In this document: piece by piece, positions 1 through 64,000 of the stretch
Numbering within the stretch: position 1 is the stretch's first letter
Layout: each line of letters begins with the position of its first letter
Source: Ginsengibacter sp.
Lineage (GTDB): Bacteria > Bacteroidota > Bacteroidia > Chitinophagales > Chitinophagaceae
DNA length: 64,000 bases
Reading direction: 5' to 3'
NCBI GenBank assembly: GCA_051959325.1
Contig: JBQCFI010000289.1
Location: 28,142 to 92,141, forward strand
Program-made: the position numbers and the translations under genes
Notes under the pieces: model-generated
Seen by the model: the letters and a program-made list of their open reading frames with translations, nothing else
What the model was told of the DNA's origin: nothing
Databases searched by the model: none

Positions 1-2
1 AT

Positions 3-287
3 GGGGAATTTGAATTAGTGGAAAGTGAGCATTTTGGACACACAGTAAAAAGTAAATATCCTGAACTTTTTCAAACTAATAAAGGAACAATTTTTAGAAT
101 TTTTAGAACATATTTTATTGGTATAGCAGAGAATAATGAAATTGGAAATTTAGGCCAACTTCAGGTTACCTGGACAACAGATTTCAGTATAGATAAAATA
201 ATTGAAGAATGTTGCCTGGTATTTAAGATATTTTATAAACTTAATTATTCATTGTGGAAAATTGATGACTTAAAAAAACCAAAATAA
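3..287 (+). CDS. 3' end of an unidentified gene (open at window start)
   Basis: Frame is open from base 3 (GEFELVESEHF...) to TAA at 285-287; no recognisable motif. Confidence 0.4.
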   Translation, partial: GEFELVESEHFGHTVKSKYPELFQTNKGTIFRIFRTYFIGIAENNEIGNLGQLQVTWTTDFSIDKIIEECCLVFKIFYKLNYSLWKIDDLKKPK

Positions 288-494
288 ATTTAACTGTCTC
301 AATAAAGAAATTGGATATACTTTTTTTCTATTATCATAAAACAGTAAACGAATAATTAATCGGGATTTCTATTTTTCTTTCAAAATGCATTTAGTTCAAA
401 ATGATTAATTAATTTATTAAGAATTATGATAACTGGGGCCTCTCAAAAAAATATTTCAAAAATATTTTAAAAAATGTTTGTGCTATAATATTCT

Positions 495-510
495 ATCGTA
501 ATTTTGCGAT
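495..510. promoter_or_regulatory. Putative ArsR operator 1 overlapping the -7 box (TAATTTTG, 499-506)
   Basis: Imperfect palindrome ATCGTAATTTTGCGAT just upstream of the arsR ATG; near copy at 873-888. Confidence 0.7.
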
Positions 511-524
511 TAATAAATAAACAC

Positions 525-854
525 ATGGGTGCAACAAAATCAGAAGAATTTACACTAAAGGATAATCGGATTGCCAATTACGCCAAAGCGCTTGCCCATC
601 CTGCACGAGTCGCTATTCTTAATTTATTAATAAAAAAGCAAGCGTGTATTTGTGGCGACATTGTGGACGAACTTCCCTTGTCACAAAGCACCGTTTCACA
701 GCATTTGAAGGAATTAAAGCAGGCAGGATTGATAAAGGGGGATATTGACGGAGCAACTGTTTGTTATTGTATTGATGAAAAGGAATGGAAGGTAGCAAAA
801 GAAAGACTTAATCAGCTTTTTGATTCTTACAAAGGAACAAATCAGTGTTGCTGA
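525..854 (+). CDS. arsR: ArsR/SmtB-family As(III)-responsive repressor
   Basis: [36 protein letters not shown]-terminal CC; ATG at 525 preferred over the track's TTG at 504, which lies in the promoter. Confidence 0.93.
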
Positions 855-872
855 TTTTTTTTACAAATACTA

Positions 873-888
873 ATCGTAATATTTCGAT
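873..888. promoter_or_regulatory. Putative ArsR operator 2 upstream of arsM
   Basis: ATCGTAATATTTCGAT, 14/16 identical to 495-510. Confidence 0.65.
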
Positions 889-911
889 AATAATAATAAA
901 AACATAAAATA

Positions 912-1745
912 ATGGAAAACGAAAATGACCTAAAAGAAATCGTAAAGCAAAAATATTCAGAAATCGCTTTACAGGACAAAGAAACGAATCAATCATCTTG
1001 CTGCGGTTCCGGCTGTTGTAGTGATGAAGTGTACAACATCATGTCTGAAGATTATCAGCATTTGGAAGGTTACAATCAGGATGCGGATCTTGGTTTGGGA
1101 TGTGGATTGCCAACACAATTTGCAAAGATCAAAAAAGGAGATGTAGTAATTGACCTGGGAAGCGGCGCCGGAAATGATGCTTTTGTAGCGCGCTATGAAA
1201 CCGGCGAGACAGGAAAAGTGATTGGAATAGATTTTACACCTGCGATGATTGAAAAAGCGAGAAGCAATGCAGAATTAAGGGGATTAAACAATGTGGAATT
1301 CCGTCAGGGCGACATCGAACAAATGCCGGTTACTTCTGATGTTGCCGATGTGATTGTAAGCAATTGTGTTTTAAACCTCGTACCAAATAAATCAGGAGTT
1401 TTTAAAGAAATCTTCAGGGTATTGAAGCCAGGTGGCCATTTCAGTATTTCTGACATTGTGTTAGTTGGCGATCTTCCTGCGAACATTCAAAATGCTGCTG
1501 AAATGTACGCAGGCTGTGTTTCAGGTGCTATTCAAAAACAAACGTACCTGGAATTGATAGAATCAAACGGATTCACAAACATTATGATTCAGAAAGAAAA
1601 AACAATCATTGTTCCGGATGATATTTTAAGTAATTATTTATCTGCAGATGAAATCGCATCTTTTAAAAACTCAGGTGCAGGAATTTTTAGTATTACTGTT
1701 TATGCAGAAAAGGATTGTTGTGACCCTAAATCCGGCTGCTGTTAA
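912..1745 (+). CDS. arsM: Arsenite S-adenosylmethionine methyltransferase
   Basis: LGLGCGLP, VIDLGSGAG SAM motif, SNCVLNL, YAGCVSGA; Cys pairs at both termini; ars context. Confidence 0.95.
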   Translation: MENENDLKEIVKQKYSEIALQDKETNQSSCCGSGCCSDEVYNIMSEDYQHLEGYNQDADLGLGCGLPTQFAKIKKGDVVIDLGSGAGNDAFVARYETGETGKVIGIDFTPAMIEKARSNAELRGLNNVEFRQGDIEQMPVTSDVADVIVSNCVLNLVPNKSGVFKEIFRVLKPGGHFSISDIVLVGDLPANIQNAAEMYAGCVSGAIQKQTYLELIESNGFTNIMIQKEKTIIVPDDILSNYLSADEIASFKNSGAGIFSITVYAEKDCCDPKSGCC

Positions 1746-1761
1746 TGTTTAAAATAAATTT

Positions 1762-2196
1762 ATGAAAAAAGTATTAGTGCTGTGTACCGGTAACAGTTGC
1801 CGGAGCCAAATGGCTGAAGGTTATTTAAGATATTTTGCAGGTAACAAGGCGCAGGTTTATAGCGCCGGTGTTGAAACTCATGGCGTTAACACACGGGGTG
1901 TTGCCGTTATGAAAGAAGACGGTGTTGATATATCGACACACACGTCAAATAATATCAACGAATACCGCAACATTGACTTTGATTATATCATCACCGTTTG
2001 CGATAATGCAAGAGAGCGGTGTCCCTTCTTTCCTTCGAATGCTCAAAAGCTTCACCACAACTTTCCTGACCCCGCAAAAGCAACCGGAACAGAGGAAGAA
2101 ATCAAAGAGGCGTTTCGAAGTGTCCGTGACCAAATAAAGGCTTATAGCCAGGATTTTGTAAATAAATATGTAAACGACGAAAAAACAAGTGCTTAA
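1762..2196 (+). CDS. arsC: Arsenate reductase, LMW-PTP/thioredoxin type
   Basis: CTGNSCRSQMAEG P-loop; TVCDNARERCP; FPDP. Confidence 0.95.
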   Translation: MKKVLVLCTGNSCRSQMAEGYLRYFAGNKAQVYSAGVETHGVNTRGVAVMKEDGVDISTHTSNNINEYRNIDFDYIITVCDNARERCPFFPSNAQKLHHNFPDPAKATGTEEEIKEAFRSVRDQIKAYSQDFVNKYVNDEKTSA

Positions 2197-2207
2197 ATAA
2201 TATCGGG

Positions 2208-2369
2208 ACTTTACAGGCAGGGATTTTTCCTGAAAATATAGCAAGCATTAAAATTCATGAAGCGTATGGGTTTCGGATACTGGATACAAGAGAACGCATC
2301 GGGCAAATGAATGGGAAATGGAGAGATATTATTTTAATGGAAAGAAGAAGTAACATAACTGTCGTTTAA
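2208..2369 (+). pseudogene. C-terminal remnant of a phosphinothricin-acetyltransferase-like GNAT (ArsN-type)
   Basis: Manual translation TLQAGIFPENIASIKIHEAYGFRILDTRERIGQMNGKWRDIILMERRS...; no in-frame start upstream. Confidence 0.8.
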
Positions 2370-2383
2370 TAAAAAATAATGAG

Positions 2384-3229
2384 ATGAAAACTATTCTTAT
2401 CCCCACTGATTTTTCTACTACAGCTTTAAACGCTGCAAAGTACATTTCAACTATGTGTAAAAAAACAGAAACTGAACGGTTGATCTTATATCATTCGTAT
2501 GAAATAATTCATCCTGGTATGACTCTTCTTACCGATATTCTTGAACCACCTCCATTGCAACTAAGGGAATTAGAAAATGAGGCAATCAGAAAACTGAGTG
2601 CTTTAAGGAAAACACTTTCTCCTTTGGTAAACGATTCGACAGCTATAGAATATACTACCAACGATCTTCCGCTTACCAAAGGAATAGATGAAATAATTAT
2701 TAAAGAAAAAATAGATTTAGTTACTATTGGAATTAGTGGAATGGAGAATGACGGCAGGAACATAATAGGTAGTAATACATTAAAAATAATAAAAGAATGT
2801 AAAACTTCTTTGCTCATTGTACCTTCTACAGCTACTTTTAATGGTATTAAAAAATCAATATTGGCAGTTGATCTGCATGATATTGCTGAAACGCTTCCAG
2901 TGGCGCAGCTAAAACAACTGCTGACGAAATTATCATCAAAATTGGTTGTTGTGAATGTTGAGCATCACGAAACTATGGGCGCAGATATGTTGATGAAAGA
3001 GGAAACCATTCTTCATCATTTACTCAATGGCCTGAATCCTGAATATGATTATCTTGAAAATAAAAACAAAGTAGAGGGGCTATTAACATTTGCTGAAAAG
3101 CGAAAAATCAATTTAACGATTGTTATCCACAGAAAATATGGTTTGATTGAACAATTGTTTCATACAAGTATAACCAAAAAGCTTGCAATTAAAACCGATG
3201 TTCCCTTAATTATTTTACATAAGAATTAA
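2384..3229 (+). CDS. Universal stress protein (tandem USP domains)
   Basis: [11 protein letters not shown] start, IGSNT.KII motif, LIVP, C-terminal TDVPLIIL. Confidence 0.88.
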
Positions 3230-3249
3230 ACAGAATAATACGAATCATA

Positions 3250-4332
3250 ATGACAGCAAATAATTGTGCTCCGGCGAATGAAAGAAAGAAATTAAGCTTT
3301 TTAGATAGGTATTTAACCTTATGGATATTTTTAGCAATGTCGATTGGTGTTTCTATCGGATACTTCTTTCCCGCATCGTCTGCATTTATTAATTCCTTTT
3401 CATCCGGCACTACCAATATTCCCTTAGCCATTGGGCTTATCCTGATGATGTATCCACCTTTTGCAAAAGTGAAGTATGATAAGATGAGTGAAGTTTTTAA
3501 AAACACAAAGGTGTTAGGTGTTTCATTATTTCTTAACTGGATAATCGGGCCAATACTGATGTTTATTTTGGCAATTATTTTTCTAAATGGCTATCCTGAA
3601 TACATGACTGGTTTAATTCTCATTGGGCTTGCACGATGCATCGCAATGGTAATCGTTTGGAATGAATTAGCCGAAGGCAGCCGGGAATATGCTGCGGGCC
3701 TGGTTGCATTAAACAGTATTTTCCAGGTATTATTATATAGTGTCTATGCTTACGTTTTTATAACAATCCTTCCTCCTTTATTTGGTATCACAGGCTCAGA
3801 AGTAAACATTACCATTGGTCAAATTGCAGAAAGTGTTGCCATTTATTTAGGTATTCCATTTGCCGCAGGAATTCTAAGCAGGTATGCCTTAATAAAATTA
3901 AAAGGAGGAGAATGGTATGAGAAAAAATTCGTTCCGGTAATTTCCCCAATAACGCTGATAGCGCTTCTTTTTACGATTGTAATTATGTTTAGTTTGAAAG
4001 GAGAACTGATTGTTCAGATACCGATGGATGTGGTACGAATTGCAGTCCCATTGGTGATTTATTTTGTAATCATGTTCTTTGTCAGTTTTTTAATTGGCAG
4101 GAAAATGGGCGCAGATTATTCAACCAATACTTCCATAGCTTTTACAGCAGCAGGAAACAATTTTGAATTAGCAATAGCAGTTGCGATTGGCGTATTTGGA
4201 ATTAATTCAGGACAGGCATTTGCAGGTGTAATTGGCCCATTAGTCGAAGTGCCTGCATTAATTGCTTTGGTGAATGTAGCCTTTTGGCTGCGAAGAAAAT
4301 ATTATTCTAAAACACAGTTACAAAATACTTAA
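3250..4332 (+). CDS. acr3: ACR3-family arsenite efflux permease
   Basis: [50 protein letters not shown]. Confidence 0.96.
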
Positions 4333-4342
4333 ATGAAATAAA

Positions 4343-5116
4343 ATGAAAATTGCATTATTCTCAGATATTCATTCCAACCTTCCTGCACTGGAGGCGTTTT
4401 TTAAAGATGTAGAAAATCACAAGCCTGATGTGCTTTATTGCCTTGGCGATTTAGTAGGTTATAATATCTGGCCAAATGAAGTAATCAGTGAAATAAGAAA
4501 AAGGCATATTCCAACAATTGCAGGCAATTATGATTTTGGGATTGGCAGAAAGAGTGATGATTGTGGCTGTGCTTATAAAGAAGAACATGAAAAAGAAATG
4601 GGCAAAATATCTATCTCTTTTACCAACTCAATTATAAAAGAAGAGGAAAGAAATTATTTAAGAACATTGCCAGCTCACATCAAAATAGAGTTTCAGTTGA
4701 ATGATGATAAACTGAATTTATTATTAGTGCATGGAAGTCCCCGAAAAATAAATGAGTATTTGTTTGAAGACAGGGAAGAAAAAAGTCTATTGAGAATAAT
4801 GGAACAGGCTGATGCAGACATTATGTGCTTCGGTCATACTCACAAACCTTATCACAGAATTTTACAAACAGTGTTAGATGAAAATACTCATTATCGTCAT
4901 GCAATAAACATTGGTTCAGTAGGCAAACCTAAAGACAGAAATCCAAAAGGTGGATATGTGATTCTTTCAGTAAATGAGAATAGTAGTATTTCCAATAAAG
5001 ACAGTGTATCAGTTGAATTTATGCGTTTTGATTATGACATAGAAAAAGCTGCAAAAGCAATAGAGGATAGCGAATTACCTGACGAGTATGCAGAAATGTT
5101 GAGGAAAGGACTGTGA
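4343..5116 (+). CDS. Metallophosphoesterase (calcineurin-like, YfcE-type), ars-associated
   Basis: SDIHSN, LGDLVGY, GNYD, HGSP, GHTHKP motifs; also DDCGCAY. Confidence 0.9.
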   Translation: MKIALFSDIHSNLPALEAFFKDVENHKPDVLYCLGDLVGYNIWPNEVISEIRKRHIPTIAGNYDFGIGRKSDDCGCAYKEEHEKEMGKISISFTNSIIKEEERNYLRTLPAHIKIEFQLNDDKLNLLLVHGSPRKINEYLFEDREEKSLLRIMEQADADIMCFGHTHKPYHRILQTVLDENTHYRHAINIGSVGKPKDRNPKGGYVILSVNENSSISNKDSVSVEFMRFDYDIEKAAKAIEDSELPDEYAEMLRKGL

Positions 5117-5364
5117 GATTTTCAAATTTTATTGGCAAAAGAACTTCACCTTATTTGACGGAAGGTTATGGTTTTTTAATTAGTGAAAGTGTTCGCCTTG
5201 TGTTAAAAAGAAAAAAATTTTGGTTTTATTGTGAACAATAAAATAAAATAGCATGAAAATAAACTCCTGCTCTTCTTAGAATGTTCCAAATAAAAAATTG
5301 GGTTGCAGTCCTGTAAAGAAATAATATAAGGCAACATATCCTCTACTTTTTCACTTTAACCATC

Positions 5365-6186
5365 CTAATTCTTTTTCAAGCCAAAACCACGCCTTAAGAG
5401 GTAATCAAACAGTCGTTGCGGTAACAATACTTTCAGGTAAGGCATCCAGTGGGCTTCACTTCCAGCACCGTATCGTAAACGTGGTGAACCGGTATGCACA
5501 ACTTTCAGGATAAGTTGCGCCACTTTATAGGGATCGCCGCCCTTGTTCAGGCTATTATGTAAGGTTTGACGGGCTGCAGATCGTACAGCATCATAATCTG
5601 GTATGGTATCTTTTGAAATGGATGCTGCATTTATAACATTAGTTTTGAATGCTCCAGGCTCTATTAGGGAAACATCTATACCCAAGGGCCAAACCTCATG
5701 TCGTAGTGCTTCGGTATATCCCGCAAGAGCATGTTTGGAAGCAGAGTAGAAAGCCTCTCCCGGTTCGCCAATCCATGCAGCCAAAGATCCAATATTAATG
5801 ATCCTGCCTTTTTTCCGGTTCCTCATTATAGGCAGAACCGCATTGGTGACACGCACAACTCCAAAAAAATTGGTTTCAAAGATGGAATAGATTTCTTCCA
5901 TGGAAGTTTCTTCGGCAACACCTAAATGCTCTATACCAGCATTATTAATAAGTAAATCTATGCTACCTGCCTTCACCAGCATTTCAGAAACACATCGCCT
6001 GACAGAATCATCATAACGTACGTCTAATTCCAACATTTCGATACCGTTCCCATCGGGCAACTTTCTTCGACTTGTACCAAAAACACGAAATCCTTGCTCA
6101 GCAAATAACTGTGCAGTTGCTTTACCGATGCCAGAAGAAGCTCCGGTAATAAGCACATTTTGTTTATTTGTCTGTTGTTGTTTCAT
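5365..6186 (-). CDS. Short-chain dehydrogenase/reductase
   Basis: TGASSGIG, NNAG, YSASK catalytic motif, EPG. Confidence 0.92.
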   Translation of the reverse strand: MKQQQTNKQNVLITGASSGIGKATAQLFAEQGFRVFGTSRRKLPDGNGIEMLELDVRYDDSVRRCVSEMLVKAGSIDLLINNAGIEHLGVAEETSMEEIYSIFETNFFGVVRVTNAVLPIMRNRKKGRIINIGSLAAWIGEPGEAFYSASKHALAGYTEALRHEVWPLGIDVSLIEPGAFKTNVINAASISKDTIPDYDAVRSAARQTLHNSLNKGGDPYKVAQLILKVVHTGSPRLRYGAGSEAHWMPYLKVLLPQRLFDYLLRRGFGLKKN

Positions 6187-6238
6187 TTTGTTTTACCTCA
6201 TCTTTTATACCTTAGATAAAAAACGCTGGCATTTCTCT

Positions 6239-6568
6239 TTAATGCCGTGGCGAATAATAAATAATACAAACTCCTAACAAAGCAATTAATGCCCCAACAA
6301 TGTCATACTTTGTTGGTGAATACTTGTCAAATTTATAAGCCCAAAGAAGAGATAGGACAATAAAGAAGCCACCGTATGTTGCATACACTTTTGCAAAATT
6401 AGAAGTTTGCATAGTTGCGACCACACCATAAAGTGCAAGTACAAAAGCGCCCAGAAGTCCATACCACAAAGGTTTGCCTTCTTTGAGCCAAAGCCAGATA
6501 AGATAGCCCCCGCCGATTTCGCAGAGCCCTGCCAGTACAAATATTGATATGGATTTTAGTATTGACAT
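6239..6568 (-). CDS. ynfA: YnfA-family small multidrug-resistance-like membrane protein
   Basis: AGLCEIGGGYL, F.KVYATYGG.FI, four hydrophobic segments. Confidence 0.88.
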   Translation of the reverse strand: MSILKSISIFVLAGLCEIGGGYLIWLWLKEGKPLWYGLLGAFVLALYGVVATMQTSNFAKVYATYGGFFIVLSLLWAYKFDKYSPTKYDIVGALIALLGVCIIYYSPRH

Positions 6569-6574
6569 TGTTAA

Positions 6575-6964
6575 CTACAATTCTAATTCTGATTTAATAA
6601 AATTTTTTGCTCCTTTCGGTCCTGTTATTTCTAACCATGCTTCACTTTTGTCTCCACTGATAGAAAGATTGAAAATGAAAAAGCCGCAACATATGCGTTC
6701 GGTCTTTACAAATTCAGCAAGTTCATCTACCATTTTGTCTGTTCCCGTAAACTTGTAAGAATATCCGTTTTTCAATTCTTTCTTTGTAAGCATCTGGCTT
6801 TTCAAACTTTTGATAACAGTTTCTTTTCGTTTTCTAAGTTCTGGTGTTGTCAGTTTGCACGTAAGTTCACCTTTTTTGTTTTTGGCTTCACAGTCGTCTG
6901 AACAAACGTTCGCAGACTTTGTAGTTTTTTTTATCTTGCTTTGAGCGTTGGAAAATGTTGTCAT
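6575..6964 (-). CDS. Conserved hypothetical Cys-containing protein (metal-island type), 5' end possibly damaged
   Basis: CSDDC, LTCKLTTPELRKRK, ERICCGFF; upstream in-frame ATG near 6994 is followed by TAG at codon 3. Confidence 0.65.
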   Translation of the reverse strand: MTTFSNAQSKIKKTTKSANVCSDDCEAKNKKGELTCKLTTPELRKRKETVIKSLKSQMLTKKELKNGYSYKFTGTDKMVDELAEFVKTERICCGFFIFNLSISGDKSEAWLEITGPKGAKNFIKSELEL

Positions 6965-7276
6965 TGTTACGAAAAATTGAAAATTCTATTTCATATTTGT
7001 TTAATTTCCAAGGTGGAGCCTTCAAACGAATGCCTTTCACCATTTCATGAGGAATCAAACAGATTTTCGACAAATTTCCTGATTGATTTTCAGCGTCTAT
7101 CAATAGGGTTTTTGTAATGTTGTCCCGGCAAATGTAACTTTTTTTTTTACGTGGCTCTATAATATTCCCAAATGGCATAGATATACAGACCTTTGATTTC
7201 CATTACAATACTGCCAATTCATCATTGCCCGCTCAAAATAAAAATTGTAATTATTTGTATGTTTACTGTAAATTAT

Positions 7277-7358
7277 TATCTGAATCAGATTGACAGGATC
7301 GTTTGATTATCAGGATTAATTCCTCCAATCTTCTAATCTTGAAAATCTCATTCAGACA
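7277..7358. repeat. Degenerate REP/MITE-like inverted repeat
   Basis: Left arm TATCTGAATCAGATTGACAGGATC vs reverse complement of right arm TGTCTGAATGAGATTTTCAAGATT (18/24 by eye). Confidence 0.5.
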
Positions 7359-7653
7359 GCGAAGATGATAAAATATCCAGATGATAAAATCAATAACTGG
7401 TTTTTGAGTTGTAAAGATTGAGTGGGAAGAAGATGAAGCAAACTGGATTCATTATTTATTGGTGAATTTCAAAATTCTTTTTTGGCGTTTATTTATAACA
7501 TAATCCAAATTCTAATAGCTGCATAGATATTGTATCCTTTTTAGCAGGTTTTTATTAGCAATCATTCACAACAGGATACAATCTCTGGATCATTTTTTTA
7601 TTTTTATAACCAACATTGCAACGGTTGTCACTTATTCAACATCGGTTATTTTA

Positions 7654-8106
7654 TTGCTTTATTCCATCATCAAAAAAAGATTTTTGTTGCAAAGAAAAAG
7701 TTGGTTGGTTTTTATTTCCCTTATTTTAACATCTGCTGTTATTGATAGTTTGAAACATATTGTAAACCGTACACGTCCTTTCATTACTTATCCTTCGATT
7801 CATAACCTGGTAAATGTTTCAACGGCTTCATTTCCTTCGGGGCATACCGGCGAAGTTTTTGTGTTGCCAACCGCAATTACACTTCTTTTTCAGAAACGGA
7901 AATGGTGCGTTTTAGTTGTTTGGATATGGGCATTTCTTGTTGCTTATACCCGCTTGGTTTTAGGGGTTCATTATCCAAGTGATGTTTTAGCTTCCGTAGT
8001 TATTGGAACAGGCATCGGTATTGCTTTTCCGCAATTCTTAATTAAGCGTGGCTTTCTTCAGCATCATATTCGTTGGGAACGATTATATTCAAAGCGGAAG
8101 GAATAA
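7654..8106 (+). CDS. PAP2-family membrane phosphatase #1 (start uncertain, possibly pseudogene)
   Basis: KHIVNRTRP, FPSGH, TRLVLGVHYPSD; in-frame homology (IHNRIQSLDHFFIFITN) continues upstream to about 7540 with no ATG. Confidence 0.8.
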   Translation: MLYSIIKKRFLLQRKSWLVFISLILTSAVIDSLKHIVNRTRPFITYPSIHNLVNVSTASFPSGHTGEVFVLPTAITLLFQKRKWCVLVVWIWAFLVAYTRLVLGVHYPSDVLASVVIGTGIGIAFPQFLIKRGFLQHHIRWERLYSKRKE

Positions 8107-8302
8107 TTTCCGCAGTTACTTTATCCGTTTTACCATTGTATTCTCCATCAATCTGAAAATCAATTTTTCTTTCCGTGGAAATCACTGCTTTTGTTGCTTG
8201 AAAAATTTCTACATTTTGTGGATTGAATGGCTTGCTGTTTAAAAACATTTTGATCATTCCTATAATTGAAATTTTTCTGACAACAACTATTTCAAATTTT
8301 CC
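8042..8302 (-). pseudogene. C-terminal remnant of a diacylglycerol/lipid kinase (YegS/DAGK family)
   Basis: GKFEIVVVRK...FQIDGEY.G...AEIIPSALNIIVP; the N-terminal catalytic half is absent. Confidence 0.7.
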
Positions 8303-8654
8303 AGAATATGATACATGAGATGGAAAGTGTAGGTGTATTATGTTGTTATTTTAAACATAGCGCCCAAGCCGTTATTCATTCAAAAAGGATTGGTCTTATT
8401 CAATAAATGTTCTTTAAAATTTTTCAAATTTATCGTTGAATATTAAGGAATGCAAATTGTGTAATGCGTTCTTGTTCAAAAATTATACAGAATCAAATCA
8501 TTAGGACGCTTCGCAATGCAGAATAAAATGTTACATGTACTTATGTCAGCGCTTAGCAGAAATGAATAAAAATAACAAAGTGATTATTGAAACTGTTGCT
8601 GCTCTTGTCCTCAATGCGAACAAACTTTCGAAAAACTAAAATTAAAAATCTTCA

Positions 8655-8677
8655 ATAAAAGTGCTTTTACTGTTCTT
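8655..8677. repeat. 23-bp exact repeat, copy 1 (contains palindrome TAAAAG-TG-CTTTTA)
   Basis: ATAAAAGTGCTTTTACTGTTCTT, identical at 11303-11325. Confidence 0.85.
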
Positions 8678-8709
8678 CAAATTTTCTCCAGAATCTGTTT
8701 TTACATTTG
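8676..8709 (+). promoter_or_regulatory. Response-regulator-type direct-repeat box plus -7 box
   Basis: TTCAAATTTTCTCCAGAATC, 6 nt, TACATTTG. Confidence 0.7.
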
Positions 8710-8722
8710 AATAAAATAAAAA

Positions 8723-9151
8723 ATGAAAAAGACAAACAAAATATTATCCCTTGCTTTTGCTACCGGTATTTTTCTTGCTTCCTGCGGAAATAATACATCA
8801 AATGTTCCTGCAAATGTGAAAGCGAATTTTGAAAAAGATTTTCCAGGCGTAAATGCCAAATGGGACAAAGAAGATTCCAGTTTTGAAGCCAGTTTTAAAC
8901 AAAATAATAATACAATGTCTGCAATGTACGATGCTAATGGAAACAAATTGGAAACAGAGCAGGATATTGATGCAGCCGCAATTCCGCAAAATATAAAAGA
9001 TTATGTTTTTCAAAATTATAAAGGAAAAAACATTAAAGAAGCCATCATTACCAAAGCGAACAGCGAAGTAAATTACGAAGCGGAAGTAAAAGAAAATGAT
9101 TTACTATTTACAAAAGATGGCCAATTTATAAAGGCAACCAAGGCAGATTAA
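8723..9151 (+). CDS. PepSY-like (BLIP-like/DUF2874) lipoprotein
   Basis: Lipobox LASC; FEKDFP..AKWDKE..FEASF repeat units. Confidence 0.8.
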   Translation: MKKTNKILSLAFATGIFLASCGNNTSNVPANVKANFEKDFPGVNAKWDKEDSSFEASFKQNNNTMSAMYDANGNKLETEQDIDAAAIPQNIKDYVFQNYKGKNIKEAIITKANSEVNYEAEVKENDLLFTKDGQFIKATKAD

Positions 9152-9260
9152 AGTGTAAAATTAAAACACTGATTTTAGTATTAGTCAGAAATGAACTCAA
9201 AAGAGGAAGGGCGTATTGTCAAAAAACAAAGAACTATAGTTGTCGAATCCAAAGTCTTTC

Positions 9261-9294
9261 TTCAGAATTCCTTCAAAATTATTTTGTAATTTTT
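9261..9294 (+). promoter_or_regulatory. Direct-repeat box plus -7-like box upstream of the response regulator (autoregulation)
   Basis: TTCAGAATTCCTTCAAAATT, 6 nt, TAATTTTT. Confidence 0.65.
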
Positions 9295-9307
9295 CCAAAA
9301 ATTCGCA

Positions 9308-9979
9308 GTGAAAATATTAATTATAGAAGATGAAAAAAGCTTGAGCGAAAGTATGGCGGCATATCTTTCTTCACAGGATTATCATTGTGATATTGCTGAA
9401 GATTATGATACAGCAGTTTACAAAACTGAATACAATGATTATGATTGTATTTTGCTCGATATTACTTTGCCCGGTGGAAATGGATTAAAGATTTTGGAGC
9501 AATTAAAAGAAGACAAAAAAACGGATGGCGTACTAATTATTTCTGCAAAAAATTCTTTAGACGATAAAATAAAAGGACTAAACCTTGGTGCAGACGATTA
9601 TTTATCAAAGCCGTTTCATTTATCAGAATTAAATGCGCGTGTTGCTGCAATTATCCGAAGAAAAAAGTTTGATGGAAATTCTATTTTGCAGTTTAATAAT
9701 ATCAGCATTGATACACAAAGTAAAACAGTAATGGTAGAAAATAATCCGGTAGAACTAACAAAAAAGGAATACGAATTGTTGATTTATTTTGTTTCAAATA
9801 AAAAACGGATTATCTCCAAAGAAGCAATAGCAGAGCATCTTTGGGGAAATGACATGGCCGGAAATTTTGATTTTATTTATACCCATATCAAAAATCTACG
9901 AAAGAAATTAATGGATGCCGGAGAGGCAGATTATATCAAATCTGTGTATGGAATGGGTTATAAATTTACAACGCAATGA
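9308..9979 (+). CDS. OmpR/PhoB-family response regulator
   Basis: IIEDE, LLDITLPG phosphoacceptor, GADDYLSKPF, winged helix with SVYGMGY. Confidence 0.95.
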   Translation: MKILIIEDEKSLSESMAAYLSSQDYHCDIAEDYDTAVYKTEYNDYDCILLDITLPGGNGLKILEQLKEDKKTDGVLIISAKNSLDDKIKGLNLGADDYLSKPFHLSELNARVAAIIRRKKFDGNSILQFNNISIDTQSKTVMVENNPVELTKKEYELLIYFVSNKKRIISKEAIAEHLWGNDMAGNFDFIYTHIKNLRKKLMDAGEADYIKSVYGMGYKFTTQ

Positions 9980-11235
9980 AACTACTTGCAAAATACAATC
10001 GCGTAAATATTCCGATTACGATCATTACACTTTTGATCACTGGCATTTGTTTTTATTTTATCATCCATTATGTTTTGGTGTATCAGCTTGATAAAGATTT
10101 ATATATCGAACAACAAGAAATTATACATTACATAAAGGAGAAAGGAACTTTACCGGAAACCTCCAACTATAAAGACCAGCAAATTGAATTTCACTCCACA
10201 AAAAATGGTGATTTTAAAAGTAAATTTTCGACAACAGAAGTTTATGATAAAAAAGAAAACGAATCGGATATATTCAGAAAATTGGATTTTTTTGTAACAA
10301 TTAATGGTAACAATTATATAGCAGAAGTAAAAAAATCACAAGAGGAAACAGAAGATATTATTCAGATGATTTTAGTAATTACTTTTTCTGTAATTATTTT
10401 TTTACTTCTCGTACTTTTTATTGCTAATCGGTTTCTACTGGCTAAAATATGGAAACCATTTAATCATACTTTAGCACAGCTAAAACAATTTAATCTTTCT
10501 TCTAAAAATAAAATTGTACTTCAGCAAACGGACATTAATGAGTTTGATGAACTAAATGAAACGGTACTTTTTATGACTGAAAAAGTAAGCAGGGATTATG
10601 AATCTCTGAAAAATTTTACAGAAAATGCTTCCCATGAAATACAAACTCCTTTATCTATCATAAAAAATAAAATTGAATTGTTGTTGCAATCAGAAAATCT
10701 TGATAAAACCCAGGTCAATGCAATTCAAAGTTTAAACGATGCCGCTTCCCGGCTTTCCAAATTAAATCAGTCTTTATTGCTGCTTGCAAAGATTGAAAAT
10801 CATCAGTTTGAAAACGGCGAAAAAATTAATTTTTCATTTTTGCTGAACAGTTGTATTGAAAATTATGAAGAACTGGCAACGATTAAAAATATCAGCATTG
10901 AAAAAAATATTGCTGAAAATATATTTATAGAAATAAATGATTCACTTGCAGAAATTCTGATTTCGAATATTATTTTGAATGCGATAAAACACAATTACCA
11001 AAACGGGAACATAAAAATTCAACTTGCCTCAAACTCAATAATAGTAAGCAATACCGGCGATGCGCCACATGAAAATACCGCAAGATTGTTCGAGCGTTTT
11101 AAAAAAGATTCTTCTTCCTCTGATTCAATTGGGCTTGGATTAGCGATTGTAAAAACAATCTGTGATACTTATGGATTCATTATTTCCTATTATTATAAAG
11201 AAGATATGCATATAGTAAAAATTATTTTTCATTAA
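9976..11235 (+). CDS. Sensor histidine kinase
   Basis: Two TM helices, ASHEIQTPL H-box, NAIKHN N-box, GLGLAIV G-box; ATGA overlap with the regulator. Confidence 0.95.
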   Translation: MKLLAKYNRVNIPITIITLLITGICFYFIIHYVLVYQLDKDLYIEQQEIIHYIKEKGTLPETSNYKDQQIEFHSTKNGDFKSKFSTTEVYDKKENESDIFRKLDFFVTINGNNYIAEVKKSQEETEDIIQMILVITFSVIIFLLLVLFIANRFLLAKIWKPFNHTLAQLKQFNLSSKNKIVLQQTDINEFDELNETVLFMTEKVSRDYESLKNFTENASHEIQTPLSIIKNKIELLLQSENLDKTQVNAIQSLNDAASRLSKLNQSLLLLAKIENHQFENGEKINFSFLLNSCIENYEELATIKNISIEKNIAENIFIEINDSLAEILISNIILNAIKHNYQNGNIKIQLASNSIIVSNTGDAPHENTARLFERFKKDSSSSDSIGLGLAIVKTICDTYGFIISYYYKEDMHIVKIIFH

Positions 11236-11302
11236 TCATGAATGTGACACAGCCTTTACAAGCAAATAAAGTATTCAATTTATTATTAAAATTGAAATCA
11301 TC

Positions 11303-11325
11303 ATAAAAGTGCTTTTACTGTTCTT
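11303..11325. repeat. 23-bp exact repeat, copy 2
   Basis: Identical to 8655-8677. Confidence 0.85.
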
Positions 11326-11492
11326 TCCTGAGTACTCAGACTTTCGCATAAACACTTTTACATCCTGATTAGGATGCTTCATTTTCAAGACAATTTTTTT
11401 ATCATATTTTTTTAAATTTCTAAAAATTTTTTAATAAAAAATGAGGCGTTTTTTATAGCATTCACTTTTTTTTAAAAAAGGTTTCCTGTTTC

Positions 11493-11526
11493 TTCAAATT
11501 CTCTTCAGATTCAGTATTTAGGTTTG
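11493..11526 (+). promoter_or_regulatory. Direct-repeat box plus -7 box
   Basis: TTCAAATTCTCTTCAGATTC, 6 nt, TAGGTTTG. Confidence 0.72.
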
Positions 11527-11559
11527 TATAAAATTATTCATAATTAAAAATTCAAAACA

Positions 11560-12009
11560 ATGAAAAAAGTATTAGGTTTTACAGCAATTATGCTTGCATT
11601 AACCGCCACTTCCTTTGCTCAGGAAAATGAAGGCGGGCATCAAAAAATAAGTGTGCCGGCTGTGGTTAAAAAAGCCAATATGGATAAGTATCCGGAATCA
11701 AAAACCCAAAAAGTAACCTGGGAAAAAGAGAAAGGAAATTACGAAGCCAACTGGGGTGGCAAAGATGGAGAAGCGAACTCTGTTCAATACACGCCATCGG
11801 GAAAATTTATAGAAATAGTAAAAGCGATTCCAACAAAAGATTTGCCTCAAGGTGTTGTAACTTATGCAAAAGAACATTATAAAACCACTAAATTTGGCGA
11901 TGTTGGAAGAGCAACAGATGCCAATGGAAAAGTTTCTTATGAAGTAGAAATTCATGGTAAAGATGTGATCTTTGATGAGAATGGAAATTTTGTAAAAGAA
12001 GATAAATAA
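11560..12009 (+). CDS. Secreted PepSY-like domain protein
   Basis: Signal peptide; VTWEKEKGNYEANW and YEVEI..KDVIFD..GNF PepSY-like repeats. Confidence 0.8.
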   Translation: MKKVLGFTAIMLALTATSFAQENEGGHQKISVPAVVKKANMDKYPESKTQKVTWEKEKGNYEANWGGKDGEANSVQYTPSGKFIEIVKAIPTKDLPQGVVTYAKEHYKTTKFGDVGRATDANGKVSYEVEIHGKDVIFDENGNFVKEDK

Positions 12010-12025
12010 TAAATCTCTCGCTAAT

Positions 12026-12063
12026 AAGCTATCTCGTTCCAGGAATGGGATAGCTTTTGTTTT
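12026..12063 (+). terminator. Intrinsic terminator between the PepSY gene and tolC
   Basis: AAGCTATCTCGTTC-cag-GAATGGGATAGCTT followed by TTGTTTT. Confidence 0.7.
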
Positions 12064-12069
12064 ATAAAA

Positions 12070-13314
12070 ATGAATATGAGGTATTTTATAATAATTTTAG
12101 GTTTTCTTTCGCCGATATTTTCTTTTGGGCAAAACAAGGACCTTGATTATTTTATCAATAAATCGCTTACAAACGATCCCAGGATTTCAGAGATTCAGAA
12201 TTTAATTTTAGCAAATAAAGTTGACAGCGCCTTAATTGTTGCAGGAAATAAAGCCCAGGTTACAGGAAACGGAAATGCTTACTATGCGCCGGTTATAAAC
12301 GGTTGGGGTTATGATGTTCCCATCACCAACGGTCAGCAACTTTCTGCATTAGTTGCCTTGAATAAACAGATTTATAACAAGCGAAATTTGAGCTTGCAAT
12401 TCAAAAGTTTGCAATTGCAAAATGATTCATTGACCAATTTTATTGCTATCAGTAAACAGGATATTAAGAAGGCTATTATTACTCAATATATTACCACTTA
12501 TGGCGATCAGCTTCAATTAGATTTTAATGATCAGTTGATTGCTCTTCTATCTCAGGAAGAACAATTATTAAAAGCACTTACGCAGAAAAATGTTTATAAA
12601 CAGGCAGATTATTTATCATTTTTGGTAACGCTTCAGCAGCAACAATTAACCAGGAACCAATTGTTTGTTCAATATAAAAATAATTATGCAACGCTTAATT
12701 ATCTTGCAGGCATTGTTGATACAACTACTGAAACCCTTGCTGTACCAGAGATCCAGATAAAATCTAATTTTTATAACGGAAATTCTCCTTTTATTTTAAA
12801 TTATAAAATAGACAGCCTGCGCCTTGAGAACGAACGTGCTATCGTTAAATATCAATACCGTCCAAAAGTAAATCTCTTTGCTGATGCCGGTTATCAATCT
12901 ACTTTTGCAATAACTCCTTATAAAAATTTCGGTTATAGTTTTGGGATCAATCTTACGGTTCCGATTTATGACGGTCATCAAAAGAGATTGCAGTTTACGA
13001 AACTGGACATCCAGGAAAGAACAAGGCAAAAGCAAAGAAATTTTTTTTACAACCAATACCAGCAGCAGATTCTTCAATTGCAACAACAATTGAACGACCT
13101 TCAAAACCTTGCTGGGCCTGTGAATAAACAAATTGAATACCTGGAAGCGCTGATAAAAGTTAATGGAAAATTATTGGAAAAAGGTGATATCAGAATTACC
13201 GATTATGTGCTTGCTTTGAATAATTATATCACCGCAAAAAACCTAATTGTTCAGAATCAGATTGAGCGATACCAGGTAATCCAGCAACTCAATTATTGGA
13301 ATATGAAATTGTAA
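12070..13314 (+). CDS. TolC-family outer membrane efflux protein
   Basis: Signal peptide, Gln/Leu coiled coils, NLTVPIYDG strand, position in the RND operon. Confidence 0.85.
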   Translation: MNMRYFIIILGFLSPIFSFGQNKDLDYFINKSLTNDPRISEIQNLILANKVDSALIVAGNKAQVTGNGNAYYAPVINGWGYDVPITNGQQLSALVALNKQIYNKRNLSLQFKSLQLQNDSLTNFIAISKQDIKKAIITQYITTYGDQLQLDFNDQLIALLSQEEQLLKALTQKNVYKQADYLSFLVTLQQQQLTRNQLFVQYKNNYATLNYLAGIVDTTTETLAVPEIQIKSNFYNGNSPFILNYKIDSLRLENERAIVKYQYRPKVNLFADAGYQSTFAITPYKNFGYSFGINLTVPIYDGHQKRLQFTKLDIQERTRQKQRNFFYNQYQQQILQLQQQLNDLQNLAGPVNKQIEYLEALIKVNGKLLEKGDIRITDYVLALNNYITAKNLIVQNQIERYQVIQQLNYWNMKL

Positions 13315-13337
13315 AAAATGGATTTTAATCAAATCAA

Positions 13338-14285
13338 ATGAAAAGATATTTTGTAAAATCAGTTTTCGCATTATTTGTTTGTTTACTGCTTTTTGCCAGT
13401 TGCAAAACAAAGGACACAACCACTACAGATACTCCTGCAGAAGTTCGTGTATCTGTTACCGTTACATCTGTTTCTTTTGAACCATTGCAACAATACATCG
13501 ACCTGAATGCCACTTCCACTTTTCTCCGACAAAATTTTGTAAAATCAAACCTGAATGGTTACATACAAAAGGCGACTATCAAATTCGGCGATTATGTTAA
13601 TCGCGGCAGGGTTTTGTTTGTTTTAAAAACAAAAGAGGCAGCAGCAATTGGTAATTCGGTAAATAAATTAGATTCTAATTTTAATTTTTCCGGAGTGAAT
13701 GTGGTACGCGCCGATGCCTCCGGTTATGTAATGCAGGTCAATCACCAGGCAGGGGATTATGTGCAGGATGGCGAACAACTTGCTGTGATCAATGATTCTA
13801 AAAGTTTTGTTTTTGTGATGAATGTTCCTTACGAATACAAGCCCTACGTTTCTACCGGAAAGCAGGTGCAGCTTACTTTACCGGACGGTGAAAAATTATG
13901 GGGAACGGTAAAACCTTCTTTGCCAATAATGGATTCTGCTTCACAAACACAGGCGGTTTCATTGAATGTAAATTCTCCTCATCCTATTCCTGTAAATTTA
14001 GTTGCGAAAGTGCAGCTTTTAAAAGCATTAAAAACAGCCGCACCAACTTTAGATAAGAAAGCAGTTTTATCTGATGAAACAGAAACCAATTTTTGGGTAA
14101 TGAAAATGATCAATGATAGCACGGCTATAAAAGTGCCGGTAAAAACAGGAATAGAATCAGGCGCTAAAATAGAAATTATTTCTCCTGCTTTTCAGCCAAA
14201 CGATAAAATCTTATTGTCCGGAAATTATGGATTGGAAGACACGACAAAAGTGATTGTTCAAAAAGATTCGAGCGGTATTAAATAG
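13338..14285 (+). CDS. RND periplasmic adaptor (MFP) lipoprotein
   Basis: Lipobox FASC; ADASGYV, GDYVQDGE lipoyl-like motif; PVKTG. Confidence 0.88.
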   Translation: MKRYFVKSVFALFVCLLLFASCKTKDTTTTDTPAEVRVSVTVTSVSFEPLQQYIDLNATSTFLRQNFVKSNLNGYIQKATIKFGDYVNRGRVLFVLKTKEAAAIGNSVNKLDSNFNFSGVNVVRADASGYVMQVNHQAGDYVQDGEQLAVINDSKSFVFVMNVPYEYKPYVSTGKQVQLTLPDGEKLWGTVKPSLPIMDSASQTQAVSLNVNSPHPIPVNLVAKVQLLKALKTAAPTLDKKAVLSDETETNFWVMKMINDSTAIKVPVKTGIESGAKIEIISPAFQPNDKILLSGNYGLEDTTKVIVQKDSSGIK

Positions 14286-14314
14286 GCGTTCAAAAAAATA
14301 ATCGCATAAATAAC

Positions 14315-17300
14315 ATGAAAAATTTTTTCACCACATATAAAAGTCCGATGACCGTTGTTCTGGCAATGATCATTTTGGGCGGCGCATTTGCTTATACCAA
14401 ATTGCAAACGTCTTTATTTCCTGAAATTACTTTTCCTAAAATAAAAATTATTGCTGATGCGGGTTTGCAACCGGTTGATAAAATGATGGTAACTGTAACC
14501 CGTCCATTAGAATTAGCGATTAAAAAAATCCCGGACCTGACAGACATCAGAAGCATTACAAGCCGTGGCAGTTGCGAGATTTCAGCTTTTATTGATTGGA
14601 AAGCGAATGTAGATTTGAGTCAGCAAAGAATAGAATCAAGAATTGCCGAAATCAGAAATACCCTTCCGCCGGATGTAAATATCACGGTTGAGAAAATGAA
14701 TCCATCCATTTTACCGGTGATGGGCTATTCATTAGAGAGCCATGAACTATCACCGATAGAATTAAAACAACTGGCGCTTTATACCATCAAACCCTACCTG
14801 AGCCAGGTTCCCGGTGTTTCTGAGATAAGAGTAATTGGTGGAAAAACAAAGGAATACTGGATACAACTGGATCTGCAAAAAATGAGTACGCTCGGCCTTA
14901 CTCCCGAAGCAATCAACACTGCCTTGAGCCAAACAAATTTTATTCAATCAAACGGATATTTATCTGATTACCGCCATCTTTATTTAACCCTTACGAATGC
15001 TTCTGTTACATCACTCAATCAATTAAAAAATGTTGTGATCAGCAATAATGGCAAACGTGCTGTTCAGTTGCAGGACATTGCAAACATACAGGTAAAAGAA
15101 GCAGTTGAATACATAAAAGTAAACGCGAACGGTAAGGAAAGCGTTCTCATTGCTGTGGTAAAACAACCAAATAGTAATCTGATTGATGTGTCTCAATTAA
15201 TGAAAGAAAAAATCGCAGCGCTCCAAAATATTCTTCCAAAAGGGGTAACGCTGAAACCTTATTATGTTCAGGCAGATTTTGTAAATACTTCTGTAAAAAG
15301 TGTTACGGATAGTTTATGGATTGGATTGGTTTTAGCAATTATTGTCGTTATCATTTTTTTAAAATCTTTTAAAGCAAGCGCGACGATTTTAATCACGATT
15401 CCTGTTACGCTTGGCGCTACTTTAATTTCGCTGTATGCTGTTGGATACACCTTAAATATTATGACGCTTGGCGCTATTGCAGCCTCGCTTGGATTAATTA
15501 TTGATGATGCGATTGTGGTGCTTGAACAAATACACCGAACTCATGAAGAAAATCCCGGTGAAGAATATAAAACGATTGTACAAAAAGCAGTTCATTATTT
15601 GTTTCCGGCAATGGTTGGTTCTTCTATAAGCACGATCGTAATTTTTATTCCATTCATTCTGATGAGCGGCGTTGCCGGCGCCTATTTTAATGTGCTTACC
15701 AATACGATGATCATTACATTGGTTTGCTCATTTTTTGTAACGTGGCTGGGACTTCCGGTGGTTTATCTTTTATTTTCTAAGAAAAAAAAATCAGAAAAAA
15801 TTGTTACTCAAAAAGAAAAAAAGAAAAAAGAAAAACAACTTCAGTTAGAGAAAAAAGAAAAGAACTGGGTTACGTTTTTTGTTCTCCGGCCTTGGATCAG
15901 TTTCATATTTGTAGGGCTTTTGATTCTTTCTATTGTATTAATTGTATCAAGATTGCAAACTGGTTTTCTACCAAATATGGATGAAGGAACGATTGTGCTT
16001 GATTATTCCTCTCTTCCCGGAACGTCTTTGGAAGAAACGGATAAAGAATTGCAACAGGTAGAAAAAATTATAGTATCCACGCCCGAAGTAAGCGCCTATT
16101 CGCGACGCACCGGAACACAGATGGGATTTTTTATTACAGAACCAAACAGGGGCGATTATGAGATTCAATTAAAAGATAAAAGAAATAAAACAACAGATCA
16201 GGTAATAGAAGAAATCCGCAAAAGAATAGAAGCATCACAGCCCGCATTGCGGGTGGATTTTGGCCAGGTAATCAGTGATATGCTTGGCGATCTGATGACA
16301 TCTGTTCAACCGATAGAGATAAAAATATTTGGAGATGATTTAGAGAAAATAAAAACGCTTTCAACAAAGGTTGCAAACGTGATTGAAAATATAAAAGGTA
16401 CTGCTGATGTTTTTAATGGAATTACTATAGCAGGCCCTTCCGTTATGGTTACGCCGGATTATTTTAGAATTGCTCAATTTGGAATTACACCTGCTGATCT
16501 CCAGTACCAATTGCAAACTTCTTTGGAAGGGAATCTGGCAGGAAATATTTTTGAAAATAACCGCGTCTATGCGGTACGATTGGTTTATCCGAATAGCCAA
16601 AAGATGAGTATTGAAGATGTCAAAAAATTACAGATTGCTTCTCCGGATGGAAGGTTGAAACCAATCGGTGAATTGGCCGACGTGCAAATCAGTAAAGGCG
16701 ATGCCGAAATTGCGAGAGAAAATTTACAATCTATGGGTGTCGTTTCTGCCCGTTTGCAAAACCGCGATTTGGGAAGTACGATGAAAGAAATTCAAAATAA
16801 AATTTCCTCCAAAATTCAATTGCCGACTGGATATCATATTGAATACGGCGGCTCTTATGCGCAGCAGCAACAATCCTTTACAGAACTTTTAATGATCTTA
16901 ATTGCATCAAGTCTTTTGGTATTTGGCGTAATACTTTTTTTATTTAAAGATGCAAAAGCCGCATTCATTATTTTATTCCTTGCCGTGCTCGGAATTTCGG
17001 GAAGTTACCTTGCCTTATTTATTACCAATACACCTTTAAATGTGGGAAGCTATACAGGTTTAATTATGATTGTTGGAATTATTGGGGAAAATTCCATCTT
17101 TACTTTTCTGCAGTTTAAAGAAAACCTTCTCCATCAAAATACGGATGAATCTGTTGAAAATGCAATCTCAAAAAGGCTTCGTCCAAACCTGATGACCGCA
17201 ATTGCAGCCATCATCGCTCTTATGCCGCTTGCACTTGGAATCGGCGCTGGCGCTGAGTTGCACCAACCTCTTGCCATCGCTGTTATCGGTGGGTTTTTAA

Positions 17301-17386
17301 TCGCGCTTCCTTTATTGCTGATTGTGTTGCCTTCGTTGTTGAGGTTGTTTTATAAGAATGCAAAACAGAAAACTGCATTGCAGTAA
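14315..17386 (+). CDS. RND permease (AcrB/CusA superfamily)
   Basis: 1023 aa; LFPEI.FP, GLIIDDAIVV, RLRPNLMT, PLAIAVIGG. Confidence 0.95.
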   Translation: MKNFFTTYKSPMTVVLAMIILGGAFAYTKLQTSLFPEITFPKIKIIADAGLQPVDKMMVTVTRPLELAIKKIPDLTDIRSITSRGSCEISAFIDWKANVDLSQQRIESRIAEIRNTLPPDVNITVEKMNPSILPVMGYSLESHELSPIELKQLALYTIKPYLSQVPGVSEIRVIGGKTKEYWIQLDLQKMSTLGLTPEAINTALSQTNFIQSNGYLSDYRHLYLTLTNASVTSLNQLKNVVISNNGKRAVQLQDIANIQVKEAVEYIKVNANGKESVLIAVVKQPNSNLIDVSQLMKEKIAALQNILPKGVTLKPYYVQADFVNTSVKSVTDSLWIGLVLAIIVVIIFLKSFKASATILITIPVTLGATLISLYAVGYTLNIMTLGAIAASLGLIIDDAIVVLEQIHRTHEENPGEEYKTIVQKAVHYLFPAMVGSSISTIVIFIPFILMSGVAGAYFNVLTNTMIITLVCSFFVTWLGLPVVYLLFSKKKKSEKIVTQKEKKKKEKQLQLEKKEKNWVTFFVLRPWISFIFVGLLILSIVLIVSRLQTGFLPNMDEGTIVLDYSSLPGTSLEETDKELQQVEKIIVSTPEVSAYSRRTGTQMGFFITEPNRGDYEIQLKDKRNKTTDQVIEEIRKRIEASQPALRVDFGQVISDMLGDLMTSVQPIEIKIFGDDLEKIKTLSTKVANVIENIKGTADVFNGITIAGPSVMVTPDYFRIAQFGITPADLQYQLQTSLEGNLAGNIFENNRVYAVRLVYPNSQKMSIEDVKKLQIASPDGRLKPIGELADVQISKGDAEIARENLQSMGVVSARLQNRDLGSTMKEIQNKISSKIQLPTGYHIEYGGSYAQQQQSFTELLMILIASSLLVFGVILFLFKDAKAAFIILFLAVLGISGSYLALFITNTPLNVGSYTGLIMIVGIIGENSIFTFLQFKENLLHQNTDESVENAISKRLRPNLMTAIAAIIALMPLALGIGAGAELHQPLAIAVIGGFLIALPLLLIVLPSLLRLFYKNAKQKTALQ

Positions 17387-17497
17387 ACAAAGGAATAAGA
17401 AGGATTCTTATTTTCTTTTTGATAAATTAATTAAAGATGAAAAATTTATAAGCATTTCTTGCAGGGGAAAAATTCTACATTCGCCAATCATCGCGAT

Positions 17498-17893
17498 ATG
17501 AATTTTATTAGAATTTTAAAAGTAAAAGCCTCAAAATTAAAATCTGAAATACAGGTTTTGATGATTGCTTACAAAGATCATCGCACACCTTTAAGAGCAA
17601 AGATATTGATCGGCATAACCGTTGGTTATTTATTAAGTCCAATTGATTTAATCCCTGATTTTATTCCGGTAATCGGCTTGTTAGATGATTTAATAATAAT
17701 ACCAATTTTAATTTCGGTTTCAATAAAGCTGATTCCAGCAACAGTATTGAACGATGCAAGAGAAAAGGCGAAAAATACTGCGCAGATTTATAAAAAAACA
17801 AATTGGGGGTTCGCAATTGTGATCATAATAATTTGGCTGGCACTGATATTTTTTGTCTATAAAAAACTACTCATTTTTAAGAAGAGAAATTAA
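17498..17893 (+). CDS. DUF1232/YkvA-family membrane protein
   Basis: YLLSPIDLIPDFIPVIGLLDD signature; ATG 17498 follows a TACATTCG -7-like box. Confidence 0.88.
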   Translation: MNFIRILKVKASKLKSEIQVLMIAYKDHRTPLRAKILIGITVGYLLSPIDLIPDFIPVIGLLDDLIIIPILISVSIKLIPATVLNDAREKAKNTAQIYKKTNWGFAIVIIIIWLALIFFVYKKLLIFKKRN

Positions 17894-17948
17894 AACAGAA
17901 ATCGTTTTTTCTTAGTAAACAAACTAATAAGTAAGATTTCTGTTTTTT
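17892..17948 (+). terminator. Long hairpin with U-tract after DUF1232
   Basis: AAAACAGAAATC...GATTTCTGTTTT arms. Confidence 0.55.
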
Positions 17949-18006
17949 AGGGAAAATTATCAATCTAATCCTGCTCAGGCTTTTAAATTATTTTCTTTTA
18001 TAAGTA

Positions 18007-18040
18007 TTCAGATTTTCTTTAGAATCTTTGTCTTTCTTTG
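18007..18040 (+). promoter_or_regulatory. Direct-repeat box plus degenerate -7 box upstream of PAP2 #2
   Basis: TTCAGATTTTCTTTAGAATC, 6 nt, TTTCTTTG. Confidence 0.55.
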
Positions 18041-18064
18041 AAAAAAAAAAAATTAAAATAAGAA

Positions 18065-18616
18065 ATGTCATTGTACGATTACGACCGGCATCTGCTTGAA
18101 TGGATCAATCATAACAGAATATTTTATTTAGATAATTTTTTCAGATTCATTACAGATACTGCAGGAGCCATCGCGGCCGCAATCGCAGTCCTTATTATTA
18201 TTTATGGATTCATCAAAAAAAACGGTTTTTTAAAATACAGAAAATATCAGGTTGCATTTGCATTTTCTATCAACGCAATTGTTATCAATATTCTTAAATA
18301 TTCAATCAACAGGCCACGGCCTTTTGCAGTTGATAAATATATTGAAAAATTAACCGGTGCCGGCAGCCCTTCTTTTCCATCGGGGCACACCGGCGATGCA
18401 ATGATAGTGGCTATTTCAATGTGTTTACTATTTGCCAGGCAAACGTGGCTGCTTGCCATTATCTGGATTTGGGCGGTTGCGGTTGCTTATTCGAGGATGG
18501 CATTAGGCGTTCATTATCCGGGCGATATCTTAGGTTCAGTAGTTATTAGTTTGATAGTGGCTTTTGCTTCTCAAAAAGTTTTTAACAAAATAACGATCAG
18601 TCAAAATAATAAATAA
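18065..18616 (+). CDS. PAP2-family membrane phosphatase #2
   Basis: KYSINRPRP, FPSGH, SRMALGVHYPGD. Confidence 0.92.
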   Translation: MSLYDYDRHLLEWINHNRIFYLDNFFRFITDTAGAIAAAIAVLIIIYGFIKKNGFLKYRKYQVAFAFSINAIVINILKYSINRPRPFAVDKYIEKLTGAGSPSFPSGHTGDAMIVAISMCLLFARQTWLLAIIWIWAVAVAYSRMALGVHYPGDILGSVVISLIVAFASQKVFNKITISQNNK

Positions 18617-18670
18617 ATTGACATAAAAAAAATAAGAGAATAATATGGTTTTTGAAATAAAAATTAATTT

Positions 18671-19321
18671 ATGAATTTGTATCAAAAAAAAACCGAACAC
18701 GAACAGAAAATTACAGCAATCTTTATTGATATTGGCGGTGTATTACTTACCGATGGCTGGAACCGTCAATGTCGGAAAAACGCTGCCTCAACATTTGAGT
18801 TGGACATTGACGATCTGGAAGAAAGACATCATCTTACTTTCGATACCTATGAGGAAGGAAAATTAAGTTTGGATGAGTATCTGAAAAGAATTGTTTTTTA
18901 TAAAGACCGCAGTTTCACAATGGATGAATTTAAGGAATTTATGTTTGCTCAATCGAAAGCTCATCCCGAAATGATCAAAAGCATATCCCTGTTAAAAGAA
19001 AAATATGGATTGAAAGTAGCAGTTATCAGTAACGAGGGACGTGAACTAACTGAGTTTAGAATAAAAAAATTTGAGCTAAATAAGTTTGTAGATTTTTTTA
19101 TTTCTTCATCCTTTGTTCATTTACGAAAACCTGACATAGATATTTTTAGAATGGCATTGGATATTGCGCAGGTAGAAGAAAAAGATGTAGTTTATATTGA
19201 AGACAGACCGATGTTTGTACAGGTGGCAGAAGGATTGGGCATTCATGGCATTCAGCGTATAGATCACAATTCTACCATGGAGAAATTAAAGTTATTTGGC
19301 TTACAGTTAGAAGAAGATTAG
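18671..19321 (+). CDS. HAD-superfamily hydrolase (subfamily IA)
   Basis: IFIDIGGVL motif I, ISN motif II, RKPD..IF, YIED motif IV. Confidence 0.9.
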   Translation: MNLYQKKTEHEQKITAIFIDIGGVLLTDGWNRQCRKNAASTFELDIDDLEERHHLTFDTYEEGKLSLDEYLKRIVFYKDRSFTMDEFKEFMFAQSKAHPEMIKSISLLKEKYGLKVAVISNEGRELTEFRIKKFELNKFVDFFISSSFVHLRKPDIDIFRMALDIAQVEEKDVVYIEDRPMFVQVAEGLGIHGIQRIDHNSTMEKLKLFGLQLEED

Positions 19322-19368
19322 AATTGTTATTAAATACTCCTCATTTTGATTATATAGAAAGTATAAAT

Positions 19369-19672
19369 ATGAATTACGACGAAATTATTACTCAATGCTT
19401 AGGTTTTAAAACCCAGCATGAACTTGAAAACTATTTAAATGAACTTTTTAAAAATTATTCTTTTAGTGAAGAAATGGAAATGTTGTAATCAATTGAAAAA
19501 AAAAGTATGGCAGATGGCACATGAAAATAATTTAGATGATGAAGTAATAGATTATATTGGCTTTAGTACTTCAACTGAAGAGGCAGAAATTGGATGTACT
19601 TCACACTTAAAGAATCCTGAAGATGCTTATCCTGGTATATTGCATTGGATAAATGGAAAAGCAAAGCAATGA
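19369..19672 (+). pseudogene. Frameshifted hypothetical gene
   Basis: ATG 19369 frame stops at TAA 19486-88; removing one base in TTGTAAT joins it to ...NQLKKKVWQMAHE..., ending at 19672. Confidence 0.5.
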
Positions 19673-19709
19673 TTTATTCGTTTTGAGCAATATTGGAATA
19701 AAGCATTAT

Positions 19710-19846
19710 TTAAGTTTTAGAATTATATAATTTCAATTCAAATTCCTAATTAATAAAGCTAGCATCCGCCCTGTAAGGCTACCAGGGATATCCACCTATT
19801 ACATCGCCAGGAAAATGAGCTCAAGATAAACCCTGCTGCAGCATAC
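19710..19846 (-). pseudogene. Decayed 3' fragment of a PAP2 gene (copy of the 3' end of 21553-22140)
   Basis: Shares TTACATCGCCAGGAAAATGA, AGATAAACCC and AATTTCAATTCAA with the 21553-21690 region and the same ...KT* end. Confidence 0.8.
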
Positions 19847-19878
19847 CTGGGATTCGATTATGTAAAATAAAATGGCAA

Positions 19879-20982
19879 TTATTTTTTGACTCCAATAATA
19901 ATAGCATTTGCTACAGGATGATTGGCAGTAAATTTTAATCCTAAAAGTGAAGCAATTGTTTGTGCAAATTGCTTTTGATAAATCTGCATTTCTGTTTTTA
20001 ATTCACCTTTTGCAGGAATATCTGGCCCCATTACTGCAAACCATATCTCATTTGCGCCAGGAATATCACTTCCGTGGCTTGTCCATTGATTTTTATTATT
20101 ATCGCCGCGTCCATGGTCAACTGTAATGAATAATGAAGTTTTGTTCTTGTATTGCGGCTCACTTTGAATATAATTCCAAATGTCTTTTACCCATGCATCA
20201 AACTGATGCGCCGATTCCAGATAATCTTTGTAGTGACCTGCATGCGCCCATTCATCAGTTTCGCCATAAGCGATGTAAAGTAGCTTCGGCTTTTTGGTTT
20301 TCAAATATTCCATTGCTTCATATTGGGTAAACACATCAAGACATTCATCCATATCCCAGGGTTTATAAGAATCTCTGAGCATGGCATTAATCATCTTTTC
20401 TTTCGACGTTGCATTTTTTCCACCTGTTGGCGCAAATGCGGCTATTACCGGAAATCCGCAACGCGGTTTATTTAAAATTCTGTCGAAGGCTTCCCATGCG
20501 CCAAAAGCTGCAACACTATTTTTGAATTTCGGTTGCTTATTAATAAACTCCAAAACATTGGTATTGGGATTATTTTTATAATTGTTGGAATTAATTAACG
20601 TATCTACATAACCACAAAATATTTCGCTGTAGCCTGGATACGAGAACCAGTAAGGGTTTGAATTATTCACCTTATTTCCAAAAATACGATTTCCATATAT
20701 TTGTCCGTTTGCTGCAATCGTATTCCAAAGAAAAGGGAGCAATTTTTTTCTTCTCTCAGAAACATCGTTCGCCCAATATTTTTTAAAGATAAAAGTGCTG
20801 TCGCCCTGATTATATTTTCTGCGATTTGCAATCGCAGAATCCATTCCGCCAAATGCCTCCTGCCAGCGAAAACCATCAGTAGTGATGATTATGATATTTT
20901 CTGTTTTTTGCTGCGCAAAAGAAGGTTTTATGTTGGTTAAAAAAACAAACATAAGCAGCCACAAGATTTTAGGTTTTTTCAT
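19879..20982 (-). CDS. Secreted alkaline-phosphatase-superfamily metalloenzyme (phosphoglyceromutase-like)
   Basis: Signal peptide from ATG 20982 (MKKPKILW); IITTDGFRWQE, SYPGYSE, GETDEWAH, TVDHG. The track's extension to 21195 overlaps EamA and is judged spurious. Confidence 0.85.
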   Translation of the reverse strand: MKKPKILWLLMFVFLTNIKPSFAQQKTENIIIITTDGFRWQEAFGGMDSAIANRRKYNQGDSTFIFKKYWANDVSERRKKLLPFLWNTIAANGQIYGNRIFGNKVNNSNPYWFSYPGYSEIFCGYVDTLINSNNYKNNPNTNVLEFINKQPKFKNSVAAFGAWEAFDRILNKPRCGFPVIAAFAPTGGKNATSKEKMINAMLRDSYKPWDMDECLDVFTQYEAMEYLKTKKPKLLYIAYGETDEWAHAGHYKDYLESAHQFDAWVKDIWNYIQSEPQYKNKTSLFITVDHGRGDNNKNQWTSHGSDIPGANEIWFAVMGPDIPAKGELKTEMQIYQKQFAQTIASLLGLKFTANHPVANAIIIGVKK

Positions 20983-21134
20983 TATTAGTATTATTATTAA
21001 AAGTATTATTATTAAATTACTACAATAAAGATGACAACATTTTTTTGAAAATACAGCCTCAGAAACATCAAAACAACGTCTCTTTTTTAAAAACAGTACA
21101 GCAGTTTTACGAAAAAGCCGAAAAAAAGCAATCT

Positions 21135-21548
21135 TTATAAAATCAAAACAAGGCCTCCACCAATAATCAATAATGCGCCAATTGCGGTTCTCCATGTTAA
21201 TGGTTCTCCTAAAAATACTACCGCTAAGATTATTGCAATCGCAACACTCATTTTATCAATCGGCGCTACCTGCGATACTTCACCTAATTGAAGCGCCTTG
21301 AAATAAAATATCCATGAAAGGCCTGTGGCAACACCCGATAAGCAAAGAAAAATAATATTTTGTTTAGTTAGCGAATGCATTGTGTAAGCGCCGCCCCTGA
21401 TAAATGCAATGCCCCAGGCAATGATTAAAATAACAATTGTTCGAATGGCTGTCGCCAAATCGGTATCCACTCCTTTGATGCCTACTTTTGCGAAGATGGC
21501 TGTCAATGCTGCAAATAAAGCAGCAAGTAAGGCATATATCCACCACAT
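21135..21548 (-). CDS. Single-domain EamA/DMT-family transporter
   Basis: ALFAALTAIFAKVG, LATAIRT, SWIFYFKAL, VAPIDKMS, FLGE. Confidence 0.9.
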   Translation of the reverse strand: MWWIYALLAALFAALTAIFAKVGIKGVDTDLATAIRTIVILIIAWGIAFIRGGAYTMHSLTKQNIIFLCLSGVATGLSWIFYFKALQLGEVSQVAPIDKMSVAIAIILAVVFLGEPLTWRTAIGALLIIGGGLVLIL

Positions 21549-21552
21549 AATT

Positions 21553-22140
21553 TTAAGTTTTAAGTTTATAAAATTTCAATTCAAGCTGTTGATAAATTAG
21601 TGCAAACATCCATCCTGTAAAACTACCAAAGAAGATTCCTCCAATTACATCGCCAGGAAAATGAACACCGAGATAAACCCGGCTATAGCAGACTAATAAT
21701 GCCCATGCAAAAAGCAAATAAGGAAACCATTTAATTTTTTGTTTTGTAATTAATGTAAGGTAAATAGTCAGACCGCTTACATTACAGGCATGAGCGGAAA
21801 TAAAACCAACCTGTCCTCCGCGATAATTGTTTACATAATGTAATAAATTTTCAATGCCGGGAATATGGCTTGGCCGCAATCTTATTTCCATTGATCTTAT
21901 AACCGTTGATGCAATCTGATCGGTACAAACAACTAAAGGAATAATTAGAAGAATTAGAAGCCAGCTTTTTTTACGGTAATAAAATATCAGCAGAAGAATC
22001 AGCAAAAAATAAAACGGATACCAGGAAGTTTCTCCGCTTGCGAACCACATAATTTTGTCCCAGAATAAATTATGATGACTGTTTATCAGCAACAATAGTT
22101 GTTTGTCCCAATAATTAATCCATCGAAGAAATGCCTGCAT
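21553..22140 (-). CDS. PAP2-family membrane phosphatase #3
   Basis: RSMEIRLRP, FISAH (PSGH variant), SRVYLGVHFPGD. Confidence 0.9.
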   Translation of the reverse strand: MQAFLRWINYWDKQLLLLINSHHNLFWDKIMWFASGETSWYPFYFLLILLLIFYYRKKSWLLILLIIPLVVCTDQIASTVIRSMEIRLRPSHIPGIENLLHYVNNYRGGQVGFISAHACNVSGLTIYLTLITKQKIKWFPYLLFAWALLVCYSRVYLGVHFPGDVIGGIFFGSFTGWMFALIYQQLELKFYKLKT

Positions 22141-22741
22141 CTTTTAAAAAATTTTGTTTAATAAAAACCCGGCTGATTATAACAGCTAAGCCGGAACTGA
22201 TAATCATAGAAGCAATGACATCACTTGGATAATGGACACCTAAAACAACCCGTGAATATGCTACCATAAACGCCCATATCCAGATTAAAAACAACCACAC
22301 ATTTTGTTTTGGAAATAAAATACTCAGGGAAGTTGCAATTAAAAAGGCATCTGCTGTGTGTCCGGATGGAAAAGAAGGGCTGCCACCACCTGATAGCTTT
22401 TCTATAAATGAATCCACTTCATAAGGCCGCTGCCGGTTTACCACCTGTTTAATGATTTCTATTATTATCGTATTAATGCCAAGGGAAATGAGTATCAGCC
22501 AGCTTTGCCTTTTTAATTTAAACCGATGTTTTACGAAGGCATATATCAAAAGAAAGACCGGTATTGCATAAGCTACAATATAAGAAGTGTTGGTGATGAA
22601 AATAAAAAAACCATCTAACGGCTTTATTCTTTCATGATTGATGAATTCTAAAAGTTGTAAATCCATTTCATACAATACACGAAAAAAATGTGCAAGAAGA
22701 AAGAAAAGAAAATGTGTGAAGGAAAGATAGAATGTGTGCAC
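22115..22741 (-). CDS. PAP2-family membrane phosphatase #4
   Basis: KQVVNRQRP, FPSGH, SRVVLGVHYPSD; start is GTG 22741 or ATG 22666. Confidence 0.9.
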   Translation of the reverse strand: MHTFYLSFTHFLFFLLAHFFRVLYEMDLQLLEFINHERIKPLDGFFIFITNTSYIVAYAIPVFLLIYAFVKHRFKLKRQSWLILISLGINTIIIEIIKQVVNRQRPYEVDSFIEKLSGGGSPSFPSGHTADAFLIATSLSILFPKQNVWLFLIWIWAFMVAYSRVVLGVHYPSDVIASMIISSGLAVIISRVFIKQNFLKDAGISSMD

Positions 22742-22775
22742 GCCTATAAGATTTAAATTTTATGATTTAAATAAT

Positions 22776-22828
22776 GCAGGCGCCATCAGTCCCTTTCGGG
22801 ACGGTTATACAGGAAGGCTCCATTTCCA
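22776..22828 (-). ncRNA. Fluoride riboswitch (crcB motif) #3
   Basis: Minus strand GGAAATGGAGCCTTCC-TGTATAACC-GTCCC GAAA GGGAC-TGATGGCGCCTGC: same layout as the copies before CLC and crcB; one A-G mismatch in the pseudoknot. Confidence 0.8.
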
Positions 22829-22836
22829 AAAGTCGG

Positions 22837-22844
22837 CAAATATA
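22837..22844 (-). promoter_or_regulatory. -7 box TATATTTG just upstream of riboswitch #3
   Basis: Matches TAnnTTTG about 9 nt before the aptamer GG. Confidence 0.65.
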
Positions 22845-22907
22845 AAAGGATTATGATAAATGAGCTTTTTAATTTCCGACATAAAGTCTAAACAAATATT
22901 TACAGGC

Positions 22908-22941
22908 CAAAACTAAAATCGAATTCTGTTAAGAATCTGAA
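22908..22941 (-). promoter_or_regulatory. Direct-repeat box plus -7 box (second, upstream promoter of the PAP2 cluster)
   Basis: Minus strand TTCAGATTCTTAACAGAATT, 6 nt, TAGTTTTG. Confidence 0.68.
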
Positions 22942-23281
22942 CTACGTGCCTTTTTATAGGAAACCCGCAAATATTCAAGAACACGGTATGTTTTATTGCA
23001 GCTATGGGTGATTTGGCTATGGCCTTCCTTTATCACATCCTTCCTGTACCATCAGAAGAATAATTTATTTACCACCGAACAAAAATGAACTAGCGATTGG
23101 CAATCTTTTAAAATTGCCTTTTGCCAAAATCCGAAAATGGAAGGAAAATGATAGAGAAGAAGGAAATAAAAATAAATTGAAACGCTGGCAATGCATCGTT
23201 CAGAATTATAGGAAGCTAAATTTTTTAATGCGGCGTTAACGTAATAAGCATAAATTTATTCTTCAAATGACTTAATTAAAA

Positions 23282-24103
23282 ATGGCTTTGAAACTGATTA
23301 TTAAAAATAAAATTGGCACGGAAAGGACTATAAAAATTTCACCTTTCAAAAAAGATATAAGGAAAACAAATCCTCATAAGCACAATAATTATTTTGAAAT
23401 TATTTATCTCTCAAACGGCAGTGGCTTTCATTACATTGACCAGAATAAATATCTTATTAAACCGCCTGTCCTGTTTTTTATCAGACAGGAACAGGTTCAT
23501 TATTGGGAATTAGAAAATGAACCGGAAGGTTATGTACTGATTATCAAAAAAAACTTTATTGGAAGAAGTCTCGATAATGAACTTAAATCCTTATTCACAA
23601 GAATTTCCAGCCAATGTTGTTTGCAGATAACAGAGACGGGAACTATAGAACAGATAATGCAATTACTTGCTGAAGAAAGCAAAGCAGATGATGAAAGTGT
23701 ATTTCATATAATGGAAGGTTTGCTAAAATCTTTGTTAGCTAAAATATTGCAGGTATCCCAACAGGTTATTAATAGTGCAGAAGTTAAATCCGACACTTAT
23801 CATTCTTTTACTGAATTATTGAGAGCAGGCAGTGGCATAAAAAACAAAGTGGCATTTTATGCCGAGAATCTCAACACGTCCCCACAAAACTTAAATGCGG
23901 TTTGCCGTAAAGCAACCAATCAATCAGCAGCGGATGTTCTATCAGCATTTGTATTAAATGAGGCAAAAAGGCTATTGCTCTATACAAATAATACCATTTC
24001 GGAAATTGCCTTTGCTCTTGAATTTACCGACCCTTCTCATTTTGTAAAATATTTTAAAAAGCATGTAGGAGCCACACCCAAAGCTTTCCGAAATAGCAAT
24101 TAA
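23282..24103 (+). CDS. AraC-family transcriptional regulator
   Basis: N-terminal cupin (PHKHNNYFEIIY); C-terminal EAKRLLLYT..TISEIAFALEF.DPSHFVKYFKK. Confidence 0.93.
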   Translation: MALKLIIKNKIGTERTIKISPFKKDIRKTNPHKHNNYFEIIYLSNGSGFHYIDQNKYLIKPPVLFFIRQEQVHYWELENEPEGYVLIIKKNFIGRSLDNELKSLFTRISSQCCLQITETGTIEQIMQLLAEESKADDESVFHIMEGLLKSLLAKILQVSQQVINSAEVKSDTYHSFTELLRAGSGIKNKVAFYAENLNTSPQNLNAVCRKATNQSAADVLSAFVLNEAKRLLLYTNNTISEIAFALEFTDPSHFVKYFKKHVGATPKAFRNSN

Positions 24104-24131
24104 TATACCACATTATTTTCAAATATACCAT
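24103..24131 (+). promoter_or_regulatory. Putative AraC operator 1 (ATACCA repeat, 20-nt period)
   Basis: ATATACCACATTATTTTCAAATATACCAT; 24/29 identical copy at 30072-30100. Confidence 0.65.
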
Positions 24132-24193
24132 GTTTTGAAACGGATATAGTTCCATATTTGCAAAGTGTTTAAAAGAATTAAGACTAATATACT

Positions 24194-25567
24194 ATGCCTA
24201 ATAGGATGCTGAATAAAAATTACCTGATTCTTGTTGTATTATTTACGCTAATCTTCCAAATATCTTTCGCTCAAAATCCTAATGGATTAAAGGATTTGAT
24301 ATCGCTTGCAGAAAAGAATTATCCTTCTATCGCTGCAAAAAAAGCGCAATCCTTAGCGATGCAAAAAAATATAGCCATACAAAAAAATACCTTTTTGCCA
24401 TCGGTGGATGCGGCCTACCAAACGGATTATGCTACCTATAATAATATAACCGGAATGGCTTTTCCGCAATACATCATTCCTATCAGCGGGCCACCTTCCA
24501 CTAAGAATAATTTTAGTGGAGTATTCGGAAGTGCCGCAAGCATATTGATGAACTGGCAACCGGTTACTTTTGGTCAACGACCTGCGCAAATAAATGTGGC
24601 TCAACAGAATTACCAATTAAGCCTCGCAGATGAAAGCAATACTGTTTACCAACTTCAATTGAATGTAATTGCTGTTTATCTGAATATTGTTCTTGCAGAT
24701 GAACTGCTTAAAGTTTACCAGCAAAACATCATCAGAACACAGGCCCAGCTTAGGCAAATAAGGTCACTGGTAGTAAGTGGATTAAAACCCGGTACGGATA
24801 CTTCTTTATACCAGGCAGAATTATCAAAGGCTACAATTGATTTGTACAACCTGCAACAGTACCGTGCTCAACAGCAAAATCAATTAGGCCTATTGACGGG
24901 AAACGCAAATTTGGTGGTTGCCGCAGACAGTTCTTTTGTACAATACGTTCCCGGCATCAACCTGCAGAATAATATAATGGTACATCCATTAATACTATAT
25001 GGAGAACAATTGGTAAAAGTGCAGGAAGCTAATAAAACAGCTATAAAAAAATCGCTGATGCCCAAACTAAGTGTATGGAGTACGCTATACGGCCGCGGTT
25101 CGGGCATCAGGTATGATGGCGAAGTGAAATCTATGGAAGGCCTCGGCTTTAGCAGGTTTAATTATGGAATCGGTTTGCAACTAAGTGTGCCTATTTTAAA
25201 ATATGTGGATGTAAGGTTGCAATTGCAAAAGCAGGATGCGCTCATAAAAAGTTACCAGTCGCAGTTGCAGCAAACCCAATTGCAGTTGTTGCACGACAGC
25301 CTCGATGCGCAATTAGTAATGGCCAATTCAATTAAGGTAATGAAAGAAACTGCCGTTCAAACAAGTTCTGCTAATGCAGCATACCGCTCTATGAAGGGCA
25401 GATATGATGCAGGGTTAGCAAATTTTACAGAACTTATTCAAACGCAATATGCTTTGCTGAAAGCGGAAACAGATGCGAAGCAAGCTATCTTAAACATTTG
25501 GGAAGCTTTGCTGAAAAAAGCGTCATCCGAAGGTGATGTAAATGTTTTTTTGAAAGAAGTGAAATAG
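24194..25567 (+). CDS. TolC-family outer membrane protein
   Basis: Signal peptide, coiled coils, GLQLSVPI, RYDAGL. Confidence 0.88.
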   Translation: MPNRMLNKNYLILVVLFTLIFQISFAQNPNGLKDLISLAEKNYPSIAAKKAQSLAMQKNIAIQKNTFLPSVDAAYQTDYATYNNITGMAFPQYIIPISGPPSTKNNFSGVFGSAASILMNWQPVTFGQRPAQINVAQQNYQLSLADESNTVYQLQLNVIAVYLNIVLADELLKVYQQNIIRTQAQLRQIRSLVVSGLKPGTDTSLYQAELSKATIDLYNLQQYRAQQQNQLGLLTGNANLVVAADSSFVQYVPGINLQNNIMVHPLILYGEQLVKVQEANKTAIKKSLMPKLSVWSTLYGRGSGIRYDGEVKSMEGLGFSRFNYGIGLQLSVPILKYVDVRLQLQKQDALIKSYQSQLQQTQLQLLHDSLDAQLVMANSIKVMKETAVQTSSANAAYRSMKGRYDAGLANFTELIQTQYALLKAETDAKQAILNIWEALLKKASSEGDVNVFLKEVK

Positions 25568-25665
25568 TAGTTTTTTATTTTTTCGACAAAAAGCAATGTG
25601 GGTGAATTAATTAAGAATAAAGATTAGGCATCATAAATTATTCCCAAAAATAGCATCATAAAAAA

Positions 25666-28600
25666 ATGAATTTACTACGTGGAGCCTTAAGGAAACCGGT
25701 TACTATTATTGTTACAATAATATCTATTGTGTTTTTCTCAATAATGGCTATTCGCAATATGAAGATTGATATTTTCCCCACACTTGGCTTGCCGACAGTA
25801 TATGTGGCACAGCCGTATGGCGGATTATCACCAGAACAAATGGAAGGTTATGTAGCGTCTTACTATGAATATCACTTTTTATACGTTACGGGAGTAAAAT
25901 TTGTAGAATCAAAATCTATCCAGGGTGCATCCGTTATAAAAATTCAATTCCAGGAAGGTACAGATATGGCTCAGGCAATGGCAGAAATTGTAGGCTATGT
26001 AAATCGGGCAAGGGCCTTTATGCCACCAGGCACTGTACCGCCGTTTATTACCCGTTTTGATGCAGGTAGCGTGCCTGTAGGGCAATTGGTATTTACTTCA
26101 GACTCCAAGACATTAGGTGAAATACAAGACCTTGCCTTGTTCAGGGTAAGGCCAATGTTCGCCACTTTGCCGGGAGTATCGGCGCCTCCGCCATTTGGGG
26201 GCAACCAGAAAACGGTGATTATCCGCGTGGACCCGCAGAAACTTCAGAATTATCATCTTTCTCCTGATGCTGTGGTACAGGCGCTTGCCAAATCCAATAC
26301 GATAACTCCTTCCGGAAATGTTCGCATTGGGGATGAAACCTATATTACTTCTCAAAATTCAGTAGTAGAAAATATTCAGGCATTACAAAATGTTCCAATA
26401 TCTACGGGTCCCGGGGCAGGAGTTTATATCAAAGATATCGGCCAGGTAGAATTAGGCGCTGATGTGGCCACCAGTTATGCACTGATTAATGGAAAACGTT
26501 CAGTCTATATTCCGGTAACTAAAAGAGCAGATGCTTCTACCTGGGATGTGGTAAAAAGAGTGAAAGCGGCTTTGCCGGATATGCAGGCCGCCGTACCACC
26601 AGACATAAAAATCAGTTATGAATTTGACCAGTCGGGTTATGTAATCAATTCGCTCAAAAGCTTGTTATTTGAAGGCGGCTTAGGGGCTATATTTACCGGC
26701 CTGATGGTGTTACTATTTTTAGGCGACCGCCGAAGCGCTCTTATCGTGGTGCTCACCATACCGCTGGCTTTACTTTCCGGTATTATACTGTTGTTTCTTA
26801 CCGGTCAAACAATAAATATCATGACTCTTGGCGGCCTTGCACTGGCTGTGGGAATATTAGTTGACCAGGCCACGGTAACCATCGAAAACATTCATCAGCA
26901 TTTGGAAATGGGCAAAACAAAAGCCCGTGCTATTGTAGATGCGTGCAACGAAATAGCCTTTCCATTATTGCTGATTCTTTTATGTATCCTGGCGGTATTT
27001 GTGCCCGCTTTGTTCATGAGCGGAGTACCCAAATCCATGTTTATGCCGCTATCCCTTTCAGTGGGATTTTCTTTAATTGCTTCTTATTTTCTTGCACTCA
27101 CATTTGTACCGGTAATGTCTAACTGGTTATTAAAATCCGATTTGCACGAGAAATTGCAACAGCACCATGTAGGTCCTTTTGCCCGCTTCAGGGAAAGATA
27201 CCTGCAGGCAGGGCATTATTTTTCAAAACGCTATCGTCCTATCAACTGGATTTATTTTATTGCTTCCATTTTAATACTCATTCCCCTTTTTATGTTTACA
27301 GGAACGGAGATATTTCCGAAAGTAGATGCAGGACAGGCCGTAATGAGGTTGCGAATGCCAACAGGCACAAGGCTGGAACGCACAGAAGACGCAACCAGGA
27401 AAGTATTGCAAATCGCTAATAATATTACGGGAAACAAGGTAGCGATAAGTTCTGCATTCATTGGTGTGCAGCCATCAAGTTATCCTATTAACCTGATTTA
27501 TTTATGGACAAGCGGCCCTCAGGAATCTGTCATCCGTTTTAATCTTGCTAAAGATGTGGATATGCCAATTGAAGCATTTAAAGAAAAGATGCGCAGCGAT
27601 GTGGCGCAATCATTTCCCGAAGCAAGGGTTTCTTTTGAACCCGGCGACCTGGTAGAGCAGGTACTGAATCTTGGATCAAACAATCCCATTGAAATTACCG
27701 TACTTGACCGTAACCTTACCGAAGGCGACAAACTGGCCAATCAATTGTTGAAAGGGCTTGGAAATGTAAAAGGGCTTAGAGATTTGCAAATTGCCACGCC
27801 TTTGGACTATCCGGCTATTAAGCTAAATATTGACCGGGTTAAAGCGGGACAGTCAGGGCTTACCACAGAACAGGTTGCACGTTCCACAGTGGCTGCTACT
27901 TCATCAAGCAGGTTTACACAACCCAACTACTGGTTAGATAAAGCAACCGGAACAGCTTACCAGGTGCAGGTGGAATATCCTGAATATAAAATGAATTCTA
28001 TTTCCGAACTGGAAATGGTTCCTGTTAACTCAGGGCAGCCACAGGTTTATTTAAGAGATGTAGCCAGCTGGCAGAAGACGGTAGTACCCGGCGAATATGA
28101 CCGGCTCAACCAGCAGCGCTTCATCACTATTACAGCTAATATTTATAAACGCGACCTGGGTTCGGTGGTAAAAGAAGTGAATAATAAAATTACGGAATTA
28201 GGTGCATTGCCACGTGGGGTTAAAGTTACGCTTCGCGGGCAGGCGGATTTACTCAACCAGACTTTAAGCGAATTGCAATTTGGCTTACTGATAGCTGTAA
28301 TCGTAATCTTTCTGTTGCTTGCAGTTTATTTTCAATCGTTCAGGCTGGCGCTTACTTCACTTTCAATCATTCCGGCAGTAATTGCAGGGTCTGTTTTACT
28401 GTTACTTATTACGGGCAAAACATTGAATATCCAATCTTATATGGGTACCATCATGGCGGTGGGCGTGGCAATTTCCAATGCCATACTTTTTATTACCAAT
28501 GCGGAGCTATTGCGGCGGACAGGAAATATTACAACAGCGCACCTTACGGGGGCAAGCACGCGATTACGGCCGATTTTGATGACCAGCCTTGCTATGATTG

Positions 28601-28833
28601 CCGGTATGTTACCGATGTCATTAGGTTTAGGCGAAGGTGGAGACCAGACGGCACCGTTAGGCATAGCCGTAGTTGGCGGGCTTCTTTTTTCCATGTTCAG
28701 TACTTTATTTTTTCTTCCGCTTATTTATAAGGGTATTGTTGGCAAAAGAAATTATGTCAATATCTCTATGGACCCGGGCGATGAGAGCAGCAGTCATTTT
28801 GACCACAACAATATAAATGAAATCATTGAATAA
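25666..28833 (+). CDS. RND permease (AcrB/CusA superfamily)
   Basis: 1055 aa; IDIFP, GILVDQATV, RLRPILMT, PLGIAVVGG. Confidence 0.95.
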   Translation: MNLLRGALRKPVTIIVTIISIVFFSIMAIRNMKIDIFPTLGLPTVYVAQPYGGLSPEQMEGYVASYYEYHFLYVTGVKFVESKSIQGASVIKIQFQEGTDMAQAMAEIVGYVNRARAFMPPGTVPPFITRFDAGSVPVGQLVFTSDSKTLGEIQDLALFRVRPMFATLPGVSAPPPFGGNQKTVIIRVDPQKLQNYHLSPDAVVQALAKSNTITPSGNVRIGDETYITSQNSVVENIQALQNVPISTGPGAGVYIKDIGQVELGADVATSYALINGKRSVYIPVTKRADASTWDVVKRVKAALPDMQAAVPPDIKISYEFDQSGYVINSLKSLLFEGGLGAIFTGLMVLLFLGDRRSALIVVLTIPLALLSGIILLFLTGQTINIMTLGGLALAVGILVDQATVTIENIHQHLEMGKTKARAIVDACNEIAFPLLLILLCILAVFVPALFMSGVPKSMFMPLSLSVGFSLIASYFLALTFVPVMSNWLLKSDLHEKLQQHHVGPFARFRERYLQAGHYFSKRYRPINWIYFIASILILIPLFMFTGTEIFPKVDAGQAVMRLRMPTGTRLERTEDATRKVLQIANNITGNKVAISSAFIGVQPSSYPINLIYLWTSGPQESVIRFNLAKDVDMPIEAFKEKMRSDVAQSFPEARVSFEPGDLVEQVLNLGSNNPIEITVLDRNLTEGDKLANQLLKGLGNVKGLRDLQIATPLDYPAIKLNIDRVKAGQSGLTTEQVARSTVAATSSSRFTQPNYWLDKATGTAYQVQVEYPEYKMNSISELEMVPVNSGQPQVYLRDVASWQKTVVPGEYDRLNQQRFITITANIYKRDLGSVVKEVNNKITELGALPRGVKVTLRGQADLLNQTLSELQFGLLIAVIVIFLLLAVYFQSFRLALTSLSIIPAVIAGSVLLLLITGKTLNIQSYMGTIMAVGVAISNAILFITNAELLRRTGNITTAHLTGASTRLRPILMTSLAMIAGMLPMSLGLGEGGDQTAPLGIAVVGGLLFSMFSTLFFLPLIYKGIVGKRNYVNISMDPGDESSSHFDHNNINEIIE

Positions 28834-28911
28834 CATTTTGTAGTATCCTTCATAAAATGTTCATTTAAATAAATTCGTAATGGCATAAAATTATTCTTCC
28901 AATTAAAGTAT

Positions 28912-30006
28912 ATGAAAAAAACATTCCTGCATACCGGCATTTATTTGATAATAGCAGCTTTCCTGGTTAGTTGCGGTGAAAATAAAAAGCAAACCATACC
29001 AACAAAAACGAACACCATAGATACCTTAGATGCATTTGTTGTAACACAGCAACCGGTAAATAAAATTGCTTCACTTCCTTCTCAACTGGCACCTTTTGAA
29101 AAAGCGGAATTGTTCGCCAAAATTCCAGGTTATGTAAAGACAATGAAAGTGGATATTGGTGACCACGTAAAAGCCGGGCAGGTACTGGCAATTATGGAAG
29201 CAGCAGAAAACAATGCGAATCTTCTGGAATCCATTTCATCTGCACAGGCGGCGCAGGCAAAGTATCAAACCAGCAAGGATTATTACGACAGGTTGGTGAA
29301 TGCGGCAAAAGAACCGGGAGCGGTGGCGGAAAGTGAATTAATAAGAGCGAAAAACCAAATGAATGCAGATAATTCAGCATCACTTGCGGCAAAGCAAGCT
29401 TCACAGGCATATAGCCAAATCAGCGGCTACCTGACTCTTAAAGCGCCGTTTGCCGGTGTAATTACACAGCGCAATGCAGACCCCGGCAACCTGGTTAGCA
29501 GCAGCAATGCAAAGCCTTTGCTGATTTTAGAAAAGGATGTGGTACTTCGTTTAAAAGTACCGGTCCCCGAAACATACATGGATGCCGCTTCGCAAGCAAA
29601 AAAAATAAGCTTTACCGTGGATGCAATACCAGGTAAAAGTTTTACGGCTAACTTATATCGCAAATCAAACACCATTGATTTAACCAACAGAACGGAATTG
29701 TGGGAGTTTTTGGTAAAGAATGATGATAAACAATTACGGTCGGGGATGTATGTAACTGTTAACCTGCCGCTTCAAAGAAAACAACCTTCCCTTGTAGTCC
29801 CTTATTCAGCAGTAGCAACCACTTTAGAGAAAAAATTTGTAATCAAATACCACAATGGACAAACGGAATGGGTTGATGTACGAAATGGTATTAATATGGA
29901 TAGCACTATTGAAATATTCGGTGACCTTATGCCTGGTGACACTTTATTGAAAAAGGGAACCGATGAAGTAAAGAGCGGAACTAAGGTTGCGATACAAATG
30001 CAGTAA
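28912..30006 (+). CDS. RND periplasmic adaptor lipoprotein
   Basis: Lipobox LVSC; DIGDHVKAGQ, LKAPFAGVI, LRSGMY. Confidence 0.92.
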   Translation: MKKTFLHTGIYLIIAAFLVSCGENKKQTIPTKTNTIDTLDAFVVTQQPVNKIASLPSQLAPFEKAELFAKIPGYVKTMKVDIGDHVKAGQVLAIMEAAENNANLLESISSAQAAQAKYQTSKDYYDRLVNAAKEPGAVAESELIRAKNQMNADNSASLAAKQASQAYSQISGYLTLKAPFAGVITQRNADPGNLVSSSNAKPLLILEKDVVLRLKVPVPETYMDAASQAKKISFTVDAIPGKSFTANLYRKSNTIDLTNRTELWEFLVKNDDKQLRSGMYVTVNLPLQRKQPSLVVPYSAVATTLEKKFVIKYHNGQTEWVDVRNGINMDSTIEIFGDLMPGDTLLKKGTDEVKSGTKVAIQMQ

Positions 30007-30071
30007 ACAAACAAATTTTAGATATTTTGCTTTAGCCTCTTCCCAAAAAAAAATTTAGGATAAGCTGGCTT

Positions 30072-30100
30072 ATGTACCACAATATTTTCATTCATACCAT
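30072..30100 (+). promoter_or_regulatory. Putative AraC operator 2 upstream of doxX
   Basis: ATGTACCACAATATTTTCATTCATACCAT. Confidence 0.62.
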
Positions 30101-30158
30101 AAAATAATCTTTTCCTGCACAATACTTGTAGCAATTGGAATAATTTAAACATAAAGCC

Positions 30159-30587
30159 ATGATAGCCACCTTAAGGACTTTCAACGTACCAACTCTTTTG
30201 CCCCGTCTTGCCGTTGGGTTAATATTTGCCTCAGAAGGCATACAAAAATTTTTGTTCGCTGATGAGTTAGGCACTGGCCGTTTTGTAAAAATCGGGTTTA
30301 GCAATCCTGCTTTTTGGGCTTATTTCGCTGGCGTATTTGAAATAGTTTGTGGCATTTTAATTTTGATAGGATTGTTAACCAGACTCGCTGCCGTCCCGCT
30401 TTTAATTATTATGATTGTCGCCTTCATTACCACTAAATATCCTGGATTAATTAATAAAGGTTTTTGGTTTATGGCCCACGATTACAGAACGGATTTTGCC
30501 ATGACCTTATTATTGATTTATCTGCTTGTTTATGGTGGAGGAAATTTTTCCATAGACAAAAAAATCTCTCATTCTAAAATAATATAA
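30159..30587 (+). CDS. DoxX-family membrane protein
   Basis: RLAVGLIF..EGIQK, EIVCGILILIGLLTRLAA, GGG.FSID. Confidence 0.9.
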   Translation: MIATLRTFNVPTLLPRLAVGLIFASEGIQKFLFADELGTGRFVKIGFSNPAFWAYFAGVFEIVCGILILIGLLTRLAAVPLLIIMIVAFITTKYPGLINKGFWFMAHDYRTDFAMTLLLIYLLVYGGGNFSIDKKISHSKII

Positions 30588-30740
30588 AAATGAAACAGGA
30601 TTATTACCAACCCGATGAATTATCTAAAACCAAATAAGATATATAATGGAAATTTTGAAAAGTCATTGAATGTATAACAGCCCTGTTTTACGCCAAAGAT
30701 TTAACAACAAACTTTTTATTAATTTTTAAAACAAATAATT

Positions 30741-30953
30741 ATGCAAAACGAAAACAGTAACAATCCGATGGATCACACTTCCAATTTAAAAAAAGAAATG
30801 TCCGCATTAATTGAACATTTGCGCAGCGATGTATCAAAGGTGGATGACGCTTCGGCAAAGGCGCTTTTTGAAGTTTCAGCCGAAGTGCTTTCAGGCCTTA
30901 AAAAATCTTTTGAGGATTTTGAGCAAAAGAATGAAGGAGCGTGGAAAAAGTAA
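30741..30953 (+). CDS. Small helical hypothetical protein
   Basis: Clean ORF with AT-rich leader; amphipathic helices (ALFEVSAEVLSGL). Confidence 0.65.
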   Translation: MQNENSNNPMDHTSNLKKEMSALIEHLRSDVSKVDDASAKALFEVSAEVLSGLKKSFEDFEQKNEGAWKK

Positions 30954-30968
30954 AATGAATCACATAAA

Positions 30969-31057
30969 ATGGCTGAATTTTTTCCGTTGAATATTTTATT
31001 TATGTAATCATTTTTGCTGCTGCAGTTGCTTATGTGATTTATACTTTATTTGATGGC
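30969..31057 (+). pseudogene. Decayed copy of the 5' end of the TauE/SafE gene at 32705
   Basis: ATGGCTGAATTTTT...ATTTTATTTATGTAATCATTTTT...GTTGC.TA matches 32705 onward; contains indels. Confidence 0.8.
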
Positions 31058-31185
31058 AACTTCGCTTTAGGAAAAATCAGAGAAACTTTGAAGGAAATCT
31101 TTGCGGGTTTTTATTGATAAAAAAAGTATCAGGCATTTAAAATCATAAACTCATATAACCTAAGTTCTATTCAAATTATATAATC

Positions 31186-32679
31186 ATGGACAGAAGAAAA
31201 TTTTTAAAATGGGGCGGAGCGATGGTGCCACTTGCCAGCGCTTTTCCTGCCGGCGCTGCTCAACTTTTAGAAGAAAAAAATCCGGCAGTTATAAAGAAAC
31301 CCAAGCCTGAAAAATCTTTGGATGAAAATCCCGATTATACACTTCGTATTGGCACCGGCCTAATTGAAGTTGGCCCGCAACATATAATTTCAACTACCAC
31401 TTATAACGGGCAGTTTCCAGGCCCATTGCTGCGCTTTAAAGAGGGGCAGCGCACGATAGTTGATATTTATAATGATACGGATACGCCGGAACAGTTTCAT
31501 TGGCATGGCCAGTTCGTTTCGCCTGATGTTGATGGCGCTGCAGAAGAACGAACACCGTACATTCCTGCCCATGGCATGCGCCGGGAAATTTTTATACCAG
31601 GCCCTGCAGGGTTCCGCTTTTATCATACTCATGTGATTGCCCGAGACAATCTTAATGCCGGCCAATATAATGGCGAGGTAGGCCCGGTTTATATTGAACC
31701 TAAAAATGAGCCTGGTAATTATGACCGGGAAGAGTTTATCATATTGAAAGAGTTTGAACCAATATTTATGCGTGGCGGCGATATGGCTATGGATTTTTTA
31801 TCCGGTACGGAGATCCCTGAATTGAAAGCGATAGCAGAAAAAAATGAAAAAGATGCAGGTAGTTTACCTAAAGGATATGAAGTAGGTTATAAAACCTTTA
31901 CGATTAATGGCCATCAGCTTGGCCATGGCAAACCTGTTAAGGTAAAATACGGAGAGCGCATCATGTTTCACATTCTTAATGGAAGCGCTACTGAAATTCG
32001 CAGCCTTGCCTTGCCGGGGCATACTTTTAAAGTAGTAGCGCTTGATGGCAATCCGGTTCCAAATCCTGCAGAAGTGCCGGTGCTGTGGATTGGCACAGCC
32101 GAAAGGATTTCTGCTATTGTAGAAATGAAACATCCAGGCGTATGGATAATGGGAGATTTAGCAGATGATGATCGCGGAAACGGGATGGGAATAATAGTAG
32201 AATATGAAAATCAAAAAGGAAACCCAAAGTGGATAAAGCCTAAACCGTTTAAATGGGATTATTCCATTTTTGGGAAGCATAATTCCCCGGCGCCGGAGCC
32301 TGATGAAGTCATTCAAATGATGTTTGCAAAGAACCGGGCTGCAGATAATGGTTTTAACCGTTGGACTATTAATGGCGTAGCTTTCGACATGATGAAGATG
32401 CCGGTAATGTTTGAACTAAAAAAAGGCAAGCGTTACCGGCTGCACATGCGCAATGCCGCCGATGACCTTCATCCAATGCACCTGCACCGCCATAGTTTTG
32501 AAATTACAAAGATAGGCGGCAAAAGCACTTCCGGCATTATTAAAGATGTAGCTATGCTCGGTGGTTTTCAGGAAATGGATATAGACTTCACAGCAAACAA
32601 CCCGGGGCTTACTTTATTTCATTGCCACATGCAAATTCACATGGACTTCGGCTTTATGGCTTTGTTCAATTATGTTTAA
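31186..32679 (+). CDS. Tat-exported multicopper oxidase
   Basis: MDRRKFLK twin-Arg; HWHG, FYHTH, HPMHLH, HCHMQIHMDFGFM. Confidence 0.93.
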   Translation: MDRRKFLKWGGAMVPLASAFPAGAAQLLEEKNPAVIKKPKPEKSLDENPDYTLRIGTGLIEVGPQHIISTTTYNGQFPGPLLRFKEGQRTIVDIYNDTDTPEQFHWHGQFVSPDVDGAAEERTPYIPAHGMRREIFIPGPAGFRFYHTHVIARDNLNAGQYNGEVGPVYIEPKNEPGNYDREEFIILKEFEPIFMRGGDMAMDFLSGTEIPELKAIAEKNEKDAGSLPKGYEVGYKTFTINGHQLGHGKPVKVKYGERIMFHILNGSATEIRSLALPGHTFKVVALDGNPVPNPAEVPVLWIGTAERISAIVEMKHPGVWIMGDLADDDRGNGMGIIVEYENQKGNPKWIKPKPFKWDYSIFGKHNSPAPEPDEVIQMMFAKNRAADNGFNRWTINGVAFDMMKMPVMFELKKGKRYRLHMRNAADDLHPMHLHRHSFEITKIGGKSTSGIIKDVAMLGGFQEMDIDFTANNPGLTLFHCHMQIHMDFGFMALFNYV

Positions 32680-32704
32680 AAAAAGATTACAACAACAATA
32701 AAAA

Positions 32705-33457
32705 ATGGCTGAATTTTTCTCAGGTGATTATTTTATTTATGTAATCATTTTTTTGGCGGCGGCGGTTGCATACATTATCTCTACTTTATCAGGCGGCGGC
32801 GGTTCTTTATTGTTGGTTCCTGTCATCAATTTTTTAATTGGCGTTAAGGCTACTGCGCCGGTTATTAATTTAGGAAATCTGATTGGCCAGCCGGTTCGCA
32901 TTATTTTATTCTGGAAATATATTAACTGGAAAATCACTTTATATTATGTGCCTTCGGCAATAGCAGGTGCGGTTTTAAGCGCATGGGTTTTTAGCAGCCT
33001 CAAACTGGAATGGCTGCAAATAGTGGTAGGGCTTTTTTTAATCAGCACTATATTTCAATATCGTTTCGGGAAAAAGGAAAGGTCGTTTAAAATGAGTCTG
33101 AAAGGATTTATTCCACTGGGTTTTTTTGTGGCTTTCTTTTCCACACTTATTGGTGCAACCGGCCCTGTTCTAAATCCTTTTTATTTAAATTATGGATTGG
33201 AAAAAGAACCCATGATTGCAACAAAAACCATGAATTCCTTTTTCGTTGGCTTAGTTCAAATTTCCAGCTACACCGCATTGGGTTCTCTGCATGGCAAATT
33301 ATGGTTTTATGGAATTGCGTTAGGATTGGGAGCTTCGTTAGGCAACTGGATTGGCAAACGATTTTTAAAGAAAGTAAGTGGAAACACTTTTAGGATTTTT
33401 GTTATTTTGATAATGGTTATTAGTGGTGTAATTATGATTGTAAAGCAGCTTGTTTAG
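32705..33457 (+). CDS. TauE/SafE (TSUP) family membrane protein
   Basis: STLSGGGGSLL and STLIGATGP repeats; eight hydrophobic segments. Confidence 0.88.
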   Translation: MAEFFSGDYFIYVIIFLAAAVAYIISTLSGGGGSLLLVPVINFLIGVKATAPVINLGNLIGQPVRIILFWKYINWKITLYYVPSAIAGAVLSAWVFSSLKLEWLQIVVGLFLISTIFQYRFGKKERSFKMSLKGFIPLGFFVAFFSTLIGATGPVLNPFYLNYGLEKEPMIATKTMNSFFVGLVQISSYTALGSLHGKLWFYGIALGLGASLGNWIGKRFLKKVSGNTFRIFVILIMVISGVIMIVKQLV

Positions 33458-33640
33458 CCGCAAAGGCTATTGAAACAACCCATTACCTGATGACGTGCAG
33501 AAATGTGAGGAATGGATTTTAGAGAATTTGAAAAAGATTGAAATGAGTGAATTTTGCCAGAAGGGTGTACTTTAATTCCAGAATTCTATGATAAAATCAT
33601 TTTTAAGGAAAGTAATTTTACAGTCAAAATAAAAAGTAAA

Positions 33641-33853
33641 ATGAAAACGATTCAGGTAAAAACGAACATCATGTGTGGCTCTTGCATGGCAAAAGCAACG
33701 CCGGTATTAAATGAAACTTTTGGAGAAAACAATTGGAAAGTAGATACACAAAATCCAAAGAAAGTGCTGACAGTTTCAACAGAAGATGAAAATGTGAATA
33801 GGGTAATAAAAGCAGTGGAAAAAGCTGGTTATAAAGCAGAAGAAATAGTTTAA
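33641..33853 (+). CDS. HMA-domain copper chaperone (CopZ-like)
   Basis: TNIMCGSC, KAGYKAE; ATG 33641. Confidence 0.88.
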   Translation: MKTIQVKTNIMCGSCMAKATPVLNETFGENNWKVDTQNPKKVLTVSTEDENVNRVIKAVEKAGYKAEEIV

Positions 33854-33953
33854 AAAAGTTGTTACAAAAATGGTAACATTTTTGATACTAATCCAAAAGT
33901 TATAAATCTTTAAGAAACTTATTTTAAATAAAATGTAGCTTGCACTTTGATAA

Positions 33954-34406
33954 ATGAATAGAAAAAAGTCCATACAACTTAAAGCAGCATTTTTGTTAAT
34001 TGCATTTTCCTTAAATACAGTTATCGGCTTTGCATGCTCTGTTGGATTGGATATGGGCTTTAATTCGCATCATCATGAGGAAAGCGCGACAGAAACAGAA
34101 GGTATTCATCAACACTATAAAAAATCTAATCATCATGATGAAGCAGATGTCCATCACCATACAACAAATAACGATAAAGACAATTGTTGTAATGATAGCG
34201 TGATGAAATTTCAAAAAGTTGACAAAGCTCTTGCTTCGTCTATAAACATAATCAGTCCAGTATTTTTTACTTCATTCATCGCTTCCTTTTATCATATTGA
34301 TATTTTATCTTCTAATAATAGCATTTCAACTATCAAATATTTTGTCCGAAGTTATCATCCCCCCATACCGGACATCCGTATAGCGATTCAGAGTTTTCAA
34401 ATATGA
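33954..34406 (+). CDS. His-rich hypothetical protein heading the copper cluster
   Basis: N-terminal hydrophobic helix, HHHE/HHDE/HHH, CC pair, C-terminal YHPPIPDIR. Confidence 0.75.
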   Translation: MNRKKSIQLKAAFLLIAFSLNTVIGFACSVGLDMGFNSHHHEESATETEGIHQHYKKSNHHDEADVHHHTTNNDKDNCCNDSVMKFQKVDKALASSINIISPVFFTSFIASFYHIDILSSNNSISTIKYFVRSYHPPIPDIRIAIQSFQI

Positions 34407-34426
34407 TTTAATGTTTTAACTATTTC

Positions 34427-34448
34427 TGTCCCGAAAATCTTCGGGGCA
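34427..34448 (+). terminator. Hairpin after the His-rich gene
   Basis: TGTCCCGAA-AATC-TTCGGGGCA, followed by AT-rich sequence. Confidence 0.45.
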
Positions 34449-34487
34449 TGTAATTATTTTATTTTATAAACATTAAATCAATTAACA

Positions 34488-35015
34488 ATGAACACAAAGA
34501 TTCAGGAGTTAAAAAACTCAACTATCTCTGTTGGTAAAAAAGTATTTCTAATCCTTGCTTTTATAGCAACTGCTTTTGTACAAAAATCTTTCTCTCAGGA
34601 TACAGCAGTACAGGTACAACAACCTTCTCAATTACTTTCCTTATACTACAACATCAAAGATGCATTAGTAAAGTCTGATGCGGCAACTGCAGCTTTAAAT
34701 GCAGAGCAATTTGTAAAAACTATAAACGGAATCAGCGATAGAATCATCTCTGAAGAAAGCCGTAATGCATTATTGAAAGATGCCGGTGTTATTTCCGATA
34801 GCAAAGACATTAAAAAACAACGCCAGGTTTTTGCAAATCTTTCTGCTAATATGTATGCTTTGGCTAAAGCGATGAAACTAAGTACTGATGCTGTTTATTA
34901 CAATTATTGCCCAATGAAAAAATCGTATTGGCTGAGCAATAATAAGGTGATCAAAAATCCTTATTTCGGTACCGCTATGCTTACTTGTGGCAAGATTGCT
35001 GAAACGATAGAGTAA
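34488..35015 (+). CDS. DUF3347 protein
   Basis: YYNIKDALV, QR..F..LS, YCPMKK..WLS...IKNPYFG..MLTCG. Confidence 0.88.
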   Translation: MNTKIQELKNSTISVGKKVFLILAFIATAFVQKSFSQDTAVQVQQPSQLLSLYYNIKDALVKSDAATAALNAEQFVKTINGISDRIISEESRNALLKDAGVISDSKDIKKQRQVFANLSANMYALAKAMKLSTDAVYYNYCPMKKSYWLSNNKVIKNPYFGTAMLTCGKIAETIE

Positions 35016-35068
35016 ACCTACTTCACAGTAAACAGACAAATAACTCACATTTTAAATTTTAAAAAAAA

Positions 35069-35632
35069 ATGAAAAAAATAGTTTTTGCTATTGCAATAAG
35101 CGGCATCACATTAATGGCTTGCAATAGCACCAATAATAAAAACCCGGAAGCAAATAAAACGAATGATACCTCAACTACTACCCATGTAAGCCCTTTTACC
35201 TCGCCGGTAAATGGAATCTTGCATATCTACCTTCAAATGAAAAACGCTTTCGTCAATGATGATGATAAGGGCGCAGCCGATGCAGGAAATGAAATGGTAA
35301 AGGCACTGAATGATTTTGACAAAAATATATTAAACGACAGTGAAAGAAAACAATTTGCAGATATAGCAGATGATATGAAAGAAAATGCAGAACATATAGG
35401 TGCTAATGCTGGAAACATTAAGCACCAGCGCGAACACTTCGATATGCTTAGTAAAGACTTGTATGATATGGTAAAAACATTTGCAGCAGGCGAACAAATA
35501 TACGTTGACTATTGCCCCATGTATAATGATAATAAAGGCGCTATCTGGTTAGCCAAAACAAAGGAAATTAAAAATCCATACTTCGGAAAAGAAATGGATA
35601 CCTGTGGTTCAATAAAAGAAGAGCTAAAATAA
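35069..35632 (+). CDS. DUF3347 lipoprotein
   Basis: Lipobox LMAC; HQREHF, YCPMY, IKNPYFG.EMDTCG. Confidence 0.88.
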   Translation: MKKIVFAIAISGITLMACNSTNNKNPEANKTNDTSTTTHVSPFTSPVNGILHIYLQMKNAFVNDDDKGAADAGNEMVKALNDFDKNILNDSERKQFADIADDMKENAEHIGANAGNIKHQREHFDMLSKDLYDMVKTFAAGEQIYVDYCPMYNDNKGAIWLAKTKEIKNPYFGKEMDTCGSIKEELK

Positions 35633-35637
35633 AAAGC

Positions 35638-36102
35638 ATGAGCCGGATTAAAAAAATCGGGTTGATTGTGTTGGTAGTAATTATTGTCATTCAATTCATA
35701 CAACCTAACCGCAATGAAAGCGGGAAGGCTTTACCATCGGATATTTCAAAAGTATATAACGTTCCGGCACCTGTTTATTCTGTTTTAAAAAATGCCTGTT
35801 ATGATTGCCACAGCAACAATACCAACTATCCGTGGTATTCTAATATTCAGCCTTTTGGTTGGTGGCTTGCCTCTCATATTAAAAGAGGAAAAGAAGAATT
35901 GAATTTTAGTGAGTTTGACAATTACTCAACACGAAGGCAGCGAAGCAAGTTATTTTCTGTTGAAAAAAGTATTGAAGATGGAACGATGCCATTGCCTTCT
36001 TATGCTTTAATTCATAAAGATTCGCGGTTAACAAAGGAACAGAAAGGAATAATAATTGATTGGGCAGACAAAATAAAAGACAGCCTTAATAAAGCAGATT
36101 AG
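35638..36102 (+). CDS. Haem-binding domain protein (cytochrome c type)
   Basis: ACYDCHS CxxCH, YPWYS.IQP, MPLPSY. Confidence 0.88.
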   Translation: MSRIKKIGLIVLVVIIVIQFIQPNRNESGKALPSDISKVYNVPAPVYSVLKNACYDCHSNNTNYPWYSNIQPFGWWLASHIKRGKEELNFSEFDNYSTRRQRSKLFSVEKSIEDGTMPLPSYALIHKDSRLTKEQKGIIIDWADKIKDSLNKAD

Positions 36103-36189
36103 AAATGGAGAAAACAAAAGAAATACTGATTAAAATTTTCAAAGCAATTTTCATCCGAAAGAAAGATTGCTGTAAATAAACCATTTGTT

Positions 36190-38292
36190 ATGGAACATCA
36201 AAAAGAAACATTGCATCAAAATCATGCAGGACATGAAATGAACCATATGCAGCATGATGACCATTCAACCATGAAACATGAAGGCCACGACATGAGCGGA
36301 ATGCATCATGACGAAAATCCTGCGATGGGCCATGAAGGCCACAACCATCATGCGATGATGGTTTCTGATTTTAAAAAGCGGTTTTATGTAGTGCTGGCGC
36401 TCACCATTCCTATCCTGATGCTATCACCCATGATTCAACAATTTATGGGAGTGAACTGGCTGTTTACAGGTTCTTCCTATATCTTGTTTGGACTGTCATC
36501 TATCGTATATTTTTATGGAGGATGGCCTTTTTTAAAAGGCCTGGTTGATGAAGTAAAAGCTAAAAATCCAGGCATGATGTTTTTAATTGGCTTTGCCATC
36601 ACGGTCGCTTATATCTACAGTGTAGCAGTGGTGTTTGGATTGAGAGGGATGGATTTTTTCTGGGAATTGAGCACACTGATTCTCATTATGCTTTTAGGAC
36701 ATTGGATAGAAATGAAATCGGTAATGGGCGCTTCGAAAGAACTGGAATTACTGGTACAACTAATGCCTTCAGAAGCGCATATGGTAATGGAGGATAAGGT
36801 GCATGATGTAAAGACAGACACACTTAAAGAAAATGATGTTATCCTGGTAAAGCCGGGAGAAAAAGTAGCGGCAGACGGCGTTATTTCAGAAGGCGAAACT
36901 TATCTCAATGAATCTATGCTAACGGGGGAATCGAAACCTGTAAAAAAAGTAAAAGGCGATGAAGTAATTGCTGGTTCTATTAACGGAAACGGAGCTATCA
37001 AGGTAACGGTTTCTCATGCTTCCAAAGACTCGTACCTGGCGCAGGTAATCAAACTGGTAGATGATGCACAAAAATCAAAATCCAAAACACAGTTGCTTGC
37101 AGATAAGGCTGCAAGATGGTTAACCATTATTGCGATTGCAGCTGGTGTTGCCACGTTTTTATATTGGTATCTGACGGGACAAACTTTGGCTTTTGCGATG
37201 CAACGAATGGTAACCGTTATTGTAATTTGTTGCCCGCATGCATTGGGATTAGCCGTTCCTTTAGTTGTTGCAAAATCAACCGCATTATCAGCTAAGAACG
37301 GAATACTGATAAAGAACAGGACTGCCTTTGAAAATTCAAGAAAAATTACCACTATCGTTTTCGATAAAACCGGAACGCTTACTATCGGAAAATTTGAAGT
37401 ATCAAAAGTTATTTCGCTTAATAGTGATTTTAATGAAAAAGAAATCATTCGCGTGGCTGCTGCGTTAGAGCAAAAATCCGAGCATCCTATTGCAACCGGT
37501 ATTCTTCAAAAAGCAAAAGAACTTTCAGTTACTATTCCATCAGCAGAAGATTTTAATGCCATAACCGGCAAAGGAGTAGAAGCTACCGTAGAAGGCAAAA
37601 AAATATTTGTTGTTAGCCCTGGTTATTTAAAAGAAAATAATATTCCTCTTCCCGAAGGATTCAAAGCAAATGATACAGAAACGGTAGTGTTTGTAATCTT
37701 TAATAATGAATTAGCGGGATACATTGCATTATCCGATGAAATCCGGCCGGAATCTATAGAAGCAATTAAAACTTTAAAGGAAAATCATATTAAATCTGTA
37801 TTGCTGACGGGTGATAATAATAAAGTTGCAAAAAGTGTAAGCAATACTTTGGGCATGGATAGTTTTATTGCAGAAGTGCTGCCACACCAAAAATTAGAGG
37901 AAATTAAAAAGTTGCAAAGTCAAGGCGAATTTGTAGCTATGACAGGAGACGGCGTAAATGATGCGCCTGCATTGGCACAGGCAGATGTAGGTATCGCAGT
38001 AGGAAGCGGCAGTGATATTGCTGCTGAAACCGCCGGAATTATTTTGGTAAATAGTAACCCAAAAGACATCGTTAAGTTGATTTTATTTGGCAAAGCCACC
38101 TATCGCAAAATGATTCAGAATTTAATATGGGCAACCGGTTACAATGTGGTCGCATTGCCATTGGCAGCAGGAGTTTTATACAAGGAAGGCATCTTATTAA
38201 GCCCCGCAGCAGGCGCAGTTTTAATGACTCTTAGTACGATTGTAGTTGCCATTAATGCAAGCAGGTTATCGGTAAAAAAATCAAACCAGTAA
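36190..38292 (+). CDS. Copper P1B-type ATPase (CopB-like, P1B-3)
   Basis: His/Met-rich N-terminus, TGES, CPH in the metal-binding TM helix, DKTGT, GDGVNDAP. Confidence 0.93.
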   Translation: MEHQKETLHQNHAGHEMNHMQHDDHSTMKHEGHDMSGMHHDENPAMGHEGHNHHAMMVSDFKKRFYVVLALTIPILMLSPMIQQFMGVNWLFTGSSYILFGLSSIVYFYGGWPFLKGLVDEVKAKNPGMMFLIGFAITVAYIYSVAVVFGLRGMDFFWELSTLILIMLLGHWIEMKSVMGASKELELLVQLMPSEAHMVMEDKVHDVKTDTLKENDVILVKPGEKVAADGVISEGETYLNESMLTGESKPVKKVKGDEVIAGSINGNGAIKVTVSHASKDSYLAQVIKLVDDAQKSKSKTQLLADKAARWLTIIAIAAGVATFLYWYLTGQTLAFAMQRMVTVIVICCPHALGLAVPLVVAKSTALSAKNGILIKNRTAFENSRKITTIVFDKTGTLTIGKFEVSKVISLNSDFNEKEIIRVAAALEQKSEHPIATGILQKAKELSVTIPSAEDFNAITGKGVEATVEGKKIFVVSPGYLKENNIPLPEGFKANDTETVVFVIFNNELAGYIALSDEIRPESIEAIKTLKENHIKSVLLTGDNNKVAKSVSNTLGMDSFIAEVLPHQKLEEIKKLQSQGEFVAMTGDGVNDAPALAQADVGIAVGSGSDIAAETAGIILVNSNPKDIVKLILFGKATYRKMIQNLIWATGYNVVALPLAAGVLYKEGILLSPAAGAVLMTLSTIVVAINASRLSVKKSNQ

Positions 38293-38303
38293 AACAACAA
38301 AAA

Positions 38304-40769
38304 ATGAAAAAAACAATTTTGATAGCTTTCTTAATATCCATTTATTCAATTGCATCCGCGCAGGAAATGAGAGGAATGAATCATGCAATGCATAAAGACA
38401 CGATTCCTTCTAATGAAAAGATGAATAGTATGAAGGAAATGAATATGCCGATGAATCATGCAATGGAAATGGATACTTCCAAACCGGATGAAGCAAATGA
38501 AATTTCCAGTAATGTAGATTTCAAGCCTGACAAAACGGTTCGCTATGATTTATATGTACGCGATACAATTGTAAACTTTACCGGAAAGAAGAAACAGGCA
38601 ATTGCAGTGAATGGCAGCATTCCGATGCCTACATTAGTTTTTACAGAAGGTGATACCGCTGAAATTTATTTGCATAATGAACTTAAAACACAAACATCCT
38701 TTCACTGGCATGGCGTAAGATTGCCGAATCATGTTGATGGAGTTCCTTATTTAACCACTGCGCCTATACCTCCCGGAACTACACATCTTTACAAATTTGC
38801 AGTTGTACAAAACGGCACTTACTGGTATCATTCCCACAGCGCCCTTCAGGAACAAATTGGGATGTATGGAGCATTGATTTTTAAAAAAAGAGAAATTCAA
38901 TCTTCCTCAAAGAACATTGAAGCAGAACCTGAATATACTTTGGTCTTAAGCGAATGGACAGACGAAAAATCAAAAGTTGTAGAAAGGCATTTACGGTCCG
39001 CGAACGATTGGTTTGCCATTAAAAAAGGAAGTATGCAAAGCTATGCGGAAGCAATTGAAAAGGGATATTTTAAAACAAAAGTAGTTAATGAATGGAAACG
39101 CATGAAAGCAATGGATGTAAGCGATGTGTATTATGAAAAATTTCTTATTAATGGCCATCCGGAAACAACAGCTCCTCAATTTAAAGCGGGTCAAAAAGTA
39201 AAACTGCATATTGTAAATGGTGGAGCTTCCACTTACTTCTGGTTGCAATTTGCCGGAGGTAAACTTACCGTTGTTGGTAATGATGGAAATGATGTAGAAC
39301 CTGTGGAAGTTGATAGAATGATTATCGCTCCTGCAGAGACTTATGATGTAGAAGTAATTATTCCGGAAAACATGAGTTATGAATTCAGGGCTACTTCAGA
39401 AGACCGTACCAATGCAGCTTCATTATGGCTGGGCAGCGGCATGAAAATGAAAGCGCCTGTATTGCCTCATCTGAAATATTTTGAAGGAATGAAAATGATG
39501 AACGATATGATGAAGATGAATGGTGATATGAAAATGATGGAAGGCATGCAAATGACGAACCAGACAATGGATATGAATAATGTAATGTATCCGGAAATTA
39601 CGGGTTATGGGAAGAAGGATGTTAAGAGCGAAATGAAAAACATGGAGGGAAACGAAATGAAAATGCGTGATATGAAGGACATGAAAATGCCTGCTCACTT
39701 TGATAGTGCGAAAAATATTGAGATGAATAATATGCATGGAATGGAGATGCCACAAACTGGCGATATCGTTACGCTTAATTATGGTATGTTACGCTCTCCG
39801 GTTAAAACCACTCTGCCCGATGTTCACACAAAAGAATTAAGGTTTGAACTTACCGGAAATATGAATCGTTATGTGTGGACAATTGACCATAAAACAGTAA
39901 CCGAAACAGATAAAATTTTGATTAAGAAAGGAGAAAATGTACGCCTTATTCTCTATAATAATTCTATGATGCGACATCCCATGCATCTTCACGGGCACGA
40001 CTTCAGGGTAATCACTGAAGAAGGTGAATATGCGCCTTTGAAAAATGTAATAGACATCCTGCCGATGGAAACAGATACGATTGAATTTGCAGGCACAGAA
40101 AGTGGAGACTGGTTTTTTCATTGCCATATTTTATACCACATGATGGCCGGAATGAGCCGGGTATTCAGTTATGAAAATTCGCCACCTAATCCTGAATTAC
40201 CTGATTCGGCAAAAGCATGGAGAAAATTTATGCAGCTTAATAAAATGATTCATCCAATGGCGATGATAGGTCTGGAAAGCAATGGCAGTGATGCAACATT
40301 TGCATTATCTGGTACACGGTATGCGCTGCAAGGTATGTGGCATCTGGGTTTGATGCCAACGCACGGATATGAGGCCGAGCTAAATTTCGGCAGGTATTTC
40401 GGAAATATGCAGTGGTTATTCCCTTATGTAGGTTACGATTATCATTACAGAAAAACAGATGAAATAGAAAAGAATTCTTTCGGACAAATTAGCAACAAGA
40501 ACAACCGTAAAACATTTGTAGTGGGTGTTCAATATACCTTACCAATGCTACTGGTAGCCGATGCCCGGATAGATGGAGATGGAAAATTGCGTTTTCAGTT
40601 AGGCAGGGAAGATGTACCGGTGACCAAGCGCCTTAGATTCAACTTTATGGTGAATACTGATAAAGAATATGCAGCGGGGTTCAGATATATTTTATCCAAG
40701 TGGCTGGCTTTATCAACCCATTACGACAGTGACATGGGATTGGGTGCCGGAATTACTCTGATTTATTAA
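38304..40769 (+). CDS. Multicopper oxidase with Met-rich inserts and a C-terminal beta-strand domain
   Basis: HWHG, WYHSH, HPMHLHGH, HCHILYHMMAGM; two Met-rich stretches. Confidence 0.92.
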   Translation: MKKTILIAFLISIYSIASAQEMRGMNHAMHKDTIPSNEKMNSMKEMNMPMNHAMEMDTSKPDEANEISSNVDFKPDKTVRYDLYVRDTIVNFTGKKKQAIAVNGSIPMPTLVFTEGDTAEIYLHNELKTQTSFHWHGVRLPNHVDGVPYLTTAPIPPGTTHLYKFAVVQNGTYWYHSHSALQEQIGMYGALIFKKREIQSSSKNIEAEPEYTLVLSEWTDEKSKVVERHLRSANDWFAIKKGSMQSYAEAIEKGYFKTKVVNEWKRMKAMDVSDVYYEKFLINGHPETTAPQFKAGQKVKLHIVNGGASTYFWLQFAGGKLTVVGNDGNDVEPVEVDRMIIAPAETYDVEVIIPENMSYEFRATSEDRTNAASLWLGSGMKMKAPVLPHLKYFEGMKMMNDMMKMNGDMKMMEGMQMTNQTMDMNNVMYPEITGYGKKDVKSEMKNMEGNEMKMRDMKDMKMPAHFDSAKNIEMNNMHGMEMPQTGDIVTLNYGMLRSPVKTTLPDVHTKELRFELTGNMNRYVWTIDHKTVTETDKILIKKGENVRLILYNNSMMRHPMHLHGHDFRVITEEGEYAPLKNVIDILPMETDTIEFAGTESGDWFFHCHILYHMMAGMSRVFSYENSPPNPELPDSAKAWRKFMQLNKMIHPMAMIGLESNGSDATFALSGTRYALQGMWHLGLMPTHGYEAELNFGRYFGNMQWLFPYVGYDYHYRKTDEIEKNSFGQISNKNNRKTFVVGVQYTLPMLLVADARIDGDGKLRFQLGREDVPVTKRLRFNFMVNTDKEYAAGFRYILSKWLALSTHYDSDMGLGAGITLIY

Positions 40770-40870
40770 TAAGTTTTACGAATGAAAAATCATCTATAAG
40801 AAAAAATGAAATCCAGTAAACAAACAAATAAACGATAAATCAATTTTCATAACAATAAAAATCAACGATT

Positions 40871-41206
40871 ATGACAGGTTATCACACGTACAAGAATTGT
40901 ATTGATGCATGTTTAAAATGTGCAGCAATCTGTAACCATTGCGCTTCTGCCTGCTTGCAGGAAGAAGATGTAAAAATGATGGCAAAATGCATTCAGTTAG
41001 ACATGGAATGCGCCGCTATATGCTATGCATCAGCGCAGCTCATGAGTATTGGAAGCAGTAAGTCAAAAGACGTCTGTAACATTTGTGCAGACATTTGCGA
41101 TGCTTGTGCAGCAGAATGTTCTAAGCATGAAACAGAACATTGCAAAGAGTGCGCAGATGAATGCAGAAAGTGCGCTGAAGCTTGTCGTTCAGTTGCGGCA
41201 GCATAA
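40871..41206 (+). CDS. Four-helix-bundle Cys-rich copper-storage protein (Csp/DUF326-like)
   Basis: Repeated CxxxC/CxxC helices; no signal peptide. Confidence 0.88.
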   Translation: MTGYHTYKNCIDACLKCAAICNHCASACLQEEDVKMMAKCIQLDMECAAICYASAQLMSIGSSKSKDVCNICADICDACAAECSKHETEHCKECADECRKCAEACRSVAAA

Positions 41207-41295
41207 CTTCTAATGGAAGCAGGGGAGCCGGTTTCCATTATCAATTAAATCGAAACAAACTTTTCAAAACAATTTTTTCATTAAAAATAGAAACA

Positions 41296-41778
41296 ATGGA
41301 ACAAAATAATAAAATGGCAAATAAACCCATGATGATGGGATACAGCAGGTTTTTAATAATGATGATTCTTTCTTTTATCATTATGTACAGTGTAATGTTT
41401 CTTAACGTAGATGAGGCCAATCATATTTATTTAAGCGTTAACAGAACCTATATGGCTTTGCTAATGGTATTGCCAATGGCGGTTGTAATGATGTTGTTGA
41501 TGGGTAAAATGTATCCCAATAAAAAGTGGAATACTGCAATCGTTCTTTCTGCTATATTATTATTCGGATTAGTACTTGCCGGATTAAGAACGCAGACACC
41601 TATTGGTGATGTGCAGTATATGAAGGGAATGATACCTCATCACTCTTCAGCAATTATGACAAGCAAACACGCCAATATAAAAGACCCGGAAGTCAAAAAA
41701 CTTTCAGAAGAAATTATCAAATCACAGGAAGAAGAAATTGCGCAGATGAAAAATATTCTCAAAAGAATGAAGAAATGA
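41296..41778 (+). CDS. DUF305 protein
   Basis: YMKGMIPHHSSAI..S, IIKSQEEEIAQM; ATG 41296. Confidence 0.88.
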   Translation: MEQNNKMANKPMMMGYSRFLIMMILSFIIMYSVMFLNVDEANHIYLSVNRTYMALLMVLPMAVVMMLLMGKMYPNKKWNTAIVLSAILLFGLVLAGLRTQTPIGDVQYMKGMIPHHSSAIMTSKHANIKDPEVKKLSEEIIKSQEEEIAQMKNILKRMKK

Positions 41779-41924
41779 ATGAAGAAATAATTGCTGCCTT
41801 GTTGTTACTCTCGATGCAAACATTTTAATACACAAACTATCGAAATAGATTATTCAATATGAAAAAGCATTTTTAATTTTAGTAACTGAAATAAAATGCA
41901 ACAATAAACATTAATACATAATAA

Positions 41925-42011
41925 CCGAGAAAAGGTGATTGCTGTGTTTTTTGTAGTTATGGAACCGTAAAATGTCCATCTATTCAAATGGAGCAATCCT
42001 GCTGTTCTTAA
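41925..42011 (+). pseudogene. Remnant of a GDCCVxC-domain small protein
   Basis: Manual translation PRKGDCCVFCSYGTVKCPSIQMEQSCCS*; in-frame TAA immediately upstream. Confidence 0.85.
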
Positions 42012-42075
42012 TTTTAAAAAGTAATACCAACTATTTCTATTTCCCCTTATCGAAAACATTTTTAAAAAGAAAAGC

Positions 42076-42083
42076 TATTTTTG
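42076..42083 (+). promoter_or_regulatory. -7 box giving a probable leaderless transcript
   Basis: TATTTTTG ends 7 nt before ATG 42091. Confidence 0.6.
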
Positions 42084-42090
42084 CACCCGA

Positions 42091-42402
42091 ATGAAATTTT
42101 TAGCTTTCATAATGGCAATTATGGTTTTGGCGATGAGCGTAATGCCTTGCACTGATGATGCTAATGCCATGTGTAAAGCGAAAACAGAATTTAAAAAAGC
42201 ATCTCACCAACAGGATAATCCAACAAGTAAGGTTTGTTCACCTTTTTGCCAATGCTCATGTTGTGTAGGTTTTACAATTAGTCATTTCCCTTCATCATTT
42301 ACTGTAATTTCCGCAGCAGTAAACAAACAAATAATTGCCTTTCTTCCTTCTGAAGTTATAGATATTACCCTTCCCGTTTGGCAGCCGCCGCAATTAGTAT
42401 AA
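42091..42402 (+). CDS. DUF6660-like Cys-rich protein
   Basis: MPCTD, CSPFCQCSCC, C-terminal VWQPPQL; directly before cusA/czcA. Confidence 0.85.
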   Translation: MKFLAFIMAIMVLAMSVMPCTDDANAMCKAKTEFKKASHQQDNPTSKVCSPFCQCSCCVGFTISHFPSSFTVISAAVNKQIIAFLPSEVIDITLPVWQPPQLV

Positions 42403-42475
42403 CAATTTTAGATTTAGAATATGCGAAAGCTTCATGGCTTTTGTATTATTATTTACGTTTTGAAAAGTTATATTA

Positions 42476-45400
42476 ATGTTAGAAAAGATTATACAGTTTA
42501 GTATTAGAAATAAATTGGTCATTGGCGTAATGACCTTAGCCCTAATTGTATGGGGTTTGTGGAGCGCTACAAAATTGCCTATTGATGCCGTTCCGGATAT
42601 TACCAATAACCAGGTGCAGATTATTACAGTAACACCAACATTAGCCACACAGGAAGTGGAACAATTTGTTACTTATCCGATAGAACAAAGTATTGCCAAT
42701 TTGCCCGACCTTGAGGAGATTCGCTCTATTTCACGTTTCGGGCTTTCAGTTATTACAGTGGTATTTAAGGATAATGTAAATATTTATTTTGCCCGGCAGC
42801 TTATCAATGAAAAACTAAAAGAAGCTGAAGAGCAAATTCCCAAAGGAATTGGTACACCTGAATTAGCGCCGGTTAGTACTGGCCTGGGACAAATATATGA
42901 GTATGTAATCCATCCGAAAAAAGGGAGCGAAAGTAAATACAGCGCATCGGATTTGAGAACCATGCAGGACTGGATAGTAGCGCGTCAATTATATGGCACA
43001 CCTGGCATTGCAGAAGTAAACAGTTTTGGCGGCATGCTCAAACAATATGAAATAGCGGTTAATCCCGACAAGCTGAAAGCAATGAATGTAACCATTCCGG
43101 AAATCTTTACCGCTTTGGAAAAAAATAATCAAAACACCGGTGGCGCTTACATTGAAAAGGGACCGGATGCTTATTTTATCAGGGGTATTGGTTTGGCTAC
43201 TTCATTGGATGATATTGGTAAAATTGTAGTAAAAAATACCGGTAATATTCCCGTACTTATCAGGGATGTGGCTAATGTAGATTTCGGACATGCTATCAGA
43301 TATGGAGCCATGACAAGGAATGGAGAACATGAAGTGGTAGGTGGCATTGTGATGATGCTGAAAGGCGCTAACAGTGCAGAAGTTACCAATCGCGTAAAGG
43401 CTAAAATGGAAATCATCAAAAAATCTTTGCCTGCTGATGTAGATATCGAACCTTATCTTGACAGAACCAACTTAGTCAAAAGAGCTATCTCAACGGTTGA
43501 AAGAAACTTGACTGAGGGAGCTTTAATCGTCATTCTTGTTTTAGTTATCTTCCTTGGAAATTTTCGGGCAGGTTTAATTGTTGCTTCCGCCATTCCTTTA
43601 TCAATGCTTTTTGCATTAGGTCTAATGAATGTGTTTGGCGTATCAGCAAACCTGATGAGTTTGGGAGCAATTGATTTTGGCTTAATAGTAGATGGAGCAG
43701 TAATTATTGTAGAGAATGTTTTGCATAAACTCTCTCATTCGCAAAAGTTGTCAGGCAGGTTAACCCAAAAGCAGATGGATGAGACAGTAAGTGGTAGTGC
43801 AAAACAGATGATGAGTTCGGCTGCATTTGGACAAATCATTATCCTGATTGTTTATCTACCTATTCTTTCCTTGCAGGGAATCGAAGGTAAAATGTTTCGT
43901 CCAATGGCGGAAACAGTAGGATTTGCGATTTTAGGCGCACTAATTCTTTCACTGACTTACATCCCAATGGTGTCCTCATTATTTCTTTCGAAAAACATTA
44001 AGCATAAAGTAACTTTTGCCGACAGAATGATGAATTTCTTTCATCGTTTATATAATCCTGTTATTCATTGGGCAGTCAGGTTTAAGTATGCAGTAGTTGG
44101 TGCCGCTGCTTTGGTGACCATTATTGCCGTTATTATTTTTAGCCGTATGGGGGGCGAATTTATCCCTCAATTGGAAGAAGGTGATTATGCTTTTGAATTT
44201 TATATGCCTCAAGGCACTTCGCTTTCACAAAGTAAAGAAACATCCATGCAGGCAAGTAAAATTTTAAAATCTTTTCCTGAGGTAAAAGAAGTAATTGCAA
44301 AAACCGGAAGTGCAGAAATACCTACCGACCCAATGCCACCGGAAGCTTCGGATATAATGATTATTTTAAAAGATAAAAAAGATTGGGTTACTACAAAAGA
44401 TTACAAAGAACTGGCAGAATTAATGGAAGAAAAATTAAAACAAATACCAGGTGTTGCAGTTGAAGCAAGCCAACCAATACAGATGCGTTTCAATGAGTTA
44501 ATGACTGGTGTAAAACAGGATGTTGCCATAAAAATTTTTGGCGACAATTTAGATACTTTGGCAGCGCTGGGGCCACAGCTTGCAAAAATTATTCAAACGG
44601 TGCCGGGTGTCGAAACACCTAAGGTAGAACGAACAACCGGCCTTCCTCAAATAACCATTACTTACGACAGAAACCGAATTGCCGCTTACGGGTTGAATAT
44701 TGAAGATGTAAACGATGTGATTAGTACAGCCTTTGCAGGAAAAAAAGCAGGGGTTGTTTTTGAAAATGAAAGAAGGTTTGATTTGGTAGTTCGCCTTGAT
44801 TCTGCTCATCGCACTTCAATTGATGATGTTTCTAATTTATACATTCCTACAAGCAATGGTATTCAAATCCCATTAAGCCAGGTAGCCACAGTAGCGTTTA
44901 AAGAAGGCCCTGCACAGATAAGCCGTGAAGATGCAAAACGAAGGATTGTTATCGGTTTTAATGTGAAAGACAGGGATGTTCAATCTGTGGTGAAAGACAT
45001 CCAGCAGAAGTTAAAAAACTTTTATCTTCCAACCGGTTATTATCTTACTTATGGTGGCACTTTTGAAAATCTTCAAAAAGCATCCGCGCGGTTAATGATT
45101 GCCGTACCCGCAGCATTGCTTCTCATTTTTGTAATGCTGTATTTTACTTTTCATTCTGCAAAAGAAGCAGCCATAATTTTCACTGCTATTCCAATGGCTG
45201 CTATCGGCGGAGTGTTCGCTTTATTGATTCGCGGAATGCCTTTTAGTATTTCTGCCGGCATAGGATTTATCGCTTTGTTTGGCGTGGCTGTGTTAAATGG
45301 AATCGTTTTAATAAGTACGTTTAACCAATTGGCAAAAGATGGAATAGCGGATGTGGTGCAAAGAGTTTATGAAGGAACAAAGATTCGTTTGCGCCCGGTA

Positions 45401-46804
45401 CTTATGACTGCCACCGTTGCATCTCTTGGTTTCCTGCCAATGGCAATTTCAACAGGCGCAGGCGCAGAAGTTCAAAAGCCACTGGCCACAGTAGTTATTG
45501 GTGGATTAATGACTGCAACTTTACTCACCTTGGTGGTGTTGCCTTTGCTGTATATCATTTTTACAAAAACAAAAAAAAGAGGAAACAGTTCATTGTTAAA
45601 AGTAACAACTGTAATTGCAATCCTTTTTTTCTCTCAAACTTTTTTTGTACAAAAAGCAAGTGCTCAAACCCGCATTTCCTTCGATGCTGCTTATGATACT
45701 GCATTGGTAAATAACCTACAGATAAGGGCTAGCGATATACAAATTCAGAGAAGCCGAAGCTTGCAAAATACATGGTTCGATATTCCTAAGACCGGTGTGT
45801 TTGCGGAGAATGACGACATCAACCCACAGGATAAAAATGGAGTGTTGAAGATTGGGTTATCACAAGCCATAGAATGGCCAGGTGTTTATAAGGCAAGAAA
45901 GAACTTATTGAAACAACAGGTGAAATCGGTGGAAATAACTAAGCAGATTAGAGCGTTGGAAATTAAAAAAGATGTTCAGGCTACCTACTACAATTTATGG
46001 TACTTACAAAGCAAACAATTCCTTTGGCAACGTTTGGATAGCCTGTATTCTTCATTGGCTAAAGCAGCGCTATTAAGAGTGAGAACCGGTGAAAGCGCAG
46101 GATTGGATAGCATTGCAGCAGTCTCTAAATCAAAAGAAGTATCTGTGCAATTAAGTTTGTTGCAAAGAGATATTATGGTGGAACAGGAACATTTGAAAAA
46201 ACTGCTGGGCACAACTGTGAGCTATTTGCCTGAAAAAAGTAAACCTGATAAAGTGCCTGTATCTGTTTTCGATAGTTCCTTAAACAATCATCCGCAATTA
46301 CAATTGCAGCAGCAGCAAATAAACATTTCAGATGCAGAACTAAACCTGCAGCAACAAAGTCGCAATCCAAATTTTGAAGGAAGATTTTTTTCTCAAAGAT
46401 TGTATGGAATAAAAAATCCTTATTCCGGATTTTCAATTACAGTGGGTATTCCTTTATTAGGGGGAAGTTATTATCGCAATAAAATAAAAGCAGCAGAATT
46501 AGAAAAAAGCTATCAGCAAACAGTTTTGGATTATGAAAAGCTTTCATTGAAAACAAGTTACGCCCAGGCTTATCAACAGTTACAAAAAGACAACGAGCTT
46601 TTGAGTTACTATGAAAATACAGGTTTGGAACAGGCAGAAGCCATATTAAAATCAGCCAACATTGCTTACAGGGCTGGCGAAATAAGTTTTGCCGAATTAT
46701 CACAATTTGTAACGCAGTCAATAGACACTCAAAAGAATTATTTGGATGTACTCAATCAATATAATCAATCCGCCGTTCAACTAAACTATTATTTAAACAG
46801 ATAA
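42476..46804 (+). CDS. czcA: CusA/CzcA heavy-metal RND permease fused to a C-terminal TolC-like domain
   Basis: LPIDAVPDITNNQVQI, GAIDFGLIVDGAV, RLRPVLMT; extra ~400 aa OEP-like tail. Confidence 0.92.
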   Translation: MLEKIIQFSIRNKLVIGVMTLALIVWGLWSATKLPIDAVPDITNNQVQIITVTPTLATQEVEQFVTYPIEQSIANLPDLEEIRSISRFGLSVITVVFKDNVNIYFARQLINEKLKEAEEQIPKGIGTPELAPVSTGLGQIYEYVIHPKKGSESKYSASDLRTMQDWIVARQLYGTPGIAEVNSFGGMLKQYEIAVNPDKLKAMNVTIPEIFTALEKNNQNTGGAYIEKGPDAYFIRGIGLATSLDDIGKIVVKNTGNIPVLIRDVANVDFGHAIRYGAMTRNGEHEVVGGIVMMLKGANSAEVTNRVKAKMEIIKKSLPADVDIEPYLDRTNLVKRAISTVERNLTEGALIVILVLVIFLGNFRAGLIVASAIPLSMLFALGLMNVFGVSANLMSLGAIDFGLIVDGAVIIVENVLHKLSHSQKLSGRLTQKQMDETVSGSAKQMMSSAAFGQIIILIVYLPILSLQGIEGKMFRPMAETVGFAILGALILSLTYIPMVSSLFLSKNIKHKVTFADRMMNFFHRLYNPVIHWAVRFKYAVVGAAALVTIIAVIIFSRMGGEFIPQLEEGDYAFEFYMPQGTSLSQSKETSMQASKILKSFPEVKEVIAKTGSAEIPTDPMPPEASDIMIILKDKKDWVTTKDYKELAELMEEKLKQIPGVAVEASQPIQMRFNELMTGVKQDVAIKIFGDNLDTLAALGPQLAKIIQTVPGVETPKVERTTGLPQITITYDRNRIAAYGLNIEDVNDVISTAFAGKKAGVVFENERRFDLVVRLDSAHRTSIDDVSNLYIPTSNGIQIPLSQVATVAFKEGPAQISREDAKRRIVIGFNVKDRDVQSVVKDIQQKLKNFYLPTGYYLTYGGTFENLQKASARLMIAVPAALLLIFVMLYFTFHSAKEAAIIFTAIPMAAIGGVFALLIRGMPFSISAGIGFIALFGVAVLNGIVLISTFNQLAKDGIADVVQRVYEGTKIRLRPVLMTATVASLGFLPMAISTGAGAEVQKPLATVVIGGLMTATLLTLVVLPLLYIIFTKTKKRGNSSLLKVTTVIAILFFSQTFFVQKASAQTRISFDAAYDTALVNNLQIRASDIQIQRSRSLQNTWFDIPKTGVFAENDDINPQDKNGVLKIGLSQAIEWPGVYKARKNLLKQQVKSVEITKQIRALEIKKDVQATYYNLWYLQSKQFLWQRLDSLYSSLAKAALLRVRTGESAGLDSIAAVSKSKEVSVQLSLLQRDIMVEQEHLKKLLGTTVSYLPEKSKPDKVPVSVFDSSLNNHPQLQLQQQQINISDAELNLQQQSRNPNFEGRFFSQRLYGIKNPYSGFSITVGIPLLGGSYYRNKIKAAELEKSYQQTVLDYEKLSLKTSYAQAYQQLQKDNELLSYYENTGLEQAEAILKSANIAYRAGEISFAELSQFVTQSIDTQKNYLDVLNQYNQSAVQLNYYLNR

Positions 46805-46809
46805 AAGAA

Positions 46810-48033
46810 ATGAGAAAATATATTTTAATACTATCTATTATCACGCTTATCACTTCCTGCGGGAGTAATAAAACGGAAACGATAAAAGAGGAAGAAACAC
46901 ATACAGAAGAAGCGTCACCAGATTTTGTTTCATTAACCGAATTGCAAATGCAAACAGCAGGAATTGAATTAGGTTCTATTGAGCAAAAAAACCTTAAAAA
47001 TTCAATCAAGGCAAATGGCCTGCTTTCAGTGCCTAATCAAAATAAAGCATTTGTAACTTCTGTTAACAGCGGAGTGATAAAAACGTTATTAATTCAGCCC
47101 GGAGACTTTGTTCGCAAAGGACAGAAGGTGGCGACAATTGTGAATCCTGATGTGGCCGGTTTACAACAACAATTGCAAACGATAAATGCCCAAATCAGTT
47201 TGAATGAAATTGAATACAATCGCCAGAAAGAACTGGTGGCAGGAAATGCTGCGCCATTAAAAAATGTTCAAAGAGTGCAAAGTGAATTAGCAACGCTAAA
47301 GGCTACACGAAATTCATTACAAAAGCAACTGACCATTATGGGCATTCCTGTATCAAGCGTAAACAAAGGGAATATTATTACCACACTTATCATTACAGCC
47401 CCTATTAGCGGTACGGTAAGTAATGTATCTGCGCAAATCGGCTCTGATGTGAATCCTTCCACCCCTATTGCGGGTATTGTAAACAATGCGCTACTGCACC
47501 TTGATTTATTTGTGTTTGAAAAAGATTTGCCCAAAGTGCATGACAAGCAAACCATCCATTTTACATTAACCAATAATCCCGGAAAAGAATACGATGCCCA
47601 GATTTTTTCCATCGGTACGGCTTTTGTCAATGAAAGCAAAACAATACCCGTTCATGCTGTAGTGAAAGGGGATAAATCAGGCTTGATAGAAGGTATGAAC
47701 GTTACAGCCGTAATCAGCATCGGCGATGCATTGGTTTCTGCTGTTCCTTCTGATGCAATTGTAAATAACCAGGGGAAGGATTATATTTTTGTTTTAAATA
47801 AAAAAACTCAATCAAAACAAGAAGAAAAAAAGGAAGGCCAAGGCAAAAATAGTGATGAATCAAAGGAAGAAAAATCTTTCAATTTTGAAAGAGTGCCTGT
47901 AATAAAAGGCATGTCAGATGTAGGCTATACTGAAATAACATTGCTCGAAAACCTTCCGATAGATTCAAAAATTATTACAAAGGGAGCATTTTTTGCAATG
48001 GCAAAAATGACGAACGTTGGGGAGGAAGAATAA
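46810..48033 (+). CDS. Heavy-metal RND adaptor (CzcB/CusB-like) lipoprotein
   Basis: Lipobox ITSC; GDFVRKGQ, ITAPISG, TKGAFF. Confidence 0.9.
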   Translation: MRKYILILSIITLITSCGSNKTETIKEEETHTEEASPDFVSLTELQMQTAGIELGSIEQKNLKNSIKANGLLSVPNQNKAFVTSVNSGVIKTLLIQPGDFVRKGQKVATIVNPDVAGLQQQLQTINAQISLNEIEYNRQKELVAGNAAPLKNVQRVQSELATLKATRNSLQKQLTIMGIPVSSVNKGNIITTLIITAPISGTVSNVSAQIGSDVNPSTPIAGIVNNALLHLDLFVFEKDLPKVHDKQTIHFTLTNNPGKEYDAQIFSIGTAFVNESKTIPVHAVVKGDKSGLIEGMNVTAVISIGDALVSAVPSDAIVNNQGKDYIFVLNKKTQSKQEEKKEGQGKNSDESKEEKSFNFERVPVIKGMSDVGYTEITLLENLPIDSKIITKGAFFAMAKMTNVGEEE

Positions 48034-48146
48034 TAATATAAACACATTCTTTGCCTCAACATAATTGTTAACCGGCAGCAGTCCTTTGGACAGTAAAAGG
48101 ACAAATAACTGAGATTTTGATTTTTTGTGAACAAATTTTAAAAACA

Positions 48147-50174
48147 ATGATAAATACAAATCGGAACCATGTTCATACTTATGATGCACAAGGAAGAATG
48201 ACTTGTTGTTCTGAGGAGGAAAAAATTTATTCAAAAGCGAACGCAACAGATTTGCTAAATGAGCCTAAAGAAGATAGTAAAATTAAAAAGCCTGACCATT
48301 ATAATAAACAACGAAATGATACATGGAAGCCTTATGTTCCTGCATTTATAAGTTTCATAATGCTCATAATTGGCATTTCATTAGATTATTATTTCAAGCC
48401 TGTTTTCTTTTCAGGATATGTTCGTTTAACATGGTACATTATTGCTTATTTACCAGTTGGGTTACCGGTAGTGAAAGAAGCTATTCAATCAATCAGGAAA
48501 GGTGCGTTCTTTTCTGAATTTTTTTTGATGAGTATAGCAACAATTGGTGCGTTTGCTATTAAACAATATCCGGAAGGAGTTGCTGTAATGTTATTCTATG
48601 CCGTTGGAGAGCTTTTTCAAACAGCAGCCGTGAGAAAGGCCAAACGGAGTATTAAAGCGTTATTAGATGTACGGCCTGATATAGTAACAGTAATTAGAAA
48701 CGGAGAAGTAAAAACTGTTGCACCCTCTGAAATTTCAATTGCTGAAATTATTCAGGTAAAGCCAGGAGAAAAAGTTGCTTTGGATGGAGAACTGATTTCA
48801 GAAACTTCATCTTTCAATACCTCTGCGCTAACAGGAGAAAGCAAGCCTGACACAAAACGCAAAGGAGAAGAAGTTTTGGCAGGAATGATAAATCTCAATA
48901 CCGTTACTGACATAAAAGTTACCGCGCTTTTCAAAGACAGTAAACTTTCCAGAATTTTAGAAATGGTACAGGATGCAACAGCGCGCAAATCACCCACGCA
49001 ACTTTTTATTACGAAGTTTGCCAAAGTTTATACACCTATTGTTGTGTATTTAGCAATCGCAATAATAATCGTTCCTTACTTTTTTGTAAGCGGTTATATC
49101 TTCAGCGATTGGCTCTACAAAGCTTTAATATTCCTGGTAATTTCTTGTCCTTGTGCATTGGTTGTTTCTATTCCACTTGGATATTTTGGAGGAATAGGCC
49201 TGGCTTCGCGAAACGGAATTTTGTTTAAGGGAAGTAACTTTTTAGATGCCATCACTTTTGTAAATACAGTTGTGATGGACAAGACAGGGACGATTACAAA
49301 AGGTGTTTTTAAGGTGCAGGAAGTTATTGCACAAAATATAGATGAAAAAGAATTACTTAAATATGTTGCAGCATTGGAAAGTAAATCTACACATCCTGTT
49401 GCTACTGCTATTGTACAATATGCTGGTAATATTTTTCAAAATCTTAAAATAGAAAATGTAGAAGAAATTCCGGGACTTGGAATGAAAGGTAAAATTGATG
49501 GAATTGAAGTTCTTGCCGGAAATCAAAAGTTGCTTGATAAATTTAAAATCAAAAATAACTTTGATTCGGAGAATATTACTGATACCATTGTTTTAGTAGC
49601 TGTGAATAATCAATATGCTGGATATATTGCTATTGCCGATGAAATAAAGGAAGATGCGAAGCAGGCTGTTGAGCAATTGCATCAACTGAAAATAAAAACG
49701 GTGATGCTATCAGGCGACAAGCAAAGTGTGGTAGATAAGGTTGCAAAAGAATTAACGATTGACGAAGCTTACGGAGATTTGTTTCCGGAAAATAAAGTTG
49801 AAAAAGTTGAGCAATTAAAAAAACAAAATCTGAAAGTTGCTTTTGCAGGCGATGGTGTAAACGATGCGCCTGTAATCGCTTTAGCCGATGTAGGAATAGC
49901 CATGGGTGGATTAGGAAGTGATGCGGCAATAGAAATAGCTGATATAGTTATTCAAAATGACCAACCATCCAAAATTCCTACAGCTATTCGAATTGGAAAA
50001 GAAACCCGAAAAGTTGTTTGGCAAAATATCTCTTTGGCGTTTGGAGTAAAATTAATCGTTTTGGTGCTCGGTGCCGGTGGCTTGGCTACTTTATGGGAAG
50101 CGGTCTTTGCAGATGTAGGTGTAGCGCTATTAGCTATATTAAATGCTGCGAGAATCCAGAGGATGAAACTATAA
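48147..50174 (+). CDS. zntA: Zn/Cd/Pb P1B-type ATPase (ZntA/CadA-like)
   Basis: N-terminal HVH..CC, TGES, SCPCALV, DKTGT, GDGVNDAP, WEAVFADVG; ATG 48147. Confidence 0.9.
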   Translation: MINTNRNHVHTYDAQGRMTCCSEEEKIYSKANATDLLNEPKEDSKIKKPDHYNKQRNDTWKPYVPAFISFIMLIIGISLDYYFKPVFFSGYVRLTWYIIAYLPVGLPVVKEAIQSIRKGAFFSEFFLMSIATIGAFAIKQYPEGVAVMLFYAVGELFQTAAVRKAKRSIKALLDVRPDIVTVIRNGEVKTVAPSEISIAEIIQVKPGEKVALDGELISETSSFNTSALTGESKPDTKRKGEEVLAGMINLNTVTDIKVTALFKDSKLSRILEMVQDATARKSPTQLFITKFAKVYTPIVVYLAIAIIIVPYFFVSGYIFSDWLYKALIFLVISCPCALVVSIPLGYFGGIGLASRNGILFKGSNFLDAITFVNTVVMDKTGTITKGVFKVQEVIAQNIDEKELLKYVAALESKSTHPVATAIVQYAGNIFQNLKIENVEEIPGLGMKGKIDGIEVLAGNQKLLDKFKIKNNFDSENITDTIVLVAVNNQYAGYIAIADEIKEDAKQAVEQLHQLKIKTVMLSGDKQSVVDKVAKELTIDEAYGDLFPENKVEKVEQLKKQNLKVAFAGDGVNDAPVIALADVGIAMGGLGSDAAIEIADIVIQNDQPSKIPTAIRIGKETRKVVWQNISLAFGVKLIVLVLGAGGLATLWEAVFADVGVALLAILNAARIQRMKL

Positions 50175-50321
50175 AGGATTAATGAGATTGTTGCACATGT
50201 ATATTTTATAAAATAACATGGTTATTAAGAGCAACACATTCAATACTGTCGTAGCCGGTTCTGATGTAGCTTTAGAAACAGCAAATATTGATTTGGAGAA
50301 AAGTAAATTCCTACTGCTGTT

Positions 50322-50528
50322 TCATGACGTAATCCAGCCTTTCTCCGTTCTCATGTCTATGATTTCATTAAGCAGCAACCAGTGGCGAAATGAATTTGCA
50401 TCATCAGGTGTAAAATGGATAATCCTTCCATCTTTCAGCATAATGGTAAAAAAATCTGAGGCAGCTAAAAATTTAAATAATTCTGAGGCTGGATAGTCAA
50501 ATCCGGGATAACGGCTGTTTACGCTCAT
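50322..50528 (-). CDS. Small hypothetical protein (68 aa)
   Basis: Clean ORF downstream of a structured leader and a -7 box (TACTTTTG, 50748-50741). Confidence 0.65.
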   Translation of the reverse strand: MSVNSRYPGFDYPASELFKFLAASDFFTIMLKDGRIIHFTPDDANSFRHWLLLNEIIDMRTEKGWITS

Positions 50529-50598
50529 AACGCTTGATTTTAGGTTTACACATTAGCCGTTGCCGTCTTTAAAAAATAAGCGCAGGCAACAGCTTACC

Positions 50599-50703
50599 GC
50601 ACTGAGGTCTTAGGAACCGGTAACGAATAAGTGCGCCCACGCCGTAGCATGAGCGTTTTCCACTTATGTCCCGTTACCTTCGAAAGTTCCTAAGTTTCAG
50701 TGC
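50599..50703 (-). ncRNA. Long four-segment hairpin leader RNA of unknown class
   Basis: Nested perfect arms GCACTGA/TCAGTGC, CTTAGGAAC/GTTCCTAAG, GGTAACG/CGTTACC, ATAAGTG/CACTTAT. Confidence 0.7.
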
Positions 50704-50894
50704 AGGACTTAAAGCAAAAACGCTTCAAGAATATTTTGTGCAAAAGTAGTGTTTCGGATTAAAATAAGGCAATAAAAAGCACAGCTCTGCTTTCCGATTA
50801 AAAATCGGTAGCCTCGCTTTGTTTCCAACAATATGGCATAACTAAATTATTATCGCTTTAACAACAATAGGTCTGAAAAGCGATTGAGCAAACG

Positions 50895-50922
50895 CCAGTA
50901 TAAAATAACCAGTATAAAATAA
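50895..50922. repeat. Perfect 14-bp tandem duplication
   Basis: CCAGTATAAAATAA x2. Confidence 0.85.
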
Positions 50923-50959
50923 AGTACACTTTTTCTAAGAAGCTGGCAGAACCTAACAA

Positions 50960-51502
50960 TTATCTGTCCTGTTTCTTTTCCAGTCGCCAACCATCATCAT
51001 ATAAAGCAAAGTAAGCCTGATGAATATTTTCCTTTGAAAAGTCCGTATTGACTAACGAGGAAAAGGGAGTAACATTCTTATAGGTGGTTGTATATTCTGC
51101 AACTGCACTTTTTCCATCATCCATCATTTTGATGCCGGTCACTTCTTTTAGTTGTTCTTCAGCCAATTTTACCTTTTGTACGTTTATGGATTTATCCTTT
51201 TCGGAGGTTGGCAATAAGTATGGTTCGGCTTTAGCTGAAAGCGCGATGATAGGCTTACCCACATCACTTAATTTCTGAGTATGTTGTATGGTTAAAAGAC
51301 CCTTTGATTCCAAACCTGCATCAAGCACTTTTTTTGCAAATTCAGGGTCACCGCAAAAAATATCATAGTCAACTACTTTAGGATAAGTGGTTTGCTGTTT
51401 AAGGAGATTCATGGCTTCTTCTCTACTTAAGTTTTTGTTATCATTGGAACAAGCTGTTAATAGAGTACACACAGCAAAAAGGGCGAATAGTACATTTTTC
51501 AT
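50960..51502 (-). CDS. Hypothetical lipoprotein
   Basis: MKNVLFALFAVCTLLTAC lipobox. Confidence 0.8.
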   Translation of the reverse strand: MKNVLFALFAVCTLLTACSNDNKNLSREEAMNLLKQQTTYPKVVDYDIFCGDPEFAKKVLDAGLESKGLLTIQHTQKLSDVGKPIIALSAKAEPYLLPTSEKDKSINVQKVKLAEEQLKEVTGIKMMDDGKSAVAEYTTTYKNVTPFSSLVNTDFSKENIHQAYFALYDDGWRLEKKQDR

Positions 51503-51863
51503 AGCTATAAAAATTAAGGGGCCATAAAATTACAAATTTTACCGTTTTTAAAAAACGATTGATAAAAAAGGAACTTTAAGTCCGCTAACAATCTAATGTA
51601 ATAAACTGCATCCGGATAACACCCAATACAACCTGGAGAACGTTTTTGTTGGATAAAGAGATTAGAAAATAGGTGCTGTTCAAAATAATTTGTACCATGG
51701 TTCATAGCTTTTTGGTGTGGTAATCATTTGAGCTATGAAAAAGGGCTTGATTTGCTTAACCCTTTCTTTTATTCTTTTTCTAGGCAATGAGAGAAAATGA
51801 ATAAATTAAAAAACGTGTTTTGATTCTTTGTGATTTCTTTTATTATCTTCGCGCACTTTTCAC

Positions 51864-51921
51864 AGGAAATGGTGTCTTCCTGAACCAACCGCTTGGCCTT
51901 ATAACCAGCTAATGGCGCCTA
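51864..51921 (+). ncRNA. Fluoride riboswitch (crcB motif) #1
   Basis: GGAAATGGTGTCTTCC-TGAACCAACC-GCTTGG..CCAGC-TAATGGCGCCTAC directly upstream of CLC(F); -7-like TATCTTCG at 51844-51851. Confidence 0.92.
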
Positions 51922-51961
51922 CAAATTATTAGTAGTAATAAACCCGTTATAATTTGTAGGA

Positions 51962-53338
51962 ATGAAGCGAATCAAAACCTCGTTTGAACATATTTTCATA
52001 GTATCTCATCTTCTAAAATGGACGCTGCTTGTATTGCCTGTTTCCATTTCCATTGGCTCAATGGTAGCGTTGTTTCTTTGGCTTTTAGAGAAGGCGATTG
52101 ATTTTCGTTTTGCTCATCAGTGGCTGTTGTTTCTTCTTCCTTTAGCAGGTATTCTTATTTATTTTTTGTACAAATATTTGGGGAAAAATTCTGAAGGCGG
52201 CAACAATCTTATTATGGATGAAATCCATGAACCAGGAGGCGGAATTCCGGCAAGAATGGCACCTTTGGTTTTGTTAACGACTATTATCACACATCTTTTT
52301 GGTGGTTCTGCAGGAAGGGAAGGAACTGCAGTTCAGATTGGCGGAAGCATTGCGCAATTTTTTGCCAGAAAATTTAATCTCACCAAAGAAGAAGTAAAAA
52401 TGTTGTTACAGACAGGAATCGCAGCAGGCTTCGGTGCGGTATTTGGAACACCTATTACCGGCGCCATATTCGCACTGGAAGTTTTGGCAGTAGGCAGAAT
52501 AAAACATGATGCATTATTACCTTGTTTCATGGCAAGTGTTTTGGCAGATATTACCTGCAATGCGTGGGGCATTCACCACACTCAATATCACATGAATTTG
52601 ACAGAAGTTGGCAACACACTTTTTTTAAATTTCCATTTTGATTTTCTGTTATTGATTGAAGTAATTATTGCAGGAGTACTTTTCGGTTTGGTTGGTTTTT
52701 TATTTGCTGAGACCTCACACACCATTTCAAATTATAGTAAAAGATTCATTAAAATCCGCTGGCTGATTCCTGCAATTGGCGGTATAGCGATTATTGCCTT
52801 TACTTATATTTTAGGAACACGTGATTATTTAAGCTTGGGTGTTTTCAATCCTGATAAAAATGGAGTTTCTGTTCTCTCCTGTTTTCAAGCGGGAGGCGCG
52901 ACTTCCTTAAGCTGGTTATGGAAATTATTGTTTACTGCCATTACTCTAGGAACAGGTTTTAAAGGCGGGGAAGTAACACCGTTATTTTTTATTGGAGCAG
53001 CATTAGGAAATACTATTGCGGTACTTACCGGAGCGCCGGTTGATTTAATGGCTGGCCTGGGTTTTATCGCAGTATTTGCGGGAGCTACGAACACACCAAT
53101 AGCTTGCACGCTAATGGGAGTGGAATTATTTGGAGGAGGTAATGTGCTTTACTTTGCTGTGGCTTGTTTTTCCGCCTATTATTTCAGTGGTCATTCCGGT
53201 ATTTATCATTCGCAAAGAGTCGCTGTTTCTAAAGTGAATCATTTAAATCATCATACAAATACCACACTTTTGGAAGTGCGGAATAAAAGAATAAAAAAGA
53301 GAAAACAATGGATAAAAAAATCAAAACTCATTCGTTAG
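51962..53338 (+). CDS. eriC: CLC-family fluoride/H+ antiporter (CLC-F)
   Basis: The F-specific clade signatures GNNLI, GREGT and GEVTP are all present. Confidence 0.93.
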
Positions 53339-53676
53339 GTAAATTAGAAATATACATTGAGCCTGCACATAAAGTGCGTCATGGAGACAGAACTTTATTT
53401 AGAAAATTATTTCCAAAGTCGGTCTATATGCATATTATTTTGGAGGCCAAAAAAGAAGGTATAATCAATACTTCGGCGCACAGTACACATACAAGTTTTA
53501 GCAGTGAAGGAAAAATGACTACTTACAATATGGAAGGCGATAATTCTAAACTTAACATGTGTGTTGAATTAGTTGATAAGAAAGAAAAATTGCAGGAATT
53601 TTTCTTAAAACATAAAGAACTTCTTCGTTCAAAAGTTGTTATTTATAAAGAGGTGGAATTTTGGGATATTGAATGA
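53308..53676 (+). CDS. DUF190 / PII-like protein
   Basis: LEIYI, I..AKKEGI..SA, CVELVD pattern, similar to 54967-55323; overlaps the CLC stop. Confidence 0.75.
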
Positions 53677-53899
53677 ATATCAAACCACAAATTGCATTTT
53701 TCACAGTATTGAAACTAGTATTGACTTGGCGGTAAAAACAGAAACGCTTCATTCTTTTTGTGTAGACTGGAAGCCAAAGTTTTTGAATAAAGAACTAAAG
53801 GAGTTGCTGAGCAAATACTGAACCTGTACCCTTAATTTTGAAAAAGGAATTTTTCCTGTAGCTTTTTGAAAAAAATTCTTTACCTAAAAATATTATAAA

Positions 53900-54319
53900 A
53901 TGAAAGAAGTGATTGCTGCCGGTGGCCTTGTTGTCAATGAATTTAATGAAATTCTTTTTATTTACAGACATTCTAAATGGGATTTACCCAAAGGCCATTG
54001 GGAAAAAGGAGAAACGATAGAAAATTGCGCTTCGCGCGAAGTAAAGGAGGAGACAGGGTTGGAGCATGTTTCTATAACCAGATTTATTGGAAAAACAGTG
54101 CATAATTATTTTGATAGCTATCTAAATGCAGAAGCGGTAAAAGAGACGCATTGGTTTGAAATGCATGCCGGTAAAAGCCAGGAGTTTCATCCCCAAACCG
54201 AAGAAGATATTGAATGGATAAAATGGGTTAGTCCCGCTGGGGTTCATTTTTATCTCAAAAATTCCTACCAAAATATAGCGGAAATCCTTGAAAAATCAGA
54301 CCTCATTCCATCGTATTAA
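53900..54319 (+). CDS. NUDIX hydrolase
   Basis: WDLPKGHWEKGETIENCASREVKEETGL Nudix box. Confidence 0.92.
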   Translation: MKEVIAAGGLVVNEFNEILFIYRHSKWDLPKGHWEKGETIENCASREVKEETGLEHVSITRFIGKTVHNYFDSYLNAEAVKETHWFEMHAGKSQEFHPQTEEDIEWIKWVSPAGVHFYLKNSYQNIAEILEKSDLIPSY

Positions 54320-54456
54320 AATAGTCTTTTCAACGGAAAAAATAAACTGAAAAAAAATTTTGCAGGTGATTATTTACAGTAAATGAACTTTTAATTAAGA
54401 ATTCACTTTTAATTTTTTCTAACTTATTCCCGTTTAAAGAATTCCATTATTTTTAA

Positions 54457-54488
54457 AATCCTTTTTTAAATTAATCCTTTTTTAAATT
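54457..54488. repeat. Perfect 16-bp tandem repeat upstream of the crcB promoter
   Basis: AATCCTTTTTTAAATT x2. Confidence 0.85.
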
Positions 54489-54508
54489 AAACACTTAATT
54501 TTGAAAAA

Positions 54509-54564
54509 AGGAAATGGAGTTTTCCTATTATAAACCGTCCTGAAAGAAGGAATGATAACTCCTG
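54509..54564 (+). ncRNA. Fluoride riboswitch (crcB motif) #2
   Basis: GGAAATGGAGTTTTCC-TATTATAAACC-GTCC..GGA-ATGATAACTCCTG; perfect GGAGTT/AACTCC pseudoknot; -7 box TAATTTTG at 54496-54503. Confidence 0.92.
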
Positions 54565-54586
54565 TTCATTTGTAAAACAAATTACA

Positions 54587-54964
54587 ATGTACAGGATTTT
54601 GGTTTACGTTTTCGTTGGCAGTGCTCTTGGTGGAGTTTGCCGGTTTCTTTCCCAACAATTTGTTCAAAAAAATTTCCCTTCTTACATTCCTTTAGGCACT
54701 TTAACTGTCAACATAATCGGCTCATTTATAATCGGCATTATTTATGCGCTTTCCGAAAAAAGCATCATTTCTCCTGAAGTCAGGATTCTAATAGCCACCG
54801 GGTTTTGCGGTGGCTTTACTACTTTTTCTTCATTCGCTTTTGAGAATGTAAAGCTCTTGCAGGATGGCGAATTTTTTAATACAGGATTATACGTTTTATT
54901 AAGTATAGTCATTGGATTTTTCTCTGTTTACCTCGGCATTTTATTCACTAAATTAATCTCTTAA
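54587..54964 (+). CDS. crcB: Fluc/CrcB fluoride channel
   Basis: GSALGGVCR, GTLTVNIIGSF, TGFCGGFTTFSSF. Confidence 0.96.
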   Translation: MYRILVYVFVGSALGGVCRFLSQQFVQKNFPSYIPLGTLTVNIIGSFIIGIIYALSEKSIISPEVRILIATGFCGGFTTFSSFAFENVKLLQDGEFFNTGLYVLLSIVIGFFSVYLGILFTKLIS

Positions 54965-54966
54965 TT

Positions 54967-55323
54967 ATGGAACTAAGCCGTGATTCAAAATTGCTAAGAA
55001 TCTTTATTGGTTCAATAGATAGTGTAGGCCATCAGCCATTATATGAAGCAATTGTTTTTGCCGCAAAAAAAGAAGGCCTGGCTGGAGCTTCGGTAACCAA
55101 AGGGATTTTATCCTTTGGCGCTTCTTCTTTGGTGCATACAGCAAAGCTGATTGATATTTCAGAAGATTTGCCAATTGTAATTGAAATTGTTGACCATGAA
55201 GAAAAGATTATGCCTTTTGTTGAAGTTGCAAGTAAGTTATTAGAAAAAGCAAATTGCGGCGGCCTTATCACCATTGAAAAAGCGCAGGTGCTTTATTACA
55301 AGTCAAAGAATATAGATCAATGA
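54967..55323 (+). CDS. DUF190 protein
   Basis: LRIFIG, PLYEAIV..AKKEGLAGASV..GI..FG, DLPIVIEIVD. Confidence 0.92.
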   Translation: MELSRDSKLLRIFIGSIDSVGHQPLYEAIVFAAKKEGLAGASVTKGILSFGASSLVHTAKLIDISEDLPIVIEIVDHEEKIMPFVEVASKLLEKANCGGLITIEKAQVLYYKSKNIDQ

Positions 55324-55415
55324 TGTCTTGGGAAGATTAGAAGTAAACAAAATAAATCTTCAAAAGAAGAAGCAGGAAAATCCCGCGTCGGAGCAATTAA
55401 GCTAAAACAAGAAAT

Positions 55416-56606
55416 ATGATCCGAGAAGAAAAGACAGTAAAAACAGCTACAAGATTTGTAATTCTCCTAGGTTGCGTCAGTCTTTTTTCAGATATGACTT
55501 ATGAAGCAGCCCGTAGTATCAGCGGCCCGTACCTGAGCATTCTTGGAGTTTCAGGCGCTACTGTTGGATGGGTAGCAGGATTGGGAGAGTTATTAGGGTA
55601 TGGTTTGAGAATTGTTTCCGGTTACATCAGTGATAAAACAAAAAAGTACTGGACAATTACCATCATTGGTTATTTATTGAATTTATTTTCAGGGCCGTTA
55701 TTAGCTTTTGCAGGTTATTGGCAACTGGCTGTAGTTTTAATGATCACAGAAAGAATCGGTAAAGCCATCCGCACCCCTGCACGAGATGCGATGTTGTCTT
55801 ATGGAGCAAAAGAAATGGGACGTGGCTGGGGCTTTGGCTTACATGAAGCGATGGATCAAACCGGCGCAACGGTTGGGCCTTTGCTTGTGAGCGCTGTTTT
55901 ATTTTATAAAAATCAATCTTATCATATTGCATTTTTAATACTTTTTATTCCGGCTATTATCGCCATATTCATTCTCTTGTTTGCAAAGTCGCAATATCCA
56001 AAACCACAGGACTTAGAAATAGAAAATATTGAAATTAAAACCAAAGGTTATCCCAGACTTTTCTGGCTTTATTTATTTGCAGTCATTTTTATTGCCGCCG
56101 GTTATGCCGATTTTCCATTGATTGCTTATCATTTTAAAAAAATTAATTTAATGCGTGATGCTACTATCCCCATTTTGTATGCTATCGCGATGGCTGCGGA
56201 TGGAATATCAGCGCTGTTCCTGGGAAAAATGTTTGACAAATTTGGAATGAAAACGATGATTGTAGTCACTTTTATTTCTTTATTTTTTGCACCTATGGTT
56301 TTTTTAGGTGGCTTTGATTGGGCCATTGTTGGAATGATCGTTTGGGGCATCGGAATGGGTGCACAGGAATCCATTTTAAAAGCAGCCGTAGCGGAGTTAA
56401 TTCCAACTTACAAACGCGGAACTGCATTTGGATTGTTCAACACAGGCTTCGGTATTTTCTGGTTTTTAGGAAGCTTGGCTTTGGGATATTTATACGATTA
56501 CTCGATTCCCTGGCTGATTGCTTTTTCTGTAATCACGCAAGTGATTGCTGTAATTATTTTGATAATACTTACTTATCACGCTAAAAATAAAATGCAGGCA
56601 ATTTAG
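55416..56606 (+). CDS. MFS transporter
   Basis: SLFSDMTYE, G.ISDKTKK, ERIGKAIRTPARDA, GLHEAMDQ.GA; about 12 TM segments. Confidence 0.92.
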   Translation: MIREEKTVKTATRFVILLGCVSLFSDMTYEAARSISGPYLSILGVSGATVGWVAGLGELLGYGLRIVSGYISDKTKKYWTITIIGYLLNLFSGPLLAFAGYWQLAVVLMITERIGKAIRTPARDAMLSYGAKEMGRGWGFGLHEAMDQTGATVGPLLVSAVLFYKNQSYHIAFLILFIPAIIAIFILLFAKSQYPKPQDLEIENIEIKTKGYPRLFWLYLFAVIFIAAGYADFPLIAYHFKKINLMRDATIPILYAIAMAADGISALFLGKMFDKFGMKTMIVVTFISLFFAPMVFLGGFDWAIVGMIVWGIGMGAQESILKAAVAELIPTYKRGTAFGLFNTGFGIFWFLGSLALGYLYDYSIPWLIAFSVITQVIAVIILIILTYHAKNKMQAI

Positions 56607-56624
56607 CCTGCTAAAAAAATAATC

Positions 56625-57047
56625 ATGAATTATGAAATATCAGAAAATCATTTGCGAAGCTTTAGTTCTTTAGCTCACGTGATAGAACGTAAATTACTGG
56701 AGATGCAAATAGCAATTGTTGCACACCGGCATCACCTGCGTTTTGTGCACGTTCATTATGCTGATTCTTTTTCAGAAGAAGAATTAAAAAAAATTGAAGA
56801 TGCCATTAATGTAATGTATGATCTGTTGGAAAAATTTTGTAAAGATTTTGAATTAAAACCGGAGCAAGGCGATTTAAGAAATGAGTTAATGATTAAAGCT
56901 AATTTTTTATGGGAAGACTTAAACGGCGCTACTGCAAGGAGTTTAAAAGGGCATGGCGAAATAAACAAAGATGTAAAAATGGATTATGAACAAAAAATCA
57001 CACGGATGATTGATGCAACCAATAACCTTATAAACCAATTCAATTAA
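56625..57047 (+). CDS. Hypothetical helical protein within the crcB operon
   Basis: Tight spacing (18 nt and 5 nt gaps); no recognised motif. Confidence 0.75.
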   Translation: MNYEISENHLRSFSSLAHVIERKLLEMQIAIVAHRHHLRFVHVHYADSFSEEELKKIEDAINVMYDLLEKFCKDFELKPEQGDLRNELMIKANFLWEDLNGATARSLKGHGEINKDVKMDYEQKITRMIDATNNLINQFN

Positions 57048-57052
57048 ATATT

Positions 57053-58333
57053 ATGCAGATTACAAAAGTTCATGCAATAGAAATTCTGGATTCAAGAGGC
57101 AACCCGACAGTAGAAGCAACTGTGGTTCTGGATGATAAATATTCAGGAAGAGGCATTTCACCATCCGGGGCAAGTACCGGGGAGAAAGAAGCGGTTGAAT
57201 TAAGAGATGGCGATAAAAACCGTTACGATGGAAAAGGCGTTTCCAAAGCAGTTGACAATGTAAACAGAATTATAGCTCATGCGCTTACAGGAAAGGAAGT
57301 TACACTTCAAAAAGAAGTGGATGATAGTATGATAGCATTTGATGGCACACCTAACAAATCACATTTGGGTGCCAACGCTATTTTGGCCGTATCCATTGCC
57401 TTTGCAAGAGCATCTGCCGCTTACAAAAAAATTCCTTTGTTCCGGCAATTTAATAATCAGTCCAAATACATTATGCCCGTGCCTTGCATGAATGTAATCA
57501 ATGGCGGACGGCACGCGGATAACAATATTGACTTCCAGGAATTTATGATTGCACCACACAATGCGCCATCATTCAAAGAAGCCATCCGCATGGGCGAAGA
57601 AACTTTTCATACGCTAAAAGACATTCTAAAAGCCAAAGGATATTATACGGGCGTGGGCGATGAAGGAGGATTTGCGCCCAACTTAAAATCAAATGAAGAA
57701 GCCATCGAAGTAATCCTAGAAGCCATTACAAAAGCCGGATATGCGCCGGGCAAAGACATTTCATTATGCATAGACCCTGCTTCCAGTGAAATGTGGAATG
57801 ATGGAAAATATATTTTTTTTAAAAGCACAAAAGAAGAAAAGACAAGCGACCAGATGATTGCGCTCTGGGAAAGTTGGATATCACAATATCCTATCATTTT
57901 ATTAGAAGATGGTCTGGGTGAAAATGACTGGGATGGCTGGCAGGATTTAACGCAACAGTTGGGCAGCAAAGTAGAATTGGTAGGCGATGATATTTTCTGT
58001 ACCAATCCAGTCATCCTGAAAGAAGGAATTGAAGCAAAAATTGCAAATTCTGTTTTAATAAAACTCAATCAAATCGGCACCGTAACTGAAACACTTCAAA
58101 CGATTGATTTGGCTTACCAAAATAATTACAATTGTTTTATCTCGCACCGCAGTGGCGAAACAGAAGACACCACCATTTCAGATTTAACCGTTGCCACAGG
58201 TGCCGGGCATTTAAAAACCGGTAGCGGTTGCCGTGGAGAAAGAGTGGCTAAATTCAACCAGTTGTTACGCATTGAAGAACAATTAGGAAGCGATGCAAGT
58301 TTTGCCGGCATTAAAGCATTTAAAAATCAATAA
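57053..58333 (+). CDS. eno: Enolase
   Basis: ILDSRGNPTVE, PSGASTG, DFQEFM, GDEGGFAP, IKLNQIGT, SHRSGETED. Confidence 0.97.
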   Translation: MQITKVHAIEILDSRGNPTVEATVVLDDKYSGRGISPSGASTGEKEAVELRDGDKNRYDGKGVSKAVDNVNRIIAHALTGKEVTLQKEVDDSMIAFDGTPNKSHLGANAILAVSIAFARASAAYKKIPLFRQFNNQSKYIMPVPCMNVINGGRHADNNIDFQEFMIAPHNAPSFKEAIRMGEETFHTLKDILKAKGYYTGVGDEGGFAPNLKSNEEAIEVILEAITKAGYAPGKDISLCIDPASSEMWNDGKYIFFKSTKEEKTSDQMIALWESWISQYPIILLEDGLGENDWDGWQDLTQQLGSKVELVGDDIFCTNPVILKEGIEAKIANSVLIKLNQIGTVTETLQTIDLAYQNNYNCFISHRSGETEDTTISDLTVATGAGHLKTGSGCRGERVAKFNQLLRIEEQLGSDASFAGIKAFKNQ

Positions 58334-58335
58334 TC

Positions 58336-58884
58336 ATGGAAAATTTTAAAAATGTATCAAATCCCTGGCATATTTCAATAGGAGATCATACTCCTCAAGT
58401 AGTAAATGCGGTTATTGAAATCCCAAAAGGTGGCAGTATGAAATATGAACTGGACAAGAGTTCAGGATTATTAAAATTAGACAGGGTGATATATTCATCC
58501 ATGCATTATCCTATGAATTATGGTTTAATCCCGCAAACTTATTTTGATGATGGAGATCCGCTTGATATTCTTGTGCTTTGCTCCATGCCGATAGTTCCGC
58601 TTTGTCTCATGGACGCACGGGTAATTGGTATTATGCACATGGTGGATGATCAGGGTGTTGATGATAAAATTTTGGCAGTTGCACAACACGATCCTTCACT
58701 TGTTCACATAAATGATATAAAACATCTTCAGCAACACCAGATGAACGAATTAAAAAATTTTTTTGAAGGGTATAAAGCATTGGAAAATAAAAAAGTTGAA
58801 GTAGGAAACATGTTGGGAAAGGAAGAAGCTTATGATTGTATTATGCGAAGCATAAAATTATATAAAGAGAAATTCAAAAAGTAA
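58336..58884 (+). CDS. ppa: Family I soluble inorganic pyrophosphatase
   Basis: EIPKG..KYE, YP.NYG.IPQT, DGDPLD, DDKIL. Confidence 0.95.
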   Translation: MENFKNVSNPWHISIGDHTPQVVNAVIEIPKGGSMKYELDKSSGLLKLDRVIYSSMHYPMNYGLIPQTYFDDGDPLDILVLCSMPIVPLCLMDARVIGIMHMVDDQGVDDKILAVAQHDPSLVHINDIKHLQQHQMNELKNFFEGYKALENKKVEVGNMLGKEEAYDCIMRSIKLYKEKFKK

Positions 58885-59663
58885 TGCGCATAGCCGTTAT
58901 CAGCGATATTCATGCAAATCTCCCTGCATTGGAAGAAGTTTTAAAAGCACTTCGTTCACAAAACGTAGATGCGGTTTATTGTTTGGGCGATGTAGTAAAC
59001 CAAAACGTATGGAACAATGAAGTAATTACGCTTTTGAAAGAAAACAACATATTTGTTATAAAAGGAAATCACGATGCCGGGATTGGTGCGGACAAAAGAA
59101 ATTTTGAATTTTCTTTTTCATCCAGAGATACCGAAAAAAGCGGAAAGGAAGCAATTGAATACACCTTGCAGCAGGTAACGCCAGAAAATAAAGCGATTCT
59201 TAATTCTTATCATTTAGAAAAAAAATTAGTGTATCATTCTAAAGATGGACAATCATTGAAACTCTTGCTAACACACGGTGTTCCGGGAGATTTTAATCAA
59301 AGGCTTTGGCGCTTTTTACCCAAAGATCGTTTTGCCCAAATCATGCAAGATGCAGATGTTGATATTTTACTTACCGGCAATACGCATAGTCCGCATCACA
59401 TTATTATCCCTGTAGAAAGTGAAGGAGAAACAATATATAAACATGCCATTAATCCGGGCGCAATTGGAAAAACAAATGATGGTGATTGGCGAAGCAGTTA
59501 CGCAATAATCACTTTTCATCCGGAAAAGGATTTGCATAAAGAAAAAGAAGCCGTACAGGTAGATTTTTACAGGTTGGAATATGATTTGGACAGGGCGGTA
59601 AAAGCGATACAAAACAGCCCGTTGTCAATTTTATATGCCGGGTTTTTAATTGGTGGACAGTGA
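58884..59663 (+). CDS. Metallophosphoesterase, paralog of 4343-5116
   Basis: SDIHAN, LGDVV, GNHD, HGVP, GNTHSP; TAATG coupling to ppa. Confidence 0.88.
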   Translation: MRIAVISDIHANLPALEEVLKALRSQNVDAVYCLGDVVNQNVWNNEVITLLKENNIFVIKGNHDAGIGADKRNFEFSFSSRDTEKSGKEAIEYTLQQVTPENKAILNSYHLEKKLVYHSKDGQSLKLLLTHGVPGDFNQRLWRFLPKDRFAQIMQDADVDILLTGNTHSPHHIIIPVESEGETIYKHAINPGAIGKTNDGDWRSSYAIITFHPEKDLHKEKEAVQVDFYRLEYDLDRAVKAIQNSPLSILYAGFLIGGQ

Positions 59664-59985
59664 GTGTTTATTCAGTACTATAATCGCATTTGTATAAATT
59701 AATAAAGAGATAATACGACCTAAAGTATTTCCATAAATTAAATTTCTTTCTTTGCAAAAAATGAACCTCCTGTCAGTATTTGATACTTTATTTACCGTAA
59801 ATCATGCTCATCGCTACTATGCATAAAAAGTCTATCCTGCATTAATGGCATTTTGCTATAAACTAAAAGAACGAAGGGAAAGAAAAGCAATTGAATCAGA
59901 TACAAATGTTATGTAATTAAGATTAACGAAGAATCGATTTATAGATGAAAATTTTAATTTCGATCAATTCACTTTATTTAAAAAA

Positions 59986-62454
59986 ATGAAAAAAATGAAA
60001 AATAAAAATTGTGTTTCTTATTTATTTTTAATCAGTATTTTTTACTGCAACATTGGCTTCGCACAACTGCCAACCAATAACCACAAAACCTCTGAAGTTT
60101 TATTATCAAACGGATGGACATTAAGCCCTGCTGGAACCGCAATTCATCTGAGCAGTGATTTGCCCTTGAATATGGCAATTTCACCCTCTCAAAAATATGT
60201 GGCAGTTACAGATAACGGCCATGCAAAAGAAGGAATTGACCTGGTAGATATTCGAACCAAAAAACTTTTGTCTTTTACAAAAATGCAGGCTGCGTGGGTA
60301 GGACTGCAATTCAGCAATGACAGTAAATATTTGTACGCTTCCGCAGGAAATAAAAATATGATCTTTCGGTTTAAAGTGAAAAATGATAAGTTGATTGTAG
60401 CAGATTCAATTGTATTAGGCAAGCCGTGGCCGAATAAAATTGGCATAACAGGCCTTGCCCTTGATGACGCAAACTCCCGCTTATACGCGGTTACCAAAGA
60501 AAATAACTCTTTATATGTCTGTGATACCAGGTCGAACAAAATTATTAAACAGGTTCCTTTAAGTGCAGAAGCGTACACCTGCATTTTAAATCCGAAAAAA
60601 GAGGAGTTGTATATTTCTTTGTGGGGAGGAGATAAAGTGATTATTTATGATTTAAAAAAACAAGAAGTAGCCGATTCGGTAACAACTGAAAGTCACCCAA
60701 ATGATATGGCTCTTACAAAGGACGGAGAATATCTTTATGTTGCAAACGCAAACAGCAACAGTGTTTCGGTTATTAATACTGTTAAACGAAAAGCGGTTGA
60801 AACACTTTCAGCCACTTTATATCCTGATGCACCTGGGGGCAGCACAACAAATAGTGTGTCATTATCTGGTAATGACAAAACGTTGTATATAGCCAATGCA
60901 GATAACAATTGCCTCGCAGTATTCGACGTTTCTGAACCGGGAGCTTCACGTTCGGCAGGATTTATTCCAACGGGCTGGTATCCCACCTCTGTAAAGGTTG
61001 CAGGAGACAAGCTTTTAGTAGCCAACGGAAAAGGATTTCAATCAATGGCAAATCCTTACGGGCCACAGCCTGATAATAAAAAAATAAAATCGCCGTATCA
61101 GAATGGCATTACTTCCACAGAAAAATTTCCTGTCCAATACATAGGTGATTTGTTTGTAGGAACCCTTTCCTTCATCCCTTTACCTTCTTCAAATGACCTG
61201 GAAAAATATTCAACAACAGTTTATAAGAATACGCCTTATAATAAAAACAAAGAAGCACTGGCAGAAGGTGAATACGGAAATCCAATTCCACAAACGGCTG
61301 GCGCTCCTTCACCTGTCAAGTACGTTTTTTACGTGATCAAGGAAAACAGAACCTACGATCAGGTTTTAGGCGATATGAAAGAAGGAAATGGTGATAGTTC
61401 GTTGTGCATTTTTGGTGAACACATCACACCGAACCTTCACGCCCTGGCAAGGAATTTTGTATTACTGGATAATTTTTATGTGGATGCCGAAGTTAGTTGC
61501 GATGGACATAATTGGAGCACTGCGGCTTATGCAACTGATTATGTAGAAAAAACATGGCCCACACTTTATAGCAGTCGCGGGGGCGTTTACGACTATGAGG
61601 GCACCCGTAAAATAGCTTTTCCTGCAAAAGGATTTATTTGGGATTATTGTGAAAGAGCCGGAGTTACCCATCGTAATTATGGAGAATTTATTCATAATGG
61701 AGATTATCCTACAATGTCATCTTCACTCAAAGGTCATTTCTGTGCAGCCTTTCCCGATTTTGATCTAAGTATCCAGGATATTTACCGTGAGAAAGTCTGG
61801 GAACACGATTTCGATTCCCTGGTTCAAGCAAATGCATTACCCCAATTATCAGTTATGCGTTTTCCAGACGACCATACCAGCGGTATGAGGAAAGGTGCTT
61901 ATACACCTTATGCATCAGCGGCTGATAACGATTTGGGTGTTGGCCGCTTTATAGAGCACCTTTCTCATAGTTCAATTTGGAAAGAATCGGCCGTTTTTAT
62001 ACTTGAAGATGATGCACAAAATGGTCCGGATCATGTGGACGCGCATCGTTCCCCTGCATTCCTGATCAGTCCTTATATAAAGCGCCATTATGTGGATCAT
62101 ACGATGTATTCTACTTCCGGATTACTTCGCACAATTGAACTCATTCTTGGTTTGCCACCCATGAGCCAATATGATGCCGCCGCCATGCCATTATTCCGTT
62201 CATTTACGGATAGTCCAGACTTCACTCCCTATACTGCAAACCCTGCAAATGTTGATATCAATGAAAGAAATACGGCAATGAATAAATTAGCAATTGAATC
62301 TGCAAAATTTAATTTGGCAGTTGAAGATGCCGCACCGGATATTCCTTTTAATGAAGTAATCTGGAAAGCCATCAAAGGCGAAAATAGTGCGATGCCTGCG
62401 CCGCGACACAGCGCTTTTATTAAAGTTGTGGAAAAGGTGAAAGATGATGATTAA
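59986..62454 (+). CDS. Secreted YncE-like beta-propeller plus phosphoesterase/alkaline phosphatase fusion
   Basis: Propeller repeats (HPNDMAL, IPTGWYP); KENRTYDQVLGD, SCDGHNW, PDDHT, EDDAQNG.DHVDAHR. Confidence 0.88.
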   Translation: MKKMKNKNCVSYLFLISIFYCNIGFAQLPTNNHKTSEVLLSNGWTLSPAGTAIHLSSDLPLNMAISPSQKYVAVTDNGHAKEGIDLVDIRTKKLLSFTKMQAAWVGLQFSNDSKYLYASAGNKNMIFRFKVKNDKLIVADSIVLGKPWPNKIGITGLALDDANSRLYAVTKENNSLYVCDTRSNKIIKQVPLSAEAYTCILNPKKEELYISLWGGDKVIIYDLKKQEVADSVTTESHPNDMALTKDGEYLYVANANSNSVSVINTVKRKAVETLSATLYPDAPGGSTTNSVSLSGNDKTLYIANADNNCLAVFDVSEPGASRSAGFIPTGWYPTSVKVAGDKLLVANGKGFQSMANPYGPQPDNKKIKSPYQNGITSTEKFPVQYIGDLFVGTLSFIPLPSSNDLEKYSTTVYKNTPYNKNKEALAEGEYGNPIPQTAGAPSPVKYVFYVIKENRTYDQVLGDMKEGNGDSSLCIFGEHITPNLHALARNFVLLDNFYVDAEVSCDGHNWSTAAYATDYVEKTWPTLYSSRGGVYDYEGTRKIAFPAKGFIWDYCERAGVTHRNYGEFIHNGDYPTMSSSLKGHFCAAFPDFDLSIQDIYREKVWEHDFDSLVQANALPQLSVMRFPDDHTSGMRKGAYTPYASAADNDLGVGRFIEHLSHSSIWKESAVFILEDDAQNGPDHVDAHRSPAFLISPYIKRHYVDHTMYSTSGLLRTIELILGLPPMSQYDAAAMPLFRSFTDSPDFTPYTANPANVDINERNTAMNKLAIESAKFNLAVEDAAPDIPFNEVIWKAIKGENSAMPAPRHSAFIKVVEKVKDDD

Positions 62455-62547
62455 TAATAAATATCAGGAGAAGAATAACACCGAAGATTAAACAATTTCA
62501 ATAGTTCAATAATAGGCAATTAACTTCAAATAAAAATGCAAATAAAG

Positions 62548-64000
62548 ATGAAACGATTTATTTTATTGGTAACAGCGCTAATAATAATTCAACACAAAGG
62601 GAATGCTCAGTCAACAACGATCCAACGCCCTAAACTCGTCGTTGGCATTGTAGTCGATCAGATGCGCTATGATTATTTGTATAAATATTACAGCAAGTAT
62701 TCGGAAGATGGATTTAAAAAATTAATGGACCAGGGCTTTAATTGCAGGACTGCCAATTTCAATTATGCACCTACCTATACAGGTCCCGGCCATACTTCTA
62801 TTTATACCGGTACTACTCCTTCGCAACACGGTATTATTAGCAACGACTGGTATGTTCGAAAAACAGGTAAAAAAATTTATGTTACCGATGATACAAGCGT
62901 AAGTACTGTTGGCAGCCCAAATGCAGCAGTGGGTAAAATGTCGCCTGCGAATATGCTCGCGACAACAGTTACAGATGAATTGCGTTTGTCTTCCAACAAA
63001 GTTTCAAAAGTTATCGGCATCGCTTTAAAAGACAGGTCAGCTATTTTACCGGCAGGCCATTTGGCAAACGGAGCCTATTGGTTCGATTCGGAAACAGGTA
63101 ATTTCGTAACATCCACTTTCTACATGCAGGCGTTGCCGGGCTGGATGAAAAGATTTAATGACGGTCACTTAACTCAAAAATTTGTATCACAATCCTGGAA
63201 TACCTTGTTGCCGGTTAATCAATATACAGAAAGCGCCCCGGATGATAATCCATACGAAGGCTTATTTTCTGGAGAAACCAAACCCGTTTTCCCTCATGAA
63301 ATAAAAAGGATGTGGAAGCCCGATAATTTTGACGTTATCCGTTATACGCCTTTTGGCAATACCCTTACCAAAGATGCAGCCATAGCAGCTATTGAAGGTG
63401 AAAGATTAGGCAAAGGAAATACTACTGATTTTATAACCATCAGCTTTTCTTCTACCGATTATATAGGTCACATGTTTGGGCCGCAATCGGTAGAGTTGGA
63501 AGACGCTTATATACGTCTTGACCGTGACCTGGGAGACCTCGTTACCTACCTTGAAAAGTCGTATGGTAAAGATGGCTTCCTGTTATTTCTTACGGCTGAT
63601 CATGGAGCGGCCTATGTGCCGGAACAGCTAAAAGATGATAAAATTCCTGCCGGGTATTTTAATAACGGAGTAATGATAGATTCGTTGAAAGTCTATTTAA
63701 ATGCAATCTATGGCAATAGCAACTGGATTTCAAGTTATATAAACCAACAGGTATATCTGAACCGCGAATTGATAGCACAAAAAAATATTTCTTTAAAGGA
63801 GATGCAGCAAAAGGTGGCGGCTTATTTATTGCAATTCGAAGGAGTGGCTAATACGTACCCGGCTTACCAATTAAGCGCAACCACATTCAATCACCGGCCT
63901 GAAGCTTTTTTGCAAAATGGTTTTAATGCGCAGCGTTCAGGCGATGTTACTGTTTTATTAGAGCCGGGCTGGTTCGAATCACATGGAGGTACTACAGGTA
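62548..64000 (+). CDS. pafA: PafA-type alkaline phosphatase (runs off the window end)
   Basis: Manual translation from ATG 62548: signal peptide, PKLVVGIVVDQMRYDYL, PTYTGPGH, ISFSSTDYIGH.FGP, FLTADHG. Confidence 0.9.
   Translation, partial: MKRFILLVTALIIIQHKGNAQSTTIQRPKLVVGIVVDQMRYDYLYKYYSKYSEDGFKKLMDQGFNCRTANFNYAPTYTGPGHTSIYTGTTPSQHGIISNDWYVRKTGKKIYVTDDTSVSTVGSPNAAVGKMSPANMLATTVTDELRLSSNKVSKVIGIALKDRSAILPAGHLANGAYWFDSETGNFVTSTFYMQALPGWMKRFNDGHLTQKFVSQSWNTLLPVNQYTESAPDDNPYEGLFSGETKPVFPHEIKRMWKPDNFDVIRYTPFGNTLTKDAAIAAIEGERLGKGNTTDFITISFSSTDYIGHMFGPQSVELEDAYIRLDRDLGDLVTYLEKSYGKDGFLLFLTADHGAAYVPEQLKDDKIPAGYFNNGVMIDSLKVYLNAIYGNSNWISSYINQQVYLNRELIAQKNISLKEMQQKVAAYLLQFEGVANTYPAYQLSATTFNHRPEAFLQNGFNAQRSGDVTVLLEPGWFESHGGTTG

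Follow-up and report, generated by a model that had tools for sequence, protein, structure and literature searches.

Three gene clusters in the 64,000-nt stretch of Ginsengibacter sp. [quoted passage not shown] Each leader is probably a fluoride-activated ON riboswitch whose sequestor hairpin acts on translation initiation. The masking of the start codon is a conserved local variant of a well-known switch, found here in bacteria that make no use of SD sequences. We observed the aptamers and their mutually exclusive pairings, which are conserved and covary, identified the true start codons, and found that this genome lacks SD motifs and that other lineages differ. From this anatomy we infer translational control, as well as the opening of the hairpin by fluoride in vivo. 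The features concerned are as follows (positions in the window).

51856-51928, forward strand: fluoride aptamer #1 (RF01734), pseudoknot 3' strand GCGCC at 51915-51919
51918-51960, forward strand: sequestor hairpin #1, arms 51918-51929 and 51949-51960
51962-53338, forward strand: ClC-family gene, fluoride-type (PF00654, 1.7e-71), ATG 1 nt past hairpin #1
54501-54571, forward strand: fluoride aptamer #2 (RF01734), pseudoknot 3' strand ACUCC at 54558-54562
54560-54596, forward strand: sequestor hairpin #2, arms 54560-54575 and 54582-54596
54587-54964, forward strand: crcB, fluoride channel (TIGR00494, 114.7 bits; cut-off 80.45)
54597-54612, forward strand: U-rich tail UUUUGGUUUACGUUUU, directly 3' of hairpin #2, codons 4-9 of crcB
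22770-22836, reverse strand: fluoride aptamer #3 (RF01734), pseudoknot 3' strand GCGCC at 22783-22779
22740-22783, reverse strand: sequestor hairpin #3, outer stem 22783-22777/22746-22740, inner stem 22772-22765/22758-22751
22115-22741, reverse strand: PAP2 phosphatase gene (PF01569), start GTG at 22741

Fluoride riboswitches bind their ligand through Mg2+. Three of them had been predicted in the window, and all three candidates matched model positions 1-64 of RF01734 well above the gathering score of 34 (45.7, 46.6 and 44.7 bits for aptamers #1, #2 and #3, respectively), so that all three are genuine RF01734 aptamers. In the RF01734 alignments, all of them carry the two strands of the pseudoknot, AUGGnG in the P1 loop and nCnCC at the 3' side, which pair as GGUG/CGCC with one G-U in aptamer #1, as GGAG/CUCC in aptamer #2 and as GGAGC/GCGCC with one mismatch in aptamer #3. 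The aptamers lie in the 5' leaders of genes for the response to fluoride, encoding a ClC family protein, CrcB and PAP2. The product of the ClC gene contains the motifs GNNLI, GREGT and GEVTP, which we take to mark a fluoride-type ClC antiporter (ClC-F), and the alignments with ClC-F orthologues begin at residue 1. crcB heads a crcB-DUF190-MFS cluster, and the PAP2 gene heads a PAP2-PAP2-EamA cluster. PAP2 is a less usual partner gene for a fluoride riboswitch.

The three hairpins were found largely as the original prediction had described them. In hairpin #1, CCTACAAATTAT (51918-29) and ATAATTTGTAGG (51949-60) form 12 perfect pairs out of 12, span -13 to -2 in the initiation region of the ClC-F gene, and end 1 nt upstream of the ATG at 51962. 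The 3' arm of hairpin #2 encloses the ATG (54587-89) together with codons 2 and 3 (UAC AGG), as claimed, though the pairing is imperfect, its 14 pairs being interrupted by a U/U mismatch and a bulge. Hairpin #3 overlaps the GTG at 22741 in the predicted span: its outer stem, GCGCCUG with UAGGCGU, comprises 7 bp, two of which are G-U, and leads through an internal loop to 8 bp of AUUUAAAU/AUUUAAAU; the first two bases of the start codon (G and U) are paired in this hairpin, as are positions -1 to -5. In every case the 5' arm shares nucleotides with the 3' strand of the pseudoknot as placed by the RF01734 alignment (2 nt plus a U in #1, 3 nt in #2 and 5 nt in #3), again as proposed, and in all three leaders a strand of the aptamer pairs, in a mutually exclusive manner, with part of the initiation region. 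The position of the AGG in that part varies: it lies 1 nt upstream of the ATG in #1 and downstream of it in #2, and in #3 it is found at the GTG. The further claim that no U-tract follows the hairpins held for #1 and #3, which continue without any U-run into AAUGAAGCG and GCACACAUUC, respectively, and failed for #2, which runs directly into UUUUGGUUUACGUUUU.

The start codon of the PAP2 gene needed particular care. Paralogues in the same genome, of 183-195 aa, align only from residue 22 and raised the suspicion of a start at ATG 22666 or TTG 22675. We rejected both candidates because about 20 orthologues of 204-208 aa retain the N-terminal 25 residues, and because three of the orthologous loci (L202-L204) have ATG where the window has GTG 22741. 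Two of these (L203 and L204) also carry the same aptamer and hairpin, directly followed by the ATG. GTG 22741 is thus the true start, which the geometry of the hairpin had predicted correctly against the comparison of paralogue lengths, indicating its value for annotation. Among the PAP2 homologues of 150 Chitinophagaceae genomes, no further copy linked to a riboswitch was found.

All three hairpins are more stable than shuffled sequences, with -12.9 kcal/mol and z = -3.3 for #1 (equalled by 0 of 200 shuffles), -12.9 kcal/mol and z = -3.1 for #2, and -13.9 kcal/mol and z = -2.6 for #3. Ranked against 2314 long ORFs in this genome, the minimum free energies of the three initiation regions fall at percentiles of 5.9%, 1.0% and 3.8%, in the structured tail (1-6%) of its initiation regions. 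When the pseudoknot strand is removed, the fold loses 6-10 kcal/mol (from -16.8 to -10.4, from -14.6 to -6.8 and from -13.6 to -4.0), these figures being derived from truncation models, as forcing the strand unpaired in the fold of the whole leader let parts of the aptamer mispair. The overlap amounts to only 2-5 nt, and the upper stem (about -4 to -9 kcal/mol) could persist with the aptamer folded; the size of the switch is therefore uncertain.

The hairpin at the start codon is conserved in relatives within the Chitinophagaceae. An aptamer anchor was present in 71 of 80 ClC-F orthologous loci of this family, and in 66 of the 80 a CC-anchored stem of 8 bp or more ended 0-4 nt upstream of the ATG (gaps of 0, 1, 2, 3 and 4 nt in 10, 42, 4, 9 and 1 loci, respectively), the stems having been called from their base and a sample of leaders having also been read by hand. 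Among 54 distinct pairs of arms, 88% of cells pair, as compared with ~40% when partners are slid. Pairs changed on both sides at 8 of the 12 positions of the stem, and the observed score was reached by 0 of 500 shuffles, a score that is biased toward pairing by the choice of 3' arms for maximal pairing from the base; sequence conservation of the lower stem (CCUACAAAU/AUUUGUAGG) also makes part of the hairpin's conservation uninformative about pairing. In crcB, ATG-NNN-AGG was found in 9 of 11 riboswitch-linked loci versus 0 of 19 loci without a riboswitch, and codon 3 of the riboswitch-linked genes can hence pair with the CCU of the aptamer.

The host had been assumed to lack SD usage, and we indeed found no enrichment of SD sequences in this genome: GGAG, GAGG or AGGA occurs at -20 to -5 of 4.3% of 2326 long ORFs versus 5.7% at -40 to -25, and the same ORFs are enriched in A at -13 to -10. 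Consistently, in none of the three leaders was the sequestered element an SD at functional spacing. A different picture emerged from 30 leaders of Verrucomicrobiota, in none of which the start codon lies within the hairpin or directly next to it; the readable ones have either AGGAGG 5-8 nt upstream of the ATG (SD sequestration) or a hairpin with a U-run (terminator). The start-codon geometry had been expected throughout the phylum, but we recovered it in sampled leaders of Chitinophagales and Chryseobacterium, and in a Pedobacter leader (L040-42) whose gene was judged PAP2-like by inspection only. It was lacking in the sampled ClC leaders of Flavobacterium and Pedobacter, both of the same SD-less class; in those of Pedobacter the ATG lies 24-28 nt past the aptamer and no clear sequestor was seen. 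Other classes of Bacteroidota in the sample mostly have classical terminators or SD sequestration. The word "phylum" is therefore too broad for this pattern.

We propose the following mechanism, with which the evidence on SD absence, ClC-F, crcB, PAP2 and Verrucomicrobiota is consistent, in line with the earlier suggestion that a recurrent ON platform, made of unrelated sequences, targets the region of the start codon and not an SD. Without fluoride, the 3' strand of the pseudoknot (..CC-U..) would be free to pair with the downstream segment ending in AGG. The resulting hairpin would bury the stretch from -2 to -13 at the ClC-F gene, the AUG and codons 2-3 of crcB, and the first two bases of the GUG as well as positions -1 to -5 of the PAP2 gene. 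Once fluoride is bound, the pseudoknot would keep the CC(U) strand, the hairpin would lose its G-C base, and the weak A-U-rich upper stem left behind would permit loading of the 30S subunit. As the lineage does not rely on SD-anti-SD pairing, the 3' arm may have left the place of an SD, 5-9 nt upstream, for the start codon and the A-rich sequence next to it.

Three other explanations need to be weighed against this mechanism. At crcB, the platform could mainly or additionally be an intrinsic terminator within the first codons, made of the hairpin at 54560-54596 and the run UUUUGGUUU, which lies inside the coding sequence. As the U-rich tail begins immediately past the stem, termination may contribute at this gene, and 54597-54612 could double as a terminator U-tract. 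The relatives have U-rich sequences at the same place of their crcB hairpins (CAGGUUUUUUAUUU in L008, CAGGAUAUUUUUUUU in L005 and CAGGAUUUUGUUUU in L173), copies of the crcB-type hairpin distant from the gene in L003, L006 and L038 also have U-rich tails, U7 included, and in a Chlorobiaceae crcB leader (L013) the ATG lies within the stem and is followed by AUUUUUUU. Nevertheless, the tail encodes the hydrophobic N-terminus of CrcB (I-L-V-Y-V-F), and crcB genes without a riboswitch are nearly as U-rich there (~4.3 versus 5.3 U in 9 nt by hand count, a small difference that decides nothing). In addition, the stem is A-U-rich with its mismatch and bulge, it was not called by a terminator scan, and a terminator has no need of the ATG and the codon-3 AGG that are strictly kept in the stem. 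We regard this explanation as unlikely for crcB, and it is inapplicable to #1 and #3, where a hairpin followed by a U-tract upstream of the start was not found.

The output might instead be the level of transcript, through Rho-dependent termination or RNA decay, acting either directly or on exposed untranslated mRNA. All three switches lead clusters of several genes, for which polarity would be useful, and the PAP2 coding region opens with 60 nt that are rich in C and U and nearly free of G. In E. coli, translational riboswitches are documented to be coupled to Rho (Bastet 2017, as cited in PMC12667848). However, such an effect would lie downstream of the same occlusion of the start codon rather than replace it, and no independent rut-like element was found upstream of the starts in #1 or #2; we consider this explanation improbable. 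That the hairpins are incidental, with control residing elsewhere, for instance in the promoter alone or in the bulk of the aptamer near the start, would agree with the sequestor-free ClC leaders of Pedobacter. This idea is hardly credible in view of the z-scores of -2.6 to -3.3, the genome-wide percentiles, the covarying geometry in 66 loci, the codon-3 AGG and the recurrence of the arrangement in PAP2 orthologues.

The expression platforms of riboswitches are commonly sorted into terminators and those that sequester the SD. The sequestor helix of the add adenine riboswitch of Vibrio vulnificus, a translational ON switch, includes the start codon; unlike the leaders described here, it also sequesters the SD, in an SD-using organism and with a different aptamer. 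In the fluoride switches of Pseudomonas syringae and Burkholderia pseudomallei, the segment complementary to the aptamer is the SD (AGGAG), which precedes the AUG by several nt. Our leaders share with them the class of aptamer, the ON logic and the competition for the 3' strand (CUCCU), and #1 and #3 likewise lack a terminator, whereas the segment here abuts or contains the start codon or sits in codons 2-3. The P. syringae eriC-F and B. pseudomallei switches (RF01734) served as translational controls in PMC12667848, where a generic covariation motif of "aptamer plus hairpin" is also described. The transcriptional crcB switch of Bacillus cereus has the same aptamer and likewise a hairpin whose 5' arm overlaps the 3' strand of the pseudoknot. 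In contrast to its terminator platform, #1 and #3 have no U-tract and a 3' arm formed by the initiation region, and the only U-rich tail, at #2, is inside the coding sequence. The TPP riboswitches for thiamine transport in Bacteroides thetaiotaomicron, which lie <5 nt from the start codon, control translation with the level of mRNA unchanged (Costliow, Degnan, Vanderpool; bioRxiv 10.1101/867226). They too are riboswitches of the SD-less class Bacteroidia near a start codon, albeit with another class of aptamer, OFF logic and a start-hiding pairing that was left undissected, while the sequestor here is explicit and accompanied by covariation. Structure in the initiation region also tunes initiation in the SD-less Flavobacterium johnsoniae (PMC6847099).

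The leaders described above display the platform of the same aptamer where ribosomes ignore the SD, with the sequestor on the start codon or on codons 2-3, in which case it constrains the N-terminus of the protein. As natural probes that can be switched by a ligand, they offer a way to learn where an mRNA needs to be single-stranded for initiation in Bacteroidia, and they are potential compact fluoride-inducible translational switches for the genetics of Bacteroidota. It is attractive to speculate, although only tentatively, that the crcB module is of dual use, its RNA pairing dictating the protein sequence through a Met-X-Arg N-terminus whose AGG is set by the CCU, and that copies of it, first codons included, have come to head leader ORFs in SD-less Bacteroidia, which relay the control by fluoride to unrelated genes through termination-reinitiation. 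If this is true, a start-codon riboswitch plus a leader-ORF relay would be a general route to control of translation without the SD. A fourth riboswitch of the genome, just outside the window, would gate a leader ORF of 56 codons, and the TGA of this ORF overlaps the ATG of a MutS4-type gene. No MutS-like orthologue was found in 200 genomes of the family; a 76%-identical orthologue retains the ATGA junction, behind a leader ORF of 70 codons.

Three full-length fluoride riboswitch aptamers were called with cmscan in the window (RF01734; gathering score, 34 bits), and a fourth aptamer lies in the same genome ~1.9 kb past the window end. The aptamers and the genes downstream of them are as follows:

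51856-51928, + strand, fluoride aptamer #1 (RF01734, 45.7 bits, full-length)
51962-53338, ClC-family gene downstream of aptamer #1 (PF00654, 1.7e-71)
54501-54571, + strand, fluoride aptamer #2 (RF01734, 46.6 bits, full-length)
54587-54964, CrcB gene downstream of aptamer #2 (TIGR00494, above its cut-off)
22836-22770, - strand, fluoride aptamer #3 (RF01734, 44.7 bits, full-length)
22741-22115, PAP2 phosphatase gene downstream of aptamer #3
L003 1501-1771 (= G000:C289:94035-94305), locus of the fourth fluoride aptamer (44.8 bits)

The ClC-family protein carries the motifs GNNLI, GREGT and GEVTP, typical of fluoride-type ClC (ClC-F). DUF190 genes follow both ClC-F (53308-53676) and crcB (54967-55323), so that each fluoride exporter has its own DUF190 partner. 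The PAP2 gene is followed by a second PAP2 gene and then a small EamA gene; another PAP2 paralogue at 7507-8106 (+), in which internal TAG and TAA stops leave a 150-aa TTG frame, is probably a pseudogene.

The original prediction placed a start-codon-occluding hairpin behind each of the three aptamers, and its coordinates were correct throughout. In hairpin #1, 51918-29 pairs with 51949-60 (12/12 pairs) and the ATG stands at 51962. Hairpin #2 joins 54560-75 to 54582-96 by 14 pairs with one mismatch and one bulge, its 3' arm containing the ATG (54587), while hairpin #3 (22783-22740) comprises a 7-bp outer and an 8-bp inner stem, the former pairing two bases (G and U) of the start codon GTG 22741. 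Folding energies for #1, #2 and #3 are -12.9, -12.9 and -13.9 kcal/mol (z = -3.3, -3.1 and -2.6 relative to dinucleotide shuffles). When ranked by MFE among the -50..+15 regions taken from 2314 long ORFs in this genome, the three fall at percentiles 5.9, 1.0 and 3.8. The predicted overlap with the aptamer was also recovered: the Rfam alignment places the 3' pseudoknot strand at 51915-19, 54558-62 and 22783-79, so the 5' arms share 2, 3 and 5 nt with it, plus the next U.

Folds computed with and without the pseudoknot strand indicate that when CC(U) is held in the aptamer, the G-C base of each hairpin is gone at a cost of 6-10 kcal/mol, leaving only A-U-rich upper stems. The free pseudoknot strand would thus build the sequestor, and the fluoride-bound aptamer would keep that strand and expose the initiation region. 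We infer that #1-#3 are most likely fluoride-ON translational switches. The accompanying claim that no U-tract follows holds for #1 and #3, which lack a U-run, but not for #2, where the U-rich tail UUUUGGUUUACGUUUU lies directly 3' of the hairpin and allows a contribution from a terminator. The same tail, however, encodes the hydrophobic CrcB N-terminus, and riboswitch-free crcB genes contain almost as much U at this position. At the fourth locus (L003), a crcB-type hairpin, CUCCUGUUCAUGG...CUAUGUUCAGGAG, surrounds an ATG and is followed by AAUG-U7, so hairpin, 4 nt and U7 could act as a terminator there.

A leader ORF of 56 codons starts at the ATG in the L003 hairpin, and its TGA stop and the ATG of a MutS4-type gene overlap as ATGA. 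Two orthologous loci have comparable frames: 70 codons with the same ATGA junction and similar peptide ends in L241 (76% identity), and 60 codons with the stop just upstream of the MutS4-type gene in L242 (65%). These arrangements fit a relay in which the riboswitch would gate the leader ORF and the MutS4-type gene would be reached by termination-reinitiation. A few nucleotides before the MutS4-type start, there is an SD-like motif, AAGGAGG in L003 (1750-1771), GCGGAGG in L241 and GGAGG in L242 (in the latter two just upstream of position 501), which in the otherwise SD-less genome of L003 might be a transfer relic or a reinitiation aid. The MutS4-type protein shares ~60% identity with proteins from Moorella and Thermoanaerobacter.

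The GTG at 22741 had been doubted as the PAP2 start, as the genome's paralogues (183-195 aa) align from residue 22 only, but the orthologues overturned this doubt. A database search gave ~20 orthologues (66-91% identity, 204-208 aa, 97-100% query coverage) sharing the N-terminal motif M.EF..SFINFL.F.LSHFFKVLY. In two orthologue contigs, L203 and L204, aptamer and hairpin both recur, with ATG directly after ..AUAG(A)GGC(C), where the window has GTG. Because the N-terminus and the start position are kept, the PAP2 start is GTG 22741, as the geometry of hairpin #3 had predicted.

The absence of SD usage, taken from the phylum at large in the original prediction, was borne out by counts for this genome itself. 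Among 2326 long ORFs, GGAG, GAGG or AGGA occurs at -20..-5 in 4.3% vs 5.7% at -40..-25, and G is depleted and A enriched (0.45-0.56) at -13..-10, matching the SD-less, A-rich initiation pattern known from Flavobacterium johnsoniae (PMC6847099).

Orthologues of ClC-F with 62-80% identity were found in Ginsengibacter, Puia, Niabella, Terrimonas, Hydrotalea, Chitinophaga and relatives, which assigns the window to a Chitinophagaceae genome. The aptamer 3' anchor is present in 71 of 80 orthologous loci, and in 66 of these 71 a CC-anchored stem (at least 8 contiguous pairs) ends near the ATG, at a gap of 0 nt (10 loci), 1 nt (42), 2 nt (4), 3 nt (9) or 4 nt (1). The arms are separated by loops of ~20 to >100 nt whose sequences are unrelated. 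Across 54 distinct arm pairs, including the Chryseobacterium-type CCUGAUUA/UAAUCAGG and CCUGCAAA/UUUGCAGG variants, 88% of cells are paired vs 39-47% with the partner slid, 8/12 pairs have changes on both sides, and none of 500 shuffles reached the observed pairing score; sequence is mostly conserved in the lower stem CCUACAAAU/AUUUGUAGG, and the 3' arms were selected by pairing from the base. In five ClC-F leaders (L027, L029, L032, L045 and L051; L027 from a Chryseobacterium of family f21, L032 from a Chitinophagaceae genus), the hairpin ends in CAGGA with the ATG 4-6 nt on, which by its sequence is an SD-like spacing in an SD-less class.

The aptamer accompanies 11 of 30 Chitinophagaceae crcB loci. 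In 9 of these 11, ATG and codons 2-3 constitute the 3' arm as ATG-NNN-AGG (M-Y/V/F/I-R), whereas Arg at position 3 occurs in 0/19 loci without the aptamer; the RNA switch thus appears to constrain the first CrcB residues in this family. The 5' arm sometimes co-changes with codon 2 (UAC with GUA, AUU with GAU), and one relative (L009) has a UUG start at the same place. At another crcB locus (L191), the aptamer strand seems to pair with GGAGCAGGAGG, coding a conserved G-A-G-G motif, a pairing that, read by eye, would enclose the whole start region. CrcB-type hairpins with an internal ATG-NNC-AGG-A also precede other genes: enolase in L038 (Bacteroidia family f33), where the short frame from the hairpin ATG stops 4 nt upstream of the enolase ATG, and an M20-peptidase-like gene in L006 (the window's genus), where it stops 29 nt upstream.

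Platforms that combine aptamer and hairpin have been described for fluoride riboswitches, both as terminators and as 'sequestering hairpins', with translational examples in P. syringae and B. pseudomallei (PMC12667848); Bacteroides translational TPP riboswitches abut start codons (bioRxiv 10.1101/867226). We found no description in the literature of a start-codon or coding-sequence sequestor in Bacteroidota fluoride riboswitches, for which the comparative sequence support is good. Such a sequestor is what a specialist would expect of an SD-less lineage.

Leaders across the phylum were classified by eye and taxa named from exact protein matches, all counts being samples because only 12-16 candidates were scored per genome. 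Class Bacteroidia (Chitinophagales, Pedobacter, Flavobacterium, Chryseobacterium and others) yielded 31 matches: 22 with the start codon in the hairpin or ≤7 nt past it, three with the same hairpin round an ATG and the annotated gene far away, and six with other leader types (Pedobacter ClC, Flavobacterium ClC). Among ~30 matches from other classes (Chlorobiaceae, Balneolaceae, Salinibacter and further MAG families), 12 have classical ..GGAG-UUUUUU terminators, three have AAGGA 8-9 nt before AUG, and the rest have mixed platforms. The geometry sought among Bacteroidota RF01734 hits recurs in most sampled Bacteroidia leaders, but not in the Pedobacter and Flavobacterium ClC leaders. In 30 Verrucomicrobiota control leaders, AGGAGG lies 5-8 nt upstream of AUG or a terminator is present, and 0/30 have the start codon inside or against the hairpin. 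Judged by these differences, the shift of sequestration to the start codon tracks the SD-less class, not the aptamer.

In three loci of family f20 (L040-L042; member L014 is Pedobacter), the aptamer is followed by a hairpin ending UAGGUG, whose GTG opens a 184-aa frame with the N-terminus MKKLKINSQLLLLAAILIALV and a KRLRP motif. By inspection only, the product resembles the window's second PAP2; blastp against the window PAP2 gave no match, and the C-terminal half looks degenerate (PSALSS in place of the expected PSGH). In family f44 (L011, L022 and L028; member L031 is Balneolaceae), a ~60-70-nt palindromic repeat (GUGUCACCCUGAACUCGUUUCAGGGUC...) occupies the loop of the sequestor hairpin, and the closing stem beside the start codon is intact despite the repeat.

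What the first reader, a model, noticed from the sequence alone, without database searches (positions are those of the whole stretch)
54509..59663. Seven-gene fluoride operon supplying spare copies of fluoride's classic targets
Seen: riboswitch-crcB-DUF190-MFS-hypothetical-eno-ppa-metallophosphoesterase, with gaps of 92 nt or less and no evident terminator. Known: enolase and family I pyrophosphatase are textbook Mg-fluoride targets, and riboswitch-linked enolase has been reported. Inference: this is a target-replacement operon whose Eno and Ppa may be fluoride-tolerant isozymes. Export plus three replacement enzymes under one switch is an unusually complete design.
Basis: partly seen in the sequence, partly recalled or inferred. 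Interest (0 to 1): 0.74.

Follow-up and report, generated by a model that had tools for sequence, protein, structure and literature searches.

The report
Fluoride-switched operon with spare enolase
A fluoride-sensing RNA switch sits in front of a fluoride exporter plus second copies of enolase and pyrophosphatase; this design is already published, but the enolase belongs to a distinct, mobile, exporter-linked lineage whose barrel core is remodelled beneath the active site, so it may be a fluoride-adapted enzyme.

Summary
An Rfam fluoride riboswitch (46.6 bits) precedes crcB, DUF190, MFS, a 140-aa orphan, eno, a family I ppa and a metallophosphoesterase. Gaps are at most 92 nt. The contig holds all four fluoride riboswitches of the genome within 46 kb.

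The refutation test fails. A housekeeping enolase (56% identity) and two other PPases lie elsewhere in the genome.

The design is not unusual. E. cloacae FRM (2017) and Pantoea, Klebsiella and Listeria plasmids carry switch-exporter-enolase(-PPase) operons. Near-identical islands occur in other Bacteroidota and on an Adhaeribacter plasmid.

Three results are new here:
- The operon enolase falls in a separate clade (SH-aLRT 97) that mixes Bacteroidota orders.
- This clade is almost always next to a fluoride exporter or riboswitch and usually accompanies a housekeeping copy.
- It carries signature substitutions in seven of the eight barrel strands, mostly on the same strand face as a catalytic or metal-binding residue. 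Nine of them recur in the enterobacterial plasmid enolases.

This points to a specialised enzyme rather than simple dosage, but fluoride tolerance is untested. The PPase shows only a weak signature, so dosage is the simpler reading for it. The phosphoesterase is a recurrent island gene of unknown substrate, not a known replacement target.

The parts
54496..54503 (+). Bacteroidota-type -7 promoter box TAATTTTG, just upstream of the aptamer core
   Evidence: Read from the sequence. It matches the TAnnTTTG consensus, recalled from established knowledge of Bacteroidota promoters. Assigning it as the promoter is inference.
54501..54571 (+). Fluoride riboswitch aptamer (crcB motif, RF01734)
   Evidence: cmscan 46.6 bits against a gathering score of 34, E 9e-10, full model 1-64. 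Confirmed in the whole-genome search.
54560..54605 (+). Expression platform: a hairpin that uses the aptamer's 3' pseudoknot strand (UCCUGU...ACAGGA), encloses the crcB AUG (54587) and is followed by UUUUGGUUU
   Evidence: The MFE and centroid folds both give this hairpin. The z-score is only -1.1, so the energy alone is not significant. Its role in termination or start-codon occlusion is inferred.
54587..54964 (+). crcB (Fluc fluoride channel), 125 aa
   Evidence: PF02537 E 2.7e-32. TIGR00494 114.7 bits against a cut-off of 80.45. The GFCGGFTTFSSF motif is visible in the translation.
54967..55323 (+). DUF190 protein, 118 aa; a recurrent Fluc partner of unknown function
   Evidence: PF02641 E 2.1e-30. 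It is adjacent to crcB here, on C533, and in G012, L051, L155, L157 and the Adhaeribacter and Listeria plasmids.
55416..56606 (+). MFS_1 transporter, 396 aa, substrate unknown
   Evidence: PF07690 E 7.6e-43; no NCBIfam equivalog. An MFS gene holds the same position in G012 by ORF size and order (395 aa, not compared), in L155 (96% identity) and in G121/L126 (63%).
56625..57047 (+). Orphan 140-aa all-helical protein, always directly upstream of the linked-type enolase
   Evidence: No Pfam, NCBIfam or PDB match. Only 16 homologs were found in 5.8 billion proteins. The AlphaFold model has pLDDT 89 and is all-helical, with four long helices. No Foldseek hit at E <= 0.001. It is found upstream of eno in G011 (60% identity; there the riboswitch lies directly in front of it), in L155, in L074 as two ORF fragments, and in L126 as a partial hit at the locus edge (adjacency not checked).
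57053..58333 (+). Second enolase, 426 aa, a member of the exporter-linked enolase clade
   Evidence: TIGR01060 639.9 bits. All catalytic and metal residues are kept. Clade support is SH-aLRT 97. Signature residues are C145, A167, H169, C239, L283, E308, C316, F362, H386, C393, E396 and F401.
58336..58884 (+). Additional family I soluble inorganic pyrophosphatase, 182 aa
   Evidence: PF00719 E 1.5e-56. All 14 catalytic residues are conserved. It forms an eno-ppa pair in L050, L071, L126, L155, L156 and L157, and by ORF size and order in G012.
58884..59663 (+). Calcineurin-like metallophosphoesterase, 259 aa, substrate unknown
   Evidence: PF00149 and PF12850. Nearest PDB entries are 3rqz, 3qfm and 2qjc. 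Paralogs lie at window 4343-5116 and at C289:92537-93310. It is conserved after ppa in L050, L155 and L126, and a 258-aa ORF follows ppa in G012.
51856..53676 (+). Neighbouring unit: a second fluoride riboswitch (51856-51928), CLC-type exporter (51962-53338) and divergent DUF190 (53308-53676)
   Evidence: RF01734 45.7 bits. PF00654 E 1.7e-71 and PF02641 E 2.5e-08.
53900..54319 (+). NUDIX hydrolase, 139 aa, just upstream of the riboswitch; the same position is conserved in two relatives
   Evidence: PF00293 E 7.1e-21. A NUDIX gene lies directly upstream of the riboswitch in L156 and L157.
19879..22836 (-). Third riboswitch unit of the island: riboswitch (22770-22836), then PAP2, PAP2, a small EamA transporter and an alkaline-phosphatase-superfamily protein
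   Evidence: RF01734 44.7 bits; Pfam. In Pedobacter a PAP2-like ORF and a small EamA-like ORF lie between the riboswitch and eno-CLC, identified by reading the ORF sequences. On the Adhaeribacter plasmid PAP2 genes and an EamA transporter lie in the same region as eno-CLC.

Best explanation
This is a fluoride-inducible resistance operon inside a mobile, multi-riboswitch fluoride island of a Bacteroidota genome.

Shown:
- A bona fide fluoride aptamer lies 15 nt before crcB.
- A predicted hairpin uses the aptamer's 3' pseudoknot strand, encloses the crcB start codon and is followed by a U-rich tract.
- Seven co-oriented genes follow, with gaps of at most 92 nt.
- The enolase and PPase are additional copies.
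- The enolase belongs to a separate enolase lineage. That lineage is spread by horizontal transfer, including on plasmids. It is almost always adjacent to a fluoride exporter or riboswitch and usually coexists with a housekeeping enolase.
- That lineage keeps every catalytic and metal residue. It has concerted substitutions in seven of the eight barrel strands, most on the same strand face as a catalytic or metal residue. Nine of these are shared with the enterobacterial plasmid enolases of the experimentally studied FRM operon type.

Inferred:
- Fluoride binding locks the pseudoknot and prevents the hairpin, so the operon is expressed.
- Fluc exports fluoride, while extra enolase and PPase restore the glycolytic step and PPi hydrolysis that Mg-fluoride complexes block.
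- The enolase is a fluoride-adapted isozyme with lower affinity for the Mg2-F2-Pi inhibitory complex. The family I PPase most likely acts by dosage.
- DUF190, the MFS transporter, the 140-aa helical protein and the metallophosphoesterase are conserved accessory parts whose roles are unknown.
For: - Riboswitch and genes.
- All four riboswitches of the genome lie on this contig.
- The hairpin over the AUG, followed by a U tract.
- Housekeeping enolase on C274/C182, 56% identical to the operon copy. It is 93% identical to a same-genus housekeeping copy.
- Other PPases on C533 and C309.
- Within the genus, only 2 of 24 other genomes have this enolase type. Only 5 of the 26 genus genomes searched, this one included, have any fluoride riboswitch.
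- Of the 32 related loci with an enolase at least 65% identical, 26 have a riboswitch upstream on the same strand. 27 have an adjacent CLC-F or crcB. None of the 48 loci at 63% identity or below has either. Rfam confirmed 8 of 8 sampled custom-model hits.
- The clade has SH-aLRT support of 97 and mixes Flavobacteriales, Cytophagales, Chitinophagales, Sphingobacteriales, Bacteroidales and Ignavibacteriota.
- Plasmid copies occur in Adhaeribacter, Persicobacter and Spirosoma.
- 11 of 14 host genomes also hold a housekeeping-type enolase.
- Signature residues are present in 25-29 of 29 linked sequences and at most 1 of 74 others, and are shared by the Pantoea and Klebsiella plasmid enolases.
- These residues lie in barrel strands 143-150, 163-168, 236-241, 281-285, 308-310, 360-364 and 386-388 of a pLDDT-90 model.
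- A tree that constrains the Bacteroidota and enterobacterial linked enolases (with L078 and L101) together is not rejected. Its lnL is 20 higher than the free quick tree, p-AU 0.735.
- Published induction of about 100-fold and knockout phenotypes exist for the FRM operon (PMC5533749).
Against: - No expression data were available for this locus, so co-transcription of the five genes after the 92-nt gap is assumed.
- In relatives the enolase unit often has its own riboswitch directly upstream (G011, L156, L075, Adhaeribacter plasmid). Here it does not.
- The hairpin's energy is not better than shuffled sequence (z -1.1).
- Fluoride tolerance of the enolase is untested. The fluorides in the known inhibitory complex mimic the substrate carboxylate, so tolerance without a catalytic cost is not obviously achievable.
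- The signature could be inherited baggage of one mobile cassette. The Listeria plasmid enolase is also riboswitch-linked but lacks it.
- Residue positions relative to the active site come from sequence and predicted secondary structure, not from measured distances.
Confidence: 0.72

Rival explanations
1. Pure dosage. The extra enolase and PPase are kinetically ordinary and help only by raising total enzyme. The enolase clade and its signature reflect common descent of a mobile cassette that travels with exporters, not adaptation to fluoride.
For: - All catalytic residues are unchanged.
- The PPase has only about six clade-specific positions.
- The published reading is overproduction (PMC11139923; PMC5533749).
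- The riboswitch-linked Listeria plasmid enolase lacks the signature.
- Five clade members have no exporter or riboswitch nearby.
Against: - Simple dosage could be met by duplicating the resident gene. Instead a 56%-identical foreign lineage is kept across several orders, and 11 of 14 hosts retain a separate housekeeping copy.
- The signature replaces residues that are 93-100% conserved in 74 other enolases (Q313, Q391, A244, S288, M150 in E. coli numbering). It clusters in seven of the eight barrel strands, around the active site.
- The same nine changes occur in enterobacterial plasmid enolases that are only 53% identical overall.
Confidence: 0.3
2. Split control. Only crcB-DUF190 is riboswitch-controlled. 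MFS, the 140-aa gene, eno, ppa and the phosphoesterase form a separate unit transcribed from a promoter in the 92-nt gap, under other or no regulation.
For: - The only sizeable gap (55324-55415) precedes the MFS gene.
- In G012 the corresponding gap is 243 nt.
- In relatives the enolase units carry their own riboswitch, which shows the modules are separable.
- L155 is a mosaic in which crcB-DUF190 was exchanged independently of the rest.
Against: - No + strand terminator and no riboswitch lie in the gap.
- All genes are co-oriented and the other junctions are 0-18 nt.
- The FRM operon is co-transcribed through comparable junctions (PMC5533749).
Confidence: 0.15
3. The enzymes work on fluoride-derived phosphoryl adducts or on nucleotide pyrophosphates rather than replacing blocked steps. 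The phosphoesterase, NUDIX, PAP2 and PPase genes would clear compounds that accumulate or form under fluoride stress, such as Ap4A, PPi or fluorophosphate. The enolase would be a passenger.
For: - The island is rich in phosphoesterases: three metallophosphoesterase paralogs, NUDIX, three PAP2, HAD, a phospholipase-C-like phosphoesterase and an NPP-type phosphodiesterase.
- The nearest solved relatives of the metallophosphoesterase are Ap4A-hydrolase/phosphodiesterase types.
- Nudix-type Ap4A hydrolases are strongly fluoride-inhibited (recalled from the literature, not checked here).
- The review notes that phosphatases are over-represented in fluoride regulons.
Against: - No substrate evidence of any kind was obtained.
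- The enolase is the most consistently exporter-linked gene in these loci.
- The PPase is a canonical family I enzyme.
Confidence: 0.08

Closest known systems
Enterobacter cloacae FRM fluoride-resistance operon (ppaC-uspA-eno-gpmA-crcB-orf5249; Liu et al. 2017, PMC5533749) and its plasmid copies in Pantoea and Klebsiella
   Same: - A fluoride riboswitch sits in front of an operon that joins a Fluc exporter with additional enolase and pyrophosphatase copies.
- It lies on a horizontally acquired island or plasmid.
- The enolases share nine signature residues with the one here.
   Different: - The PPase there is family II (DHH/DHHA2, Mn-dependent); here it is family I.
- FRM adds a universal stress protein, phosphoglycerate mutase and a P-type ATPase fragment. 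This operon adds DUF190, an MFS transporter, a 140-aa orphan and a metallophosphoesterase.
- The enolases are only about 53% identical.
- FRM has expression and knockout data; this locus has none.
Fluoride riboswitch regulon as defined by Baker et al. 2012 (crcB, CLC-F, Na+/H+ antiporters, enolase, pyrophosphatase, MutS-related, HAD and others; taken from the 2024 review PMC11139923, since the original paper was not held)
   Same: The riboswitch family, the exporters, enolase and PPase are all listed as frequent riboswitch-associated genes. MutS-related genes also lie behind the fourth riboswitch here.
   Different: That work lists gene associations. In what I could read, it does not describe the linked enolases as a separate lineage with active-site-proximal signature substitutions.
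Bacteroidota fluoride islands found here: JGI metagenome contig L155, Agriterribacter L050, same-genus G012, Adhaeribacter swui plasmid NZ_CP055154
   Same: - L155 has the same order: riboswitch-CLC-DUF190, then riboswitch-crcB-DUF190-(NhaP)-MFS-140aa-eno-ppa-MPE-MPE-MutS-MutS. Its enolase is 93% identical.
- G012 shows the same run by ORF size and order, but without the 140-aa gene.
   Different: - This window lacks the Na+/H+ antiporter.
- It has a phospholipase-C-like phosphoesterase and an NPP phosphodiesterase inserted between the two metallophosphoesterases.
- Its crcB-DUF190 module is only 60-71% identical to that of L155, so the islands are mosaics.

Membership tests
Fluoride riboswitch (Rfam RF01734) | Covariance-model score above the curated gathering threshold over the full model | tested here: met
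   46.6 bits against 34, model positions 1-64, E 9e-10. Found again in the whole-genome search.
Fluoride riboswitch (Rfam RF01734) | Located in the 5' leader of a fluoride-related gene, with an expression platform that competes with the pseudoknot | tested here: inconclusive
   The aptamer ends 15 nt before crcB. The predicted hairpin 54560-54596 uses the 3' pseudoknot strand and covers the AUG, but its energy z-score is only -1.1.
Fluoride riboswitch (Rfam RF01734) | Selective fluoride (Mg-F) binding and a ligand-dependent change in gene expression | not testable with these tools
   Needs in-line probing or reporter assays.
Fluc / CrcB fluoride channel | Match above the curated equivalog cut-off, and the conserved TM3 motif | tested here: met
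   TIGR00494 114.7 bits against 80.45. PF02537 E 2.7e-32. GFCGGFTTFSSF is present in the translation.
Enolase (phosphopyruvate hydratase, TIGR01060) | Full-length match above the cut-off, and all catalytic and metal residues present (E. coli S42, H159, E168, E209, D246, E290, D317, K342, H370, R371, K393) | tested here: met
   639.9 bits against 300. Every listed residue is conserved in the alignment with the E. coli chromosomal enolase.
Family I soluble inorganic pyrophosphatase (PF00719) | Pfam match, and the 14 active-site residues of E. coli PPase (E20, K29, E31, R43, Y51, Y55, D65, D67, D70, D97, D102, K104, Y141, K142) | tested here: met
   190.9 bits against 23.5. All 14 residues are conserved. 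The NCBIfam equivalog NF002317 scored 168.7, below its cut-off of 200.
Riboswitch-controlled fluoride operon with spare target enzymes (E. cloacae FRM type) | Riboswitch, exporter, enolase and PPase co-oriented in one cluster | tested here: met
Riboswitch-controlled fluoride operon with spare target enzymes (E. cloacae FRM type) | The enolase and PPase are additional to copies elsewhere in the genome | tested here: met
   An enolase lies on C274/C182. PPases lie on C533 and C309.
Riboswitch-controlled fluoride operon with spare target enzymes (E. cloacae FRM type) | Fluoride-induced co-transcription and a contribution to resistance | not testable with these tools
YfcE-type metallophosphoesterase (TIGR00040) | Score above the subfamily cut-off | tested here: not met
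   52.3 bits against 56.25. Only the superfamily assignment holds (PF00149/PF12850).
Exporter-linked ('fluoride-type') enolase clade (defined here) | Placement in the clade, plus signature residues C145, A167, H169, C239, L283, E308, F362, H386 and E396 | tested here: met
   SH-aLRT 97. All nine signature residues are present.

The most novel reading that the evidence does not exclude
The riboswitch- or exporter-linked enolases of Bacteroidota islands and of enterobacterial fluoride-resistance plasmids form one mobile, cross-phylum 'fluoride-type' enolase subfamily. In it, the barrel core layer beneath the Mg ligands and K393 is remodelled: M150C, Q/M172A, V174H, A244C, S288L, Q313E, V367F, Q391H and D401E in E. 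coli numbering. These changes lower the affinity for the Mg2-F2-phosphate inhibitory complex. The result would be a naturally fluoride-tolerant enolase rather than a mere extra dose.
Probability: 0.4. Interest if true: 0.7.

Novelty: new member of a known kind. Interest (0 to 1): 0.45.

Why it matters
The operon itself adds one more example to a published design, so it does not change the picture of fluoride defence.

The enolase is the useful lead. Fluoride inhibition of enolase is a textbook case, and the current view is that bacteria simply make more enzyme. A conserved, horizontally spread enolase lineage with a defined set of about nine second-shell substitutions gives a directly testable route to a fluoride-tolerant enolase. 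That is of practical interest for engineering organofluorine degradation or synthesis strains, where fluoride toxicity is a stated bottleneck (PMC11139923).

The analysis also flags conserved island parts of unknown role: the 140-aa helical protein that always precedes this enolase, the tandem metallophosphoesterases, the MFS transporter and DUF190.

Tried and rejected
- Strict DNA pattern search for the aptamer across loci. It found only 2 of the related loci, so I replaced it with a custom covariance model. Rfam then confirmed 8 of 8 sampled hits.
- The 140-aa protein. There was no Pfam or NCBIfam hit, no PDB sequence hit and no Foldseek PDB hit at E <= 0.001 despite a pLDDT-89 model. Its function is left open.
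- PPase phylogeny. Identity runs as a continuum from 85% to 60% and the tree is poorly resolved, so I do not claim a separate fluoride-type PPase clade. None of the 29 best PPase loci from 300 class genomes had a riboswitch within 1.5 kb. One of them (L126) later proved to be an eno-ppa-MPE-MFS cluster.
- The Pantoea pPV989-94 record CP028352.1 is not in the plasmid collection. I used the Pantoea vagans plasmid NZ_CP014126 instead.
- Baker et al. 2012 (PMC4140402) is not held. Its content is cited only through the 2024 review.
- The divergent second enolases in G017, G020 and G022 (41-49% identity) have no riboswitch nearby. I did not pursue them.
- Measuring 3D distances between the signature residues and the metal site was not possible, because model coordinates are not exposed. 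Only the DSSP strand assignment was used.

Full report
**Observation.**
- Rfam's fluoride riboswitch model matches 54501-54571 on the + strand at 46.6 bits (gathering score 34, E 9e-10).
- Seven co-oriented ORFs follow:
  - crcB 54587-54964
  - DUF190 54967-55323
  - an MFS_1 transporter 55416-56606
  - a 140-aa ORF 56625-57047 with no family match
  - enolase 57053-58333
  - a family I pyrophosphatase 58336-58884
  - a calcineurin-like metallophosphoesterase 58884-59663
- The gaps are 2, 92, 18, 5 and 2 nt, and the last two genes overlap by one base.
- The consensus scan gives no + strand terminator in any intergenic gap.
- A Bacteroidota-type -7 box (TAATTTTG, 54496-54503) sits just before the aptamer core.
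- Both the MFE and centroid folds of 54545-54625 give a hairpin (54560-54596) built from the aptamer's 3' pseudoknot strand. It encloses the crcB AUG and is followed by UUUUGGUUU. Its energy is not better than shuffles (z -1.1). An earlier first-reader note on this genome proposed the same start-codon-occluding hairpin.

**Wider setting.**
- The window is part of a 97.6-kb contig of a fragmented genome: 565 contigs, 4.82 Mb, 38% GC, 94% complete.
- The genome has four fluoride riboswitches, all on this contig within 46 kb:
  - One drives PAP2-PAP2-EamA and an alkaline-phosphatase-like gene on the minus strand.
  - One drives a CLC-type exporter with a divergent DUF190.
  - One is the operon under study.
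  - One, just beyond the window, drives two MutS-domain-V proteins.
- So the operon is one unit of a fluoride island.
- Only 5 of the 26 genus genomes searched, this one included, have any fluoride riboswitch. Only 2 of 24 other genus genomes have this enolase type. The island is therefore accessory.

**Are these spare copies?** Yes.
- A second enolase, 56% identical, is split over the ends of contigs C274 and C182. The two ends overlap by 702 nt at 94.6% identity, which indicates strain variation in the assembly.
- That copy is 93% identical to a same-genus housekeeping enolase and sits inside the housekeeping Bacteroidota clade.
- Two more family I PPases exist: 57% identity on C533 and 33% on C309.
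- One nuance: the C533 PPase lies directly after a second crcB-DUF190 pair that has no riboswitch. A crcB or DUF190 gene lies next to ppa in two other genomes of the family as well. Even the core PPase is therefore exporter-linked.

**Is the design unusual?** No.
- Liu et al. 2017 described a riboswitch-controlled ppaC-uspA-eno-gpmA-crcB-orf5249 operon in E. cloacae FRM. It shows roughly 100-fold fluoride induction and knockout phenotypes, and the authors explicitly read the enzymes as additional copies of inhibited targets (PMC5533749).
- A 2024 review lists enolase and pyrophosphatase among the genes most often riboswitch-linked (PMC11139923).
- In the plasmid collection, 360 records carry an enolase. 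I inspected several:
  - Pantoea: riboswitch, DHHA2 PPase, usp, eno, gpmA, crcB.
  - Klebsiella: the same, truncated by an IS element.
  - Listeria: riboswitch, DUF190, crcB, crcB, eno, antiporter.
- Among Bacteroidota, metagenome contig L155 has the same island almost gene for gene, with an extra Na+/H+ exchanger.
- Same-genus G012 shows the same run by ORF size and order, without the 140-aa gene.
- Agriterribacter L050 and Sphingobacterium L071 carry eno-ppa with exporters and metallophosphoesterases.
- An Adhaeribacter swui plasmid carries PAP2, PAP2, riboswitch, eno, CLC, DUF190 and crcB, with EamA, PAP2 and an RND pump on the other strand.

**The enolase is not an ordinary duplicate.**
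- A scan of one genome per species returned 80 loci encoding relatives. I searched them with a covariance model built from seven Rfam-validated aptamers and with tblastn for the operon proteins.
- Of the 32 loci whose enolase is at least 65% identical to the operon copy, 26 have a fluoride riboswitch upstream on the same strand and 27 have an adjacent CLC-F or crcB.
- None of the 48 loci at 63% identity or below has either. Rfam confirmed all eight custom-model hits that I re-tested.
- In a maximum-likelihood tree of 111 enolases, all 31 linked sequences fall in one clade with SH-aLRT 97. Five unlinked high-identity sequences and two lower-identity outliers (L078, L101) join them.
- That clade is separate from the housekeeping Bacteroidota clade, which has SH-aLRT 100.
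- The clade mixes Flavobacteriales, Cytophagales, Chitinophagales, Sphingobacteriales, Bacteroidales and Ignavibacteriota, so its branching does not follow taxonomy.
- Members lie on plasmids of Adhaeribacter, Persicobacter and Spirosoma.
- In 11 of 14 host genomes checked, a housekeeping-type enolase is also present. The three exceptions are metagenome-assembled genomes.

**Signature substitutions.**
- I compared 25 distinct clade members with 73 other enolases. About 25 positions are at least 80% fixed in the clade and at most 5% present outside.
- All catalytic and metal residues are unchanged (E. coli S42, H159, E168, E209, D246, E290, D317, K342, H370, R371, K393).
- The signature positions, in own numbering with the E. 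coli equivalent in brackets:
  - C145 (M150)
  - A167 (Q172)
  - H169 (V174)
  - C239 (A244), two residues before D246
  - L283 (S288), two before E290
  - E308 (Q313), four before D317; Q in 74 of 74 others
  - C316 (V321)
  - F362 (V367), two before S369
  - H386 (Q391), two before K393
  - C393 (S398)
  - E396 (D401)
  - F401 (Y406); Y in 74 of 74 others
- In a pLDDT-90 AlphaFold model, seven of these lie in seven of the eight barrel strands: 143-150, 163-168, 236-241, 281-285, 308-310, 360-364 and 386-388.
- By beta-strand periodicity they face the same side as the catalytic residue at the strand end. I therefore read them as a remodelled core layer beneath the active site. This is inference, because distances could not be measured.
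- The Pantoea and Klebsiella plasmid enolases of the FRM operon type are only 52-54% identical to this enolase, and 51-54% identical to the E. coli chromosomal enzyme.
- Even so, they share nine of these residues: C145, A167, H or W at 169, C239, L283, E308, F362, H386 and E396. They also have R at position 45, where the Bacteroidota clade has K or R.
- A tree that constrains the Bacteroidota-type and enterobacterial linked enolases into one group, together with L078 and L101, has a log-likelihood 20 higher than the free quick-search tree. It is not rejected (p-AU 0.735).
- The riboswitch-linked Listeria plasmid enolase lacks the signature, so the signature is not universal.
- I found no paper describing such a subfamily or a fluoride-tolerant enolase. 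The library is incomplete, so this is not proof of absence.

**The PPase.**
- All 14 active-site residues of E. coli PPase are conserved.
- Relatives at 67-81% identity sit in eno-ppa pairs behind riboswitches in all three contexts inspected.
- Identity to other Bacteroidota PPases falls as a continuum and the tree is unresolved.
- Only about six positions separate seven verified linked PPases from 30 others. Two of them are near Y55 and D65.
- Nothing here argues for tolerance, so dosage is the simpler reading.

**The other genes.**
- The metallophosphoesterase has two paralogs, both on the same contig. Its nearest solved relatives are 3rqz, the S. pneumoniae Ap4A hydrolase/phosphodiesterase 3qfm, and a putative Ap4A-ase 2qjc.
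- It misses the YfcE subfamily cut-off. It recurs, often in tandem, in the related islands. It is a conserved island component of unknown substrate, not a spare copy of a known housekeeping target.
- The 140-aa protein has only 16 homologs in 5.8 billion proteins. It is modelled confidently as all-helical, with four long helices, and has no structural or sequence match in the PDB.
- Wherever its context could be read it lies directly upstream of the linked-type enolase. In G011 the riboswitch drives just this pair.

**Mechanism.**
- Shown: the aptamer, the gene set, the extra-copy status, and the separate mobile enolase lineage with its signature.
- Inferred:
  - Fluoride binding stabilises the pseudoknot, prevents the hairpin and turns on the operon.
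  - Fluc lowers cytoplasmic fluoride.
  - The extra enolase and PPase restore flux at two Mg-fluoride-sensitive steps.
  - The enolase is probably adapted and the PPase probably acts by dose.
- Main uncertainties: whether the five distal genes are co-transcribed through the 92-nt gap, and whether the enolase is really less fluoride-sensitive.

**Verdict.**
- The operon is a new member of a known kind.
- The follow-up worth doing is biochemical: compare operon-type and housekeeping enolases for fluoride inhibition and test the nine shared substitutions.

Noticed in passing
G000 contig C533:8881-10235 (outside the window; locus L005): A second crcB (49% identity), DUF190 (58%) and family I ppa (57%) form a cluster. 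No fluoride riboswitch lies within 676 nt upstream. A crcB or DUF190 gene also lies next to ppa in two other genomes of the family (L128, L149). So the core PPase of this family sits beside the core Fluc.
   Followed up: partly
Loci L052-L062 (eleven named Pedobacter species): All eleven have identical enolase proteins and near-identical spacing (within 1 nt) of riboswitch, a PAP2-like ORF, a small EamA-like ORF, eno and CLC-F. This suggests very recent spread of one element across species, or a shared contaminant.
   Followed up: no
window 19879-22836 (-), with L052 and the Adhaeribacter plasmid L158: The PAP2 plus small EamA module behind the first riboswitch recurs. In Pedobacter, PAP2-like and EamA-like ORFs lie between the riboswitch and eno-CLC-F. 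On the Adhaeribacter plasmid, PAP2 genes and an EamA transporter lie in the same region as eno-CLC. This agrees with an earlier follow-up note on this genome.
   Followed up: partly
G000:C289:94035-97349 (locus L011:2036-5350), just beyond the window end: A fourth fluoride riboswitch precedes two tandem MutS-domain-V proteins (507 and 508 aa). The same pair follows the metallophosphoesterases in L155, lies upstream of the enolase unit in L156, and one MutS-like gene follows them at the contig end of L050.
   Followed up: partly
L042:13455-15130 (same-genus genome G012): A fluoride riboswitch (55.5 bits) sits directly in front of an M20 family metallopeptidase. I did not see this association mentioned in the papers read.
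   Followed up: no
L041:10807-12492 (G011) and L157:1470-3119: A dynamin-like GTPase lies next to the riboswitch-enolase units in two relatives. This matches earlier scan notes that dynamin-like GTPases recur in fluoride riboswitch regulons.
   Followed up: no
window 59986-64191 (+): A secreted 822-aa beta-propeller plus phospholipase-C-like phosphoesterase and a 551-aa NPP-type phosphodiesterase lie between the two metallophosphoesterase paralogs. Those paralogs are adjacent in L155, L050 and (by ORF order) G012. This looks like an insertion into the island.
   Followed up: no
L161:5289-5332 (Listeria monocytogenes plasmid pOB040119): A Na+ riboswitch (RF03071, 40.9 bits) sits between the fluoride-operon enolase and a cation:proton antiporter. 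One plasmid operon therefore carries two different ion riboswitches in series.
   Followed up: no
L155 compared with window 51962-59663: The islands are mosaics. CLC-F is 97% identical, MFS 96%, enolase 93% and the metallophosphoesterase 86%, but crcB is only 60% and DUF190 71%. This indicates module exchange inside the island.
   Followed up: no
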